Positions 1-64,000 of a DNA stretch of 64,000 nt are shown here, in pieces (position 1 is the first letter of the stretch; each line of letters opens with the position of its first letter). Made by a program: the position numbers and the translations under genes. This stretch comes from Lingula anatina (Eukaryota > Animalia > Brachiopoda), in NCBI GenBank assembly GCA_051362555.1, contig CM120646.1:10912001-10976000 (forward strand). The letters are read 5' to 3'. A model generated the notes under the pieces. That model searched no databases. It saw only the letters and a program-made list of their open reading frames with translations, and was not told the origin of the DNA.

Positions 1-611
1 CCCATATTGTGAGTGACTTGGAACTTACAATTTAAGAGAGCATACATAACGTCTTAGGGTCTTGTGAGAAGGTATGGAATTCCCATAGTGTGCACGCCGA
101 TTTGACAAATGCCCAGTTAACGGTATCTGCATGGTCGCGTCCTCTGTACATTGAGATGTGAGCGTCTCCCGAGGGCCTTGTTAAAATAATCACTGTGTAA
201 ACTATGTGCATCTGCGGGGCTGCTCACAATGAATTTTGTCGACCCAGCTAACGCGCTCTGCCTCCACGGAACTCTCGCTGAATGCAATTAGATTAACAGA
301 TGAACATGCCTCCTCTTGTGTACTCATTTAATCACCAGCTTTCTTTCATTCTGCAAGGAGGTATGTTGGTCTGTCAATCTGTGTACATTAGCAAAATTTA
401 TTGTGAACGACCCCTATTATGTGATTCGACTTACGGTAGAAGTGAGATGAAAAATGGCTGCAGTTCAGACTACAGTATTTTAATTCTCAGTGCGATTGCA
501 AGCTATTTTCGCATCTCCCTTGTACGATAATGGATTAACCGCATGTGATTTATAGACGTATGTCTCGCATTGTCTTTTAAATAAATCAAATCTCTTGCAA
601 TGTTGTTTCAG

Positions 612-660
612 ATCTCTACCAAGGAAGACACTGGTGGCCACGTTTGGGTATTTCGGACAG
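612..660 (+). other. Candidate 49-nt internal exon, possibly a 5'UTR exon of the downstream GPCR
   Basis: Bounded by a good acceptor (tgttgtttcag, ends 611) and donor (CAG|gtaatt, 661). No coding support. The link to the GPCR acceptor at 21540 is inference. Confidence 0.3.
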
Positions 661-3450
661 GTAATTTACTTAATTGCAACATTCTGTTTCCTTCTTCGTG
701 TTCTTACATTAACTAACCTTATTTTACTTACAAGGTACACATTCGCCTTGACTTTGAACAAAATTCTTTGGTCCCAAATCACCCCATCATTTTCTTACCG
801 CATTTCTGCATTCTTATTTATAGAGTAAAAATTACCAAAAAATGCACTTTCTAAGTATTAATTCTGTGGTTGTAGGTATTTTTTTTTATTTCGGCAATTT
901 CGGTATTGCGATCATTTACTGAAATTACTTCCGTTGTATTGTTAACCCGCCAGTTCACCTTGAGCGATGCGATGCGATAGGTGACTGATGAGGTAATCGA
1001 AACCGCCACCGATGCGTTTATGATTACTATATGTTGTTTCATTGCTTTGATTATTCCTAATTACCTAGAATAACGGTAATATTGTTTCACTTCCACGAAG
1101 TTCTTCAGCCTCTTGGGACTACGGAGAGAAAGCATAATTGGATAATAAAAATACGACGCGTTTGATGTTACCGTTTTAAGTTGAAGAAAGCTGAAAGTGA
1201 CAGGCGTTGGTGTCCATATGCTATTTTAAGCGCTACATATGCGTAAACAATTTTTAAGGATATATTCATTATAATTTGTGGAATGAACATATCCTTTACG
1301 TAATACGATTTGTGTGTGTGTGTGTGTGTGTTTTGTGTGTGTGTTCTTAAATCCTTTTTTTTCTGAGAATTGTGATATGTACGTAAACATTATGTCAGTG
1401 TTGTACAGTTATACAGGGCTTGTTTATTTTCCCTTACTCTTCATGTTAGGTGGGCTGTTTTTTGCAATTAAATGCCAGCCATATCTTAAGAAGCATATCG
1501 AAGTTGACATAATGGCACTTATACGATAGTGACTACCATCAGAGGAGTCTTTGAGTCACAAAAGTCTTTTAAAAATTTAGATTTGCTATCTGATAATACA
1601 ACAATGTCTTACAAAATTGTTGTTACAATACAAAATTACTTTTAACATTTTAATCGCTTTGACAACACCGATGTTTTCTATTGGGATTTTACACTTCAAA
1701 ATAAGCAATAAATAAATAATAGTTTGTTTGTATAAAAAGGAATATGTCTATGTAAAATTTATTATTACGTACGAAGACTCATAAAAACCATGTATAGAGA
1801 GTGATTAAAAAAACTTAAGCAAAAGAAGCGTTGAGAAATTTATATAATGTTTAGAATGAATAGAAAATGTGACGTTGAGATAGGACATAAATGACATAAC
1901 AAAACAGTTATATTATACATTTACTGTTTTGCAATACGCATGTCAAAGAGCAGCAGCATGACCGCTGACTTCGTGTTTCGTATCGGCGAACAGTCATTGC
2001 GGAAGATATTCTCATTAATTTAAATGCCGTCCCTCCCAGAAGGCAAATATGAACATCAGATTGATTTTGCTTAAACCGTATCGGCTGAATTAACTATCAC
2101 TTCTTGTTACTTCCAGTTCCGGATAAGTTACCGTTATAAAGACAAATCACTGTTCATTACATACAATTTCAAAGGGTTAAATTATGTTGGGTGTCTGGAC
2201 TTCTAAACTGCATGAAGTAGAGGGCAAATGTTTGTCACTACACAAATGAATACGGCCCATTTTACCCCAAATGTATTTGTTTAACTCAACTCAACTAAAA
2301 AGTAACATTTTTTTTGCAAAATACTCCTTGAACTTACAATGGAAATTACAGGGTAAACGCATTTTAAAATGCACGTGTTAATGAACACACGCAAGTACTG
2401 ATTGCGGGAGGTTTTAAAAAGTGCGACATTTTTGCTGCAGATGTTGAAATTTGTAGCAGAGCAAGAATCATTGAAATATATCTTCTCTGGAGAGCATTAC
2501 TGTTAGGTGATTTATTGGCTGCTCAGTTGCTTCATTTTCATCGCATGTTTTAATGAGGATACGTAGATCTACACTTTACTAGTGCCCTATTTGAATATCG
2601 AAAGAATGACACGTAGTTTCTATAATGTTCAAGATAATTGCAGTACTTAGGTCGCTAAAAGTTTACAGGGTCAAGTTACTATGTATTAACGCATCTTTTG
2701 TGGGAATTTTTTTTACCAGTAACAACCGTAACGTGTTTTACACGTCTTCAAATGATTAAAAAAGACAGAAGAACAAACCAGAAACCATAACTAGACAAGA
2801 GGAGAGCAGGATTCAACATTTAAGAAAAATTAATTATCACAATATCCGACATATGTACGTATTCCAGATTATAGCAGATCCGAAGCCAGCAATTTCAAGG
2901 GGGACGTTTTCTAAAACAAGTGGATCATTAATCATGAAACCTCCGTGTGCTTATATTAGATCTATTTCAGAGCTTACCTTTTTTCCGGCATAAAGGGCAG
3001 TGCGTTCGAGCCCCCGGAGCCCTCCTGGCCAAGGGCCTGTATAGAGACCTTCTCCCAATGCCCTCAGAATTTTCTGTAATAATGGATTTTATATATTTCA
3101 ACATGGCATAATTTAGTCGTTTATAGTCGTTAATCACAATTAAAACTATTTTAATACTAATAAAATTTTAATACATAAAATGTGCCCCCTGTGTATTCAA
3201 TGTTAGTTTTGTTAATTTTACAGTGACGCAGAGTACGTTATTAGCGCTATGAAACAATACGCTGGCAAAATAAGAAATCAATAGGTAATTCTAAACAGAC
3301 TATCAGAAATCTCATAATAATTTTTGTAAAGATGTTAAAATAATAATATCATTTAGTCTCTTTAACACTTACTTAATAAAAAACCATTTCATAACAATAA
3401 AAAGTCCTCAATTTATCTCTGATAGTAAAAAGGTGAAAATATATATAAGA

Positions 3451-3590
3451 CTGTGTTCCCATAAACCTATCGTACTCGCAGGATCGATCTAACTCCGAGG
3501 GGATTCTTGCTAATTTGCATTTAGTTTAAGCGGCTTAAATGTATATCTTGCCGACTAAAGCTGCCAGGGGGGTAAATTAACTTTCGTGCA
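3451..3590. mobile_element. Partial copy of a palindromic MITE family (other copies at 21026-21275 and 38127-38343)
   Basis: Shares gttcccata...caggatcgatc...ctccgagggg...gctaa...taagcg...taattaac motifs with the two fuller copies. Confidence 0.6.
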
Positions 3591-3699
3591 CGCATAAACT
3601 AATTGCAATTTATTTTCGAAATGTTCAATATGATAGCTTTATTTTGCTTGTTTTTATTTTGTTCATTTCAATACCCATTGACATGTCTTTATATTCAAA

Positions 3700-5100
3700 T
3701 ATATGAATAAATATGAATAAAGATATACAGACTTGACATTTAATGGAATATTTGAGTTTCGAAGGTATGCCTAGGTAAAATGTGTTCTTTTATAAAAAAA
3801 ACTCCGATCTCATATAAGATATGTGAATGGAGATGTGTTTAGTCAGGTGTGTCGCTACCAATTAACTGAATACCAGGTTTGCTGCGCTGCTGCATTATGT
3901 AATATGCAGTGATTTAATTGGTACTGCATAGAAGAATTTGGAATTTTGCATGCAAGTGGTCGGTTTTGCAGTGTGTAAAATGAGCTATGCATTGCTTTAC
4001 AAATTTGTTAATCTGTGGCAGAATGGCGCGAAAAAGACAGACGTTGCCAGACAGATAATTACGCCAAACGAAACGGTCCGCACAGTTTTATAGAGTAATG
4101 CCCAGACTGATGTACCTACACATAGGCCAAAATCAATGTATTGAAATCTTACCACCAGGGTACAGGACCCACTGTCTTTTGGGATATACATTGCAACTAA
4201 ACAAAAACTACCCAGTCTGCTCAGAATGAGGGGTAAATTGCCACCAAAATGCATTTTTCAAGGCCCTTAGCGAACACCAAACTGGTTTTTAGCAGGTTAG
4301 AATACCAGACGACCTCCGAGGAACCCACTGTAAACAGCAAAACATCGTTGTATGTTTCTCTAATGAATTGGGGACCTTGAACGTTTCTGGGTTGAACACT
4401 GAAACCTCATGGCTTTCTTTATTGAGGTCAGATTTCACCTGAACCGCTCAACTAGCCAAAACAGATTTTACAGACATCGAGAGGAGGCCAACGACGAAGC
4501 ATGTGCCGCGTCTGAAGTGACTAAGGTCATTAACAGCGTCAGTATTTGGAGTAGATACCACATTGGTGCCAAAACACCAATGGTGGTCATCGACAAGAAA
4601 CCTGAACCAGATCAAATAAAGGAATAATCCTGGAACCACTTGACTATCATTTAATAGGGGGCACCTTAGGACCAATTTTAGGTTGCACGGTGACATTGCC
4701 GGTTCACACAGAGCACTTTTAATAGCAGATTACTTACAGAATCACGGGAATGAGCAGCTACCTTGGTCATCAAAATCGCCAGATTTGATCCACATAGACA
4801 ATATGTGGGTAGGCCATTACTCGCCAAATCAATGGCCTACATGTCCTACAACAGAACTGGACCAAATTGGACAGATTTTGACCGATGCCTGCAATGTGAT
4901 TCCATATTGAACTCCAAAAACATACCCCAAGGAATGCCTTGCCAACTTCAGAGCGCTGGTAGCAGCCAGAAGAGGTCAGGCGTAACAACGACCGTTACTG
5001 TGACTAGACACTGACATGAGGGTCCTTTGTGGAGCGTGTAACTCTTTTACAGACAACAATTTGGAAAATATGGAGATCCAAAATATCTCTTTTAATGATT
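3700..5100 (+). mobile_element. Degenerate Tc1/mariner DNA transposon relic
   Basis: Broken ORFs carry Tc1 motifs: FIEVRFHL..RFYRHR resembles FSDESRF..RVxR (4409-4627), and LPWSSKSPDLIHIDNMW resembles WPxxSPDLNPIExxW (4683-4910). Many stops and frameshifts. Ends are approximate. Confidence 0.75.
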
Positions 5101-8100
5101 GTCACATGATATAGAATAGGCAATGTGTTTTTGTTTGATTCTCTGGCGAATTCAGGTAATGAACTGATGTCACAATGACATCAAAGAGATAATTAAAAGT
5201 TATTTAAACACGATTTTAATCCTTATTTTCATTTATCAGTCAGCAAAATAGGAAAAAACTGATGAAAAATGATTTGGAAAAAATAATCCATATTAAATGT
5301 CAAGTCTGTATATATGAGGCAATAATTCGGAGAAATGTGGGATATTTTCAAGCCACCGAAGCAGTTGAAAAGGCCTTTTTCGGGCTGCATGTGAAAATGC
5401 AACATGACAGTCAACATGTATAAACAAGAAATTCTTTAACCTCCGCTTATTTCATTTTCTTATGGCATATAATCGGGGTTTAGTGTTTGTGGATCTGGAG
5501 TCTTCGCATGTTATCTCTGACTACGTTGCGAAAAAATCATCAACGACGTTACATCCACAGTTTTTTTCACATGCTGGTTCCTTTTTTCATACGTAATTAA
5601 ATGTTATATGATGATAGGCGACCTGTAAAAAGGCTAACATGAGAAAGAAATACCAAACTGGAGCGGGTGGGTTGTGGCTTTAATTCCCAATGTGAGAAAA
5701 TTGTAGCAGTCCGCAATATTCCGTTTCTCATTACAGATTGTACTAACCGCAATACGTACTTCCGGCTAACCGGGTTACTTCCGGCTAGCCCTTTCCGGGT
5801 ACTGGCCACATGGAGCTATGGGACCCGGACTTCCCCTTCCGGGAATACCATTCCTGTCACGACATCCGTGTCCTGATTATATATCTTTGATCTTGATACC
5901 CAGCATCAATACATGTATAGTACCCTATTCATATCTGGTGGGGTCGTTTACGGAAGCGTAATTTTTTTAGTATACATTATTTTTCCATGGAATTTCAGGG
6001 ATTCGTCACATTTTTATCGGCTTTCATGAGATATTTCGCAGGTTTTGTATCGTTTAGGCCTATGGTTATTTTACTAGACTCAAAATAGATTTCTGCCATT
6101 TAGCCATGTTGAACATGTCATTTTATTCCATAAATTCCACGCAAATTATTTATTAGATTAAAATATGACAAACAAATACAGAGCAATGTAATATGTGAGT
6201 AAAAGAAAGATAAAAAATCTTTAAGTGGAAGAGTTCCACAGATGAGAGTAATTGGGTTCATCAGACTGATGATGAAGAAGAGGACCACATATTTGAAGCA
6301 TCAGGCACTTGTGGCACAGAGTTTGCAAATGATGATGAACTAGAGGACAGCAACATAATGTAACCACAAAGGGTGGAAATAAGACTAAGAAGAGGCTGCG
6401 GCAGAGGACGTGGACAAAATGTAATGAATTACCTCTGTCGGTCAGCTTGAATTTATCAATTGCGAGCCTAGGACAATGACCCTGGTATATGACCAAGAGC
6501 AACTAAATGGTAAAATTGAACAGTTTGGAAGATGATCCGCCTAGCATTGGGATAAAACCAACCCAAAATTTCTGAAGCAGATCGCCACTCGGCAACAGCT
6601 TCGTCAGATTCTGCCCGGATATTATGCCATCTTTATGAATGTCCATAAAGCAAAATACGTGAAAATTGCAGCCTCTATAGCTATCCCCCTTACTGACTTC
6701 TCCATATGTTGCAAAATATGCCGGTATAATAAGGGTTAGAGAAGCATATTGATAACTAGTCAAGGACTCTTTGACTTATTAATCATTAATGTTTTCGTCG
6801 GTTTCTCTGTTCAGTAAATTTGCTTGCATGTTCTACGGAGTGTTTAAAGGGGCACTCATGGCATCTTGATTGTCACGTGTAACATATTTTTCTTCAGGTA
6901 TGTAGCAAGGAAACTGTAGCTTTTGTCTTCTGTTGTCAAAACCAATATAAATATACTTGCAGGCCCGACGCAAATCAAGATGTCTACGTTTTATAGTCTC
7001 ACTCTGAAAGTTGATAATAATAATAAAAGTTATACATGTATAAATAGGGATATGTAGGGCTAATAGGGCCACTAGAACCAGTGGCTACGCGTAAATGCCC
7101 TTATTTTGGGTCATGCATTTTCACCAATAAAGTAAAGAAAAATCAACAAGGCATCAAATGGATGTTGTACATACGAGAACACCTAAGCACCAAAGTACGC
7201 CATGCAAGTAAATTAAACAATCTCTAAATTTCACGAAAATCACTTGGATTGAAAACGAAGTTGGAGAAACGTTTTGTTTTACCTTGTAAACCTATCTAAT
7301 CTTTGAAGACAAATATTGCCACAAAGATTAACGTGTAGTTCAAATTAAGAAATCCATATAGGATGTACGTTGGTAATTGAGAGGTGTCAATTTCATATTT
7401 GATGATACTCTTTTCTGAACATTATACATACGAGCTGCCCATAATCTCCAAGGTCCCTTAAAATGAAATCAGGCAGAAAAATTACCAACCCAAACAAGTG
7501 CTTTGAAACCGGACGAGGATGCCTAAAAAATAGTACAACTTAAGCTAGAGTAGTTAATTATCCTTGGAGTAAAGAAGATCAACTTTGCATGCAATTAATT
7601 TCTACTCGGCTTTCGTGGTGGACTGGGTATGTTGTCGGCTTACTATACAGGAAATGAAGAACCACTCCTGTTTGATATATGTAATGCTCACTTAGGCAGA
7701 TAATTCCAGATAGTTGTGACTTTGTTCAATGTACATGTAAACAATTCTGTGGTATTATCTGAGCCTTTCATGTACGATAAAGCCCAGAAACGTCTAAATT
7801 AATTATGTTAGGTATGTACACGTGTGTACTAAAATCAGGCAAAGGCCGGTCACAAAGAGATACTTGTATATTGCGTTTATCCAACAAATAACAAGTTTCT
7901 AATAATTGTTTGAATGCACGACCCACTGGGAATGTAATATGAAAAATAAATGTGCAGCTGTGAAACAAGTTATTAAACAGCAATCGCTAACAAGCAACAC
8001 AGTATTACGGATGTCTGTTTGCGATTCGCTCCATCGCTGTAATCGAGGAATTGATCGCCTATTAAGAGTGCGCCGTGCGGCAATCACCACTCTGTTTAGT

Positions 8101-11100
8101 TTACTAATTGGTAATATGATGACTACTGATTGGAAATTATATTAATGGGATAATGTAATTAGGTACCCGTTTCTCGTCAGGATTTTCCGTCAAGAGGTTT
8201 ATTTGTATGACGGGTTTAAGTGGGAAGCCAAAGCTTGGATTGCATGGTCATTAGCCACTTGTGGTTGTGACAATGCTTTATGCTTTCTTCAAAAGATAAC
8301 CCTAGCCGCTCTCTGTGGCTGCCTTATATCGGGTATTTCCAGCCTTTAAAGAACTTTAAAGAACCTTTATTTGAACATAATCACCGGGTATATAACGTTG
8401 TATTCAAAAACTTTATCCCTTTTTTATTCTGAATTAACAATACATTGCTTTACATACTACAGCATGAAATATTCTAAGAAAATTATAGATTTTTTCCATG
8501 GATGGATAATTAGGTAACGTTTTTGTGCATTAGCTCATCTTCGGCTAAACTTGATTCCATTTACGTTATACCCAGCCGTGTTAAACAAAGTTTGACATTT
8601 TTTTCATTTTAAAATAACCTTCGTTTATAGTTGCTTAACCTATAAATCATACTTTGAAAAAAAATCTATGTATATGAAAATGTTAAAACTATCAGAACAA
8701 AAATCTAAGTCAAAGCTGACACTGAGAAATGGCGCCTTCGTTGTTCACTATACATTACACATTTTAACAATTTGCATTGCAATTTGTATTTTCTCACTTA
8801 TCGTACAGATAACATCTGTAAACGGTCACATCGGAGGACAAGCTGCATTTTTTACATAGAAACAGCATTACCCCAGGGACTCAGTTTGAACTATTTCCAT
8901 TATCACTTCGACGCAATAAAACATATTGATGGAAATAGGTGCCAAAGTAATCTTTTTATCTGTGAAGCATTATTATTCTTATAACACTTAGAGCCGCCTA
9001 ATGGATGTTTTGAGTCTTAATGTAGATATAACAATCGCTCTTTGTTGGTCACGATTTTGTATTGAAAACACGTAGCATATTTCGCATCCCAGCTGGCTTA
9101 TCTATAAAAAACCAAATCTGACATATGCCAGGCTAGTTTCGCTTAATTAATATCGAAATTTAAAACGCGCTGAAATATCTGCGTTTGAACGTAGATTCTG
9201 AAAACACTGTTTGAAATTATTGTTATACTAGTCACTTCTTTTTTTCGTGACCAGAAAAGTACCCTTTTAAAATACGTTGATGCGATAAATATATCCTTTT
9301 ACTGTATAGAAAGTACTCTCTTGAATAACCACCTGCTAATTCAATATTACTGTGTTTGGAATTCGTTCAATCGAAAACCGGCAGTTATCCCAACGTTACC
9401 CACAGTAGGACACTTGAGGTGAATGCCCTTTAACGCATAAGTTATCTTAACCCCATACAAGTGGATTTGTTCATAAACAGCGGCCAGGTTACATATGCGC
9501 CTAATCCAGCTATAAGCCTAGACGTGACGTCATTACTACGTTGGTAGGTGACGTACGCGCCGTCGACATGGTATTGGGAAATGGGATGGAAAAACTAGTA
9601 TCCTTGAAATAGCTACATGAACAGATATACGGATCCAGATTTACTTATACCACACCCTTTTTAGGCAAAAATCATTAACATTACGCCACCAGAAATGTAA
9701 AATTTGGGGTATTCAGTTATCACACACAATACACAAAACTGTCAATGCCCCAACAAGTTGGCAGAGAACGTACAATTAAAGGAACACTCTTGTTCCATAG
9801 AACTATCTATCATCATTCGTTTTACATTAACCTTAGCTTTCCTATCGGGGAAAAGACTTTTGCAACGTCTTAACACTACCACTGAGTGCTAACATTAGGA
9901 GTCCATATGGCCCCATTTATATCTGCCACTTAGTGGCCCGACAGGAACACGCTCCTCCTGCGGCCATCACACAACACCCTAGCAGGATAGCTGTCCAATC
10001 AAACTGATCAAAAAGAATGGACACTTTGACACTAATGGGTTATTTGCGAAACCACCCGCGTTGGCTGGCATCATTTCTGAAACTCTGTGCTCTGGTATGC
10101 TGTGTGATTTATCACTGCAACCCTGAGCTAGACGAGAGTTTGAGGAGAGGTTTACATTGCAAGGATAAGAGCCGCTTCTGGCGCGCTCGCCCCTACAGTG
10201 GCTCTATAGTAAAGTTTACTCTTACAATTATATCTCTGGTGTTCTCACGGTTCGTTGAGTTAGTCTCCAAATGAGAATATAGGCATAGTTCATAGCAAGT
10301 GTTTAAATGAAACACCTACTTCTGATCATAAACACGTATCATATAGAATATTATTTGAACAGTGTCAATTGCGTATTGGCTCAAAAAAAAGCTACCTGTA
10401 CCTTAAATTATTGCGTTGACGCAATGATTTATTCAGTCTTTGGCGATTTACTCGTTAGCACCTTACCTGCATGTATAAACGCTGGCATTGTCATGAGATT
10501 AAAATATATCAATATCCTGTCAGGAACGGAATGCGTCTTTCTCGTATTATAAATGTACAAGTGCGACGTGTCGTTAAGATCTGAAAAGGTTCCCCACAAT
10601 TTTGGTGACAGTTTTTATAAACATTGGTGTCGGACTGAAGGAAGGGTTTTACAGTTTGAACTTAATATCTTGAATAAATCTTCTAATTTACGACGAAGTT
10701 TACGTTTTTTTTTGTTTGATTTTTGCTCTCTAGTTCAACTTGTTTCCTTACCATCTACAAGTAAATGTTTCTATAAATGTTTCAGCGGGCTGCAACGAAG
10801 TAACTGGTCGCAATGAATTTAGATCGACACAAATCTGCATTTACCTCTGGAGAGCACACTTAACGTTTAATCATAGTCAGCATTTACTTAAACACATAGG
10901 GGCCAGGCGACCCGTCACGCAGCGTGCGGTTTTACAGGGCAGCATGCCGTGAAGTATGGATTAAGGCGCCATGTTCATGTTATCTTGTGAATAACGTACT
11001 TGCTTGATAACATTGTTGTAATTGGGAGGGTGGCATTTCTTGTGTTAGGGATAAAATATGTGCTTATGATGCAGCTTGATACGCTTTCAGGTGTTATATC

Positions 11101-11589
11101 TCTTTTAATGCAGTGAGTTACACGGTATCCCGTGAGTTAAGGTTTGATTAATGGCACCCAACCTAAGGCCAGTGAGGTGAATCTGATGGTTAACAACTCA
11201 TCATAAATCTGGTGTAAGTAATTATACATAATACCCATTAGTTAAAAATGACACACAGGCACGTACATAAAAAGAAAACGAAGAAGCAGTGAGCACCTAT
11301 GTGCTTTCGCTATTTCTCTTCAACGTTGCGGACACTGAATGTAATAAATACCTTTAAAAAAGACCATTACTGAGGTGAATAGATTCTATATAATTACAAA
11401 GTCCGGGTCTTGTTCGTTGATAATGTAATCTGTCTTCTGGTTAGCCACATTGATACTAGTAATGCATGGCCTTGGGCACCTTACCTACAACATGCATTAC
11501 ACGATGCTCACAGGGCAATGCGGAGGGACCAGTGTGCGGTTGCACCCGTCATATGGGTTTTAAGATGACAATGGAGCTATGAATATTAG

Positions 11590-11630
<41 letters not shown>

Positions 11631-11654
11631 TATTATTATTATTATTATTATTAT
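11590..11654. repeat. (AAT)n followed directly by (ATT)n: palindromic trinucleotide microsatellite
   Basis: Read directly from the sequence. Confidence 0.95.
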
Positions 11655-12848
11655 GTATTGACCCGAAGTGTTAAAATTTGACATACGTTATTTTACACGG
11701 CCAATAGATGAGCAATACAGTTCAAATTTTAGAATATTATATAAGCTAAATTTTATATATCTGTGCTATATGTTGACAATTTTTATGCAAAAGTGCAATG
11801 GATTTTAAATACATGAACAATACATTGATATCTGTGTCCCTGCACCCTGAATGTGTGTTTTAGTTCCATATGTGCGCAACTAATACGCATCTCCTTCACA
11901 AACCTAATCAAGACTTGCATTCCACACCGACTCAAATCCAATATTTGAAAAATAGATCGCACTGGAGCTTTTGACAGCATTTTGGAATGCATTGAGTGTA
12001 ACTCTAATTAAAGGTTATATTATGGACGCAGAGTTGCATTGCTTGCCATATATGCCTGCACGCAAATACAGAATCCAAGTTGATCTGGAGCCATTATAGA
12101 TACTTTCTTAAGTAGGTTTAACATATAAGAATTTATGAAGATACCAAGTTCTCAACCAGGGGCATATTCGACCCTTAGATATGAAGTCCAGTAGGATAAA
12201 AGTTTGGTTAGAATGGTTTCTGTTGTAGTGTATTATAAAGTCGACCTGTTCTGGGGGCACGCAAAAAATTTATCTTGAGGTATTTTGTACAAAATGAAAA
12301 AAAAAAGATAACAGTAATAACAAAAACAGTATGGATGTACTCGACTGTCATTCGTCCTTTAACTAATAAAAAAAAGATCATTTTTAAAACCGAAAGATCA
12401 GACTTAAAAGTCTCAGATAGTTGAGTCAAGCCATATGGTGTATTACGAGTTTGAGAATCCAAGGCGCCTGTAAGCTAATCGTGTAGGAAGAAAATGAAAT
12501 GACATAATCGTTTGAGATAGCCTCAAGGCCATTCTTTCGTTCTTCCTAATACATGCAAATGTTATCTGCTTGGTGTCATTGCCCCCAACTCTTCTGTTTC
12601 ACTATTCGTAGGAAATGACAGAATGGAAATGCGTGACATTTCTTCAATTCTGTACGAGACATATATCAGTGCTGTGCATATTTAATTGGCTATTTTACAG
12701 GAAAGGTTATTATTAAAATATCCTTCCCATATGGTGGAACCGCAGCAAATATGACATAATTAAATTGATAGATATATAACAGAAAGGCCTATTAATATCC
12801 ATTCAAAGAAATGTAACAAGATATAGATCTATCAACATTACGTGCGGT

Positions 12849-12942
12849 ATGCGGAGAATACCGTGTGAAACCGCTTAATCTTTGTACGCGTTTGGCGTTT
12901 TGCGTTCAAAAATTAAGCGGTCTCACACGGCATTCTCCGCAT
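12849..12942. repeat. Imperfect ~94-nt inverted repeat (hairpin)
   Basis: atgcggagaataccgtgtgaaaccgcttaatctttgtacgc pairs with gcgttcaaaaattaagcggtctcacacggcattctccgcat around a short loop. Confidence 0.85.
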
Positions 12943-14011
12943 CACATGGGTTTTGGTGGTCAGGTTAAACCAGTCTTTGGATATCACCTGATGTACTCCA
13001 ACGACCAGTATGTGTAGAGTGTTCAAAACCTAAGGTTGTTAATTGCCATGTCAATTCACCAAACCGTTTTGTAAGAAATACATATCCCAAAGGATTCTGA
13101 AATAACCTTTAACACCGAGATTGCTTGATAATGACGTCTGCCATCAAAGAAAAATAATTGAAATAGACAGAAAGGGTCTATCTGAAGATTTTTGTCGGTA
13201 TGATAGCGTAGATGTACATGGGCCACACGAAGTCTCCCCAAAGGTCAGTATCAACAGTGATTTATTTTAACATCAGCTCTTTTGGATACGATTTATTTCA
13301 GGCAGGCTTTTTCCAGGTTAGTCATGCATTTTGTACGAGCGGGAGATATTTATCATTTTCAAACAGCATCACGTTACTTCGGCAATGATTTAAATTATTG
13401 CATTTTTAATAAAAAGATGGAAATGTGGAAACCATTAGTTATGCTGGGCTACGAAATATAAGGTACATGGAAATATGAACGTTTATTGGGCGAGGTGCTA
13501 GCTGCCACGTGCATTTATCACAGTAGATATGTCCGCTCTGATTGGTCGAGAAGTGCAGAACATAGAATGGTGCCATACACTTTTCGAGCCTCGTTTTAAT
13601 TACTGGCAGTATATGACAAGACCATCAGTAAGCAACTACATCATCAGACAGAGGCTATAGAAGAATCTCAAGTTAGCACAGACGTTATTTATAATTAGCC
13701 AGTATATAACAGTAATTGAATCGAGGGTCGGGGGGGGGGGGGTATATATAAATAAGGCTCAGTAAATTATTCGTAGTATTTTTATCTAAACGTTAAAATT
13801 CAGTGATTATTGGCTATGCAGTCACAGAAACATGTAGAGGGAGCGTTGAGGAATGGAATGGGGTCCATGTAAAAATATGACTAAGTGACTGCATAACTAA
13901 TGGCTTGCGTGCCTGTACACGCAAATTTCGCAAATTTACAGAACAAACTGAGTCTGAAGTTTATCTGGGCATTTTATAGACGTATATCACCCAAAGAAGT
14001 TCAAGTACAGG

Positions 14012-14226
14012 CAGGGGCGGATCAAGGATTATTTGAAGGGGGAGGGGTCCGAAGATGCAAAGCCGACCCTCCCTCCCCTTGGCTGGTATTTTAGAGGACG
14101 AATGGTGCCATTTGGTACGGTTTTGAACTATGATTCAGCTAGTCAAATTATAACTTCAAGAGGGGACCATTGGTGTGATTTTTTCAGAAATCAGGACCCA
14201 TAGGCCCCCTTCTAAATCCGCCACTG
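14012..14226. mobile_element. hAT-like MITE
   Basis: Termini CAGGGGCGGAT...ATCCGCCACTG with a near-perfect 8-bp target duplication (agtacagg / ggtacagg). Related partial copies near 2870-3040, 51470-51580 and 55195-55268. Confidence 0.75.
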
Positions 14227-14887
14227 GGTACAGGGTCCTTCATCCAGAGATATGCATAAGCCTATATGTGATGACAGAAATTGTAGGTGAACGACAAAGC
14301 CTAACGTACAACTGTAGTGCTTTATTCTAAGATACATTTGAACCGTTGCTTGTTAACGCATGTAAACACTCCTATTACTGTAGTTTCTTATACTCAAATA
14401 AAGCCGACATGTCACAGGATAAAAGAGCTTCAAGACTGCATTTTCTTCAAATTTTTGGTCGTAAATTGACCTACTTTTCTGACCTACTTCCCTGACCTAC
14501 TTAAAGTAAGAAGAAAATATCCGTTCACATATGCCAATATGAAACCCTTTTCTATTTCTCCAATAATACAATTTTAAACTTTATGGTGGCATCTGATCAG
14601 CTATTGTGGCAAACATTTTGCTTCAAATGCATCTTTGAGTAGTTAAGAGCCCTCTCTAGGCAATGACACAAAGCATATATCATTTGAAAGCTAAGTGTAC
14701 TGCTTGCATGGTCAAAGATACTTCACCAAAATGTGAAAATATCATATCATACTCAGTGATTTAGATAATTTGGTCAAATATTTGCATTTTTAGAAAAAGT
14801 GCTGATATCTTGGATTTTGTCTGTTTCCATGGTTACGTGACCACTTGTCATTTCCAAATCATAGCTATATCTTTGGCCAGCAGATTT

Positions 14888-15117
14888 CAGGCCTACCCAA
14901 CTACCAGACTCGGCACCGAATGATCATACCCTGATCAAATTTTGAGTGGTGATGCAATGCTTTTCAACCCCGCTGAGAATCGTACTAGGCAAGAGCGGTG
15001 TCGCGTCTGATACTATGTAATGCGATCTGATACACACCTTGAAAACGGGTAGTGTGGTCCGATTTACCGGTGAATTCTGGATCATTCGGTGCCGAGTCTG
15101 GTAGTTGGGTAGGCCTG
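14888..15117. mobile_element. Young MITE with perfect 38-bp terminal inverted repeats
   Basis: caggcctacccaactaccagactcggcaccgaatgatc at 14888-14925 and its exact reverse complement at 15080-15117, flanked by the 6-bp direct repeat agattt. Confidence 0.85.
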
Positions 15118-18100
15118 AGATTTGGAGCTTTCAAATGACTGATGGTTTGGATCTGTGTATAGAAGGTTGGGGGTTAATCTGTCAATCTTGCCCTTTTGGC
15201 GCTCACCTGATTATCTACTCGATCAAGTTCAGTTTTAGATATGATGCTTTTCTGTTGTCCAGTTAAGGGACATAAACTGAGGTTGGGTAATTATCATTCA
15301 CGGCCAGGGCTCTTCTATACAGACAGCTATATGGGTAGCCAGTGAGTGGCTGTAAAATATATAATACTTTTCATCTTAACTTTTCACAAGGGGAAAGTTT
15401 CTTTCAGGCTTTAGGGAGCTGAAGAAAATGTAACCCATGTTTTTGTCCTGCTCAACATAATGTACATTAAAATTCTGATAACACAACCGCTGCACATTCA
15501 TGAATTGACATTTCGTTTTTGTCATTGCTGGTGTTTTTTTTTTTTTCAATTTTATACTGACATAAACCAAGGGGCCACTTTTGACTTAGGTGTCTCTTCG
15601 CCCTACAGCTGACACTGTTGATGTCTTAAATATTTTTTTCAGTTATTACCTCTTTCTTCTTGTACATCATCAGCAACAGTTTCAATGGAGATGAAAGATT
15701 TTGGTCACCCTATTTAACCTCTTATCTCGTCAGTGTCTATGGCATGACTGCCTTTTATCCCTATGTACGTCATGTTAACGTTCCAATGCGTGAACATAAT
15801 ATAAGCACTTCAGCAAGAAAACATTGTGAAACGTGTGACTTAACCAAACATATTATATGATAAGTGGTTTATTTGTTTTTGCTTTGTTTTTCGATTATGA
15901 TACAACAACGAAATAGTCAGCAACGATGGAGAAAGAAGCCAAAAATACTGTTACAATTTTTTTGTAACACTTAAAAAATACAGAAAGCTGCTTGTGGTTG
16001 AATTCAATGCTTTTGTCCTTATGGACTGGTATGTAAGCAAAGATAAACAAGTCACACCTTGGAGCCATGTCAGTCCATGTAGCACGATTCACCCTCGGCC
16101 CCCAGCTGCTGCTAGCCATATTGCAGTATCCATGGCACACGAGGGCAATAATTCCTTTTGGTGCGATCACATCCCAAGTCAAACTGTGTTCGACCCGTTT
16201 TATTTATCACTGTTGAACGTTGGAAAACATCAACAAGTACTTGTATTGTTCAAAATCGCCCTCTAAATGAAAACAAACTTAAGGACATATAGCATTCTGG
16301 AAAGCTGGTGAGATGAGAGACTCGTACAAGGTACAAACTAAACATACCTAATTATCAAATAACAAGATTACATTTTGTAGACTACAGACAACTTATACCT
16401 TTTAATAGACCAGTCTACCTGTATAGATGTAATTACTCGTTTTCTGTCAGAGGATCATGTCTAAATTGAATTTCTCAATTGGAGACTGACAAGTACAGGG
16501 CTTTTACGTAGAACTTTTTACATCCAAAATTCACACCCAGATTTGACACCTAATGTGACCTTGGGCCCACGGGGGAAATATCACGACTTTATCTCGAAAT
16601 CTCTCTGTGACAGATGAGGTGAGATGAGGAGAGAGGTCGGTTTAATAAAAAAAATCCCGGGTTAAAGAGTTCATGAATATTAGTTTTTGTGCATCTGTTT
16701 TCGTCGGTCTTTTATTTATTTATTTATTTTATTTATATTTATCAACTTTTCAGGAACGAACAACTACTAATTTAAACCCACGTATGTTGTTTTAAATCGA
16801 TTTTATTTAGAATCGATTAGAATACTAACTCGGATTCGTTTCAATTATCACCAAACTGCTACGGTGACAATGTCCATATGAATGTAAATCCAAACTTAAA
16901 GTTGCAAAGTTCTTTGTCGAACATTCCCTTTCTTTAGCCTACCGACGGATAAAAGTGACATTTTCACTTAGATTTGCAATAATCTTCACCAATCATCGAT
17001 CAGCTAAGCAGATAGTGATCTTCACTTTAAGTGTCATTTCACATCTTTGTCATCACCAAACTCTTATAAACTTAATGTACTTTTTCTGTTTCACTTATGA
17101 CAGGTCGAATCCTTCCCTCTGCCGTCAAATCAAACCAATCTTAGGTCAAGTGCTTCTACTGCAACCCCTTTAAATCAATCCCTGTGTAATCTATTGAATC
17201 CCAGCCCAGAGACGCTGTTGTTACACTGCGACGCTGTGAGAAGCCTTAAACCATCTCCATTCGCTTTTCCTTCTTTTGATCGAATGGGCTCCAGTTCATA
17301 AAGTCTATGGGACTACGTCAAACAGACTCACGTTTCCTATTGGACGCGCACTGGGAAATAATTTGATATGGTTTCCTTGAGACTTAGACACGCAAACAGC
17401 ACTGGGTCAAACGGGGGACATAAATAAGACTGGAACACGCTTCGGCTAGCATTAACGGACGCGAGTGGCCATCCTAACGCATGCACGGACTCTGTTGCTT
17501 AGGACCGTGCGGCTTGCTGGGTAAGGACGTTGTTTTAATGTCTTAGTTTCAGATTAGAGGTTTCACATACGTGACATATTAGTTATAAGCATTTTTTTGT
17601 TTCTATTAAGCACACGACCTGTGTAATTATCGAACGGACTTGGAGACAGCCAATAATGTTTATTAAAAATTTATCAACGTTATTAGTAAAAAAAAATTTC
17701 GTATAGTCGTATTGAAGTACAATATATATATATTTCCATATTGGTACTCTGCGACTTCGCAACGCAACAATGTGCAGCAAGTTTGTTTTTTTTTCACGCT
17801 GCACGAAAAGAACAAAAAGAAGAAACGCTCGTTTTTTATCTCGGTGGTCAACAGCATTACGGCATTAGTTGCATGCCAACAAAATTACATCTAACAGACC
17901 AAATGAATCAACGCATAATTACATGTACCTGTAAGAATGATATTGCGTCAATTTCGTATGATTTCATGAATTAATTATCACCAACCGCCTTCTTGAAACA
18001 TGCATATTGTATTGCCGTCATTGTTTCCACGGTATCTATTGCCTTGCTTGCGTATTCGCAATATCGCCAACACGTTCAAGCTTGTTCCACAGATAAGAAC

Positions 18101-20041
18101 TGTGCAATCATCTGCCAATAATTGAGTCGGATGTGAGATAAATGTGGCAGAAGTGGTAGACCTGATATAAAATCCAATTCACACTTTTTTTACCAAAATA
18201 GATGACGGACATACTTTTTTTCTAAAATTGATGGATAAAGAAGGTGCGTCTACCAGATGCCATAGACATAACTATTTAGTCATTTTAATTGTTAGAGATC
18301 AACCGGCCAGCTTGCAACCCATCCGTACATCTCATGCACGTTTCATGTCAGGTCGACGTGAACGTAAACCTACATTCAAAATGCTAACTCTAAACTTTAA
18401 AAGTTGCGCCTGGATGGTCCCGGTAACTGTACTGATTCCCAGTGGATTGAAATCTAGATCGTTAATTATATCAGTTAAGAAATGTTAGGTTAAGTGTAAA
18501 CCTGGGGGACACCTCATCAGCCCGAGCGTGCAGATGTAGTGTACGTGCCAAGGTTCTTAGCGTATTCGCGTTAAAAGTTGGTGAGTGCAACTGTATTGTC
18601 ATTGTCGTGCTGTTAGCATTGATATTAGCTAAATTAAATGCAAATATTTTGTGCATCATATTTAAAACGATTGAATAACTGTTTGAATGAAGAAAACGGA
18701 AAGTTGGATAAACGCAGTGTAAAATTAGTGAAAATGGATCGGTGTCCCTTCAGTGTAATATCATCATCCTTCTAAAACTTGTAGAAGTAGATGTTAAAAT
18801 ACATGTACGCCTTACAAATAGGTAATGGCAAGAGTAAAAAAACGCGACCTTTAGCGTCCAGGAAAAGGTATTCTAGCGGTAGGAGTAGTGCCAGCCGTTG
18901 AAAGTACCAAACACCCCCACATGAAGGCGTCATTATTGAAAGGTCATCATTTTCAAAGACTGAAAGATCTTTCAAGCGACACATGTGCGTCTGACAGATC
19001 AGTATTTAGGGTCGACGAGAGAGATGTCTGACAGGACCATTCAGAAGTATGTCTGATCTCTTTTGAACCATTCCACAAAGGTCGTGGCCTCAATAGTGCC
19101 GTTCCTCGCCTTTGGCAAATCAAAATTAAAGGTTATTTATTGGTACCCTAATACGTTTTGATTTCTTTTAACGAATTGCCTCCAGGTCTCTGTCGTTATC
19201 ATTTATTCAGGGAGGTCTCTGATTTATTATTTTCCCTTGACAGTTGATTTAAAGCGGCAGAAGTAGGTGTTTGTGCTTGACTAACCCTGCGTTGCGATGA
19301 GGAAGAGCGAACTGAATAATTGATAACTGGCTGTATTAATGCTGGGATAAGGAATTGTTAACTCGTGGATAAGTCTAAACAACCACAGTGAAATAAAAAT
19401 GGTCGTTTGCTGGATAATATAGTATGCCTATCCCCACTTAAAAATAAGGGGAGCTTTGGCTACATCCTGTGTAACGTAATAATGTTTCTTTTTTAATCTA
19501 TTCTACGAGCTTCCATTAATCCATCTGTGGTCTACCCAGCTGTCCGATAACACGTATTGTGCCATCTCTTTCAGTGTTAGGCTTTACAGGTCTTCTTGCG
19601 ATAGAATAGAAAATATCGGTGCTTAATGTGTACATAAAGGTTTTTTGTTTGTTTCCTCGTTTGGACAACGTTCAATAGGAAACCTGTTTATTTTTGTGTG
19701 AGAATTTGTTTCTACCACAACAGCTATAACACGACTTCATCTTCCCAACATGCATGTAAAAGCGAAATGTGATAAATAAAAATACAGTGTAATTTGATCA
19801 TCATCTCTTCAACTCGCAATCACACAATAAGAAATCGTATTCAAATCCGATAATGAGCGTTGGCGTCGGGTAAAGTTCGAATCCAAAACCCACTTTTCTC
19901 TTAACACGTCAAAATTTGATTAACGCATGGCATTGTGCACCTGGGACGTTGTTTCCTTTTTTGTGAGAGGAAAAAAGGGAATGCACTTTCACCAGCTAGG
20001 ATTCAAATAAGACTTACTAATTAAACGAATGAAGGTTTAAT

Positions 20042-20042
<1 letters not shown>

Positions 20043-20081
<39 letters not shown>
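20043..20081. repeat. (AC)n microsatellite
   Basis: Read directly from the sequence. Confidence 0.95.
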
Positions 20082-20083
<2 letters not shown>

Positions 20084-21025
20084 TATGTATAATTTAAAAT
20101 CAGGATGTTAAAGAACTGCTAAAACAAACGAGGCTGCATTCTGTGTCCGAACAGTGAGAATTGTACTTTGGCTCTATATGCCTTAAGATTGCCAAAGAGA
20201 GCTCTTTTAATTAAATGCTAAAGTTCATTTAGAAAAAGAAACAGAACCGATTGGTCACTACTTTTATCCAGACAGAGGGATTCAGCAGAGCGGAACTGAA
20301 TTTCATGATTGAAATATAAAATGATGATTGGAATATGGGAGGCGGGGGGGGGGGGGGGGGGGGGGGGTAATCCTAACATAAAGTTAAATTTTATTGTATT
20401 ATTGTATTTGTGAAAAGAGTAGCATTACATGACCATCGCTCTAGTATCCGCCGTGACCATAATTTGAAAGTTGACGCTACGCTATGTTCCCTTTTAAAAA
20501 CCTTATTTCTTATTTTTTAAGCCCATGTGACATTCCATTGTCAGCACGAATAAATTAATATAATTTTCTTCAAAACAAAATGTTCATACCTCTTTCTTCA
20601 TTAAGTATACTATACGCTTGATTTATCTTAGATATTGTTATGAAAATGGAAACGTTCCTACACTACAGGTGACAGCATCGTCATTAACGAATATGCCACC
20701 ATAATGCACACAAAGTCTTACTTTCGTGAATATATCGCTAACATGTTCATTAAAACATCATTCAGAGAGAACCAATTTCGCTATTAGTATGCTATAAGCA
20801 TGCTATGACAAATGTCAGTTAAGTTAAAATGACGTGTAGAATGTGTAGAAAGGTAGTGTATTAAACAAAACAGGACGTGATAAGCCTATGTAAAACCCGA
20901 GAACGGCACACATTTATTCTTGTTTAAGCGACAAATCGACATCCAAATACTAGTTCCGATAAACACCTGGTTGAAAAACCCGTCATCTTTATTTCGACGT
21001 TTTTTTCTACCATCTTACATTTATA

Positions 21026-21275
21026 CTGGGTTCCCATACCAAGATAATCTAACAGGATCGATCCATCTCCGAGGGGTTTCTCGCTAAATTGCTTTCAGCT
21101 TAAGCGACTTAGATATCTGGCACGCCTACTGATGCTGCTAAACGATAATTAATTACCCCCTACCAGATTAAGTAGGCGAAACAGACATTTAAACCGCTTA
21201 AGTTGATTGCAATTTAGCGAGAATCCCCTCGGAGATTGATCGTTCCGCAGTTAGTACGATAGGGTCTGGGAATGG
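21026..21275. mobile_element. Palindromic (fold-back) MITE
   Basis: ggatcgatccatctccgaggggtttctcgctaaattgc...cttaagcg is inverted as cgcttaag...gcaatttagcgagaatcccctcggagattgatcg. Family members at ~3451 and ~38127. Confidence 0.75.
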
Positions 21276-21638
21276 TCCCTTAAATTATACAATTAATTGT
21301 AACAACGTTAGAAATGTGAGAAATATTGTCAAATTATTAAAAAAATAAGATGGTAAACTCATCAATGTATATATAATATCGTTACAGGTACAATACAAGG
21401 AGGAATTTGGTTTAATGGTGAAAGGATAACATCGGAGAAATAAGTACAATTTTATACCTAAAGGAACAGCCAAATAGTCAACACATTCTCTATGTGCAAT
21501 GCTTCTTTTGAACATGAGTCTTTAAAGGTATTCCCCTCAGAAGCAGCACGATAGATTGGGAACGTCCTTCAGTTTCGCTCGTAAATTGTAGCATGCACCA
21601 TTTGTGAGAAAAACTGGATTTTTGCCACTGTTGAAAAT

Positions 21639-22928
21639 ATGGAAGTTGAATCCATAAACATGGCAAGGAATTTTGATGATGGATTGTATTCCGTGGGACC
21701 AAGATGGACAGCAACATCGATATATAGCATTGACGATGGCGGAATGCCAACCAACAGTACCGTTGAACCAATGAACGAGACTTGCGGTGATTTGCTGTAT
21801 CTCGGTAAGCAAGCCGAATACAAAGTGCCGATTTACGGTTACCTATCGCCGATTGTGGTCTTATTTACCGTTATTACAAACGTTCTCATTTGCGTTATCC
21901 TTCTACGACGACACATGCGTACTCCAACGAACGTCCTTCTGGTATTCATGGCTTTATCTGACCTGTTCACCGGGCTGTTTCCATTGCCTTTTTTGCTCTA
22001 CGTCTACACAGCTGGGCGCTACGTGGATTATCTGCCGTTTGACACATGCTGGATGTATAAATACCTATTTGAAATTATCCCAACGATATTCCACACGGCC
22101 TCTATATGGCTCACTGTTGCCCTTGCTTGCCAGAGGTACGTCTATATCTGCCATTCGACCAGGGCGAGGGAATGGTGTACGATACCAAATGTCATCAAGG
22201 CCACGTGCATCATCTATATTCTGAGCATCTTGTCGCAGTTAAGTCGATGCTTGGATACCGATATCACTGCATGTGAGGTGCCATCACTGGTGAATCCTAA
22301 CGAAACCATTACCACTTGTTTTGAACAGTTGACCCCCTTAATTGAAGCTAACCAAAACCTGTATTATAACATTTTCTTTTGGTACCGTGTTGTTGTCATA
22401 CACGCCATCCCGTGCGTCACACTCGTAGTCATGAATGCCCTGCTTGTGCGCGCCCTTCGTCGCGCACGGCGTCGTCGTGAGAGGCTCTTGCAGCAGAACA
22501 GAAAAAGCGAATGGAAGAAGATTCACGAAAGCAATTGCACCACCCTAATGTTAATTGCCGTCGTTGGTGTATTCCTTGTCGTTGAAGTGCCCATGGCCAT
22601 TAGCTTCATTCTGTACATCGTGCAGAACACCTTCGAACTTCTTATCCTGACCGACGACACCCAACAGAGTATTTCCATGATAATTAACTTCTTCATCTTA
22701 TTATCGTACCCGCTCAACTTTTTCATATATTGCGCCATGAGCAGACAGTTCAGAGAGACATTCAAGCAGGTGGTCTTACGGCGTCCTGCTGACTTGAAGA
22801 AGGATTCTACAAAATACACCACCTTACCGACCACAGTGAACATTGAAAACACTGTGGTCAAAAATGGCAATGGCGTTAGCGGCGATGATTATACGGGGCC
22901 TCAATGTAACGAAGAGTCCAAAGTGTGA
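21639..22928 (+). CDS. SPR: Rhodopsin-class neuropeptide GPCR, sex peptide receptor / myoinhibitory peptide (Wamide, allatostatin-B) receptor-like, 429 aa, intronless CDS
   Basis: Seven hydrophobic segments and SPR-type motifs YGYLSP, RHMRTPTN, PTIFHTASIWLTVALACQRY(V)YICH (QRY in place of DRY), AREWCT and NFFIYCAMSRQFRETF. N-terminal sequons NST and NET. Probable 5'UTR acceptor cccctcag ending at 21540; AATAAA near 24303 and 24626. Confidence 0.9.
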   Translation: MEVESINMARNFDDGLYSVGPRWTATSIYSIDDGGMPTNSTVEPMNETCGDLLYLGKQAEYKVPIYGYLSPIVVLFTVITNVLICVILLRRHMRTPTNVLLVFMALSDLFTGLFPLPFLLYVYTAGRYVDYLPFDTCWMYKYLFEIIPTIFHTASIWLTVALACQRYVYICHSTRAREWCTIPNVIKATCIIYILSILSQLSRCLDTDITACEVPSLVNPNETITTCFEQLTPLIEANQNLYYNIFFWYRVVVIHAIPCVTLVVMNALLVRALRRARRRRERLLQQNRKSEWKKIHESNCTTLMLIAVVGVFLVVEVPMAISFILYIVQNTFELLILTDDTQQSISMIINFFILLSYPLNFFIYCAMSRQFRETFKQVVLRRPADLKKDSTKYTTLPTTVNIENTVVKNGNGVSGDDYTGPQCNEESKV

Positions 22929-24904
22929 GTTAAACCCGAGAACTTCTGAAATGGCACCCCACGGTCATCCAGTACCAGACATAGGTGTGCAAAAAATGCT
23001 AATTAAAAATGATCCTGCCAACTGTACGTACTAATGTTAAAGACAATCAGCAGGCCTCGGGATGGGTGCGAACAATTACCATGAACACTCTACCATGTAT
23101 TAGGACAAAATTGACAAGAAGGGGATGTTGGCGGTGGTGGCAAACGTGACAAAGTTTCTTTGGAAATTCAAGAACATAAGCCAAGCTTATATTTAAGAGC
23201 GAACACGGCCAAGAAGTGTTACGCAAATGATAAGTGCCACTTTAGATAGTCTCAATGTTGTCGATAACGACCTGTCAACCCTTAGTAGCGACCATGGTCG
23301 AAAGTTAGTGAAGACAAATGAAATGTTCATATGACAGGATTGAACCCTTCAGAGGAGAGAAACATGTCAAGATATCATGCTTTGTGTGCACTGATCATCA
23401 TCATAAATGAGGTTGAGGAACTTGAGTGCAGTGATAAACCGTAAGCAGGTTCTTCCTCATGTGATAGTATAGGAATTTGTAAAATATGGCGCAATGAAAG
23501 ATACCGCAAAAATGACGATGATGTAGGTGCAGTTTAACGTCCGCTCAACGACTAGACAGTCCATGAAGACTTTAAAGGGAATGGTTGTAGAGAAATCAGT
23601 GTCGTCATAAATGTTGTCCAGCCTTTTTTGCAAACATTGAGTGGTCGGAGTCGTAATAGATTCACTCGATTTAACAAAGCAAGTGGCGTTCCACTCGATT
23701 CCAAATTTTGCTCAGTCTACAGCATGAAGAGAGAGTATCGTTCAATTGAGGAAAGGGTTTTTTTTACTACGATTTACATGTACTAGCTGGTTTTGGAAAG
23801 CTTAATCGTGAAAATATCATTCTACCAAGACACTGGAACAATTTGGACTGCCTTACTGTTGGCTGAGCTGCGCTCTGTCACATTGGCTGATGTTAAAAAC
23901 TTTCTGGTGAGTCTGCTGTGCCCACTGCTAATCAAGTTATCAACATACACTAAATGCTACTGCACTTATTGCCACAATATCACTTGTTGGTATAAACAAG
24001 TATATACCAAGTATGATTAAGAACAATGTCAAACGTTGAGTAAATGCGTAGGCTGAATCAATAATGATTTAGAGTATTGTCAAAAGTTGTCTGGTCTTGT
24101 ACATTGTAAGCGGTGGTGCATGTACAACTGATCCTGTTGTCAGATTGAACCGACTTCTTCGCTAAAAGGGGGAACGTTTTCAATTGAACCTGGAAATGAT
24201 TTAGATTACACGCGTCCAATTGCATTAACTACGTTTTAGTATAAACGTTATCAAGATGTGATTGATTTAAGAAGCAGCGTTTGCCCGCCAAGTGTGTCTT
24301 AGAATAAAGACAAATGCAGTTTGGTGTCGCTTGCTGTGTTACGAAAAGCGCTGGCACTAGCACGGCGGACCAACTGAGGCCGACGTTGACAAAAAAATTT
24401 ACAGTTACACATTGTTGTAGTAACGGATAGTTTAATGCTTTGCGGGGGTATCGTTACTGATAATCGACTCCGCATATAGATGTTGGTACTGATTCATTGT
24501 ACAAGCGTTGTAAATAGATAACAGTAGAATAGATCTCATTGCTGTGCTCAAGATACGAATGAAAGAAATTATAGTTTAGCTTTGATAACGTGGAAATTAA
24601 TTTTGTCTCAGAGAAAAATGCTCTAAATAAGCATTTAAATAACGGAGCTTCTTGTAATGACAGCGATATTAGGTAATGTTAACTGGCAACATTTTAGTGC
24701 TGGTACATTTTTCATTAAATATAAATCAAGTGCTAGCAGTTTTATTATATTTAATAATGCAGTACGTGTTTTGTTGTACATCATTCGACATAAAAGGCAA
24801 AGTGTACAGTGGTCATATGTGCATAATTTGTCGTGTATTTGTATTTAGGAAATATGCAATCGGTTAGTCTATCTTGGTGAGCTTGCACTAATGAAAACCA
24901 TCCG

Positions 24905-25270
24905 AGATAGCCTAAAATGGCGGCCTTCGGCTCTGCGTGACGTTATACGAGACTAGAAAACATGCGAGAATCCGCGTGAAGTGGTGTTTACTTCGTAGCG
25001 GTAACTGTCAAATTTAGTGCGCTGAAATTGTATGGAAAGCAAAACAGAAATGACACCTAGAACTTAGTGAATTCGTACTGTTGTGCAATAGGCTGTTATT
25101 TTCTAGAACTTGAGAAAAAACAGCCAAAAGAGTATCCGTTGATAAATTCTGTCAGAACTCTATGGTGAGTTGGCCATTATATCCTCCCCAATCTCTTCCA
25201 AAATCCCGAGTTCTCGATTGATTTTGCGCTAAGCCACGAGACTTTGAGCTTTCTCTAATGATTCGCGTGA
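24905..25270. repeat. Interspersed repeat, copy 1 of 2 (second copy ~29564-30115)
   Basis: Both copies share gatagcctaaaa, atacgagactagaaa, taaattctgtcag, cgagactttga and tgattcgc in the same order. Confidence 0.65.
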
Positions 25271-28200
25271 ATTGTGTAAGCACATATTTGTACCTATCTT
25301 GACATGAGACTTTACAGGTGTAAATATAAATACGTCTGATATGTTGTTCTATAAATTAACAAAATACCCCTCGAAAAATCAGAAGTAGCAGAAGTATCAA
25401 CATGTCATTTCAATGTGTGGTGGAGGGGGTATAAAAAGGGCATTTAATCCAGTACAGATGACTATGTGGGCCAATAGTTTTTGTCGTTCTATTTAAAGTT
25501 CTTTGTATTAATCAGAAAAAAGATGCGCCAAAATCAGTATTGAAATAGTTGTACTGCACCTTCAGGGTGGAATTTTTAAGCGTGCTGGCTCATTAAGACT
25601 GGATACTAGGTGTTGGTGTTATTATATGTAAACATGATGTTGATTCAGAAACCATGGTAACAATATGGTATATTTTGCATGAGAAATAAAAATATATAAA
25701 ACATGAGTGATGGTCGCATGCTCCTACATCGAAACAAGACGAATTCTTTCAAGACGAAACTATCGGATATTTCCATTTGTGTCAACACGTGCGTCAGTTA
25801 ATACTTGTCCCGATGAAAAAAGATTCACATATATACGGATCACTATTGACATGTGGTCATTCAATATTAACTGGACATGGTGAATGGCAGTAAAACAATA
25901 TAATATACAGACTACGGCATTTTAAATGACCAACCAGAAGCCTAGAATTCTTCAAGAAGGACAATAATTTCTGTTCACATAAGTGAATATATTACGATCT
26001 TGAAGAATTTGACAATTAGAAAAAAAAAAGAAGTAGAAATGATTGAAATCTAATTATTAATACTATAATGACACTATCACGTGACGCAGTGTAAACAATC
26101 TTAAATACACCGCTGTTTGTAAAATGTTACATATATAGAGCCATATCGCCAGAAGTTCCTGTTTTAGTTATACGTCTCAAAATTTGCCACAAACTGTACC
26201 TAATGTGATAAGTATTTGGGCTAACTTTGTTTTGAAATCACCAATGTTTTTTAAATAATGTGTAAATGCTCCAAATGTAGCCAATGAAAACACGGTTGTG
26301 TTATCAAATTTATCCATGGTTTTGAAATTTAATCTAAATCAAGGAAAAAGGACTTGAAATTGGAAATTGATCTCGTTAAACCAATTAATTTTAAATGACT
26401 AATATCCACCAGGGTAACGTTTGACAGGGAAATGAAGATTAATGACGATTTAAAAATGGTTGGCAAATCTTGGACTCATATGGCGCACTTGGTCTTGAAA
26501 CAGTGAAAGGACGGCAACGGTTTGCTGTATTTCCTTTCACCTACAATAAGACAAGCCGCGATAACCAGTCCAATTACATCTGCATCTTCCTACGTAAGCA
26601 CCAAATTTCGATTTCCTTTTTTAAATCCTAAAGGCAGAAATTAGAAAGACTGTTTTCGATAATAACTGCTAACCCAAGATGCCGTTAGCTCATACCCGGT
26701 TTCTGGGACAAGAGAAGAAACATGTGAGCCTCCTTGAAATGTAATCATTTAGAAGTGTGTTGATCAAGATACATGTGAATTTAGCGTGAGCATTATTCCG
26801 TCTGCTGAAGTATTCTGGGTGTTAAACAAGCACCAACACTTGTCGTCGTGTCAGGATGATACCATGTCGACTTTTAAGTCCACCTTGATCATTTCCAAGA
26901 CATGTCATGAGTATTTTTAGCATATACAGGAACGCAAAATAAATTTGTTCAAGCAGCCCGTATAGAGCAATTTTTGCAATACACATATCTATGATGACCG
27001 TTTTCACCTCAAGTTAAGAATTTATCTTTAAACATTGTTATATCAATCATTTGTATTGAAGCAGACAGACATAAATAATGTAACCTCTTAAAGAACATCA
27101 CAGCATGTGTAAATTATGCAGAATGGCGCGCCATGGCATCGTTGCTTTCGCTGATGTAAAGGTAGAGAAGGGAAATACTTGTGACATTACCAAAGTATAA
27201 ATTCTCTATTGAGTTTTCGGAAAGCAACGATTTTCATATTGTACGTTTAGCCAAATTAAACTTATTTCACTTCCGAGGTGGACATTCGGCATTTAATTCA
27301 AATTATGCTTAACAATGTACGTTTTTTTAATCCACTGATCGCAGCAACAAAGTGCGAATGCAAAAAGGGTTAACCTCCTTCCACGCACTTTTAAAACCAA
27401 TAACTTCCAAGACAATGGGGCACAAATACTTATTTGGAGGATCACTTAGGCAGGCTTCTTGTAACGAACTCAAAAATGTTTCACACTGTAGTATATTTTT
27501 AATTTTTCCTTGGCACCGTCGGGACTGAAGGGTTTGTCTGCATTCCAAATTTTAAATAAAGATTGTTCATCCAGCTTCCCCTTGCCTTCTCGAAAAAAGG
27601 AGAAAGGGTATTTTAGAGCCTCGAGAAGCAATTCAATGCTATTTGCTAAATATGTGGGAAGAAGGTGTGAATTATGTAGAATCAATTAATTGTTCTCTCC
27701 TGTTGATATCCGTTTTTTTTTTCAATTGAGGGAGTTTCCACGTTGAAAAAAAATCAGATTACATTCGAGGAAACCCACAACACTTATCATAATGGACAAA
27801 TCCATATGTCAATTTTGTGCAATTACTCGTAGAGCGGCTGTAATCACTAAGGGAGTCGACCATGGAACAAGATAGATAAATGGAGTCAGCCAGTTGAAAA
27901 GACAGACCAATATACAGCAAGATGATCTATCACACTACTGTGGAACAGGCGACTGAGTTCTTATAGCAAAGTTTCCATGCTTAGCTAGTCCTGTGTCTCA
28001 AGCCTTTATTCAAAGGAAGACGATGTGTGACAAACCTCTGAATAATAAATGGTAGTTGACATGGATCTGGTCGACGAAAACTTGAAATGACATGAACATA
28101 TTGCACCTGGCTCACTGATTTTAGTGCATCAGACCATTACATAATACGAGGGTCTTTCCATTAAATGTAACTACAGAGACTCCTGGTGGAGGGCATTTTC

Positions 28201-28872
28201 TTGCTATCTGTCTCTGAGAATCGCAAATGGGTTGTAAGGTGATGTCTACATAATCTCTACAGTATACAAGTTGTCTCTCTTCACCTCCGTCAAATTTCAT
28301 CGATCGCCTAGGTTTTTCGACAATTTTGTTGACCTTTTCGAGTTCATTATAATGTTCAAAACACTCAAAAAAGTCTTGCGACCAGAGATTATCGCATGAG
28401 GTCTCATCATGGCAAAACAATGTTGCACAATTTTCAATTCACTTCAGTGGGCATCACAGGTCTTTAAAGACGTCTAACACACAGGCTGCGTAAATTTGGG
28501 GTAAAATCAAACGGCAAGAGTAAATTTGTTATTGAAACTTAAATACAAATGCTCTCATTGGTGCCCTCGGTCTGAGCTGGTGGCTTTGCCGTTGCAGGTG
28601 TCTTCAATACCGAGTGTCTAGCCACCAAGTCGAAACTCCATTACAACCACGTCACTTCGCCTCTGGTCCTTTTTTCTCTCACTAGACCCTTTCCTTCCTA
28701 GTTTCCTTGGAATTGTTTTAAGGTACATGGGATGAAGGCCCGGGGGAGAAGTTGGGGCAGGTTTTTGGAAAGTGAAGATGCAAAATCCTTATTATGCAAT
28801 AGGCCCCTATATGCATATACAAGCGAATCTTTTCGCGAGATTTTTAAAAGACCAATTTAAACTAAAAACTTG

Positions 28873-28911
<39 letters not shown>

Positions 28912-29396
28912 CCCCTTTACAAAAAAAAAAATGGATGGCTGCATCAGACAATACATACATATGACCCTTATTTAATTGCATATTATCAATCCCTTCTTCT
29001 TCTTCCTCCTCTTCTTCTGCTTCTTCTTCTTATTATTATCACTTGAAATACGCCCATAATCTGAACAAGAGCTCAGAAAAAATAACAGATTGGACATGAT
29101 TTCTCTCTATATTAAAAACCACATACTGAAAAGCTTTCCATTATTTCCCACAGATCTGAACTCCGCTATTTCCAATCGGCCTCGGCTACTCAATAAGATC
29201 CAATGATGATGGCCGGATATGAGACTTTAGATGAGATAATATGTCTATTATCGTGCACAGATAATTGTCTACTTTCGTTGTATAAATTTATTTGAAGAAA
29301 TAAAAGACACTGCATCAGCCGATCGAAGACAAAAAGGGCAGATTATTTTTACCCCCTCTCAGAATATATTTGGCAAATATAAATTGTACTTAAACT

Positions 29397-29431
<35 letters not shown>

Positions 29432-29563
29432 TCGATAGATAGATAGTCGTGAGCGTGGGTAAATGAACTTATCGAAAATGTTATTCTGTATGTTAGGCTC
29501 GAGAATTTAATGTCCAAGTGGCATTTGTTAAATACCCTTTGATGATTTTCCCGTAATAAGGCA

Positions 29564-30115
29564 GATAGCCTAAAACGAGGCTGTCAGTAAGCCTAAAACG
29601 AGGCTGTCGGTGTAAAGAAACTGAGGAAATCCGCCCTCCATTTAGTTATATGGTTAGGGTAAGCCTGACCTAAGTGGATCAAAATCTAGGGCGAGGCTTA
29701 CCTGTACAAATGAATGGGAAGCGGACTCTCTATCACGGGGGACTCTCTGTCATGTGTGGTATTGTGTGGCGTCATACGAGACTAGAAACTTGCGAGATAC
29801 TACGTGAGGTGGGGTTTACTTTACAACGAAAAAGTTGAAACTTTACACTGGACATGTCGTCTTTACACTGGACATCACGCAAACCCTAGTAAATTCGCAA
29901 TCTTGTTGAATGTAGACTGAAATTCGACAGAATTTAAAAGAGAAAACAACCAGAAAAAGATCGGTAAATTCTGTCAGCTTTTATTCGTTCCTCTACCGCT
30001 TTCAGTACAGGTATTCCGTCATTATTTCTGACCCCACTCTCTTACATATCCAACAAAATCTCGCTTGATTTCACGCCAAGCTGCGAGACTTTGAACCACT
30101 ACGCATGATTCGCAT
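29564..30115. repeat. Interspersed repeat, copy 2, with a local 19-bp tandem duplication and an extra ~150-bp insert
   Basis: Collinear motifs with 24905-25270; agcctaaaacgaggctgtc occurs twice at ~29567-29608. Confidence 0.6.
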
Positions 30116-31533
30116 TGTGACTCACTTTCCCAAGTACGGAACAAAAATCATTACCTTCGTCCAACTTAACGATGTTTCATGAAGCCGACAAAGTTTAAAA
30201 CATGATAGAAACACCTGGAGCATGAAGAGAACGGGGTTTTTACTTGTTAAAAAAGATTGCAACAATAGGTACTTTGATTTCCTTCAAGGAAACCGTAAAT
30301 ATATGAGAAACCTTTTAATGCAGGAGTAATTCATATAAATAGGATATAATTTCCTATACTCTCGTTCACTGACTCATAAATCCCGGAAATTTTATCCAAG
30401 AAATTCATTGAAAGTTAATGCATCTTCAGGAGGCTTGAGCTATAGTAATCATCTGCTTATTTTAAAGTCTCAGTAGCAGGGACTTGTTTCGTAAGTGGTA
30501 CTTAAAAAGCAAAATAGACTTTGGGCGTGAGATGAAAAATCGTTAGACTTGGTGTTTGTTAACTAACAATGGGCCGCAGTTACGTGTCGCAACGGGAGTG
30601 TCGTTTATGCCATCTTACTGTTACTTAGTGCCTAGAAAACCCCCACCTTAACTCAGCTGGCCCGTTTCTTAACAAGCGACCTCTCGCCGCTTGCGTCATA
30701 GGAGACTGCGAACACCCGCACGTCGAGGAAATGAGACTGGAGAAAGGTTTCTATGCACTTCTCAGATGCCTGGAATTTGTCCACAATCAAACATGCGGCA
30801 ACCACTGCGCACGCATTTTAACAGTATTTCTTTTTTATTAATGGTGTGAGTATAAATAACAACGTCGTTTCCTTTGTGTACTAACGCATGCTGAGTCATA
30901 GCTTAGCTCTATCTAGTCCCACCCGCTGATCTAAAATAAGAAGACCAGCTTATGGTATTACTTTTGAAATCGGCATAAATGAGTTACACGCGTGGTAATG
31001 TTGCTACTGTAGCTCACACGTACGGCTGCCTTGTGGTGTATGTCGGCAACTTAACATCATCGGAAATTAGATTCCACTCGCTCATGATCAATCATTTTCT
31101 TACGTTAATTTATGAATAAATGTCTGATGCTCAACCACGTACGCTTGCGTGAACAAGTCATGAAACATCACACTGACACGCATACCCGTTCGCACACCTG
31201 CAGTAGGCGACGTATGTTCAAAGGACATTTAGCATTGTTCCATTGAGTAATATTCTTGAAGGGGAATTTTTTTTGAAAAAAAGAACATAGATTTTAATTA
31301 GAATAATAATGAGGAAGTAGGAAATAACAGGGACATGATTTGCAATAAAACTTATGATTCACAAGATAAGCTATGGCTTTATGTATTAGTATTGACGCTT
31401 TTATCACTTTCAGAAGACCATTCTGGGCAAAGTGAGAATTTCAATCAGATAACACTAACTTTTCATCTCTGAAATGGAACCTTTTGCAAAGACATTAAAT
31501 TTTACAGAAACAGAGAAAATAGGAAATTTCCCG

Positions 31534-31596
<63 letters not shown>

Positions 31597-31609
31597 ATAT
31601 GTGTGTGTG
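31534..31609. repeat. Compound (CT)n(GT)n microsatellite
   Basis: Read directly. Other simple repeats: G-run 20344-20367, (AT)n 28877-28908 and 32640-32693, (AG)n 29406-29431, (CT)n 32184-32214, A-run 34770-34797, (CCA)n 35355-35405, (ATATT)n 38364-38411, (AC)n 54925-54958. Confidence 0.95.
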
Positions 31610-32182
31610 TTATCACCGTAAAACACATAAAAAAACTATAGCCGCAAGAACCACATTCCTGACTACTGCAGGGAAGTTTATGTTGTCAATTAATTTCGGT
31701 CGCTTTCATAAAACCGTCCGTGATTGAAGAGCTATGATGCTACGTCTTTAATTTAATGGAGTCTCGCGTACGTTTGTTTACTAATTGGTTCACTTTTGAA
31801 GATGCAATCAACGTTCCCTCGGGCATGAATGATGTGAAGGTTTCCACCGTAAGAACGACTCTCATTTGTGACGGTCGTACATATTTTTCCATTTGGCCTG
31901 GAATATATTGAGTCTAAGCGTTAAATAAGAGATATTGCGACAGGTCACTCCGTGAAGCAGAGACAGAACCAATTGGAGATATTGGATTGCGAGTAATAAA
32001 CTAGTGATTAATAACGCAGCTCTGGTTTTATCGTCTCAATTCACTGTACTATCAATCTCCAGGCTTGATTAAGATTGTACCATAAAGGGATCAATTAGGG
32101 GAGAGAAAGCAATGATTGTACTTTTAATCATGGGATACCTCGTTCTCACTTGTACATGTAGTAGTCATCTTTTCCGTTCGTA

Positions 32183-32217
<35 letters not shown>

Positions 32218-32636
32218 GCCACACATACACATAACTATTTCACTGTGCACACACTCCACACCCAAATTATGTGCACAAGTCAACACATACCTACACATAT
32301 ACTAGTGCGAGTATACATTAAGGGGTTTGAACTCCCAAGAAGCATTGATAACCCTGATATTTTGTCTTTTTCACACAAATAACACTTAAAATAATATCTA
32401 AACCGAACAACAACATACCTTGGCTTTCTTCGCTCCAAAAGTGCCAATGAAATATAGCAAAGTTGCTGTGCTGGTGTATGCGGTCAGATTCAGTGAACCT
32501 ATCGATGCATACTAAAATCGGCCGAATCGAGGCATAAGACAAAGTTCAGCGCCTTTGCTTGTGAGTTCAACCCCCTCCCCCCTTGTACATGCACGCGTGT
32601 ATACTCATTGATGCATTTTAAATGTACAAAAAATTG

Positions 32637-32697
<61 letters not shown>

Positions 32698-35600
32698 GCA
32701 TTTGACCTGAACTGGAATATGCCCCAAGTTCTGAAATTAAAGTCAATGGTCGACTGACCGTTGCAAACTCTGGACTTAATTGAAGTTGTCACATGGACTC
32801 AAAACGCTTCGGTACAGGTACCTAGCTGATGTTAGTTATAGATTGACACGCATTTAACTAGTTCTACTAGTTCTGCCTTAGCTATAGCTTGGTCATGGAC
32901 TGCATTTAGGTAACATACACGAGTTGGTATTTATTGAGTTCTCCTTCTAGCTTTTTTTTCTTATATTGATGGTATCTGAAGGGTATTCAGGTACAAAGTG
33001 TGATGCTTCAAAAACTAATACACTGTTTGATGAGATATCAAATCGAAATGAACTAACAGACGCGGAAAGGTGTTTATTGAGTTGTTCTTTATTTCCCCCA
33101 CTTTTTTTGTTTTATAACCTTTCATACGAGTTCGTCTATTTCCGTCTCATCGATGCATATTAACATCCAACACCCACCCTGGTCATTCACCTATAACCAG
33201 CATATGCAGTGACGCGGTTTCAGTGACTGAAAACGATATTTGGGAGCTGGCTCTAGAAGAGGGGTTTCAAAACCAATGCAAAACTGAAGGTTGCTTACCA
33301 CTACGAGAAGAGATAATTGAATACCCGGTGGCTCAATCCATTTTCTGAATTCTGGTTGCAGGGCGAATACCAAGCAGTGGTCCTTAGATCATTAATAAAA
33401 TAGTGATTTGCAATTCATTAACTTGCAAACGTGTCCCATTTCGACGATTTACTGGGGACACTTAATAGCCTCGACTGACCTACTGAAATTTCCACTTAAA
33501 GGAGTATTCCCTATTTGATTGGAAGATAAAGTTGACACACTGTTTGAACCTTAGCCGCCGCTTATGTTTTAAACATGCCCTATCGCCACCTTTTATCGCG
33601 TCGTATTGAATTTATAGCATGTATTCACGATAAGATGAACTTGCCACCTTGGCAAAATTTCATATCGCAAAACCAATCAACGCCAAATGCTAAATTGTCA
33701 TTCTCTTGCTGATATATTGGAAGGAGTGATAGCCCCATTTCCCTGACGAAAATGTTTGTGTCAAAATAATGAAAGTTTGCTGGAATTGATGATTTTATTG
33801 TATTATCAGTAGTAGTTTATCGTATTTGTAAGCATTACCATGGGGTATATTTTTGTGATGGTAAGGATAAAAAAAATCCAATCGCCTATTACTTTTGCGA
33901 TCAATTCTGCTATTTCTTTGCATATAAAAAGGTGGGTTGTGGACGTATGCATGCGTGCATGTAAGAATCATAGTGTGCGCGTGTGTGAGAGAGAGTTGTT
34001 TAGTCTTCATCTGCATATGTCAAGAAAAAGCATTGTTTTGTAATAAAACATATGGTGCACATAACGCCAGGTGCAGCCTCTGATCAGAAAAATCTAACTT
34101 TTTTATAGATTCATTTATTTATTTATTTATAGTATTTATTTATAGATATTTACAAAAAAATGTACGTTTTGTATGTCACTTAGTAAGCAGCGCCACCTTT
34201 GTCAAGAGCAGCGGTAAATATTTATTCCTGTTCCTTCATCGTACCGCTCTCTTGAGAACTGATCCAAAGTCTACAGGTTTGGCATTAAGGCAAAAAGATC
34301 AATATTTGAAACAGACTTTAAGTCAACTAGGTACTGATTGATGAAAGATAGCGAGATTGTTCGCGAGTAGATTGTAGACAAATTAAACTGAAACGAGTGT
34401 CTTTGGGGAGGCTTTGTTTCTCTTGTAGGATTGTTCTTTGAATGAAATGAGTATAAACAAAGATTAGTGTGTCTTGTAGAGCGTGAACCCAGGTTTGCGA
34501 TCTGTGACACTTGTACGCATATCAATATTCCCTTGGGTATGAGTGAGTGGCATTTAATTTTGGAGCAAACGCTCTCACCGGCTTCTCAATCAATTTTCAT
34601 CATCTTCATGTTCTTTGTCTTTGGGTGATGTTTTGCCAGAATTTGTTTTTAAGATACGATCGTTTAGGCATTGCGTCCCAACCTAAGTCAAGATGCAAGA
34701 TTAAGTTGTTAGTCTAACATGTGAAATGACATTACAATGGCCGCCCTTAATACCATAAAACACCACTTCAAAAAAAAAAAAAAAAAAAAAAAAAAAAGCA
34801 CGCGGTTTCAAAGTTTTCGTAGGTACAGTGTGACAATATCAGGATGTAGACCTGTACATAGAAAATATACCATGAAAGCTTGTTGACGTTGACTACCTTT
34901 ATAAGTTCTTTATTTGATGCTGTGGTGGGAAAATGGATTCGATTCTATAAAGCGTGTGCATTATTTCCCCAAGGTGTGCGACAGTCAGTTTATTTAATTT
35001 GTAGGAACGTTGCTCTCTAAAATGGGTGGAAAACAAATGAAAACACCCGTGTCAGGACGCCCGGGCCGGAGGCATAGTTGATAAAGATTGAATTCAAGTT
35101 GGCCATTGGGTTCTATATGGGTTCCGTGATGGGTTGGCATAGATGCCAAACAAGGCTGGTATACTAGATGGGTTTAACAAGGGTTCGAATAGCCCATACA
35201 AACATATATGAAACTTATGGCCAAACCAAAGACCCAGGGGGCAACTTGCCCACCATTTACACAAGTGTTCCCAGGCTGGTAGGAATTCTCTCATGCCGTC
35301 CCTCTTTATCACTTCCCCATTGAAAGTGGATGCAGCCCCCCCCCCTTCACACACACCACCACCACCACCACCACCACCACCACCACCAACAACAACAACA
35401 CCACCCTCTCGCTCTCTCATGTCATTATTTTTCTATGGTATTCATATATTTAGTGACGTGCATCATCTAAGACATCATGCGCCAGACCTCAAAGCCGAAA
35501 ATGACAAAGAAAGTTTTTCAAGGTGTTTCTGTTTAAAATGATGTTAGTATTTTTTTAACATCGCCAGTTTCCAACAAAAACTTTTGAAGCAATATCAAAA

Positions 35601-37399
35601 TGTCTCTTAACACGCACCATGCCATTTCTTCAAGCCGTTTTAATCGGTTCTCTTCGGCAACATGTTACGGACTCGGTAGCAGTGATAAATGACATGCAGA
35701 TTAACCAGACTGTAGTCAACATATTTGAAGTGGATTTCGACAGCTTGTGCTTCAGGGGCTTTTTCACTTCAGACGGTTGATAATCAAACAAAGACCCAAG
35801 ATTTATGATTCCCACATTTATAAAACATAGATTTTACAGATTACTTTGTCTGTTTTGGTGCACTGTTGTTGGTTCTTTTGGAGCATTTTAGTAGTTGCAT
35901 TCGTAATAACAGCTTAAGCTGAGTGATAATACAAACACGTCAGACCGCATATACAACGGTTATTACTTTTTGTTAATACTTGTAGGAAAAAAGTACCTTT
36001 GTTTTTTGCTTTCTTATTGTCTTGACACATTGGACGCCTTGAGCTTAATCACACATCGGTGAGTGTGCTGCATACAAAACAAATAAGATAGTCTAGTTTG
36101 CTTTATTTAGGACCAAATGTTAGAATATACTTTAGAACTAATAACAAAGCGTTATTCCGACGCAGTACATATTTCTTGCTTATTTTAATAAGCATAATAA
36201 AACATATTAACTAAGCTAACTTTCAACTAAGGGGGAATTATGAAATCTAATACACCTTGAAGGATTCGACAAAAATGGGTTGTTCGGCAAGTTGATTGCA
36301 TATCTGAAAGAATAAATCTAATGGTTGTATAAGCGAGATAGTTGTGTCAATAGCCTATGGAGCTCAAGTGGCCATACAAAATGCACAATGTCACACATCT
36401 TGAAAAGATACAAGTATAAACTTTTGTTAAGAACAGTCTGGGTAAAAGATGCCAAAAATTATATTCATTGTTCAAGTGTCTCAATTTCTTAATACAAACT
36501 ATCAGTCATTTGATGTAGGTAATCATCTTGTTCCTCGTGTGATTCCATCATTATTGCAACCATTCAGTAAAGATGTCGGTTCCATGCTCCTCATGGAACA
36601 GGATGTGGCAGTTGTCGATGACGAGTCTTCGCTCTTTATCTTTGTTTCTTAACCTGTTTAAATGCCATGTCTATTTAATCTGACTTTTTACCGAACTGAA
36701 AAGGGTTAGATTGGCCCTATGAAATGCATATAGTTGCATACCGCAATACTTTGTTCAAGAAACGAAAAAAAAAAAAAACGCAAAAACACGCTTCACTGAA
36801 ATTTTCTATCACACACACTAGCTCACACTCTTTCACATTTACATTTACATTTATTTATCTAAAAGCTGATATAAGGTCACCAGAGAGTCAATTATGCAAA
36901 GTACTTAACAGTACCAACAAAGATAATTTTTTCTGCCTCTTCAATTTTATAACAAAATCATTCAAGAAAAGAAATTAAGTGGTTGCTTGGTAACTCTTAG
37001 CATATTCCTAGAATAATGTCAGTGTATCGTCCCACTGTTGTGAGCAGTGACTCGGAAGTGTGACTGAACATGGCACATGGTCAAAAGTCACAATATTTAT
37101 ATCTTTGTATGTAACTGCATTGTTTATCTATCTATTTCTTTATGTAATTGTAGTTCTCCCTCCCTTCCTTGTAAGTTTGAACTGTCCCATATTGTGTACC
37201 ATATGATATAGCCATATGCTCGATTTGTGTTTATGGTAAATTTATAATCCCACCAAAATGTTAGATCTCACCGCCTAGCTTGAACATTTTATTAGTAACG
37301 AAACTAGTACATCTGTTCATTATATACAAAAATAAATTGAGAAGAATTTCATCAGCTGTGTACATGTTAAGTTACAAGAATGATGTGATTTTTTCTTCA

Positions 37400-37809
37400 G
37401 ACAACAGCTAATATTGAGATATTTCGATGTCTATCAGGACATCTTCAGGGAATGAGGGTATCCAGGTGAATAGCCTCTACTTAGGAGGTGTAATCCCCCC
37501 CCCCCCTATTGTCTTAGGAAAGGGAGGTAGAGGTCAAGGAGGATGGCACCATCATTTCTGTTGAGACTGGCCCCTGTCTTTTTGATGTGGATGGCTTCTA
37601 GGACTTTTCTGTAATGTTCCCTTGGTTCACTGTCAATCACCTTGATTTTGTCGATTATAGGACCAGTGGAACGGGATGATCAGTGTCAGAGAGAATAGCC
37701 GAACACCAAAAATCGGTCAATAATAGAGACAGCAAGTCAGCATTAAGCCAGCATGAGGAACGACATAAAGTAGCATATGGTCCTATAATCGACAAAATCA
37801 AGGTGATTG
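37400..37809. mobile_element. Penelope-like retroelement relic (GIY-YIG endonuclease C-terminus) with an internal inversion
   Basis: Plus strand ~37688-37808 reads RERIAEHQKSVNNRDSKSALSQHEERH...IIDKIKVI. Minus strand from ~37665 reads KIKVIDSEPREHYRKVLEAIHIKKTGASLNRNDG...LYLP. These match recalled Penelope GIY-YIG motifs (RxxEH, SALxxH, LEAIHI, LNRxxG). A 32-bp perfect inverted duplication lies at 37634-37665 / 37778-37809. Confidence 0.8.
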
Positions 37810-37940
37810 GATAAATGACGTTACTAAGCAGGAAACAGCAAAAAATAATTAATTATGGGACTAACAGTGTACATACACTTTACAGCATAGCAAGAAACAA
37901 ACACATACCTTTATTAATTAGCATGGATATTTAGAGTGAT

Positions 37941-38107
37941 TTCAGAACAGCGGACAAACAGATCCGCGGGTCAAATATGGCGACTCACTTAAAAGCTAAT
38001 TAATTCCCGATTAGACACTGAATAGATTCCCCACGGGGATTACGCAACGCGCTATCAAGCGGGTCTGCCATATTTGATCTGCGGATGTTTCAGTTCGCTG
38101 TTCTGAA
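37941..38107. mobile_element. Palindromic MITE
   Basis: ttcagaacagcg...atccgcgggtcaaatatggc is inverted as gccatatttgatctgcggat...cgctgttctgaa. Confidence 0.7.
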
Positions 38108-38126
38108 CCTGTGCGCTCTTGTACTA

Positions 38127-38343
38127 AGACCCCATTTCCAGAGATTTGATCGATCTACTTTAGATCGACCTAACTCCCTGGGGGTTCACGCTAAATAGCT
38201 GTCAGCCGGGCAGACACGAAAGTTAATTACCCCCTTACAGCTTGTAGTAGGCGGGACGGACATTTAAGACGGATTATCTGACAGTTATCAAGTGAGACTC
38301 CCCGCGGGGATAGATCGATCTAAAAGCTCTGGGAATACAGCCT
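38127..38343. mobile_element. Palindromic MITE of the 3451/21026 family
   Basis: ttccagag...tagatcgacctaactccc...ctgtcag is inverted as ctgacag...gatagatcgatcta...ctctgggaa. The internal ttaattacccc...gtaggcg is shared with the 21026 copy. Confidence 0.7.
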
Positions 38344-39210
38344 AAGACCTATGTGGCTCCACAATTATATTATATTATATTATATTATATTATATTATAT
38401 TATATTATATTTATCTCTCGTAAGGAAGACTACGTCTCTTCCGGTAACATATAGATAGAGAATTTGGATATGTTTCTGTAATGTCGGGTGTATTGTTTCA
38501 GGCCGACCCAAGTAGGAATTCGGACCTAAATCAACGTCGTATGTGATATTGTTTAAATAAAAACCAAACATAAGATTCCTCTCAGTATTGACATTCATAT
38601 TTTCTCTCACATTCTCTCTCATTCCTAAAGCATATACGTCCACATGTTTTGTACACGTGGGAATTCCCAAAATACAAGAACTATTGTCTCCTTGGCAATG
38701 TTATGTAGCTAGCATTAATGGGATTTTTTATTTATTTTCATTAAATATGAGTTTTTGCAAAAGATTATGCAGTTTATTCTGAACTACAGTATCTTATATT
38801 TGGTATCATCTGTCTCGTTGAAATCATTATATATTTTAATATATTTTAAAATGTCATCTATTTTATATTATTTCTTCATAGTCTTTGTGCCATTTGTCTG
38901 TTGCTTTTTTTCGAGTTTTTAGAGGTAATTCTGATAGAAATATCTTGCCGGTTGCGAAATGCTGTTTATTGTATTTGTTTCCTTGCATAGTTTGTATAGA
39001 TATTTATCGTTAGTCAAAACAGAATTTCACCATTGAGCTTGAATACTATTTTGGCTACTCATGTAGTCTAAAAATTGACATTTAGTTGCTTGTACACTTA
39101 GTTGCTGGTAAATGTTTTGTTTTCATTTCCCGTACAGTGCTGGTCCGTACAAAATATTCATCATTATGTGATCATATGTGGTAATTTATATTCTTATGGA
39201 GAATTCACAT

Positions 39211-42200
39211 TTAGTTTCTTTTCCACCATTCAAAAGCCTGTGTTGCGACGACTGCTCCGTCAGCACTATCGTACGGGTTGATAGCTTGGTTCACGCGGAA
39301 GTTCGTAGTTTTCCCGAGAATCTCGACTGTGACGTCAACGTTGGACCACTTTCCGGAAGTTGGAACGAAGTTGGCTTGGTCGTAGGAGGCCTGAAATGTG
39401 TTTTTAAAGATTCGATGAAAGATTTTATCTGGTATATAGTTGTAAACATATCTTACATGATAAAGTAAAAGATAATGCCTGATTGAGAGTCGATACTCTA
39501 GACTTTACAAAAGTAACCCTAGGGTCCTCTTTGCAACCCCACAAATTATGTACAGTAGGTACAGGAATGTTTATGAATAAAAAATAACTTATGCTGACTG
39601 ATCGCATCATAATAGTCCTATGGATAATTAATCCTATTGGAAATTTTATATATGTTTTTATTACTTTGATCATCATATTAGTACAGGCAATGCGTTTCAA
39701 GACAGTTTATTTGTGGGGCTACATATATATATATATATATAATAAAAGCGGCCTTAAATTAGCCAAAACTCGAACAACACATTCCCTGTGCTGTTTGTTT
39801 ACTTTGTACAGATAATGGCGTGATTTTTTGTGGTAATTTGAGATGGGACAAACAAACCTTAAACACAACGATACCAGAAACAACTTGGAAAGCAAGTGCA
39901 TCTAAGATTTTAAGTGTAGATCACAGTTGAACACTTGTATAAAAAGGTTTAGAATAAGCCTTACCCTAATGCATTAAATTCGACGAAAGCGCCCCGTTCA
40001 CTCGTATCAGGCGCTGACATAAACGGTGTGGCAGAGAAGCCTTACAATAACCACTAGAAAAGTACATAGATACCGTTCTCCTTTGTGGGACATTTTGTAA
40101 TGTAATTTACCTTCATCAGAGCAATGAGGTGAGAACGCTAAGTTTAGATTGACGTCATTGTCACGTGGTGTTGCACGCAAAAAGGGTACCTTGGCATTAG
40201 AGTATCGTACTAGGTCTACAAATACTTACTGCCTTGACTCTGTAGTTAGCGTTTTGTGTAGGCACCTTAGCCAACCAGCTGTAGGTGTTTCTGGCACTTT
40301 CATAGGCAACGCGAGCCGATGAGTACCCTGGGCAAGCTAGATAGAGAATAATTTAATGAGGATTATTACACAATTTTTGACTACATTTGGACTTACATGT
40401 ACCTTACAATGCCCATTAATGTTTAGAAGGCATTGTAATTTCAAACATTGTTTAAAACGTTGTGTGTGTGACCAGAAAATGTCACGAAATTTAGGTACAT
40501 GTAAATACACCAGTCAGATAAAGAGAGAGAGAGAGAGAGTAGATTTCAAACAAGTGCCACCTATCTTAACTATTTTACCCATGTACGCATTCTGTGGTCA
40601 ATTCAGAAGACAATTGTTCATTTTGCACATCTTGATTAGCATCACGGGCACTGACTGATAATCATAAATATTTAAGTTTTGATTAACCAACGGTCAATGA
40701 CCGCTTTATTACGATGCAGATGTCGTTTAAAATGCAGTACTGGATTAATAAAACAGGGGCCAAAAAGAGTGCCTTCCATTGAAGAATGCGATTGCTGTGT
40801 CAACACTCAATTTAAATGTGTTAGTTGAGAACCTTACCGTTATTTGCATTCACGTTACACCAGGAGCATTGATCCTGGTACTTCTTGCAGGCTTCCCCGG
40901 CATTTCTCTCGATTTCACCACAAGAGGGCTCTGCGCGCTTGGCAAGGGATCTGCGTTTCCCCCATCCTATTGACAAATAAAAGACTTATCTTTATGAATG
41001 GTGATTGCTCGTGGGTTATTTCAATAATATTGATATTAAAATATATTTATATGAATATCTACATGTATATACTCTCTCTCTCTTTCGGTTACTTAAAACA
41101 ACTTGATTATGAAAATATTATCTTATCTACATACGAAAAAGATATGTATAAAGCAAAATATAGAAAAAACTAATTAAACAAACATGCATGGATCTTAAAT
41201 CAAACTTCAACGTCAATACTTATTCAAACTGAAGTTATTCCTGAAAATACTTCTCAGTAAGTCACCTGAAAATACGTCTTTAATGCCTCCAATGACTTTG
41301 TCAACGACCTGAAAGTCACAGGTTGGCGTTGGGGTTATTAAGAAAGTAATATTTATTCCCCACACATACACTTATAATGGAAATAAACACAATATAAACG
41401 TAAATGAGCACGCTAATAAGAATAACTTTATAATAAACTTGTATTAAGAAAGAGCAAAGTATACAAATACATCACCTCAAATAGAAAAAAAGGAGAATAC
41501 ACGCCCTTCATATAACATGCGAGCGCGGACAATTTTATCAATTCGCAAAGCCAGTCATCAAAAAGATGCTATAAAGCCGATTTAAAACCGATGATTCCAT
41601 AGAAAATTACTTACGTCTTTAGCTTTACTGGCCACAGATCCTCCAAGGTCTCCAATTGTTTTGATGGCACCACTAAAGGTCAGCTCTCTGTGTAGGTAAA
41701 TTTACATAATGTTGAGCACATTCCTATGGGAGACCTTTCACATGGTCTCCCATAGAGGAAAACATCCACATGTTATGGTTCACACGCCTTAGCTAAGCTG
41801 TCCCATTATAAAGCTGATAGCTGAAGCAGATGATAGCTTTGAGTCCGTTCCTTTAGTTGAAATCTTAGATAAACTTTAGTTGAGATCTTGCCTTAACTTT
41901 AAGATGTAATCTTCAGGGTTCTAATTAAAATGTATGTGATTGTACTCCACATAAAGGTTTTATAGCCTAAATGTATTTTACAAAGAGTGCATAATGCTAT
42001 AGAACGAAATATGCTAAAGTCTAGTGGGATACGTCTGATTATTACTTTGTCTTAGTAGACTTAATATTTTGGTCTTGGATGTCTACTTAGAAGCCGTCAT
42101 GGCATGGGTTCTGGTAATGCAGGCAGTTGCAGACTGGATTATAATTGACACGCGCGACATACCGTGCGTTGATAGCAGTCGGCATGCACTGGATTTGCCA

Positions 42201-43492
42201 GAATTTAGATATGGTTTTGACATAATGAACACTATTTGAACAATTCTTCCATTTTTGGCGCACTCTTTAAAATACCTTTAACTTGTCCTTAAATCTAAAA
42301 TTGGAAATCTGAAACTGAATATGTCATTTTTTTGCCTGAGATGGGGAGACATCCATCGTACTGAGTAACGTTGCTAGGGGGCACTTGCACAGAGGAGCTG
42401 AAAAGTTTTTACTATAGCCCCTCAATCAGTTTAAACTTTTGAACTAAATTTAAGACTTTTTCAGTTCAAGATATATCAACATAAGTCCTCTAAAAGTACA
42501 TGCTGGGATGAAACAAGAGCCATGTCTGTCTTGCAATAAAAATTAAAACTGGTAAACTAATCAATTTAATTGGAATAAAACTATTTAATCTTGGCTCAAA
42601 TCGGACGAAACTTTTTGGTTTAAAGGATAATTCCACTTTAAAGTTAAAGTTTTTTTAAACCTCAGCCTCTCTCTCTAAATAACCAATTAACCAACCGGAT
42701 TCTTGGTCGAAATCATTAATGGTAGATACTACACTATGAAAAAGGGTATCAGTTTCTCCTGGCTTAATGGCTGCAGGCATTTAGCAAACAAGTAGCAAGT
42801 TTCCGCATTTACCTGTTACAAGACTTGGCTTTGGCTTTACATTTGTCAACTATGCATGGAACGCAGATTTTCTCCTGGTTAGTTTTAATGAGGTTTTGGC
42901 AGGTTGTCGTAGCGGCCTGGAAGGCACTCTCCTTGGCCTTGTAGTCGTTGTTGGCTGCTTGGATTTGAGTCACAATGTACTGGCCCCCAGAAGACGTCAG
43001 AGCTGGAGAAATCAGTAGTAATTGTTAATCAAACGTACAACAAACATATTTCTGTTTTGCTATTTATCTATTCAGTGTAAGTAAGAATCTGCGGTAAGCT
43101 TTATTTCAAATGCATGAATATAAATACAAATACATGAAAAATCATGCTGTCCGCTTGATATCAAATAAAATAAGTACGAAATAATACATTTATCAAATAT
43201 ATATAAAATGCAAGGTCATTAAAATCAGGTTGTCCGATCTTATGGGAAGCAGCCATATGGCACTTAAATCATAAGCCAGTCTGTTTAGAACGTAATACAA
43301 GCAAGTTATTTACGACCGCAACATTAACTTTTTTGAATCAGTACTGCTAAGTATTGATATTCTGTAAGTTTTTTGTCTCATTGAAGAGACGAATCTATTA
43401 CGACACTCACGCCCTAGAAAGTTACTGCTCAGCTGCGTCACTTGCCCCAGGACACATGGCAGCAAAAGACAGGCGGCAAACACGACCTTCAT
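39211..43492 (-). CDS. Secreted clusterin-like protein A (spliced, 267 aa)
   Basis: Coding exons (minus): 43492-43411, 43002-42813, 41687-41615, 41308-41266, 40966-40838, 40336-40230, 39390-39211. All introns are GT-AG and the frame is open (804 nt). Protein: MKVVFAACLLLPCVLG signal ... GGQYIVTQIQAANND ... CQNLIKTNQEKICVPCIVDKCKAKAKSC ... IGGIKDVFSGWGKRRSLAKR ... CGEIERNAGEACKKYQDQCSWCNVNANNAC PGY ... WLAKV ... VDVTVEILGK ... VVATQAFEWWKRN*. The gene model is well supported; the clusterin label rests on recalled Cys spacing and motifs. Confidence 0.85.
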
Positions 43493-44291
43493 CTCGAGTT
43501 TCTGAAACTGCAATGAAATAAGGTTTGTTATATGTGTGATGTGCAAATCTATGACTAGCGTCCCCCTCCCCCAACAAAACACCCAGTTAAATGACAGAAA
43601 ATATCATAACGTTACTTTAGTTCCATACAGTTTAAGTAAAAACCTGAGTAGAAATGCGGTATACGTAACCGTATCTATAGTTCAAAGTATAATCCTGTGT
43701 ACACGCAGTGTGGTTGGCATATGTGTGGAGGACAATCCAAATCCTAATATTAACAGGGTCGTGCCTTTGGGGTTGGGTTTAAGTTAGAGGTGTGCCGAGA
43801 TAATACACGAAATATAATTATTCAATATAAAATTGAGGTCCTCTACAACTATGAGCGGGTAGAGACAAGGGGTTCAATGGAAACAAAAAGGTTGCAGAAG
43901 AGAGGCAGCAGCATTGCCATGGTGGTTCAAAGTTTGCCATGGAGGGGCATGGGAGATACAATGGAAGAAGACAGAAACATCGTCTTGATTTGCGATTAAC
44001 CACCGCATCTAGTATATGCCGACCATTGACTGGCCACTGTGCATCCATTCTGGTACGACGGCGATGTTTCTGCCTCCTTTCTGCCTTTTTAACCCACTCT
44101 TGAACTACTTTCTGCGATTGTTTTGAACACGTTACAAAAAAATGTACATGGCGTTCACTGCGGCGTCTGAAAATCTCTTGCACAACACATGCACCACATG
44201 ACCAACCAATGTGCCTCTTCTAAGTCTTCAACAGCGATGTTTGAAATATTTTAACTTATATTTAAATATTTTAACAACTGATAATAACTCG

Positions 44292-44533
44292 AACTAGAAA
44301 AGCACTCCGAGAGCGCAGACCTCCGCCAAGGCAGCAATTTTTGATTATTATTGATTGTTGATTGATTATTGGACCGGATCACCACGAAAAACTAATCATC
44401 TCTTCCTTGGCCCACTTCTGACAGTTCCTAAAAAAAATTCATCAAATTCGGTCCATAACTTTTTGAGTTATGTTGATGACAGACGGACAAACAGACAAAC
44501 AGGGGTGAAAACAACTTCCTCGGCGGAGGTAAA
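44292..44533. mobile_element. Short non-autonomous Helentron-like (HINE/DINE-type) element
   Basis: Begins aactaga...acctccgccaagg, contains an acagacggacaaacagacaaac microsatellite, and ends ttcctcggcggaggtaa (inverted sub-terminal repeat with hairpin). Confidence 0.65.
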
Positions 44534-45529
44534 TATGACTACACGCACACACACACATACACTCTTCTGACATCAAAAGTTGGTGTAAATATGGCAGTTG
44601 ATTAATCCAAAGAATGGTTTTGTGATCCCTTTTCTTTCATTCTTTCTTTCTAACTATTTTTCTTCTTTATTGCTTTGATTGTGTAAATGCGATACTGAAT
44701 CTTGGTTACACAAGATCAAAAAGTGTGTATTAATAACCAGCATAAGTATTTCAACAACTTTCCGATACAAAATGTCAAATGCAATGATAGTAGATACCCG
44801 TTCGTGCATGAATGAATGTTAATCAAAATATGAAGCATTTTAATTCTTTTGTTTCTTATAAAGCTTCTGAGATGCAAAAACACTTCAGTTACCAATTACA
44901 AATTTGCAATGAAAAACATTTCGCATGTTTTTTTACAAGAAAATTACGATTGAAATGCAGTGACATTAAAAAAACATCCTCTAACCATCCTATAACCTCT
45001 AATAAAATTGTTATCCTACTCTTAAAACATCACTAGTGTTTGAAACCTAATTCACATCATTTTTCTTCTGCTTTTGAAAAGGGGAAATACATGGCTAGAT
45101 CTATGTATAAAAAAACGTACCACGACTAAAACAGACTAAAAAATATACATACGTGTATATAGCAAAGGGAAACAAGTTTTAGGTCACAGAGAGAAGAAAA
45201 AAATGGAAAAAGTATAAAAAATAAATTATATGAGAAGTATATAGTTATGCATTTTAATATGCAAATCGTGCTTGCCACATGTAACTAATGTTGGTATTAA
45301 GGGGGTGGGAGAGAGAACGATGGTGTTGGAAATGCTAAGGACACCCTTAGACCTCAATCCCAGCGTATGGATCTAGAACGTAAGCAGTCTACATAGAATT
45401 AATCAAAAGAAACCAATCAGTCACTAATTCCCGTTGTCACTCACGTTTCAAAGGAGTGTGCGGTTAGTCACTGATCTCAAGCGTCCCGTATGTTGACACA
45501 AACCCCCCTCCACGCCACCTCCCCAGTCC

Positions 45530-45537
45530 TATATAAA
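45530..45537 (+). promoter_or_regulatory. TATA box of clusterin-like gene B
   Basis: cTATATAAAggg about 60 bp upstream of the ATG at 45593. Confidence 0.7.
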
Positions 45538-45592
45538 GGGACAAGGACATGATATATGCACATTTATCACGAAGAGAAAACAAACAGACACG

Positions 45593-48500
45593 ATGAAACT
45601 TCTCATACTGGCAGCTCTGGTGGCTGCAGCCTATGGCGCCTCCGTTCCAGTACCTGCTTCTATGTTTCCAGGTGAGTTTAGTCTTATCTCTTAGAGATAT
45701 TTTCATTTTTGTCTTTTTTTGTATATATATCTGCCATTCAATCTTATGCAATTAATTGTTAAGCAGCCTGTAAAATCCACTGTGAACGGCATTTAGAGTC
45801 TAAAATTCTTCGCTCATATAAATTGTTGTGAAATTGCTCATCTTCCATAGGGAGCTATTGTTTCATTGATGTAAGGTTTTTGTAAAATAAGTTCAATAAA
45901 AAATAAAAAATGAGAATAAACTACTATGACCTTTTGGATACAATACTTTAAACGTAATATATGAAGAGAGAGAGAGAGAGAGAGAGAATGTAACGTAATT
46001 TGAACGTCAAGAATCGTTATGCCACACCAGAGTCTCGTCATGTTCTCCAACTGCTAATTTCACATGGATTATCCGATCAAACCTCACCTTAGTTTCGTAT
46101 GAGATGTTAAGAGGTTTAAAACTCAAGGGATGTTGCGGGCAAAACACTCCATTTCAATTTTGGGTGCTTTGAAGCGATGAAATTGAAAGTATAGCTTTTT
46201 TTAAAAAATCATGCAAATGTCGTCCTTACTCCAGTGTTTTCCCCCCTTCATTCTTATGAGTTAACAGGACCTTTTCGCACCGAATGTCGACAGAGCTAAT
46301 AGGAACAAATCAATGGGAACCAAACCCTGCGTGTCGCAGCTGACTCTTTTGTGCATGACCTTGAGTGTGCTATCTGTCCCTTTCAGATAGAGTCTCAAAT
46401 CTAACAAAAGCACAAGAAAAAGAGATAAGAGTTTATTTAGCCAATTATAAAAATCGGAAATCATTTTGCTTTTGAAGCAAGTTTGATAATATACAGAGTA
46501 AAAGTAATACAATAGATAAATTAAGAATTTGGTTTTGAGATCAAATTAAAATGCGAAACTGCACTTGGATAAAAGCTGTTTAAAAAGCGTTTACTGCCTT
46601 TAAAAGTTAAAAGTCAACTATTGCTTGGTAAAAACTTAAAAAGTGATGATGCAGGATGAGAATAGTCTTCCATGGCGTTAACAGTTCTTTTCTCCATTCT
46701 GTCTTTAAGAATATAATTCAGCTTGGGGAGATTCTGCCCGATAATCTTTATTGCAGTTTCTTTCTATCCTCCTCAGTTGCTCTGCTATACAATATTATAA
46801 TTCAGTACGCCAGGATGCTTTCAATTACACACCTGTAAAAATTTACTAAAATAGGCACGCTATCAGTAAAAGTTTTCCATAACCTTAAAAATACTGTCTT
46901 TGCCGTGCCTTCTTTACACCCTTCGCAGTGTTATCTCTCCAATTCAATTTACTATTCAGGTGTTCAACCTATCAATCATATAATCAATTTTTTAAAACCT
47001 TGTTTCTCATTTACGGTGTCTGTCGTTGTGTGATCAATCGATGAATTGATTATTTGATTATTCACTAGTTGATTGATTGTTTGATTGATTACATGTATAT
47101 AGCTGATTGATTGCTTCAGTTCCTTTATTCTAACGCCACTGTCACTCAGTTATACGTTTTTAAAAACATTTTTATTCCATAATCCAGCCATCCAAGCAGG
47201 AGGTGTGAAGGTACTGCAAGCAGCCATCGTTGGCGTCCAGAGAAACTTCAACGCTTCCATCGAAGCTTTCAAGTCCGTCAACGTCACCTGTAACACTATC
47301 GTGAATAGGAAGATAGAAGAGTGCAAATCTTGCGTTACCACGTCCTGTGAAAACCGGTAACGCGAGTTCCATTTAATATTACTGGGCCCATTCGACATTA
47401 ACGATAGCATTAGTCTTTTCCAAAAAAAAATTAAATCACGCGTGTTTGTGAAATTTGAAAGGCAATGCTTTATTTAAGATAAATCCAGATGAGAAAACTA
47501 CCGAGCCTCTCAAGTGGTAATTTGCAATGTTCATCAATCGGAATTGCTAATGATATCGACTCCATTTTCCGGAAAAAACTCTCTAGCCATCTCTAATTGT
47601 TTCATATGATGCTACAAAGAAACAAAAACTGTCTATTACAGCGCCAAGCAGGCCTGCAAGCCTTCCGATTTCCAGCTAGTATTGGCCAAGGGTATCGGTT
47701 TCTTTGCCTCCGACATTCCCAATTTCTTCTCCAATAGTCTGCCAAACTTCTTCGTTGACGACATTGGCGGCGGAGTAATAAAGCTTGGAAATGAAGTAGG
47801 AGATTTCTTTACTAACACGGTAACTTTTTCTGTATTTTATTTTCTTTTATTCAATATATTTTTTCTTTTTGGATATTTTAGCCTTTTCTTTATTCAAGAA
47901 ACCTATAGTATGTAGAATTGTCAAAGGAGCAGAAACGTGGTGTTTTTATTGCAATTCATCCATAGTCCGTATGGAAATAGACACTTTTTTTAACCAAAAG
48001 GCATCTCATTTTCTTACCTAAAACCACTATGCTATTAGTTAAGACCTGATGAATGAGTAACGGTGAATTGATATGTTTATAACATACGTGAAACTAATTT
48101 GTTTAATACATATTCCCAATATTAATTCCATGTCTGCTACTTCGGTGCTTTTCTGCCGCATGTCCAAAACATCTTCGATTGATTAATTGATTGATTAATC
48201 GAACTTTTTTCTCATATCTTAGATCGGAGGCGGTATAACAGACCTCGGCAATAATATCGCCGGCGGTTTTATTGACGTTGGAAATGGTATTGCAGACATA
48301 GGAAAAAACATTGGAAATGGCATTGTTGATTTTGGCAAAGGCATCGCAAACGGTTTCGTCGATTTCGGTAATAAAATCGGTGATCTAGGAAATACCGTTA
48401 TTGATGGCATTGGCGGTGGTATTGGCAAAATTGGAGATTTCTTCAGCGGCTTTGGAGACCTCTTCGGAAGTAAGTCTAAATGATACAACTGAGCCGAAAG

Positions 48501-49871
48501 TTTAAAACGTTTTTTTTCATTGAAATATGTAGATCTGTAATTGCCCATTTTGTTTTCAATTAAGCAAAACAAATATAATATAGCAAAAAGGAGGGGCTTC
48601 GAACATATTTTATTGTTACGAATGGCTTTAATCACCAATACTTGCGATATCTGAAACAGTATGCTTTCTTATTTAACAACCCATATTCCATATGGAGTTA
48701 CTATAAGTATTTGTGATCTGTATAATAACATGTATACCCAGAACAGACACAAGAATAGAGTGTGAAAAACTGCTCTAACAATAAAATGACAAATCTTAAC
48801 ACTTTAATATCCTTATTCAAGGGCGCCGTAGAGATGTTCACCACGAGATGGCCATGCACAAGCTGAACCGCATCATGCGCGCAGGAGAGCCCGGATGTGA
48901 CGCCATCAAGAACGACGCCTCTAACGCGTGCAAATACTACATCAAAACCTGCACCCAGTGCGACATTGAAAAATCTCGAGGTAAATTATTGGAATACTAC
49001 GCCAACGATCAACATTTTTTGAAGGTTTATTTTTCTTTAATTAACATTTTCATAAAATGACAGCCCGCAATTCTTTTTTTCAAAATGGAGAGGGACAAGA
49101 AATAAAAATTCGTAAATCATAAGATTTATTTCTTTTTTTTTATTTTGAATTTTAGTTTTTGGAAATATTTTGCATCAATATTATATAAATATGAGGCAAG
49201 TAGTTTTTTTTTAGTAAGCTTTTGTTTCTTGCAGTCCTTTACATTAGATACGCTGCATCGTAAAATTAAAATTAAAATTATTTCCTACAGATTGCCCTGG
49301 ATACAAGACTGCCATGGAAAATCTGATCAAGGCCAACAATGACCGCCAGTGGCTCTCCAAGGTTAAAAAGAACAACTATGACATCCTCTCCGTAAGTAAA
49401 ATTTCAGTTTCTATCTACATACTAGTCTTTTAATAGGCAAATATGCCGTCTGATCTTTGTTGATCTTATTATAATCCTTTGGTAGAATGTTTGATTAATC
49501 TAGGACTGCCATGAACAGCAAGGAGTTTAGTTTTTGGAAAAAGTCCTGTTTCACAATTCACAATTCATCCACTCTCACATATATAGATATGGGCGTGTAT
49601 AAGAGCCCAATGAAAACATGAAAGCAACAAATTCGAAATCTATGAATACCTTCTTGATTACGAAATTTACTGAGAAAATCGTTTTCCGCAGGTTACTTAC
49701 GACCCAACCGCTTTCGACCCCGCTACCGGTGGCTTCAAGGGAGTCCAAGCCAGCGTGAACCTGTTCGGCAACGCTCTCTCCTTCACACTGGATACCAACC
49801 CCTTTGACCCCACCAAGGCCGGTCCCGCCATTGCCGCCAAGGCTGTTCTGAAACTCAGTGGAAGAGAATAG
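45593..49871 (+). CDS. Secreted clusterin-like protein B with Gly-rich amphipathic repeats (spliced, 370 aa)
   Basis: Coding exons: 45593-45671, 47188-47356, 47642-47819, 48223-48469, 48822-48980, 49291-49391, 49692-49871. All introns are GT-AG and the frame is open (1113 nt). Protein: MKLLILAALVAAAYG signal ... CNTIVNRKIEECKSCVTTSCENRAKQAC ... Gly/Ile/Phe/Asp repeats ... FGDLFGRRRR ... RIMR ... CDAIKNDASNACKYYIKTCTQCDIEKSRDC PGY ... WLSKV ... VQASVNLFG ... AIAAKAVLKLSGRE*. Intron phases 1,2,0,1,1,0 are identical to paralog A. Confidence 0.88.
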
Positions 49872-50681
49872 AGAACGGATCCCGTGCGTGTGCTGTAAGG
49901 ATGAAATTACGATAATAATTGCACAATTGTTTGCACTTACACAAAACCCCCAAATCAAATGACCCGTCCACTTGGATTATGAACTAAGAGTGCGCATGGT
50001 TTTTTCTGTTAACAGAACCGCTAGTATGCTGCTGTTCCGAGGAGTTGGGGAGGTGGGCGGGAGGGGGAGGTGGGGGAGGTCCAAGACTGGAAGGGTTGCT
50101 GTCTGTGCTTCCCACGACACCCTGGTGCTGAGGAATTATTACAGTCAACGTTCAATTAACAGCAAACACCCACACGCTTAAAATATAACTCACATTCATG
50201 ATGCTCATTTCTAGCCACTTTGATAGTCATTATCTAAAACTGAAAAAAGAAAACAACAATAAAATATTTTATTTGGATTGTCCGCTTGTGAAATTTTAAA
50301 TTGACTAATGTGCCCATTTGGACATCGTGTGGAATGATTTCTAACAAAACGAACCAGACATCTGATGTTATAAATCCATTCTAGTGAAAATGTTCATTGG
50401 AATTATTATATGTTGATGGTGTTCTGTAAAATATACTGCATATATATTCCTCTTTCTTTTTGATGATACAGAATCTTTTGATTGGTTTAAGATATTTTCC
50501 AACGCCTTTCATTGTAATATTTAGAATTTTGGTTGTTTATGCGTATCTGGAACCTGTTTTTACAAAAGAACCATATCACGAAAACCGGGTAGATTAAAAA
50601 ATTAATTTAGAATTTGATTGATTTGATCTTTTAAACAAACTTCACCAGATTTGTTCAACATATATCTTTATTTTCTTTCAG

Positions 50682-50790
50682 GTAGAGCTACGAACCATGC
50701 CACACAGTCGAGCATATTAAGAAGCATTACTCCATTTTTCCATTTAATAAACGTGTGCTGGACAATAAAATTATGATTTAAGTATACGTT
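50682..50790 (+). other. Probable terminal non-coding (3'UTR) exon of clusterin-like gene B
   Basis: Strong acceptor ttttctttcag followed within 100 nt by two AATAAA (~50745, ~50765). Candidate donors gtgcgt and gtaagg lie 10-25 nt after the stop at 49871. Confidence 0.5.
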
Positions 50791-52266
50791 TATGTCTGTT
50801 GCTTGGATTTCATGTCAAAAATGTTATTGATTAAAATATCGGTCTTTAACCCATTCATCTGAGTAGTTATTCAATTTCTATTGTTCGTCACTAATATCAT
50901 CAAGTCACAGTAGTACAGAGGCAGTCTCCACCAGGTTTGAAAACTATCCAATATTGTCTCCTTCTTACTGCCAACTATGGACTATATAACACAATAACAT
51001 TTTAGCAATTTATATACATTTATCTATTCTTGCCTTGTATATAACAGAGCATCACAGATAATTTCACTCCTTCTAGTCGAGATTCCCAGTGTTTCCGAAA
51101 ATCCCTGTATTTTTACTTTGTTTAAGAGGGTGGTGTCATGTTTGCTGATTTTTATTATGAAAATGCATCATAATCTACACATTGCTGATATTTTTAACCC
51201 CTTCCCCCAAAATAGATAAAATAAAGTAAGTAAAATTCGTACAAAGTCATTCTTCACATTTCCTTCTTTCTTCAAACTTTGTTCTTGTTCTCGAATTAGG
51301 GCTATTTAGTAAGTTAAAATTGGTGGGTTTGAGCACCTGCGCTGTTCTAACATAACAAAAGTTATCTGCTTGTGAATTATGAACTCTTAGAATAATAAAG
51401 ACTAGAATGGTCATCATGAAAAAATTGCGATACTGTTTATGTGATCAATTGTGTTTAATAAGATTAATACAGGGGCGGATCCAGGATTAATTGAAGAGGG
51501 GTCCGCGGATGCGAAGCTGACTTTACCCCCCCCCCCCCCTTGGCGTGGGGTTTGGGGCCTGCTCAAGGGCCCCGAAAGTTTTTTAATGGGGTTATCAGAC
51601 CATCAACAAATGTTAAGGGAGATATTCTAACGTTCTACACTGCCACTGTCATCATCATTGATCCGAGAAACGTTGCCAGCAAGTTCTATTAACGTATATA
51701 AATTTTGATGAAATTTACAAATTATACATTTTTTATTAATTTTGGCAAAAACACATGAACAAAGGATTTCACATTTTATATCACTAGAATTTGCACAACT
51801 TTAATCATCCCCTCTAGTATTTAAACGTTCTAACAATGTTATAAAAATAAAAAGATATGTGTCGGTTATATTTACCAATAGTCTCGCCATACGCTGTCGG
51901 TATTTAACGTTGGGCATCAAGCCTGTGTCACACGCTGTCTTAACTACACCTAGTGGCTGATTACAAATTGGGGTGGGGGTTAGTCGGCGACTAGATCGAT
52001 GAGGATTTTACCCGAATTTGAAATTACCCGAAATTACCGACTTGATGAAAAGCTTTAACAATTATTTTAAAGTAGACTTCAATTTTGTAATAAGGTTTAT
52101 CAAAATTATTAAAAAGGTGTTTTCAATTAATCGTGATAGTTGATTGGCGTTTGTAATGAATTAATTGTTTTAACTTAATTTTAGAAAATCCATTCCAATA
52201 AGTCGCTTACAAAGTCAGCTTACACAGGAGTAGTGAAAAGGGAGGGATTTCAGTCTAAGGGATCTC

Positions 52267-52693
52267 AGGTGGGGCGTCTCCATTTCATTAGAGGGGTGAC
52301 AGGTGGGGCGAGTCCATTGCATTAGAAGGGGTGACAGGTGGGGCCAGTCCATTGCATAAAAGGGGTGACAGGTGAGGCGAGTCCATTGCATTAGAAGGGG
52401 TGACAGGTGGAGCGAGTCCATGGCATAAGAAGGGGTGACAGGTGGGGCGAGTCCATTGCAAAAAAGGGTGACAGGTGGGGCCAGTCCATTGCATAAAAGG
52501 GGTGACAGGTGGGGCGAGTCCATTGCATTAGAAGGGGTGACAGGTGGGGCGAGTCCATGGCATAAGAAGGGGTGACAGGTGGGGCGAGTCCATTGCAAAA
52601 AAGGGTGACAGGTGGGGTGAGTCCACTGCATTAGAAGGGGTGACAGGTGGGGAGAGTCTATTGCATAAGAAGGGGTGGCAGGTGGGGCGAGTC
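52267..52693. repeat. G-rich minisatellite, ~36-39-bp unit, about 11 copies
   Basis: Unit agaaggggtgacaggtggggcgagtccattgcat(t/a), with variants recurring in a higher-order pattern. It explains the repetitive ORFs at 52215-52631. Confidence 0.95.
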
Positions 52694-53339
52694 ATTTAAT
52701 TATCCCAATTTGGTTCAGAGAACAGGAACTGAAGAAATTTTGTTTTTTCCCAGAAATCAATTTTTTATCAATTTCAGCCGTATCCATTAAAAAGAACTAA
52801 CTTGATTTAAGCTTACATCAAAATCATCCCACCTTTTCATTATTACGTTCAAATATCAAATTAAATATTTATACCAAGAAAAGGCCGCCATATTAAAACA
52901 ATTCACGATAGCAAAAGCCAAAACCCGTCAAAATAGGACCCTCCCTATATAAGACAATATAGGAAAATTATATCCAAACGAATTAGTTCCATATGCTATA
53001 GAACAAAAATCTCATGTGAATTTTTTAAAATCCAGGATTGGAAATTTATATAAATTTGAACTACAAAATGTAGATTATTGGAAACCATTTTAGATATTTT
53101 ATTTCAGTGCGCTAAAACAGCTTGGAGGGGTTATTTAGAAAATACTGGTCATTTTACAACAATTTAAATTTTAGGTACCACAGAAAACCGTCAACCACAA
53201 AAACATTGACATTATTTACAGATCAGATTGAATTTGATAGTCCTCAAACACTAAAAATAACTCATTTTCCATTATGATTACTACTATCCTTATCACAATA
53301 ATTTCATAACAAAGTGAAAAATAAAATGCCAAATTACAA

Positions 53340-53467
53340 AAGTTTTTTTATTGAGTTTTCATGTAATAGATGTACGAAGGAGCGTGGGTTCCTGTGTGTG
53401 AACTAAACAAAGGCTAGACTTCATAGGTTGCTTTCAGGCGGATGCTATGAAGAATCTCGTTGATCTC
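53340..53467 (-). other. Candidate terminal exon of an unannotated minus-strand transcript
   Basis: Minus-strand acceptor ttttatcttttcag and AATAAA at 53352-53347. One frame reads EINEILHSIRLKATYEV*. Confidence 0.4.
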
Positions 53468-54709
53468 CTGAAAAGATAAAATAATATTTACAACTTTGAA
53501 CTAAACAGACAGGCTCTCTACATTCTAATAATGCATGCTATATCACAGGGCAGAGGACACATATAAATGGAATGGCGTGCACGATTATTGACTAGTCTGA
53601 TGTTCAGATTCAGCTAGCGCAAAACCAAAATTATGAACTGGGATATGACTATTTGAGGCCTCTTGTTAAAAAAGTAACATTGATGGCACAACCCGTTTCA
53701 TTTGCAGGGTGGGTGAGGTTATTGCTACGACCGTTAATGTATTCTTCTTGATATGAAAAGTTATAACACGTGTTGTAGTACATGTTGACGCATTTCAGAG
53801 AAAGAGATCATTTACAAATTCTCTTCGAAAATTATAACAATTATTGAACATATATAATAAGTTTTCATACAGTGACCCGTGTAATGGATGGACAACACAC
53901 GGCACAATGGAGACGACAGGCTGTGTAAAATATGTATCTGTCAATCATTGTGCAATGAGCACTCGAAATCTTTGGATCGGCAGCTCAGAACGGTGACGAG
54001 CATCATCCAATTAATTAATTAGGGTAATAGGGTCTTCTTACATTTAAACACACACGACATTTTAAATTGGGTCAAATTATTCAAAATTAATTGTCAAGGC
54101 CGGGGCACACAAAATGTTCCAACAGAGGGTTACAAAGTGCAGAAGATTTCAAGCAAACTTCGGTTATCATCAAAACTCAGATTAATGCCTGAACATTTGG
54201 AGTCCCAATGCACTGTAAGCAATAATTATAACCATCCGAGTGACATACAAGTAACAATGGAAACATAGTAAAAGGATTCATGTCTTAAATATTTGTCGTA
54301 AATACTTTTCTCATTCTTCTGCTCCTTTAGTATTTAATGGCTGTGGTTGATGAAGAAATAGTGATACTTACAAACATACATTTGCTTCCACGCCTTATAA
54401 TAGCTCGACCTTCTGACTGCAGCACACATAGGCCTACTGTTGCGTCTACACCCGACTCTGTCTAACTGCCAAATGAGCATTCGGGAAGACAGCTTGCACT
54501 ACTGAGTATGATGACCAACTTGTTGTTATGCAAATAACAACAGGTATAGCTCATTTTAGATGAGAGGTTGTTGCTGAAACTGTTCACGAATGTTAAATAA
54601 GCCCGGTGGTGATAGCTTCATATGCTCAAGTCGTGCAAATATTCGATGTCACATACGAAACTCTACAAGGACAAAAGTGTCTAACTGAGCCTATTACACA
54701 CATGTAGCC

Positions 54710-54872
54710 CAGGTGTAACAGGAATGGGAGTCCGCTAGAAACCATAGTCCGCTTCCCATTACTTTGTACCGGTGACATTCGTCCATAGGCCTATACTAAC
54801 CCCAATTAACCTGTACTAATCATATGGTAGCCCGGACTTCCATTCCTAGGACTTTCATTCCTGTTACACCTG
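54710..54872. mobile_element. MITE with 17-bp terminal inverted repeats
   Basis: CAGGTGTAACAGGAATG ... CATTCCTGTTACACCTG. A similar end motif (cccggacttcc...cattcctgt) occurs near 5823-5862. Confidence 0.75.
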
Positions 54873-54921
54873 TTTCCCCTATGTGAAAATTATTCTGAAA
54901 AATCAGCATTGGGTGTCATTC

Positions 54922-54961
<40 letters not shown>

Positions 54962-55280
54962 TCGATTTATAAGGTCTACTGCCATGCTAGACCATGCTAC
55001 GATACATTTTTGCTCAGTTAGGGGAATTGGCCTGCTGACTAAAATTAAATTTTCAGCATGAAGCCCACATTCGCCATTCATGGAATCAGAAGTTAAACTT
55101 TTAAACCCGAACAAAGGCGCGAGACGTCAATGATGTATGAATCATATCATTTTGAATTTCTCATAGTCTCATATATAGGCCTATTTAACAATTTCAAGAG
55201 GGGAATATTGGTGTGATATGTTTTTCAGAAACCGAAGACCCCCTGACCCCCCTCTAAATCAGCCACTGTTGATAAATTAT

Positions 55281-57024
55281 AAACTAGATGGTGTCGATGG
55301 GTAGCCATCGCATATCCCCGCACTTCCCCATATTATCAAGAGCAGCTCACCTCTAGGGACCACTTACCACACACGCACGTACACACGCACGTACGCACAC
55401 ACATACATACACATCACTGCTTTATCCAAAGGTATTTAAAAATATAAATGTAAAAAATCTTTATAAATATAAAAATACATGTATGTACACTGGTACACAC
55501 ACATATATATATATACGCTAAGAAACAGAAAAGAGAACAGAAAAGTTTTATATCCACGTATTTGGATAAATAAAACATGAATAATGTTTTAGATAAATGA
55601 AAAATGATTACATAATAAAGTTTAAACTTCCTTACTCTAATGGTTTAGGGCAGATGGCAGAAATTACAATGTCTTAAGAATTTAGAATCAACCACCCCCA
55701 GGGTACAGCTCAACCCCCTGTGGCACTAAAATTCCAAAATGCCCATGCACATCCCTGATGATGGGTTTACCAATTCCCAAAGTTTCAGCTTCCTATCTGT
55801 AATGGTCTAAGAGGAGATAGTGAAAATTACAATGTTATAAGAATTTAGCATCAACTACCCCCCCCCCCCAGGAACAGCCCAACCCCCTGTTGCACTAAAA
55901 TTCCAAAATGCCCATGCACATCCCTGATGATGGGTCTACCAATTCCCGAAGTTTCAGTTTCCTATCTGTAATGGTCTAAGAGGAGATAGCGGAAATTACT
56001 AACACAGACGCACGGACGGGCGGGAGAACGTGATCCCCGACTTTTGTCCAAAAGTGCGGGGATAATTACAATGTTATAAGAATTTAGAATCAACCACCCC
56101 ACGGGGACAGCCCAACCCCCTGTTGCACTAAAATTCCAAAATGCCCATGCACATCCCTGATGAGGGATCTTCCAATTCTCATAGTTTCAAGTTCCTATCT
56201 ATAACGGTCTAGGAGGAGATAGCAGAAATTACATTGTCTTAAGAATTTAGAATCAACCACCCCCAGGGTACAGCCCAACCCCCTGTGGCACTAAAATTCC
56301 AACGTGCCCATGCACATCCCTGATGATGGGTAAACTATTCACCAAAGTTTCAACTTCCTATCTGTAATGGTCTAGGAGGAGATTGTGAAAATTACAATGT
56401 TATAAGAATTTAGAATCAACCACCCCCCGGGAACAGCCCAACCCCCTGTTGCACTAAAATTCCAAAATGCCCATGCACATCCCTGATGATGGGTCTACCA
56501 ATTCCCGAAGTTTCAGTTTCCTATCTGTAATGGTCTAAGAGGAGATAGCGGAAATTACTAACACAGACGCACGGACGGGCGGGAGAACATGATCCCCGAC
56601 TTTTGTCCCAAAAGTGCGGGGATACTTACAATGTTATAAGAATTTAGAATCAACCACCCCATGGGGACAGCCCAACTCCCTTGTGGCACTAAAATTCCAA
56701 AATGCCCATGCACATCCCTGATGATGGATCTTCCAATTTCCGTAGTTTCAATTTCCTATCTCTAACGGTCTAGGAGGAGATAGCAGAAATTACAATGTCA
56801 TAAGAATTTTGAATCAATTACCCCCCAGGGACAGCCCAACCCCCTGTGGCAATAAAATTCCAATGTGCCTATGCACATTGCTGAAGATGGGTCTACCAAT
56901 TCCCAAAGTTTCAACTTCCTACCTGCAATAGTCTAGGAGGAGATAGCAGAAATTACTAACACACAGACGCACGGACGCACAGACGCATGATCCCCGACTT
57001 TTGTCCCAGAAGTGCGGGGATAAT
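55281..57024. mobile_element. Non-autonomous Helentron-like element carrying an array of ~170-bp tandem core repeats
   Basis: 5' end aactaga...tatccccgcactt; 3' end atccccgacttttgtcccagaagtgcggggata (inverted sub-terminal repeat plus hairpin). Seven copies of a ~170-bp unit (tgcccatgcacatccctgatgatggg...) at ~55640-56960, and an acagacgcacggacg microsatellite before each 3'-end module. Confidence 0.8.
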
Positions 57025-57963
57025 AAACAAATAAATAATTAATTAAAGCTCTTCTTAAACTAATGTGATTGGCCTACATTTGTACTATTTCACACTCACA
57101 AACAAAGATGGACAGCACTTTTTGATTAATTTATTATATAATCATTTAATTAATGTATTTATTTATCGAAAATGTTATTAATTGAGTTATCAGACAAATG
57201 AATGAATACCCGGTCATTTTTACCCCGTAATTCTTCTTTGAAAACTTGGACGAACGTCCAAGCGAACAAAAGTCAAAACTTAAATGAATTTAAATTAAAA
57301 GAAAAATATTCAGGCTATTTCATGAATGTATAAATGAAAAAAGGAACATATGAAGGGACTAGGATCTGAGGAATGACTGACTGCCTAAGTGACAACACGG
57401 CTGAACTTGAAGAAATAGATTAGACCATAGAAGTAGTTCTCTACTTCTATGATTAGACCAACTCTCTCGTCTCCTTGCAAGCGCCGAGTTCGCGGGAGGT
57501 CACAGCCTCGATGTGGCATCCTTTGAAGATTTCAAGATGGTGGATAGCAGTCAGAATTTATGCATAGCAGACGAAGTTTGTACATATTAATATACTTCAA
57601 TCTAAATGCTAACTGAAGGATGTTGGGGAGTTTGTGTCTAAACGAACATACACTATAGGATGGAGAGGTGAATGAAACTAATATTTACCTGACGAATTGA
57701 CGCTGTTCCTCGTTTGACTTACTTTTCACCGAAAATCTCAGTGATCGATAATGCTAGTGCATAAAACTTACCAGAGTTTTGGTAGCGAAGATGCTGCTTG
57801 TAAAAACTGTATTCGACGCTGCGGATTGAAATCTTGCACATTTGGACAGGACAGTTATCAAGAAACAGTGTTAAAGTCAAAAAGAAATTATACAATGAAA
57901 CGACAAAATTAATGATGTTAACTTAAAGTTAAAACGTCGCATGCCCATGATATAAAAAAAGAA

Positions 57964-60106
57964 ATGGAACAAAAAGGAAAATCGTATGATTGTAAGGGGA
58001 GCGAACACTTAAGATGTAGAAATGGTTTACTTGTCACAGAGGTGACACTAGAAAAGTCACCGGGCAGCAATAATAGATACTTAATGCAAGAAGGACCTTG
58101 GTTTGCAATTAAAAGTGAGAAACTTGAAGGGTTGGGAAATGGTACAGACTTATGTGAAGAAAGGTTTTTAATGCCAGAAGGAGTACCAGTATGCATCTCC
58201 AATGATACAGCCCTACCTGATGATCCTTGTGCTGAAAGCAATTCACAATCTGTCACGATGAAAAGAGACATTTGTGATGCTTTTGACCATGTCAACCAGC
58301 TTGTACCCACTGAATTGCAAGCTAGCATGGTAAAAACTGAGTCATGTGAGTCTTATAGCCTGTACACTTTGGATAGTCATCTGAGTTCCAATGGCAACTC
58401 TTGTAATGTGACCAGAGAACAAATTCAAAATTCTATGAAGAAAGACACAGTTGAACAAGGAATTGAAACAGAGATTTTTACTTTAGATTTGACTACTGGA
58501 ATGATAACCCCCTGCAATGATAATAGTGAAAGAGCTGAGAATTTCAGGGAATCTTGCAACCTCGATAAGAATACAGGGACAGATATGAAAGGTAGTCTCT
58601 GTGTTGTGAATTGTTCTGAGAAACAAGATCAGTGTTCTCATTTGGGGATTAAAAATTGTACCAAAGTCAGTTTTGCTGCTGACAATGACACAAAGGCCAC
58701 CTCAGCAAGTAACCAAATACTGAACAAAACATCAACATCACAGTTTAAATGTCGTTTCTGCAGCAAGCAATATAAAATGTCTGGGCATCGCAACAGGCAC
58801 GAAAGAACACACTCAGGGGAAAAACCTTACAAATGTGATATGTGCCCGATGTCATTTGCAAGAAAAGATATTTTTCGGGTGCATCAGATGAGGCATGATC
58901 AAATATTCAAAGAAGGTTGCACTCGTCCTCGTGTTCCTTGTCCCATGTGTTCGAAAGATTTTCGTGACAAAAGAGATCTGATGAGGCATATGCAAGCACA
59001 CACTGATGCAAAGCCATTCAAATGCAGTTTCTGTGAAAAATACTACAAAGGAAAAAATGAATGCCAGAGACATGAAAGAATGCATAAAGGAGAAGAAAAT
59101 TCTCAAAAAGGAACATTTCTAAAGCATATTTGCGATTATTGTGGAAAGGTATTTTTCAGAAAGGATTCCTATGTGAGACACTTGAGAATTCACACAGGGG
59201 AGAAGCCGTACAGGTATCTTATTTTGTTCTTTGACCTATTGGGTCAGTTTTAAATGTACGGTACAAGAACAAATCTACACTAGTACGCTAGTACTAGTAC
59301 ACTAAAAACTGTTTAGCCAACTGGCCCTGGTGAACTCGAGGGTGTAGCAATCCACCTACACTTAGCAGAAACAGTGGCCAGTAACTGAAGGAAATTTACA
59401 AAAAAAAAATCAGCTGCAATTTTATTGTCATTTTGTGCAGGGTCAGTGTAAATTAACAGACTGAGAAATAAACAGATTTGAAATTTCTGTTCATCATCCC
59501 TTACCACAAACAGATTAAGAAAATTCCTAAATAGAGAGGATGCTCTTTTCACTTGCAGTGCATGATATTTAATGCTGGACTGGGGCAAGTGTTACTGTAC
59601 CTATATCCATCTTTTCTGAACCATTGTGTATTTTTATGGAATGAATATAAGAAGGCTTTCCTATCTGCCCTACTCAACATCTGAAATATTGTACCAAGTA
59701 TAAGTAAGTTCTGAAGGAGATTTTAAATTGGTCTTTTAATTCTTTTATTTATTTTTTCAGGTGTGATGTTTGTGATATTGCGTTTTCAAGGAGAGACCTT
59801 GTTGCACTTCATTTAAAAGAGCACAAGGAAGGAAAAATGTTCAAATGCAAAAGCTGCCATAGGTTATTCTCAGACAAGGATGCCTGTAATAAACATGAGA
59901 GTTGTCATCTTGTTGAAAAAAGCCACCCTTGTCAGTTCTGTGGCAATCTTTTTAAACACAAGCATGCATGCAAGTATCATGAACGTCAGAACTGTAAGAT
60001 GATTAAGGCACACAAGTGCAAGTTTTGTAGCAAGGGATTTTCAACCAAAAGTACTTGCAAAAGACACGAGACTTCTCTCCATGTTACAGAGGACAAGGTG
60101 TCTTGA
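57964..60106 (+). CDS. C2H2 zinc-finger protein (531 aa, 9 fingers, one ending in C2HC)
   Basis: Exons 57964-59213 and 59761-60106, joined by a phase-2 GT-AG intron in the HTGEKPYR|C linker. HSGEKPY and HTGEKPY linkers; AATAAA at ~60360. An additional upstream coding exon cannot be excluded. Confidence 0.9.
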
Positions 60107-61023
60107 TTAAAAAAGATCTCTAAAGTGGATTTTTGTTTTTTTTTTTTGGGGGGGGGGGGGGGGTTGTTTTGTGCTCATTCCTGAAGTTGAGTCAGTTCAG
60201 GTGCAGTTCAAATGTAGAAGACATCACCATTGCTTGCCTTAGCATTAATAATAATGATTATTATAATGTTCTTGTTATTACTGAGCTGAAGGTGAAAATT
60301 AACTGTTCACTTCACTGTAGTACAGTTTTGTTGTTGTGAGAGAAAAGTTTTAATGTTTTAATAAAAGAGTTCATATATTGTGCTCAATTGTTTTACAGTT
60401 TATTTTTGTTTTCTGCATCATGAATTACCCAGTTGTAAATGTGATCTGTATCCCAGCATATTCTGAATATTGTCAGCCCATATTGTCACTGTCATTCTGA
60501 AACTGCCCCAGTTACATGGACTGCCAACCATATATTTTTTTTAATTTACTGAGTAGTTTTGTTTGGTTAAAATAAGGGTTCCTTGAAAAAATGAGTTATT
60601 TTGCAGGTTTTTTAAAAATTTTTATTTATTTATTTTTTATTTTTGCTGTTTAAGTGATTTCCATCTTACATGCCCGGTCCCTTCTACTTATACTTTAAAG
60701 AGATAACAACTTCATTTTTGAAAAAAAAATTAATTAAACAAATAAAATGGATTTTTCTGGGGTTAATACAATTTTCTGAGGGGGAGGGGGCATAAGTGCT
60801 ATCGAGACCCCCCCCCCCCTCCCGTTATGCCATCTCCTGCTCCTGTCTCGTCACTGGTGCATTTTACACAAAACGACATTAAGCTGTGCCCTGCTAAATT
60901 AAACTTGCATATTCCAATGTAGCCAGGTGCATTGAACCAATGAGCTCTGCAAGTTAATTTGAAAGAATCGACCCACACAACTCTCGATTTCTGCTACTTT
61001 TCAATGATCTACACAACTTTAGT

Positions 61024-61080
61024 CACGTGAACGGAAACACACTTGAGCATGCGTAGGATACATACAGCGTGAAACACGTG
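61024..61080 (+). promoter_or_regulatory. Two CACGTG E-boxes and an ETS-like CGGAA just upstream of the fibrillarin ATG
   Basis: CACGTG at 61024-61029 and 61075-61080, CGGAAA at ~61032, CCAAT near 60937. Myc E-boxes near the start site are typical of ribosome-biogenesis genes. Confidence 0.55.
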
Positions 61081-61094
61081 TGTATACAGAAAAT

Positions 61095-64000
61095 ATGGGA
61101 AGACCAGGTAAAGTATCATAATTTGGAGTAAAATAACTAAAAACTGTAATGATTTTCACAGATTGAATAAATTTACGCCCATGAATAATATCAGATTGGC
61201 GATCGACATCTGTTGGGTATGTATTTGTACCAGTGAATGAGAGAAGCGTAACCACTTTTGTCAATTTGTGATAGGACCAAAATTTTATTAATATGAATCA
61301 CATTTTCCTCTTAGCGTTGTTACTTCAATAATTTTGAAATCTTGAATGTATTTAATGTAGTTTGGATTTTATCCACATACAAGCAGACAGAAGTATTTGA
61401 CAAAATAAACAAGGCTATGCCTTTGCCCCAGACACCTAATTTCCCTGGACAAGAGCCTAAATCAAAGTAAAGCATCCAATTCAGTCTTTAATTCACGTTT
61501 AACTGAGATAGAGTTTGCCATATATGACTATGCAAGATATAGAAGAAGCTGTGTAGCAAAAGAAAAAAAAAACATCAGGTTTATACAAAGAATTATGACT
61601 ACTACTAGTAATTAACTAATAGCCAGCTGAAGATCAACATTGCTTTGTTATTGTCTGAGACTCATGAATCATCTCTCTTCATAGTCTCACACTTGATTAA
61701 GTTGTAACTGCATAGTGTACTTGCTTGTTGTTCCAGGTTTCAGCCCTAGAGGAGGGGGAAGAGGGGGTTTTGGAGGCCGAGGTGGTGGCGGTGGCCGAGG
61801 AGGATTCGGAGGACGTGGTGGGGGTAGGGGTGGCGGAAGGGGAGGATTTGGAGATCGAGGCGGAGGTCGAGGAAGAGGAGGAGGAAGAGGCGGTGGAAGA
61901 GGTATCATTGATTTAAATCACTATTAGAAAATAATATGGATAATTTTAGTATAACTTATATATAAGTTCTAAGACAGAAAGTTTGAGCTGTTGATAATCT
62001 CAAGGTTGCTTTGATAGATGTCAGTCACATATACCAGAACTGGTTTATCTCAAGCTTTTTATAAACATACAGAGAGAATTAATTTAGTGTAACTGTGTTA
62101 TATAAACAGATTTAATTTGAAAATCTTGAAAAAGAAAAATAAAATTCGTAGTTCAATTCATAAGTCACTGAAGAGGCGGAGACTTAATCATTGTGGTGGA
62201 AAAGACGACAAATGTTATTCTCATAGAAGCCAGGGATTCTTATTTCATTTCTGTTTATTGATTTTCTAGGTGGTCGTGGTGGAGGTAGAGGAGGCGGAAG
62301 AGGTTAGTAGCTTTATTGACTGAAATTTCATACAGAATGCTGGCAGGCAGAAGTAGTAGTGTACTTTCATAGCATAAGATATTCAGAGGAGAGAAGTTAG
62401 TGGAAATGAAGTAATGGAAATATTAACATAATGAAGCATTGGTTTTTGGGGTAGAAAAATAAGATCATCACTCAAGCTAGTATTGATTGTTTAAGTAGGT
62501 GCTGAATACAATTAACTTAAAGTGAGATGTATTTGACTTTTCGTTTTTGTTATTGTTGCTGTTATTAAAAAAAGTTTATTCAAAGGAAAGAAAAGGAGGC
62601 AAAGTCTCAATAACATTATGTGCTATTGTTTGGGAAATCAGTTAAAAAATTACTTCTTTAAAAGGAAAATCTTTACCACAAAGCATATTATTTTATCATG
62701 TAATTTTATAATGTCACATTATAATTTACGTAATTGTGCTACTGACATTAGAGGTGTAAAATATATATAAAGTGTTTTATCATGAAATTAAAATGCTTTA
62801 AGTTAATTGATTTTTTGGTCTAACATCTATGTTATCGATGTTATTTTGATTAACAGGTGGCTTTGGTGCTGGCAAAAAGACAGTTGTTGAGCCCCACAGA
62901 CATGCAGGTAAATACAGAGTTACTTCTGATAAGTTATGACTGCTGAAATGAGCACAGAAAATACCAGCTTATGTGTTTATTGTCTTATTAACAATGGATA
63001 AGTTATGCTTGAAATATGAGAATTCAAGTAGAAAACATGAAGTTAATGATTGAATGAAAAAGAAAACAGAACATGAAATTAAAAAATTATTTTTCTGTCC
63101 ACATAATTGTAAGAGATAGAAATTTGTCATTTTATTAAATGAATGAATGACTTATATTAATTTTATTATTTTGCCCCCCCTTCCCCTCTTTGAAAATGAA
63201 AAAAGGAAAATTGTAGAAGTGATCATAGTTCCATAGCATTAATCTATTTCTTGTATTCGACTGATTTCTGTTTTTAGGTGTGTTTATATCTCGTGGAAAA
63301 GAGGATGTTCTTGTATTTGACTGAATCCTGTTTTTAGGTGTGTTTATATCTCGCGGAAAAGAGGATGTTCTTGTATTCGACTGATTTCTGTTTTTAGGTG
63401 TGTTTATATCTCGTGGAAAAGAGGATGTTCTTGTCACAAAAAACATGGTGTCAGGAGAGTCTGTCTATGGAGAGAAGAGGATAAGTGTAGATGTAAGTTG
63501 AAATGGTTTATTAGTGCTTTAATTATTGTTTTATATAAAGGTGTATTTAAGAAAAAGGTATCATTATAACTGCCTCTTTTGAAACTTCACTAGAGTGGGT
63601 GATTGTTTGAAATTTATTTGCTAGTAAAATGATCTCAAAAACAATAGTTCTATACATATTGTTGATTCAGTGTCAGTAGATTTTAAAGCATTCCAAATTA
63701 GCTTGGATTCATTTAGCTTGTTGTCCTAAGTCTTTTTAGAAATTAAACTATCAATTTAATGTAATAAAAGTTAAGTTTATATTCTCTTGCAAGACCCATT
63801 TCTAAGCTGTCTTAAATTCACATGGAGGTTTTGAAATTATTTGAAGCTCACATAAATGCAAAGGAAGTAATGCATGCTATCAGTAATCACTGTACCTCAG
63901 GTTGTCAAAATCAATCTGTAATGAATTTTTTGTAACATTAAAACCATTCAATTTCAGTTGGATGATGGGTCAAAGCTGGAATACAGAGCATGGAATCCTT
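61095..64000 (+). CDS. FBL: Fibrillarin (rRNA 2'-O-methyltransferase), 5' part, truncated by the window end
   Basis: Exons 61095-61107, 61737-61901, 62270-62302, 62857-62907, 63398-63492 and 63958->64000 give [11 protein letters not shown]..(RGG/GAR domain)..[58 protein letters not shown], the canonical fibrillarin signature. Confidence 0.97.
63248..63434 (+). repeat. Three tandem copies of a 60-bp unit spanning the fibrillarin intron 4 / exon 5 junction
   Basis: ttcttgtatt(c/t)gactga(t/a)t(t/c)ctgtttttagGTGTGTTTATATCTCG(T/C)GGAAAAGAGGATG repeated three times. Confidence 0.95.

Follow-up and report, generated by a model that had tools for sequence, protein, structure and literature searches.

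Clusterin is a blood protein linked to Alzheimer's disease, and Clusterin-like 1 (CLUL1, the retinal clusterin-like protein) is a vertebrate paralog within the same family. The closest known system to the two genes analysed here is human clusterin, or apolipoprotein J (CLU; PDB 7ZET and 7ZEU; PF01093; Yuste-Checa et al. 2025, PMC12527946), which has been described as a conserved vertebrate glycoprotein (PMC12527946). Human clusterin is cut after residue 227, 58 residues N-terminal to its sixth cysteine (Cys6), and its tails serve in chaperone action and in the binding of lipids and receptors, lipid binding being abolished upon deletion of helix alpha7 and the alpha-tail. It also inhibits MAC assembly. 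In the literature searched, from which subscription journals are mostly absent, no description of invertebrate clusterins was found.

The window, a stretch of 64,000 nucleotides from the brachiopod Lingula anatina, carries two head-to-head genes of seven exons each. Gene A (minus strand, 43492-39211) encodes 267 residues using the exon 1 donor at 43411, and a closer donor at 43426 gives another open form of 262 residues. Gene B (plus strand, 45593-49871) encodes 370 residues and is open from ATG to stop after splicing. All introns are GT-AG and their phases (1,2,0,1,1,0) are identical in both genes. The A and B proteins show 3 and 8 differences, respectively, from the L. anatina RefSeq proteins XP_013383274.1 (267 aa) and XP_013383260.1 (370 aa), both labelled 'uncharacterized', which corresponds to 98-99% identity. 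With open models, AG/GT exon ends and matching RefSeq proteins, the divergent seven-exon pair proposed in the sequence-only reading is confirmed; the RefSeq matches also identify the window as invertebrate DNA, which disposes of a vertebrate origin. The start codons are separated by a 2.1-kb interval (43493..45592, no strand). Sequence reading points to a candidate promoter element in it, a TATA-like box on the plus strand 63 bp upstream of the B start codon (45530..45537), and to a CCAAT upstream of gene B (45413-45417). The interval also contains a dispersed repeat at about 44292-44530.

Expression of both genes was low and sample-dependent across the same-species RNA runs examined (8 of 9 listed), in which none of the 12 A/B introns had a splice junction at the listing threshold. 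In run X5, all nine bins with depth in 39000-43861 overlapped gene A exons, with a single mate direction, and the three purely intronic bins of gene A were devoid of reads. Gene B was covered by few reads (X7, X8, X4 and X5), of mixed direction.

In each gene, the coding part of exon 1 (A, 43411..43492, minus strand, with the second donor at 43426; B, 45593..45671, plus strand), for which the RefSeq match stands, encodes a predicted signal peptide: the lone hydrophobic stretch of both proteins is N-terminal (KD19 1.8-2.0, and at most 1.2 elsewhere). Exon 2 of gene A (42813..43002, minus strand; spliced model and predicted structure) carries a short N-arm helix and the five Cys of cluster 1. 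The corresponding exon of gene B (47188..47356, plus strand) carries the short N-arm helix, two N-glycan sequons and Cys 1-4, Cys 5 being located in exon 3 (47642..47819, plus strand). Cluster 2 is divided between exon 5, with Cys 6-9 (A, 40838..40966, minus strand; B, 48822..48980, plus strand), and exon 6, with Cys 10 followed by a short C-arm helix and a conserved Trp (A, 40230..40336, minus strand; B, 49291..49391, plus strand). Both proteins therefore carry two five-Cys clusters in clusterin spacing: 10,2,4,7 and 10,6,2,7 in B, 11,2,4,6 and 10,6,2,7 in A, compared to 10,2,4,7 and 9,6,2,7 in human clusterin (PDB 7ZET). The sequence-only reading had given exactly these values, including those for human clusterin. 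Heavy glycosylation is not shared: there are no sequons in A and two in B, against six in human clusterin.

The Pfam Clusterin profile (PF01093) was the top match for both proteins (B, 21.4 bits, E 1.4e-4; A, 18.8 bits, E 8.9e-4), as expected from the sequence-only reading, but both scores remained under the gathering cut-off of 23.6 bits, and we consequently class A and B as a homologous subfamily and not as CLU proper. Other searches gave little or nothing: none of ten single exons matched Clusterin in Pfam, the B protein alone did not retrieve clusterin from PDB sequences at E up to 10, and a short-word profile search returned only seven proteins, four of them weak and unnamed, without vertebrate clusterin. 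A profile built from 24 invertebrate sequences only ranked 7ZET first among 177,635 PDB sequences (E 1.9e-13; runner-up E 3e-4), with both halves and all ten Cys aligned. 7ZET was again first in PDB with a profile of nine compact forms only (E 2e-4, four colinear segments), and was found by one acorn-worm relative used as a single query (E 7.6e-8). Similarity outside the cysteines had also been claimed, and the HMM alignment pairs the very same non-Cys segments.

AlphaFold2 models (pLDDT 83 for A, 73 for B) retrieved clusterin first in all four fold searches (Foldseek E 3e-5 and 4e-4), as had been anticipated. In the VIA search, clusterin was matched with Z 8.7 for A residues 20-267 (rmsd 17.9, 189 aligned; next Z 5.4) and Z 8.9 for B residues 19-370 (rmsd 16.1, 258 aligned; next Z 6.3), a Z near 9 being within the chance range for helical models. 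Overall, these whole-model superpositions gave rmsd 16-25 A and TM 0.20-0.29, values that the shortening of the coil would explain. Identity to human clusterin in structural alignments was about 14-20%. ESM Atlas gave no usable match for the A protein. The predicted models of A and B contain the discontinuous three-domain fold of clusterin, composed of coiled coil, disulfide domain and alpha/beta (AB) domain. The beta-sheet and terminal helix of the latter, as well as the stop, are encoded by exon 7 (A, 39211..39390, minus strand; B, 49692..49871, plus strand; profile alignment and predicted structure, with run X5 reads for A). Introns 1, 5 and 6 fall within the ranges published for the borders 2/3, 6/7 and 7/8 of the human CLU exons (codons 21-34, 293-317 and 388-393), and may also match them in exact position and phase, given the usual human CLU exon sizes. 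Since profile, structure and gene-structure evidence agree, the deep clusterin homology put forward from the sequence is supported, and we consider it almost certain that A and B are homologous to clusterin.

Relatives were found in lancelets, a chiton, acorn worms and two Oscarella sponges. Those of acorn worms exceed the PF01093 cut-off (67.8 and 51.4 bits vs 23.6). The long forms, all labelled 'uncharacterized' in databases (acorn worms Glandiceps XP_077995000.1 and Ptychodera XP_070577375.1; sponges Oscarella lobularis XP_065830921.1 and O. pearsei), share with A and B the ten Cys, an 11/22-residue amphipathic repeat, a basic site and the same C-terminal domain. Unlike A and B, they keep a coil of about human length, with 61-62 residues from Gly to Cys1 and 51 from Cys10 to Trp. 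These distances are 64 and 55 in 7ZET and only 29 and 19 in A and B, 35-36 residues fewer per arm than in human clusterin, so that the shorter coiled coils noticed from the sequence are now measured and the long bundle of clusterin (about 85 A) is missing. On each of the two antiparallel helices, 32-33 residues present in the long forms are missing from those of Lingula, the chiton and lancelets; such a paired loss is what an antiparallel coiled coil requires.

None of the 69 phmmer matches was a vertebrate sequence. Many of them were obtained through the Gly-rich repeat only, and 44 of 103 collected proteins, including those of Mytilus, Mizuhopecten, Ruditapes and Tegillarca, scored below 10 bits on both linker-free profiles. 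On these profiles, Ylistrum, Pecten and Pinctada reached 21, 13 and 11 bits, and the bivalve proteins, which have fewer Cys, probably belong to the family according to alignment, with weak support. Cuttlefish egg-case proteins likened to clusterin (PMC4500399) were set apart on that paper's description (50-55 Cys, three Cys domains). Trees built from 22 and from 15 invertebrate rows left the base unresolved: the long forms fell on one side in 14-15% of bootstraps (AU p 0.365), which neither demonstrates nor rules out that the compact form arose only once.

Between the Cys clusters, where human clusterin has helices alpha4-alpha7, A and B carry a Gly-rich amphipathic repeat with an 11-residue period, ending in Gly and a basic run. 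It is encoded in gene A by exon 3 (41615..41687, minus strand; spliced model and hydrophobic moment) and exon 4 (41266..41308, minus strand), the latter being the amphipathic end immediately N-terminal to the Gly-basic site, and in gene B by the Phe-rich start in exon 3 and the 11-mers of exon 4 (48223..48469, plus strand). The hydrophobic moment is 0.44-0.45, with a peak at 98-99 degrees, against 0.19-0.22 after shuffling, and values as high occurred in 0/500 and 3/500 shuffles. The region has low pLDDT in both models. The tail preceding the cut is amphipathic in both proteins, with 12% Phe in B and 5% in A, acidic in B and neutral in A; repeat length and charge differ widely among species. 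The 11-mer repeat, the loss of alpha-tail and alpha7, and the existence of long forms in sponges and acorn worms were absent from the sequence-only reading.

Putative basic cut sites are GKRR and KR in exon 5 of gene A, and in gene B RRRR (225-228), which spans the exon 4/5 junction, where it starts. A dibasic site lies N-terminal to cluster 2 in 20 of the 21 proteins where it could be located and is preceded by Gly in 17, so Gly plus a basic run is likely, judging from this pattern, to be the processing site of the family; in several relatives a second basic site lies within a few residues of the first. The distance from cut site to Cys6 is 5-26 residues, against 58 in human clusterin; it is 5-13 in A and 21, with one predicted helix, in B. 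The human alpha-tail and the helix alpha7 that follow the cut are without counterpart in A. RIMR, earlier equated with the furin site of human clusterin, is indeed present in B (241-244, exon 5), but was rejected in that role: it is located 6 residues before Cys6, as opposed to 58 for the human cut.

Taken with human clusterin, A and B have in common a signal peptide (predicted in A/B), the two five-Cys clusters at near-identical spacing, a basic cut site between them (as a motif only in A/B), a probably disordered hydrophobic segment N-terminal to this site, a Gly and a Trp conserved at the coil ends, a C-terminal three-strand sheet plus helix and compatible intron positions. The 11/22-residue amphipathic periodicity is shared with exchangeable apolipoproteins (apoA-I/E, apolipophorin III), perilipin and synuclein, which form a class of 11-mer amphipathic proteins. 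Neither A nor B had a Pfam match to these families, the exchangeable apolipoprotein profiles PF01442 and PF07464 included (E up to 10), and the long forms reached 23-28 bits on PF01442, far under its cut-off of 90. The resemblance is one of mechanism, not of membership.

By analogy with clusterin biology (PMC12527946), the signal peptide would be removed and the protein secreted, the two Cys clusters would pair in five inter-chain disulfides, as motif and alignment suggest, and a furin-type convertase would cut at the basic run. We hold this two-chain processing to be quite probable. After the cut, the repeat would hang free at the end of the N-terminal chain as a tail of 40-135 residues. The tail might be amidated, as Gly followed by basic residues is the standard amidation signal. 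This tail would replace the Phe-rich tails and helix alpha7 of human clusterin in binding lipids and in ATP-independent holding of unfolded clients, the disulfide domain serving as rigid scaffold or receptor contact. Such a lipid- and client-binding role is somewhat favoured by the analogy, and we lean to the same degree towards A and B being secreted two-chain clusterin homologs with an amphipathic tail that attaches extracellularly to misfolded proteins and lipid surfaces.

It could also be that a coiled-coil protein with two Cys-rich helices came to resemble clusterin by convergence, given the sub-threshold Pfam scores, the low TM-scores and the low identity. The similarity is however colinear across four segments, including the C-terminal sheet, the acorn-worm proteins above the Pfam cut-off bridge the gap, intron positions are compatible, and 1809 shuffled or reversed decoys peak at 8.9 bits where long forms score 18-66. 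Convergence is thus already largely refuted and extremely improbable. True homologs might instead have a structural or matrix function in shell, mucus, egg coat or gut lining, the repeat driving self-assembly or surface coating. Predicted secretion and disulfide stabilisation, the variability of the repeat among species and the low, sample-dependent expression would fit, and chicken clusterin is an eggshell-matrix component according to a passage of PMC4500399. Nothing in this analysis places A or B in a matrix, and the occurrences examined in the supplement of the Lingula genome paper (two of five) read only 'clustering'; we regard this role as unlikely.

A and B could also be innate-immune effectors or regulators that bind or disturb the membranes of microbes with a tail which may be amidated, or that restrain pore-forming complement-like proteins. 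This would agree with an amphipathic helix terminating in Gly-basic, with the MAC inhibition by human clusterin and with the 33% Lys/Arg in the tail of a Mytilus look-alike. That Mytilus protein nonetheless stays below 10 bits on linker-free profiles, the tails of A and B are neutral and acidic, respectively, and there is no second basic site to free the tail from the N-chain, which makes this role distinctly unlikely. The paired basic sites of several relatives could also indicate a signalling precursor, from which convertase would free a short peptide (16 residues between RRRR and RIMR in B) or a two-chain hormone-like ligand; as the intervening peptide is unconserved in length and sequence and nearly absent in A and in the chiton A-type, we give this very little credence.

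With A, B and their relatives as clusterin homologs, the origin of clusterin is pushed back to the bilaterian ancestor at least, and probably to sponges. Automatic Pfam annotation would tag the acorn-worm proteins, so that databases may already hold a hint of this. In a wider scenario, to which we give even chances, the family would date back to the origin of animals: a long form resembling that of humans would precede the sponge/bilaterian split, the compact form would have arisen by a paired 32-residue coil deletion before the protostome/deuterostome split, and the ancestor would have bound lipids in the manner of an apolipoprotein, by 11-mer repeats, a protein to which vertebrates later added chaperone and complement roles. 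A and B are natural deletion experiments. The 267-residue form has little of the coil left and lacks helix alpha7 and glycans, while it retains the disulfide and alpha/beta domains, so that the core of an extracellular chaperone/apolipoprotein is now testable; compact forms also make testable which came first, lipid binding or protein holding.

Gene B (45593-49871, + strand) and gene A (43492-39211, - strand), arranged head-to-head with start codons 2.1 kb apart, were rebuilt from the window sequence. Each carries seven coding exons, encoding 370 aa for B and 267 aa for A (262 with the nearer exon-1 donor). Every intron has GT-AG ends, both reading frames are uninterrupted, and the two genes share the phase series 1,2,0,1,1,0. 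Queries with the last exons led to one protein per gene, both 'uncharacterized' Lingula anatina RefSeq models of equal length to ours (XP_013383260.1, here P0001, for B; XP_013383274.1 for A), from which the rebuilt products differ by 8 and 3 residues, respectively. The two seven-exon genes proposed in the sequence-only reading were thus recovered, and its cysteine spacings proved exact: 10, 2, 4 and 7 residues in cluster 1 (Cys1-5) of B, 11, 2, 4 and 6 in that of A, and 10, 6, 2 and 7 in cluster 2 (Cys6-10) of both. A and B share 31% identity across 177 C-terminal residues (E 4e-24) and are, as judged from this alignment, paralogs; no third copy was found within the 64-kb window. Intron 2, although of the same phase (2) in A and B, does not occupy a common position: in A it follows Cys5 (42813), whereas in B it separates Cys4 from Cys5 (47356). 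The RefSeq Lingula annotation carries the pair twice (LOC106153729/736 and the adjoining LOC106172595/596), probably as haplotypes, and holds a third paralog group (LOC106154486/487, LOC106160244).

In eight of nine listed same-species public RNA runs, where coverage at A and B is shallow, no splice-junction row at their introns rose to the threshold for listing. In one of these runs, X5, reads of one mate direction fell in 9 bins, all overlapping gene-A exons, and three purely intronic bins were empty. Gene B had few reads, of mixed direction. Most reads of all 8 runs fell on a dispersed repeat between the genes (~44292-44530), of which a related piece lies near 48181-48200. Their loose ends and many variants indicate that this repeat, SINE-like by impression only, is present in many other transcripts. 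The window also carries a rhodopsin-family peptide-receptor-like GPCR in a single long ORF (21645-22925, +; Pfam 7TM_GPCR_Srw E 1e-31, 7tm_1 E 3e-22), a C2H2 zinc-finger gene with at least two long ORFs (57922-60103, +), a 35-bp minisatellite of 12.4 copies (52266-52693) and a Gly/Arg-rich (RGG-type) open stretch (61697-61924, +) with no Pfam match at E 0.01.

The proposal that A and B are deep invertebrate homologs of clusterin is upheld by profile matches to 7ZET, the PDB structure of human clusterin (CLU), backed by fold searches. Single exons gave no Pfam match, and P0001 alone did not find clusterin among PDB sequences. With the whole proteins, Pfam Clusterin was the top match for B (21.4 bits) and A (18.8 bits), both remaining below the cut-off of 23.6. 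Acorn-worm proteins exceeded this cut-off (67.8 and 51.4 bits), and that of Glandiceps alone retrieved 7ZET (E 7.6e-8). A profile of 24 invertebrate sequences placed 7ZET first (E 1.9e-13; runner-up 3e-4), and the alignment takes in every one of the ten cysteines, the Gly motif of the N-terminal part, the conserved Trp and, at the C-terminus, both the strands and the helix. 7ZET again came first with a profile from nine compact (short coiled-coil) forms only (E 2e-4) and, weakly, with a 3-sequence sponge-type profile (E 0.023), which matched the compact forms at 99.7% probability.

In the AlphaFold2 models of A (pLDDT 83, pTM 0.71) and B (pLDDT 73, pTM 0.63), a long helix at the N-terminus is followed by a low-confidence middle and by short helices bearing the cysteines; the chain then returns in a further helix and closes with three strands and a terminal helix. 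PMC12527946 describes this order for clusterin. Clusterin ranked first in all four Foldseek and VIA searches with these models. The Foldseek matches reached E 2.9e-5 and 3.7e-4 and the VIA matches Z 8.7 (rmsd 17.9, 189 aligned) and Z 8.9 (rmsd 16.1, 258 aligned), although rmsd and TM-scores are poor and a Z of ~9 in predicted helical models is not decisive. Homology rests more on the sequence evidence than on predicted folds.

Searched with phmmer, 1.84 billion representatives yielded 69 matches, many through the Gly-rich middle only. Of 103 proteins scored without the linker between the clusters, 59 exceeded 10 bits (nine of these belong to the profile and many are near-copies), the maximum among 1809 decoys being 8.9. 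The named members belong to Lingula and Branchiostoma, the chiton Liolophura, two acorn worms, Glandiceps and Ptychodera (66 bits), and two sponges of the genus Oscarella, whose better halves scored 18-25 bits; all relatives are named 'uncharacterized' or 'hypothetical'. Bivalve look-alikes with fewer cysteines scored at most 21 bits, four genera below 10, and on this linker-free profile the membership of Mytilus (P0080/P0036) and other bivalve matches, which have 5-8 Cys, is weak. The Mytilus repeat, with 33% Lys/Arg and the highest hydrophobic moment, is reminiscent of antimicrobial helices. Liolophura sinensis has one A-like and one B-like protein (P0018 and P0007), both on a 30.1-Mb contig; P0018 bears a long Ser/Thr-rich tail, possibly from a fused gene model. 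Gene A and P0018 group at 94/97 in one tree, a grouping absent from the linker-free tree; the A/B pair may be older than the brachiopod-mollusc split.

The coiled coil is, as had been noted, shorter than in human clusterin. Gly and Cys1 are 29 residues apart in 10 of the 13 proteins examined and 61-62 apart in the remaining three, those of Glandiceps and two Oscarella; the distance from Cys10 to Trp is 19 in nine and 51 in four of the 15 pattern-matching proteins (23 examined), two lacking a scored Trp. The corresponding distances in 7ZET are 64 and 55, so the proteins of sponges and acorn worms match human clusterin in being long, whereas the Lingula, chiton and lancelet proteins have 32-33 residues fewer on both antiparallel helices. 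These identical compact arm lengths suggest a single origin of the compact form; trees without vertebrate sequences did not resolve the base (AU p 0.365).

Lingula intron 1 splits the codon five upstream of the conserved Gly, intron 5 splits the codon directly before Cys10, and intron 6 lies at the position aligned with human T388/V389 in the 24-sequence alignment to 7ZET. By the exon sizes of human CLU, positions and phases would be identical for these three introns. All three fall inside published brackets for human borders, as far as the available portions of the sources give them: exon 2/3 within codons 21-34 (PMC3779157), 6/7 within 293-317 and 7/8 within 388-393 (variant tables of PMC3296573, from whose numbering 52 residues were subtracted, an offset deduced by residue matching to 7ZET).

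Between the clusters, a flexible amphipathic repeat in the Lingula proteins and relatives takes the place of human helices alpha4-alpha7. Its hydrophobic moment is 0.44-0.45, versus ~0.2 for shuffled sequences, peaking at 98-99 degrees, and lags 11 and 22 rank in the top four in most of nine proteins tested. A dibasic site ends the linker in 20 of the 21 proteins with cluster 2 located (24 examined). Gly precedes it in 17; in three of these, an earlier Gly-dibasic is reported plus another at the expected place. In gene B the site is RRRR (225-228), assembled across the exon 4/5 junction. The RIMR previously read as the furin site is rejected as an equivalent of the human site on its position, 6 residues before Cys6 as against 58 for the human cut. 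Both N-termini are of secretory type, and N-glycan sequons number 0 in A, 2 in B and 6 in human clusterin. In human clusterin, the alpha-tail and helix alpha7 are required for lipid particles; the predicted cut site of gene A is too near Cys6 to leave space for them. A and B are homologs of clusterin, yet not CLU proper, since both fall below the Pfam cut-off and do not share the long coil, alpha7 or the six glycan sites.

Clusterin is called a vertebrate glycoprotein in PMC12527946. No description of invertebrate homologs was found in a literature search that covered subscription journals poorly and was in part badly targeted, nor in the available portions of PMC13580247, PMC7481362, PMC5489563, PMC10425349, PMC4500399, bioRxiv 2022.04.21.489004 and the Lingula genome paper supplement. 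In databases built on Pfam, the proteins of acorn worms would carry a clusterin tag.

The A/B precursor would be secreted, its two clusters pairing through five disulfides, and a convertase would cut it at the basic run, so that the repeat would hang free from the N-chain as a tail, perhaps with an amidated end. Amphipathic 11-mer tails are the usual lipid-surface binders of exchangeable apolipoproteins. In human clusterin, the tails that arise from the furin-type cut engage receptors and lipid as well as unfolded client proteins. These tail functions and the apolipoprotein-type 11-mer favour a scavenger role over the other readings. That A and B are matrix proteins is doubtful, that they are immune effectors somewhat more so; a role as peptide precursors is improbable, and convergence as the source of the clusterin likeness highly improbable. 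By analogy with the human protein, A and B are rather likely to be secreted scavengers of lipid and misfolded protein.
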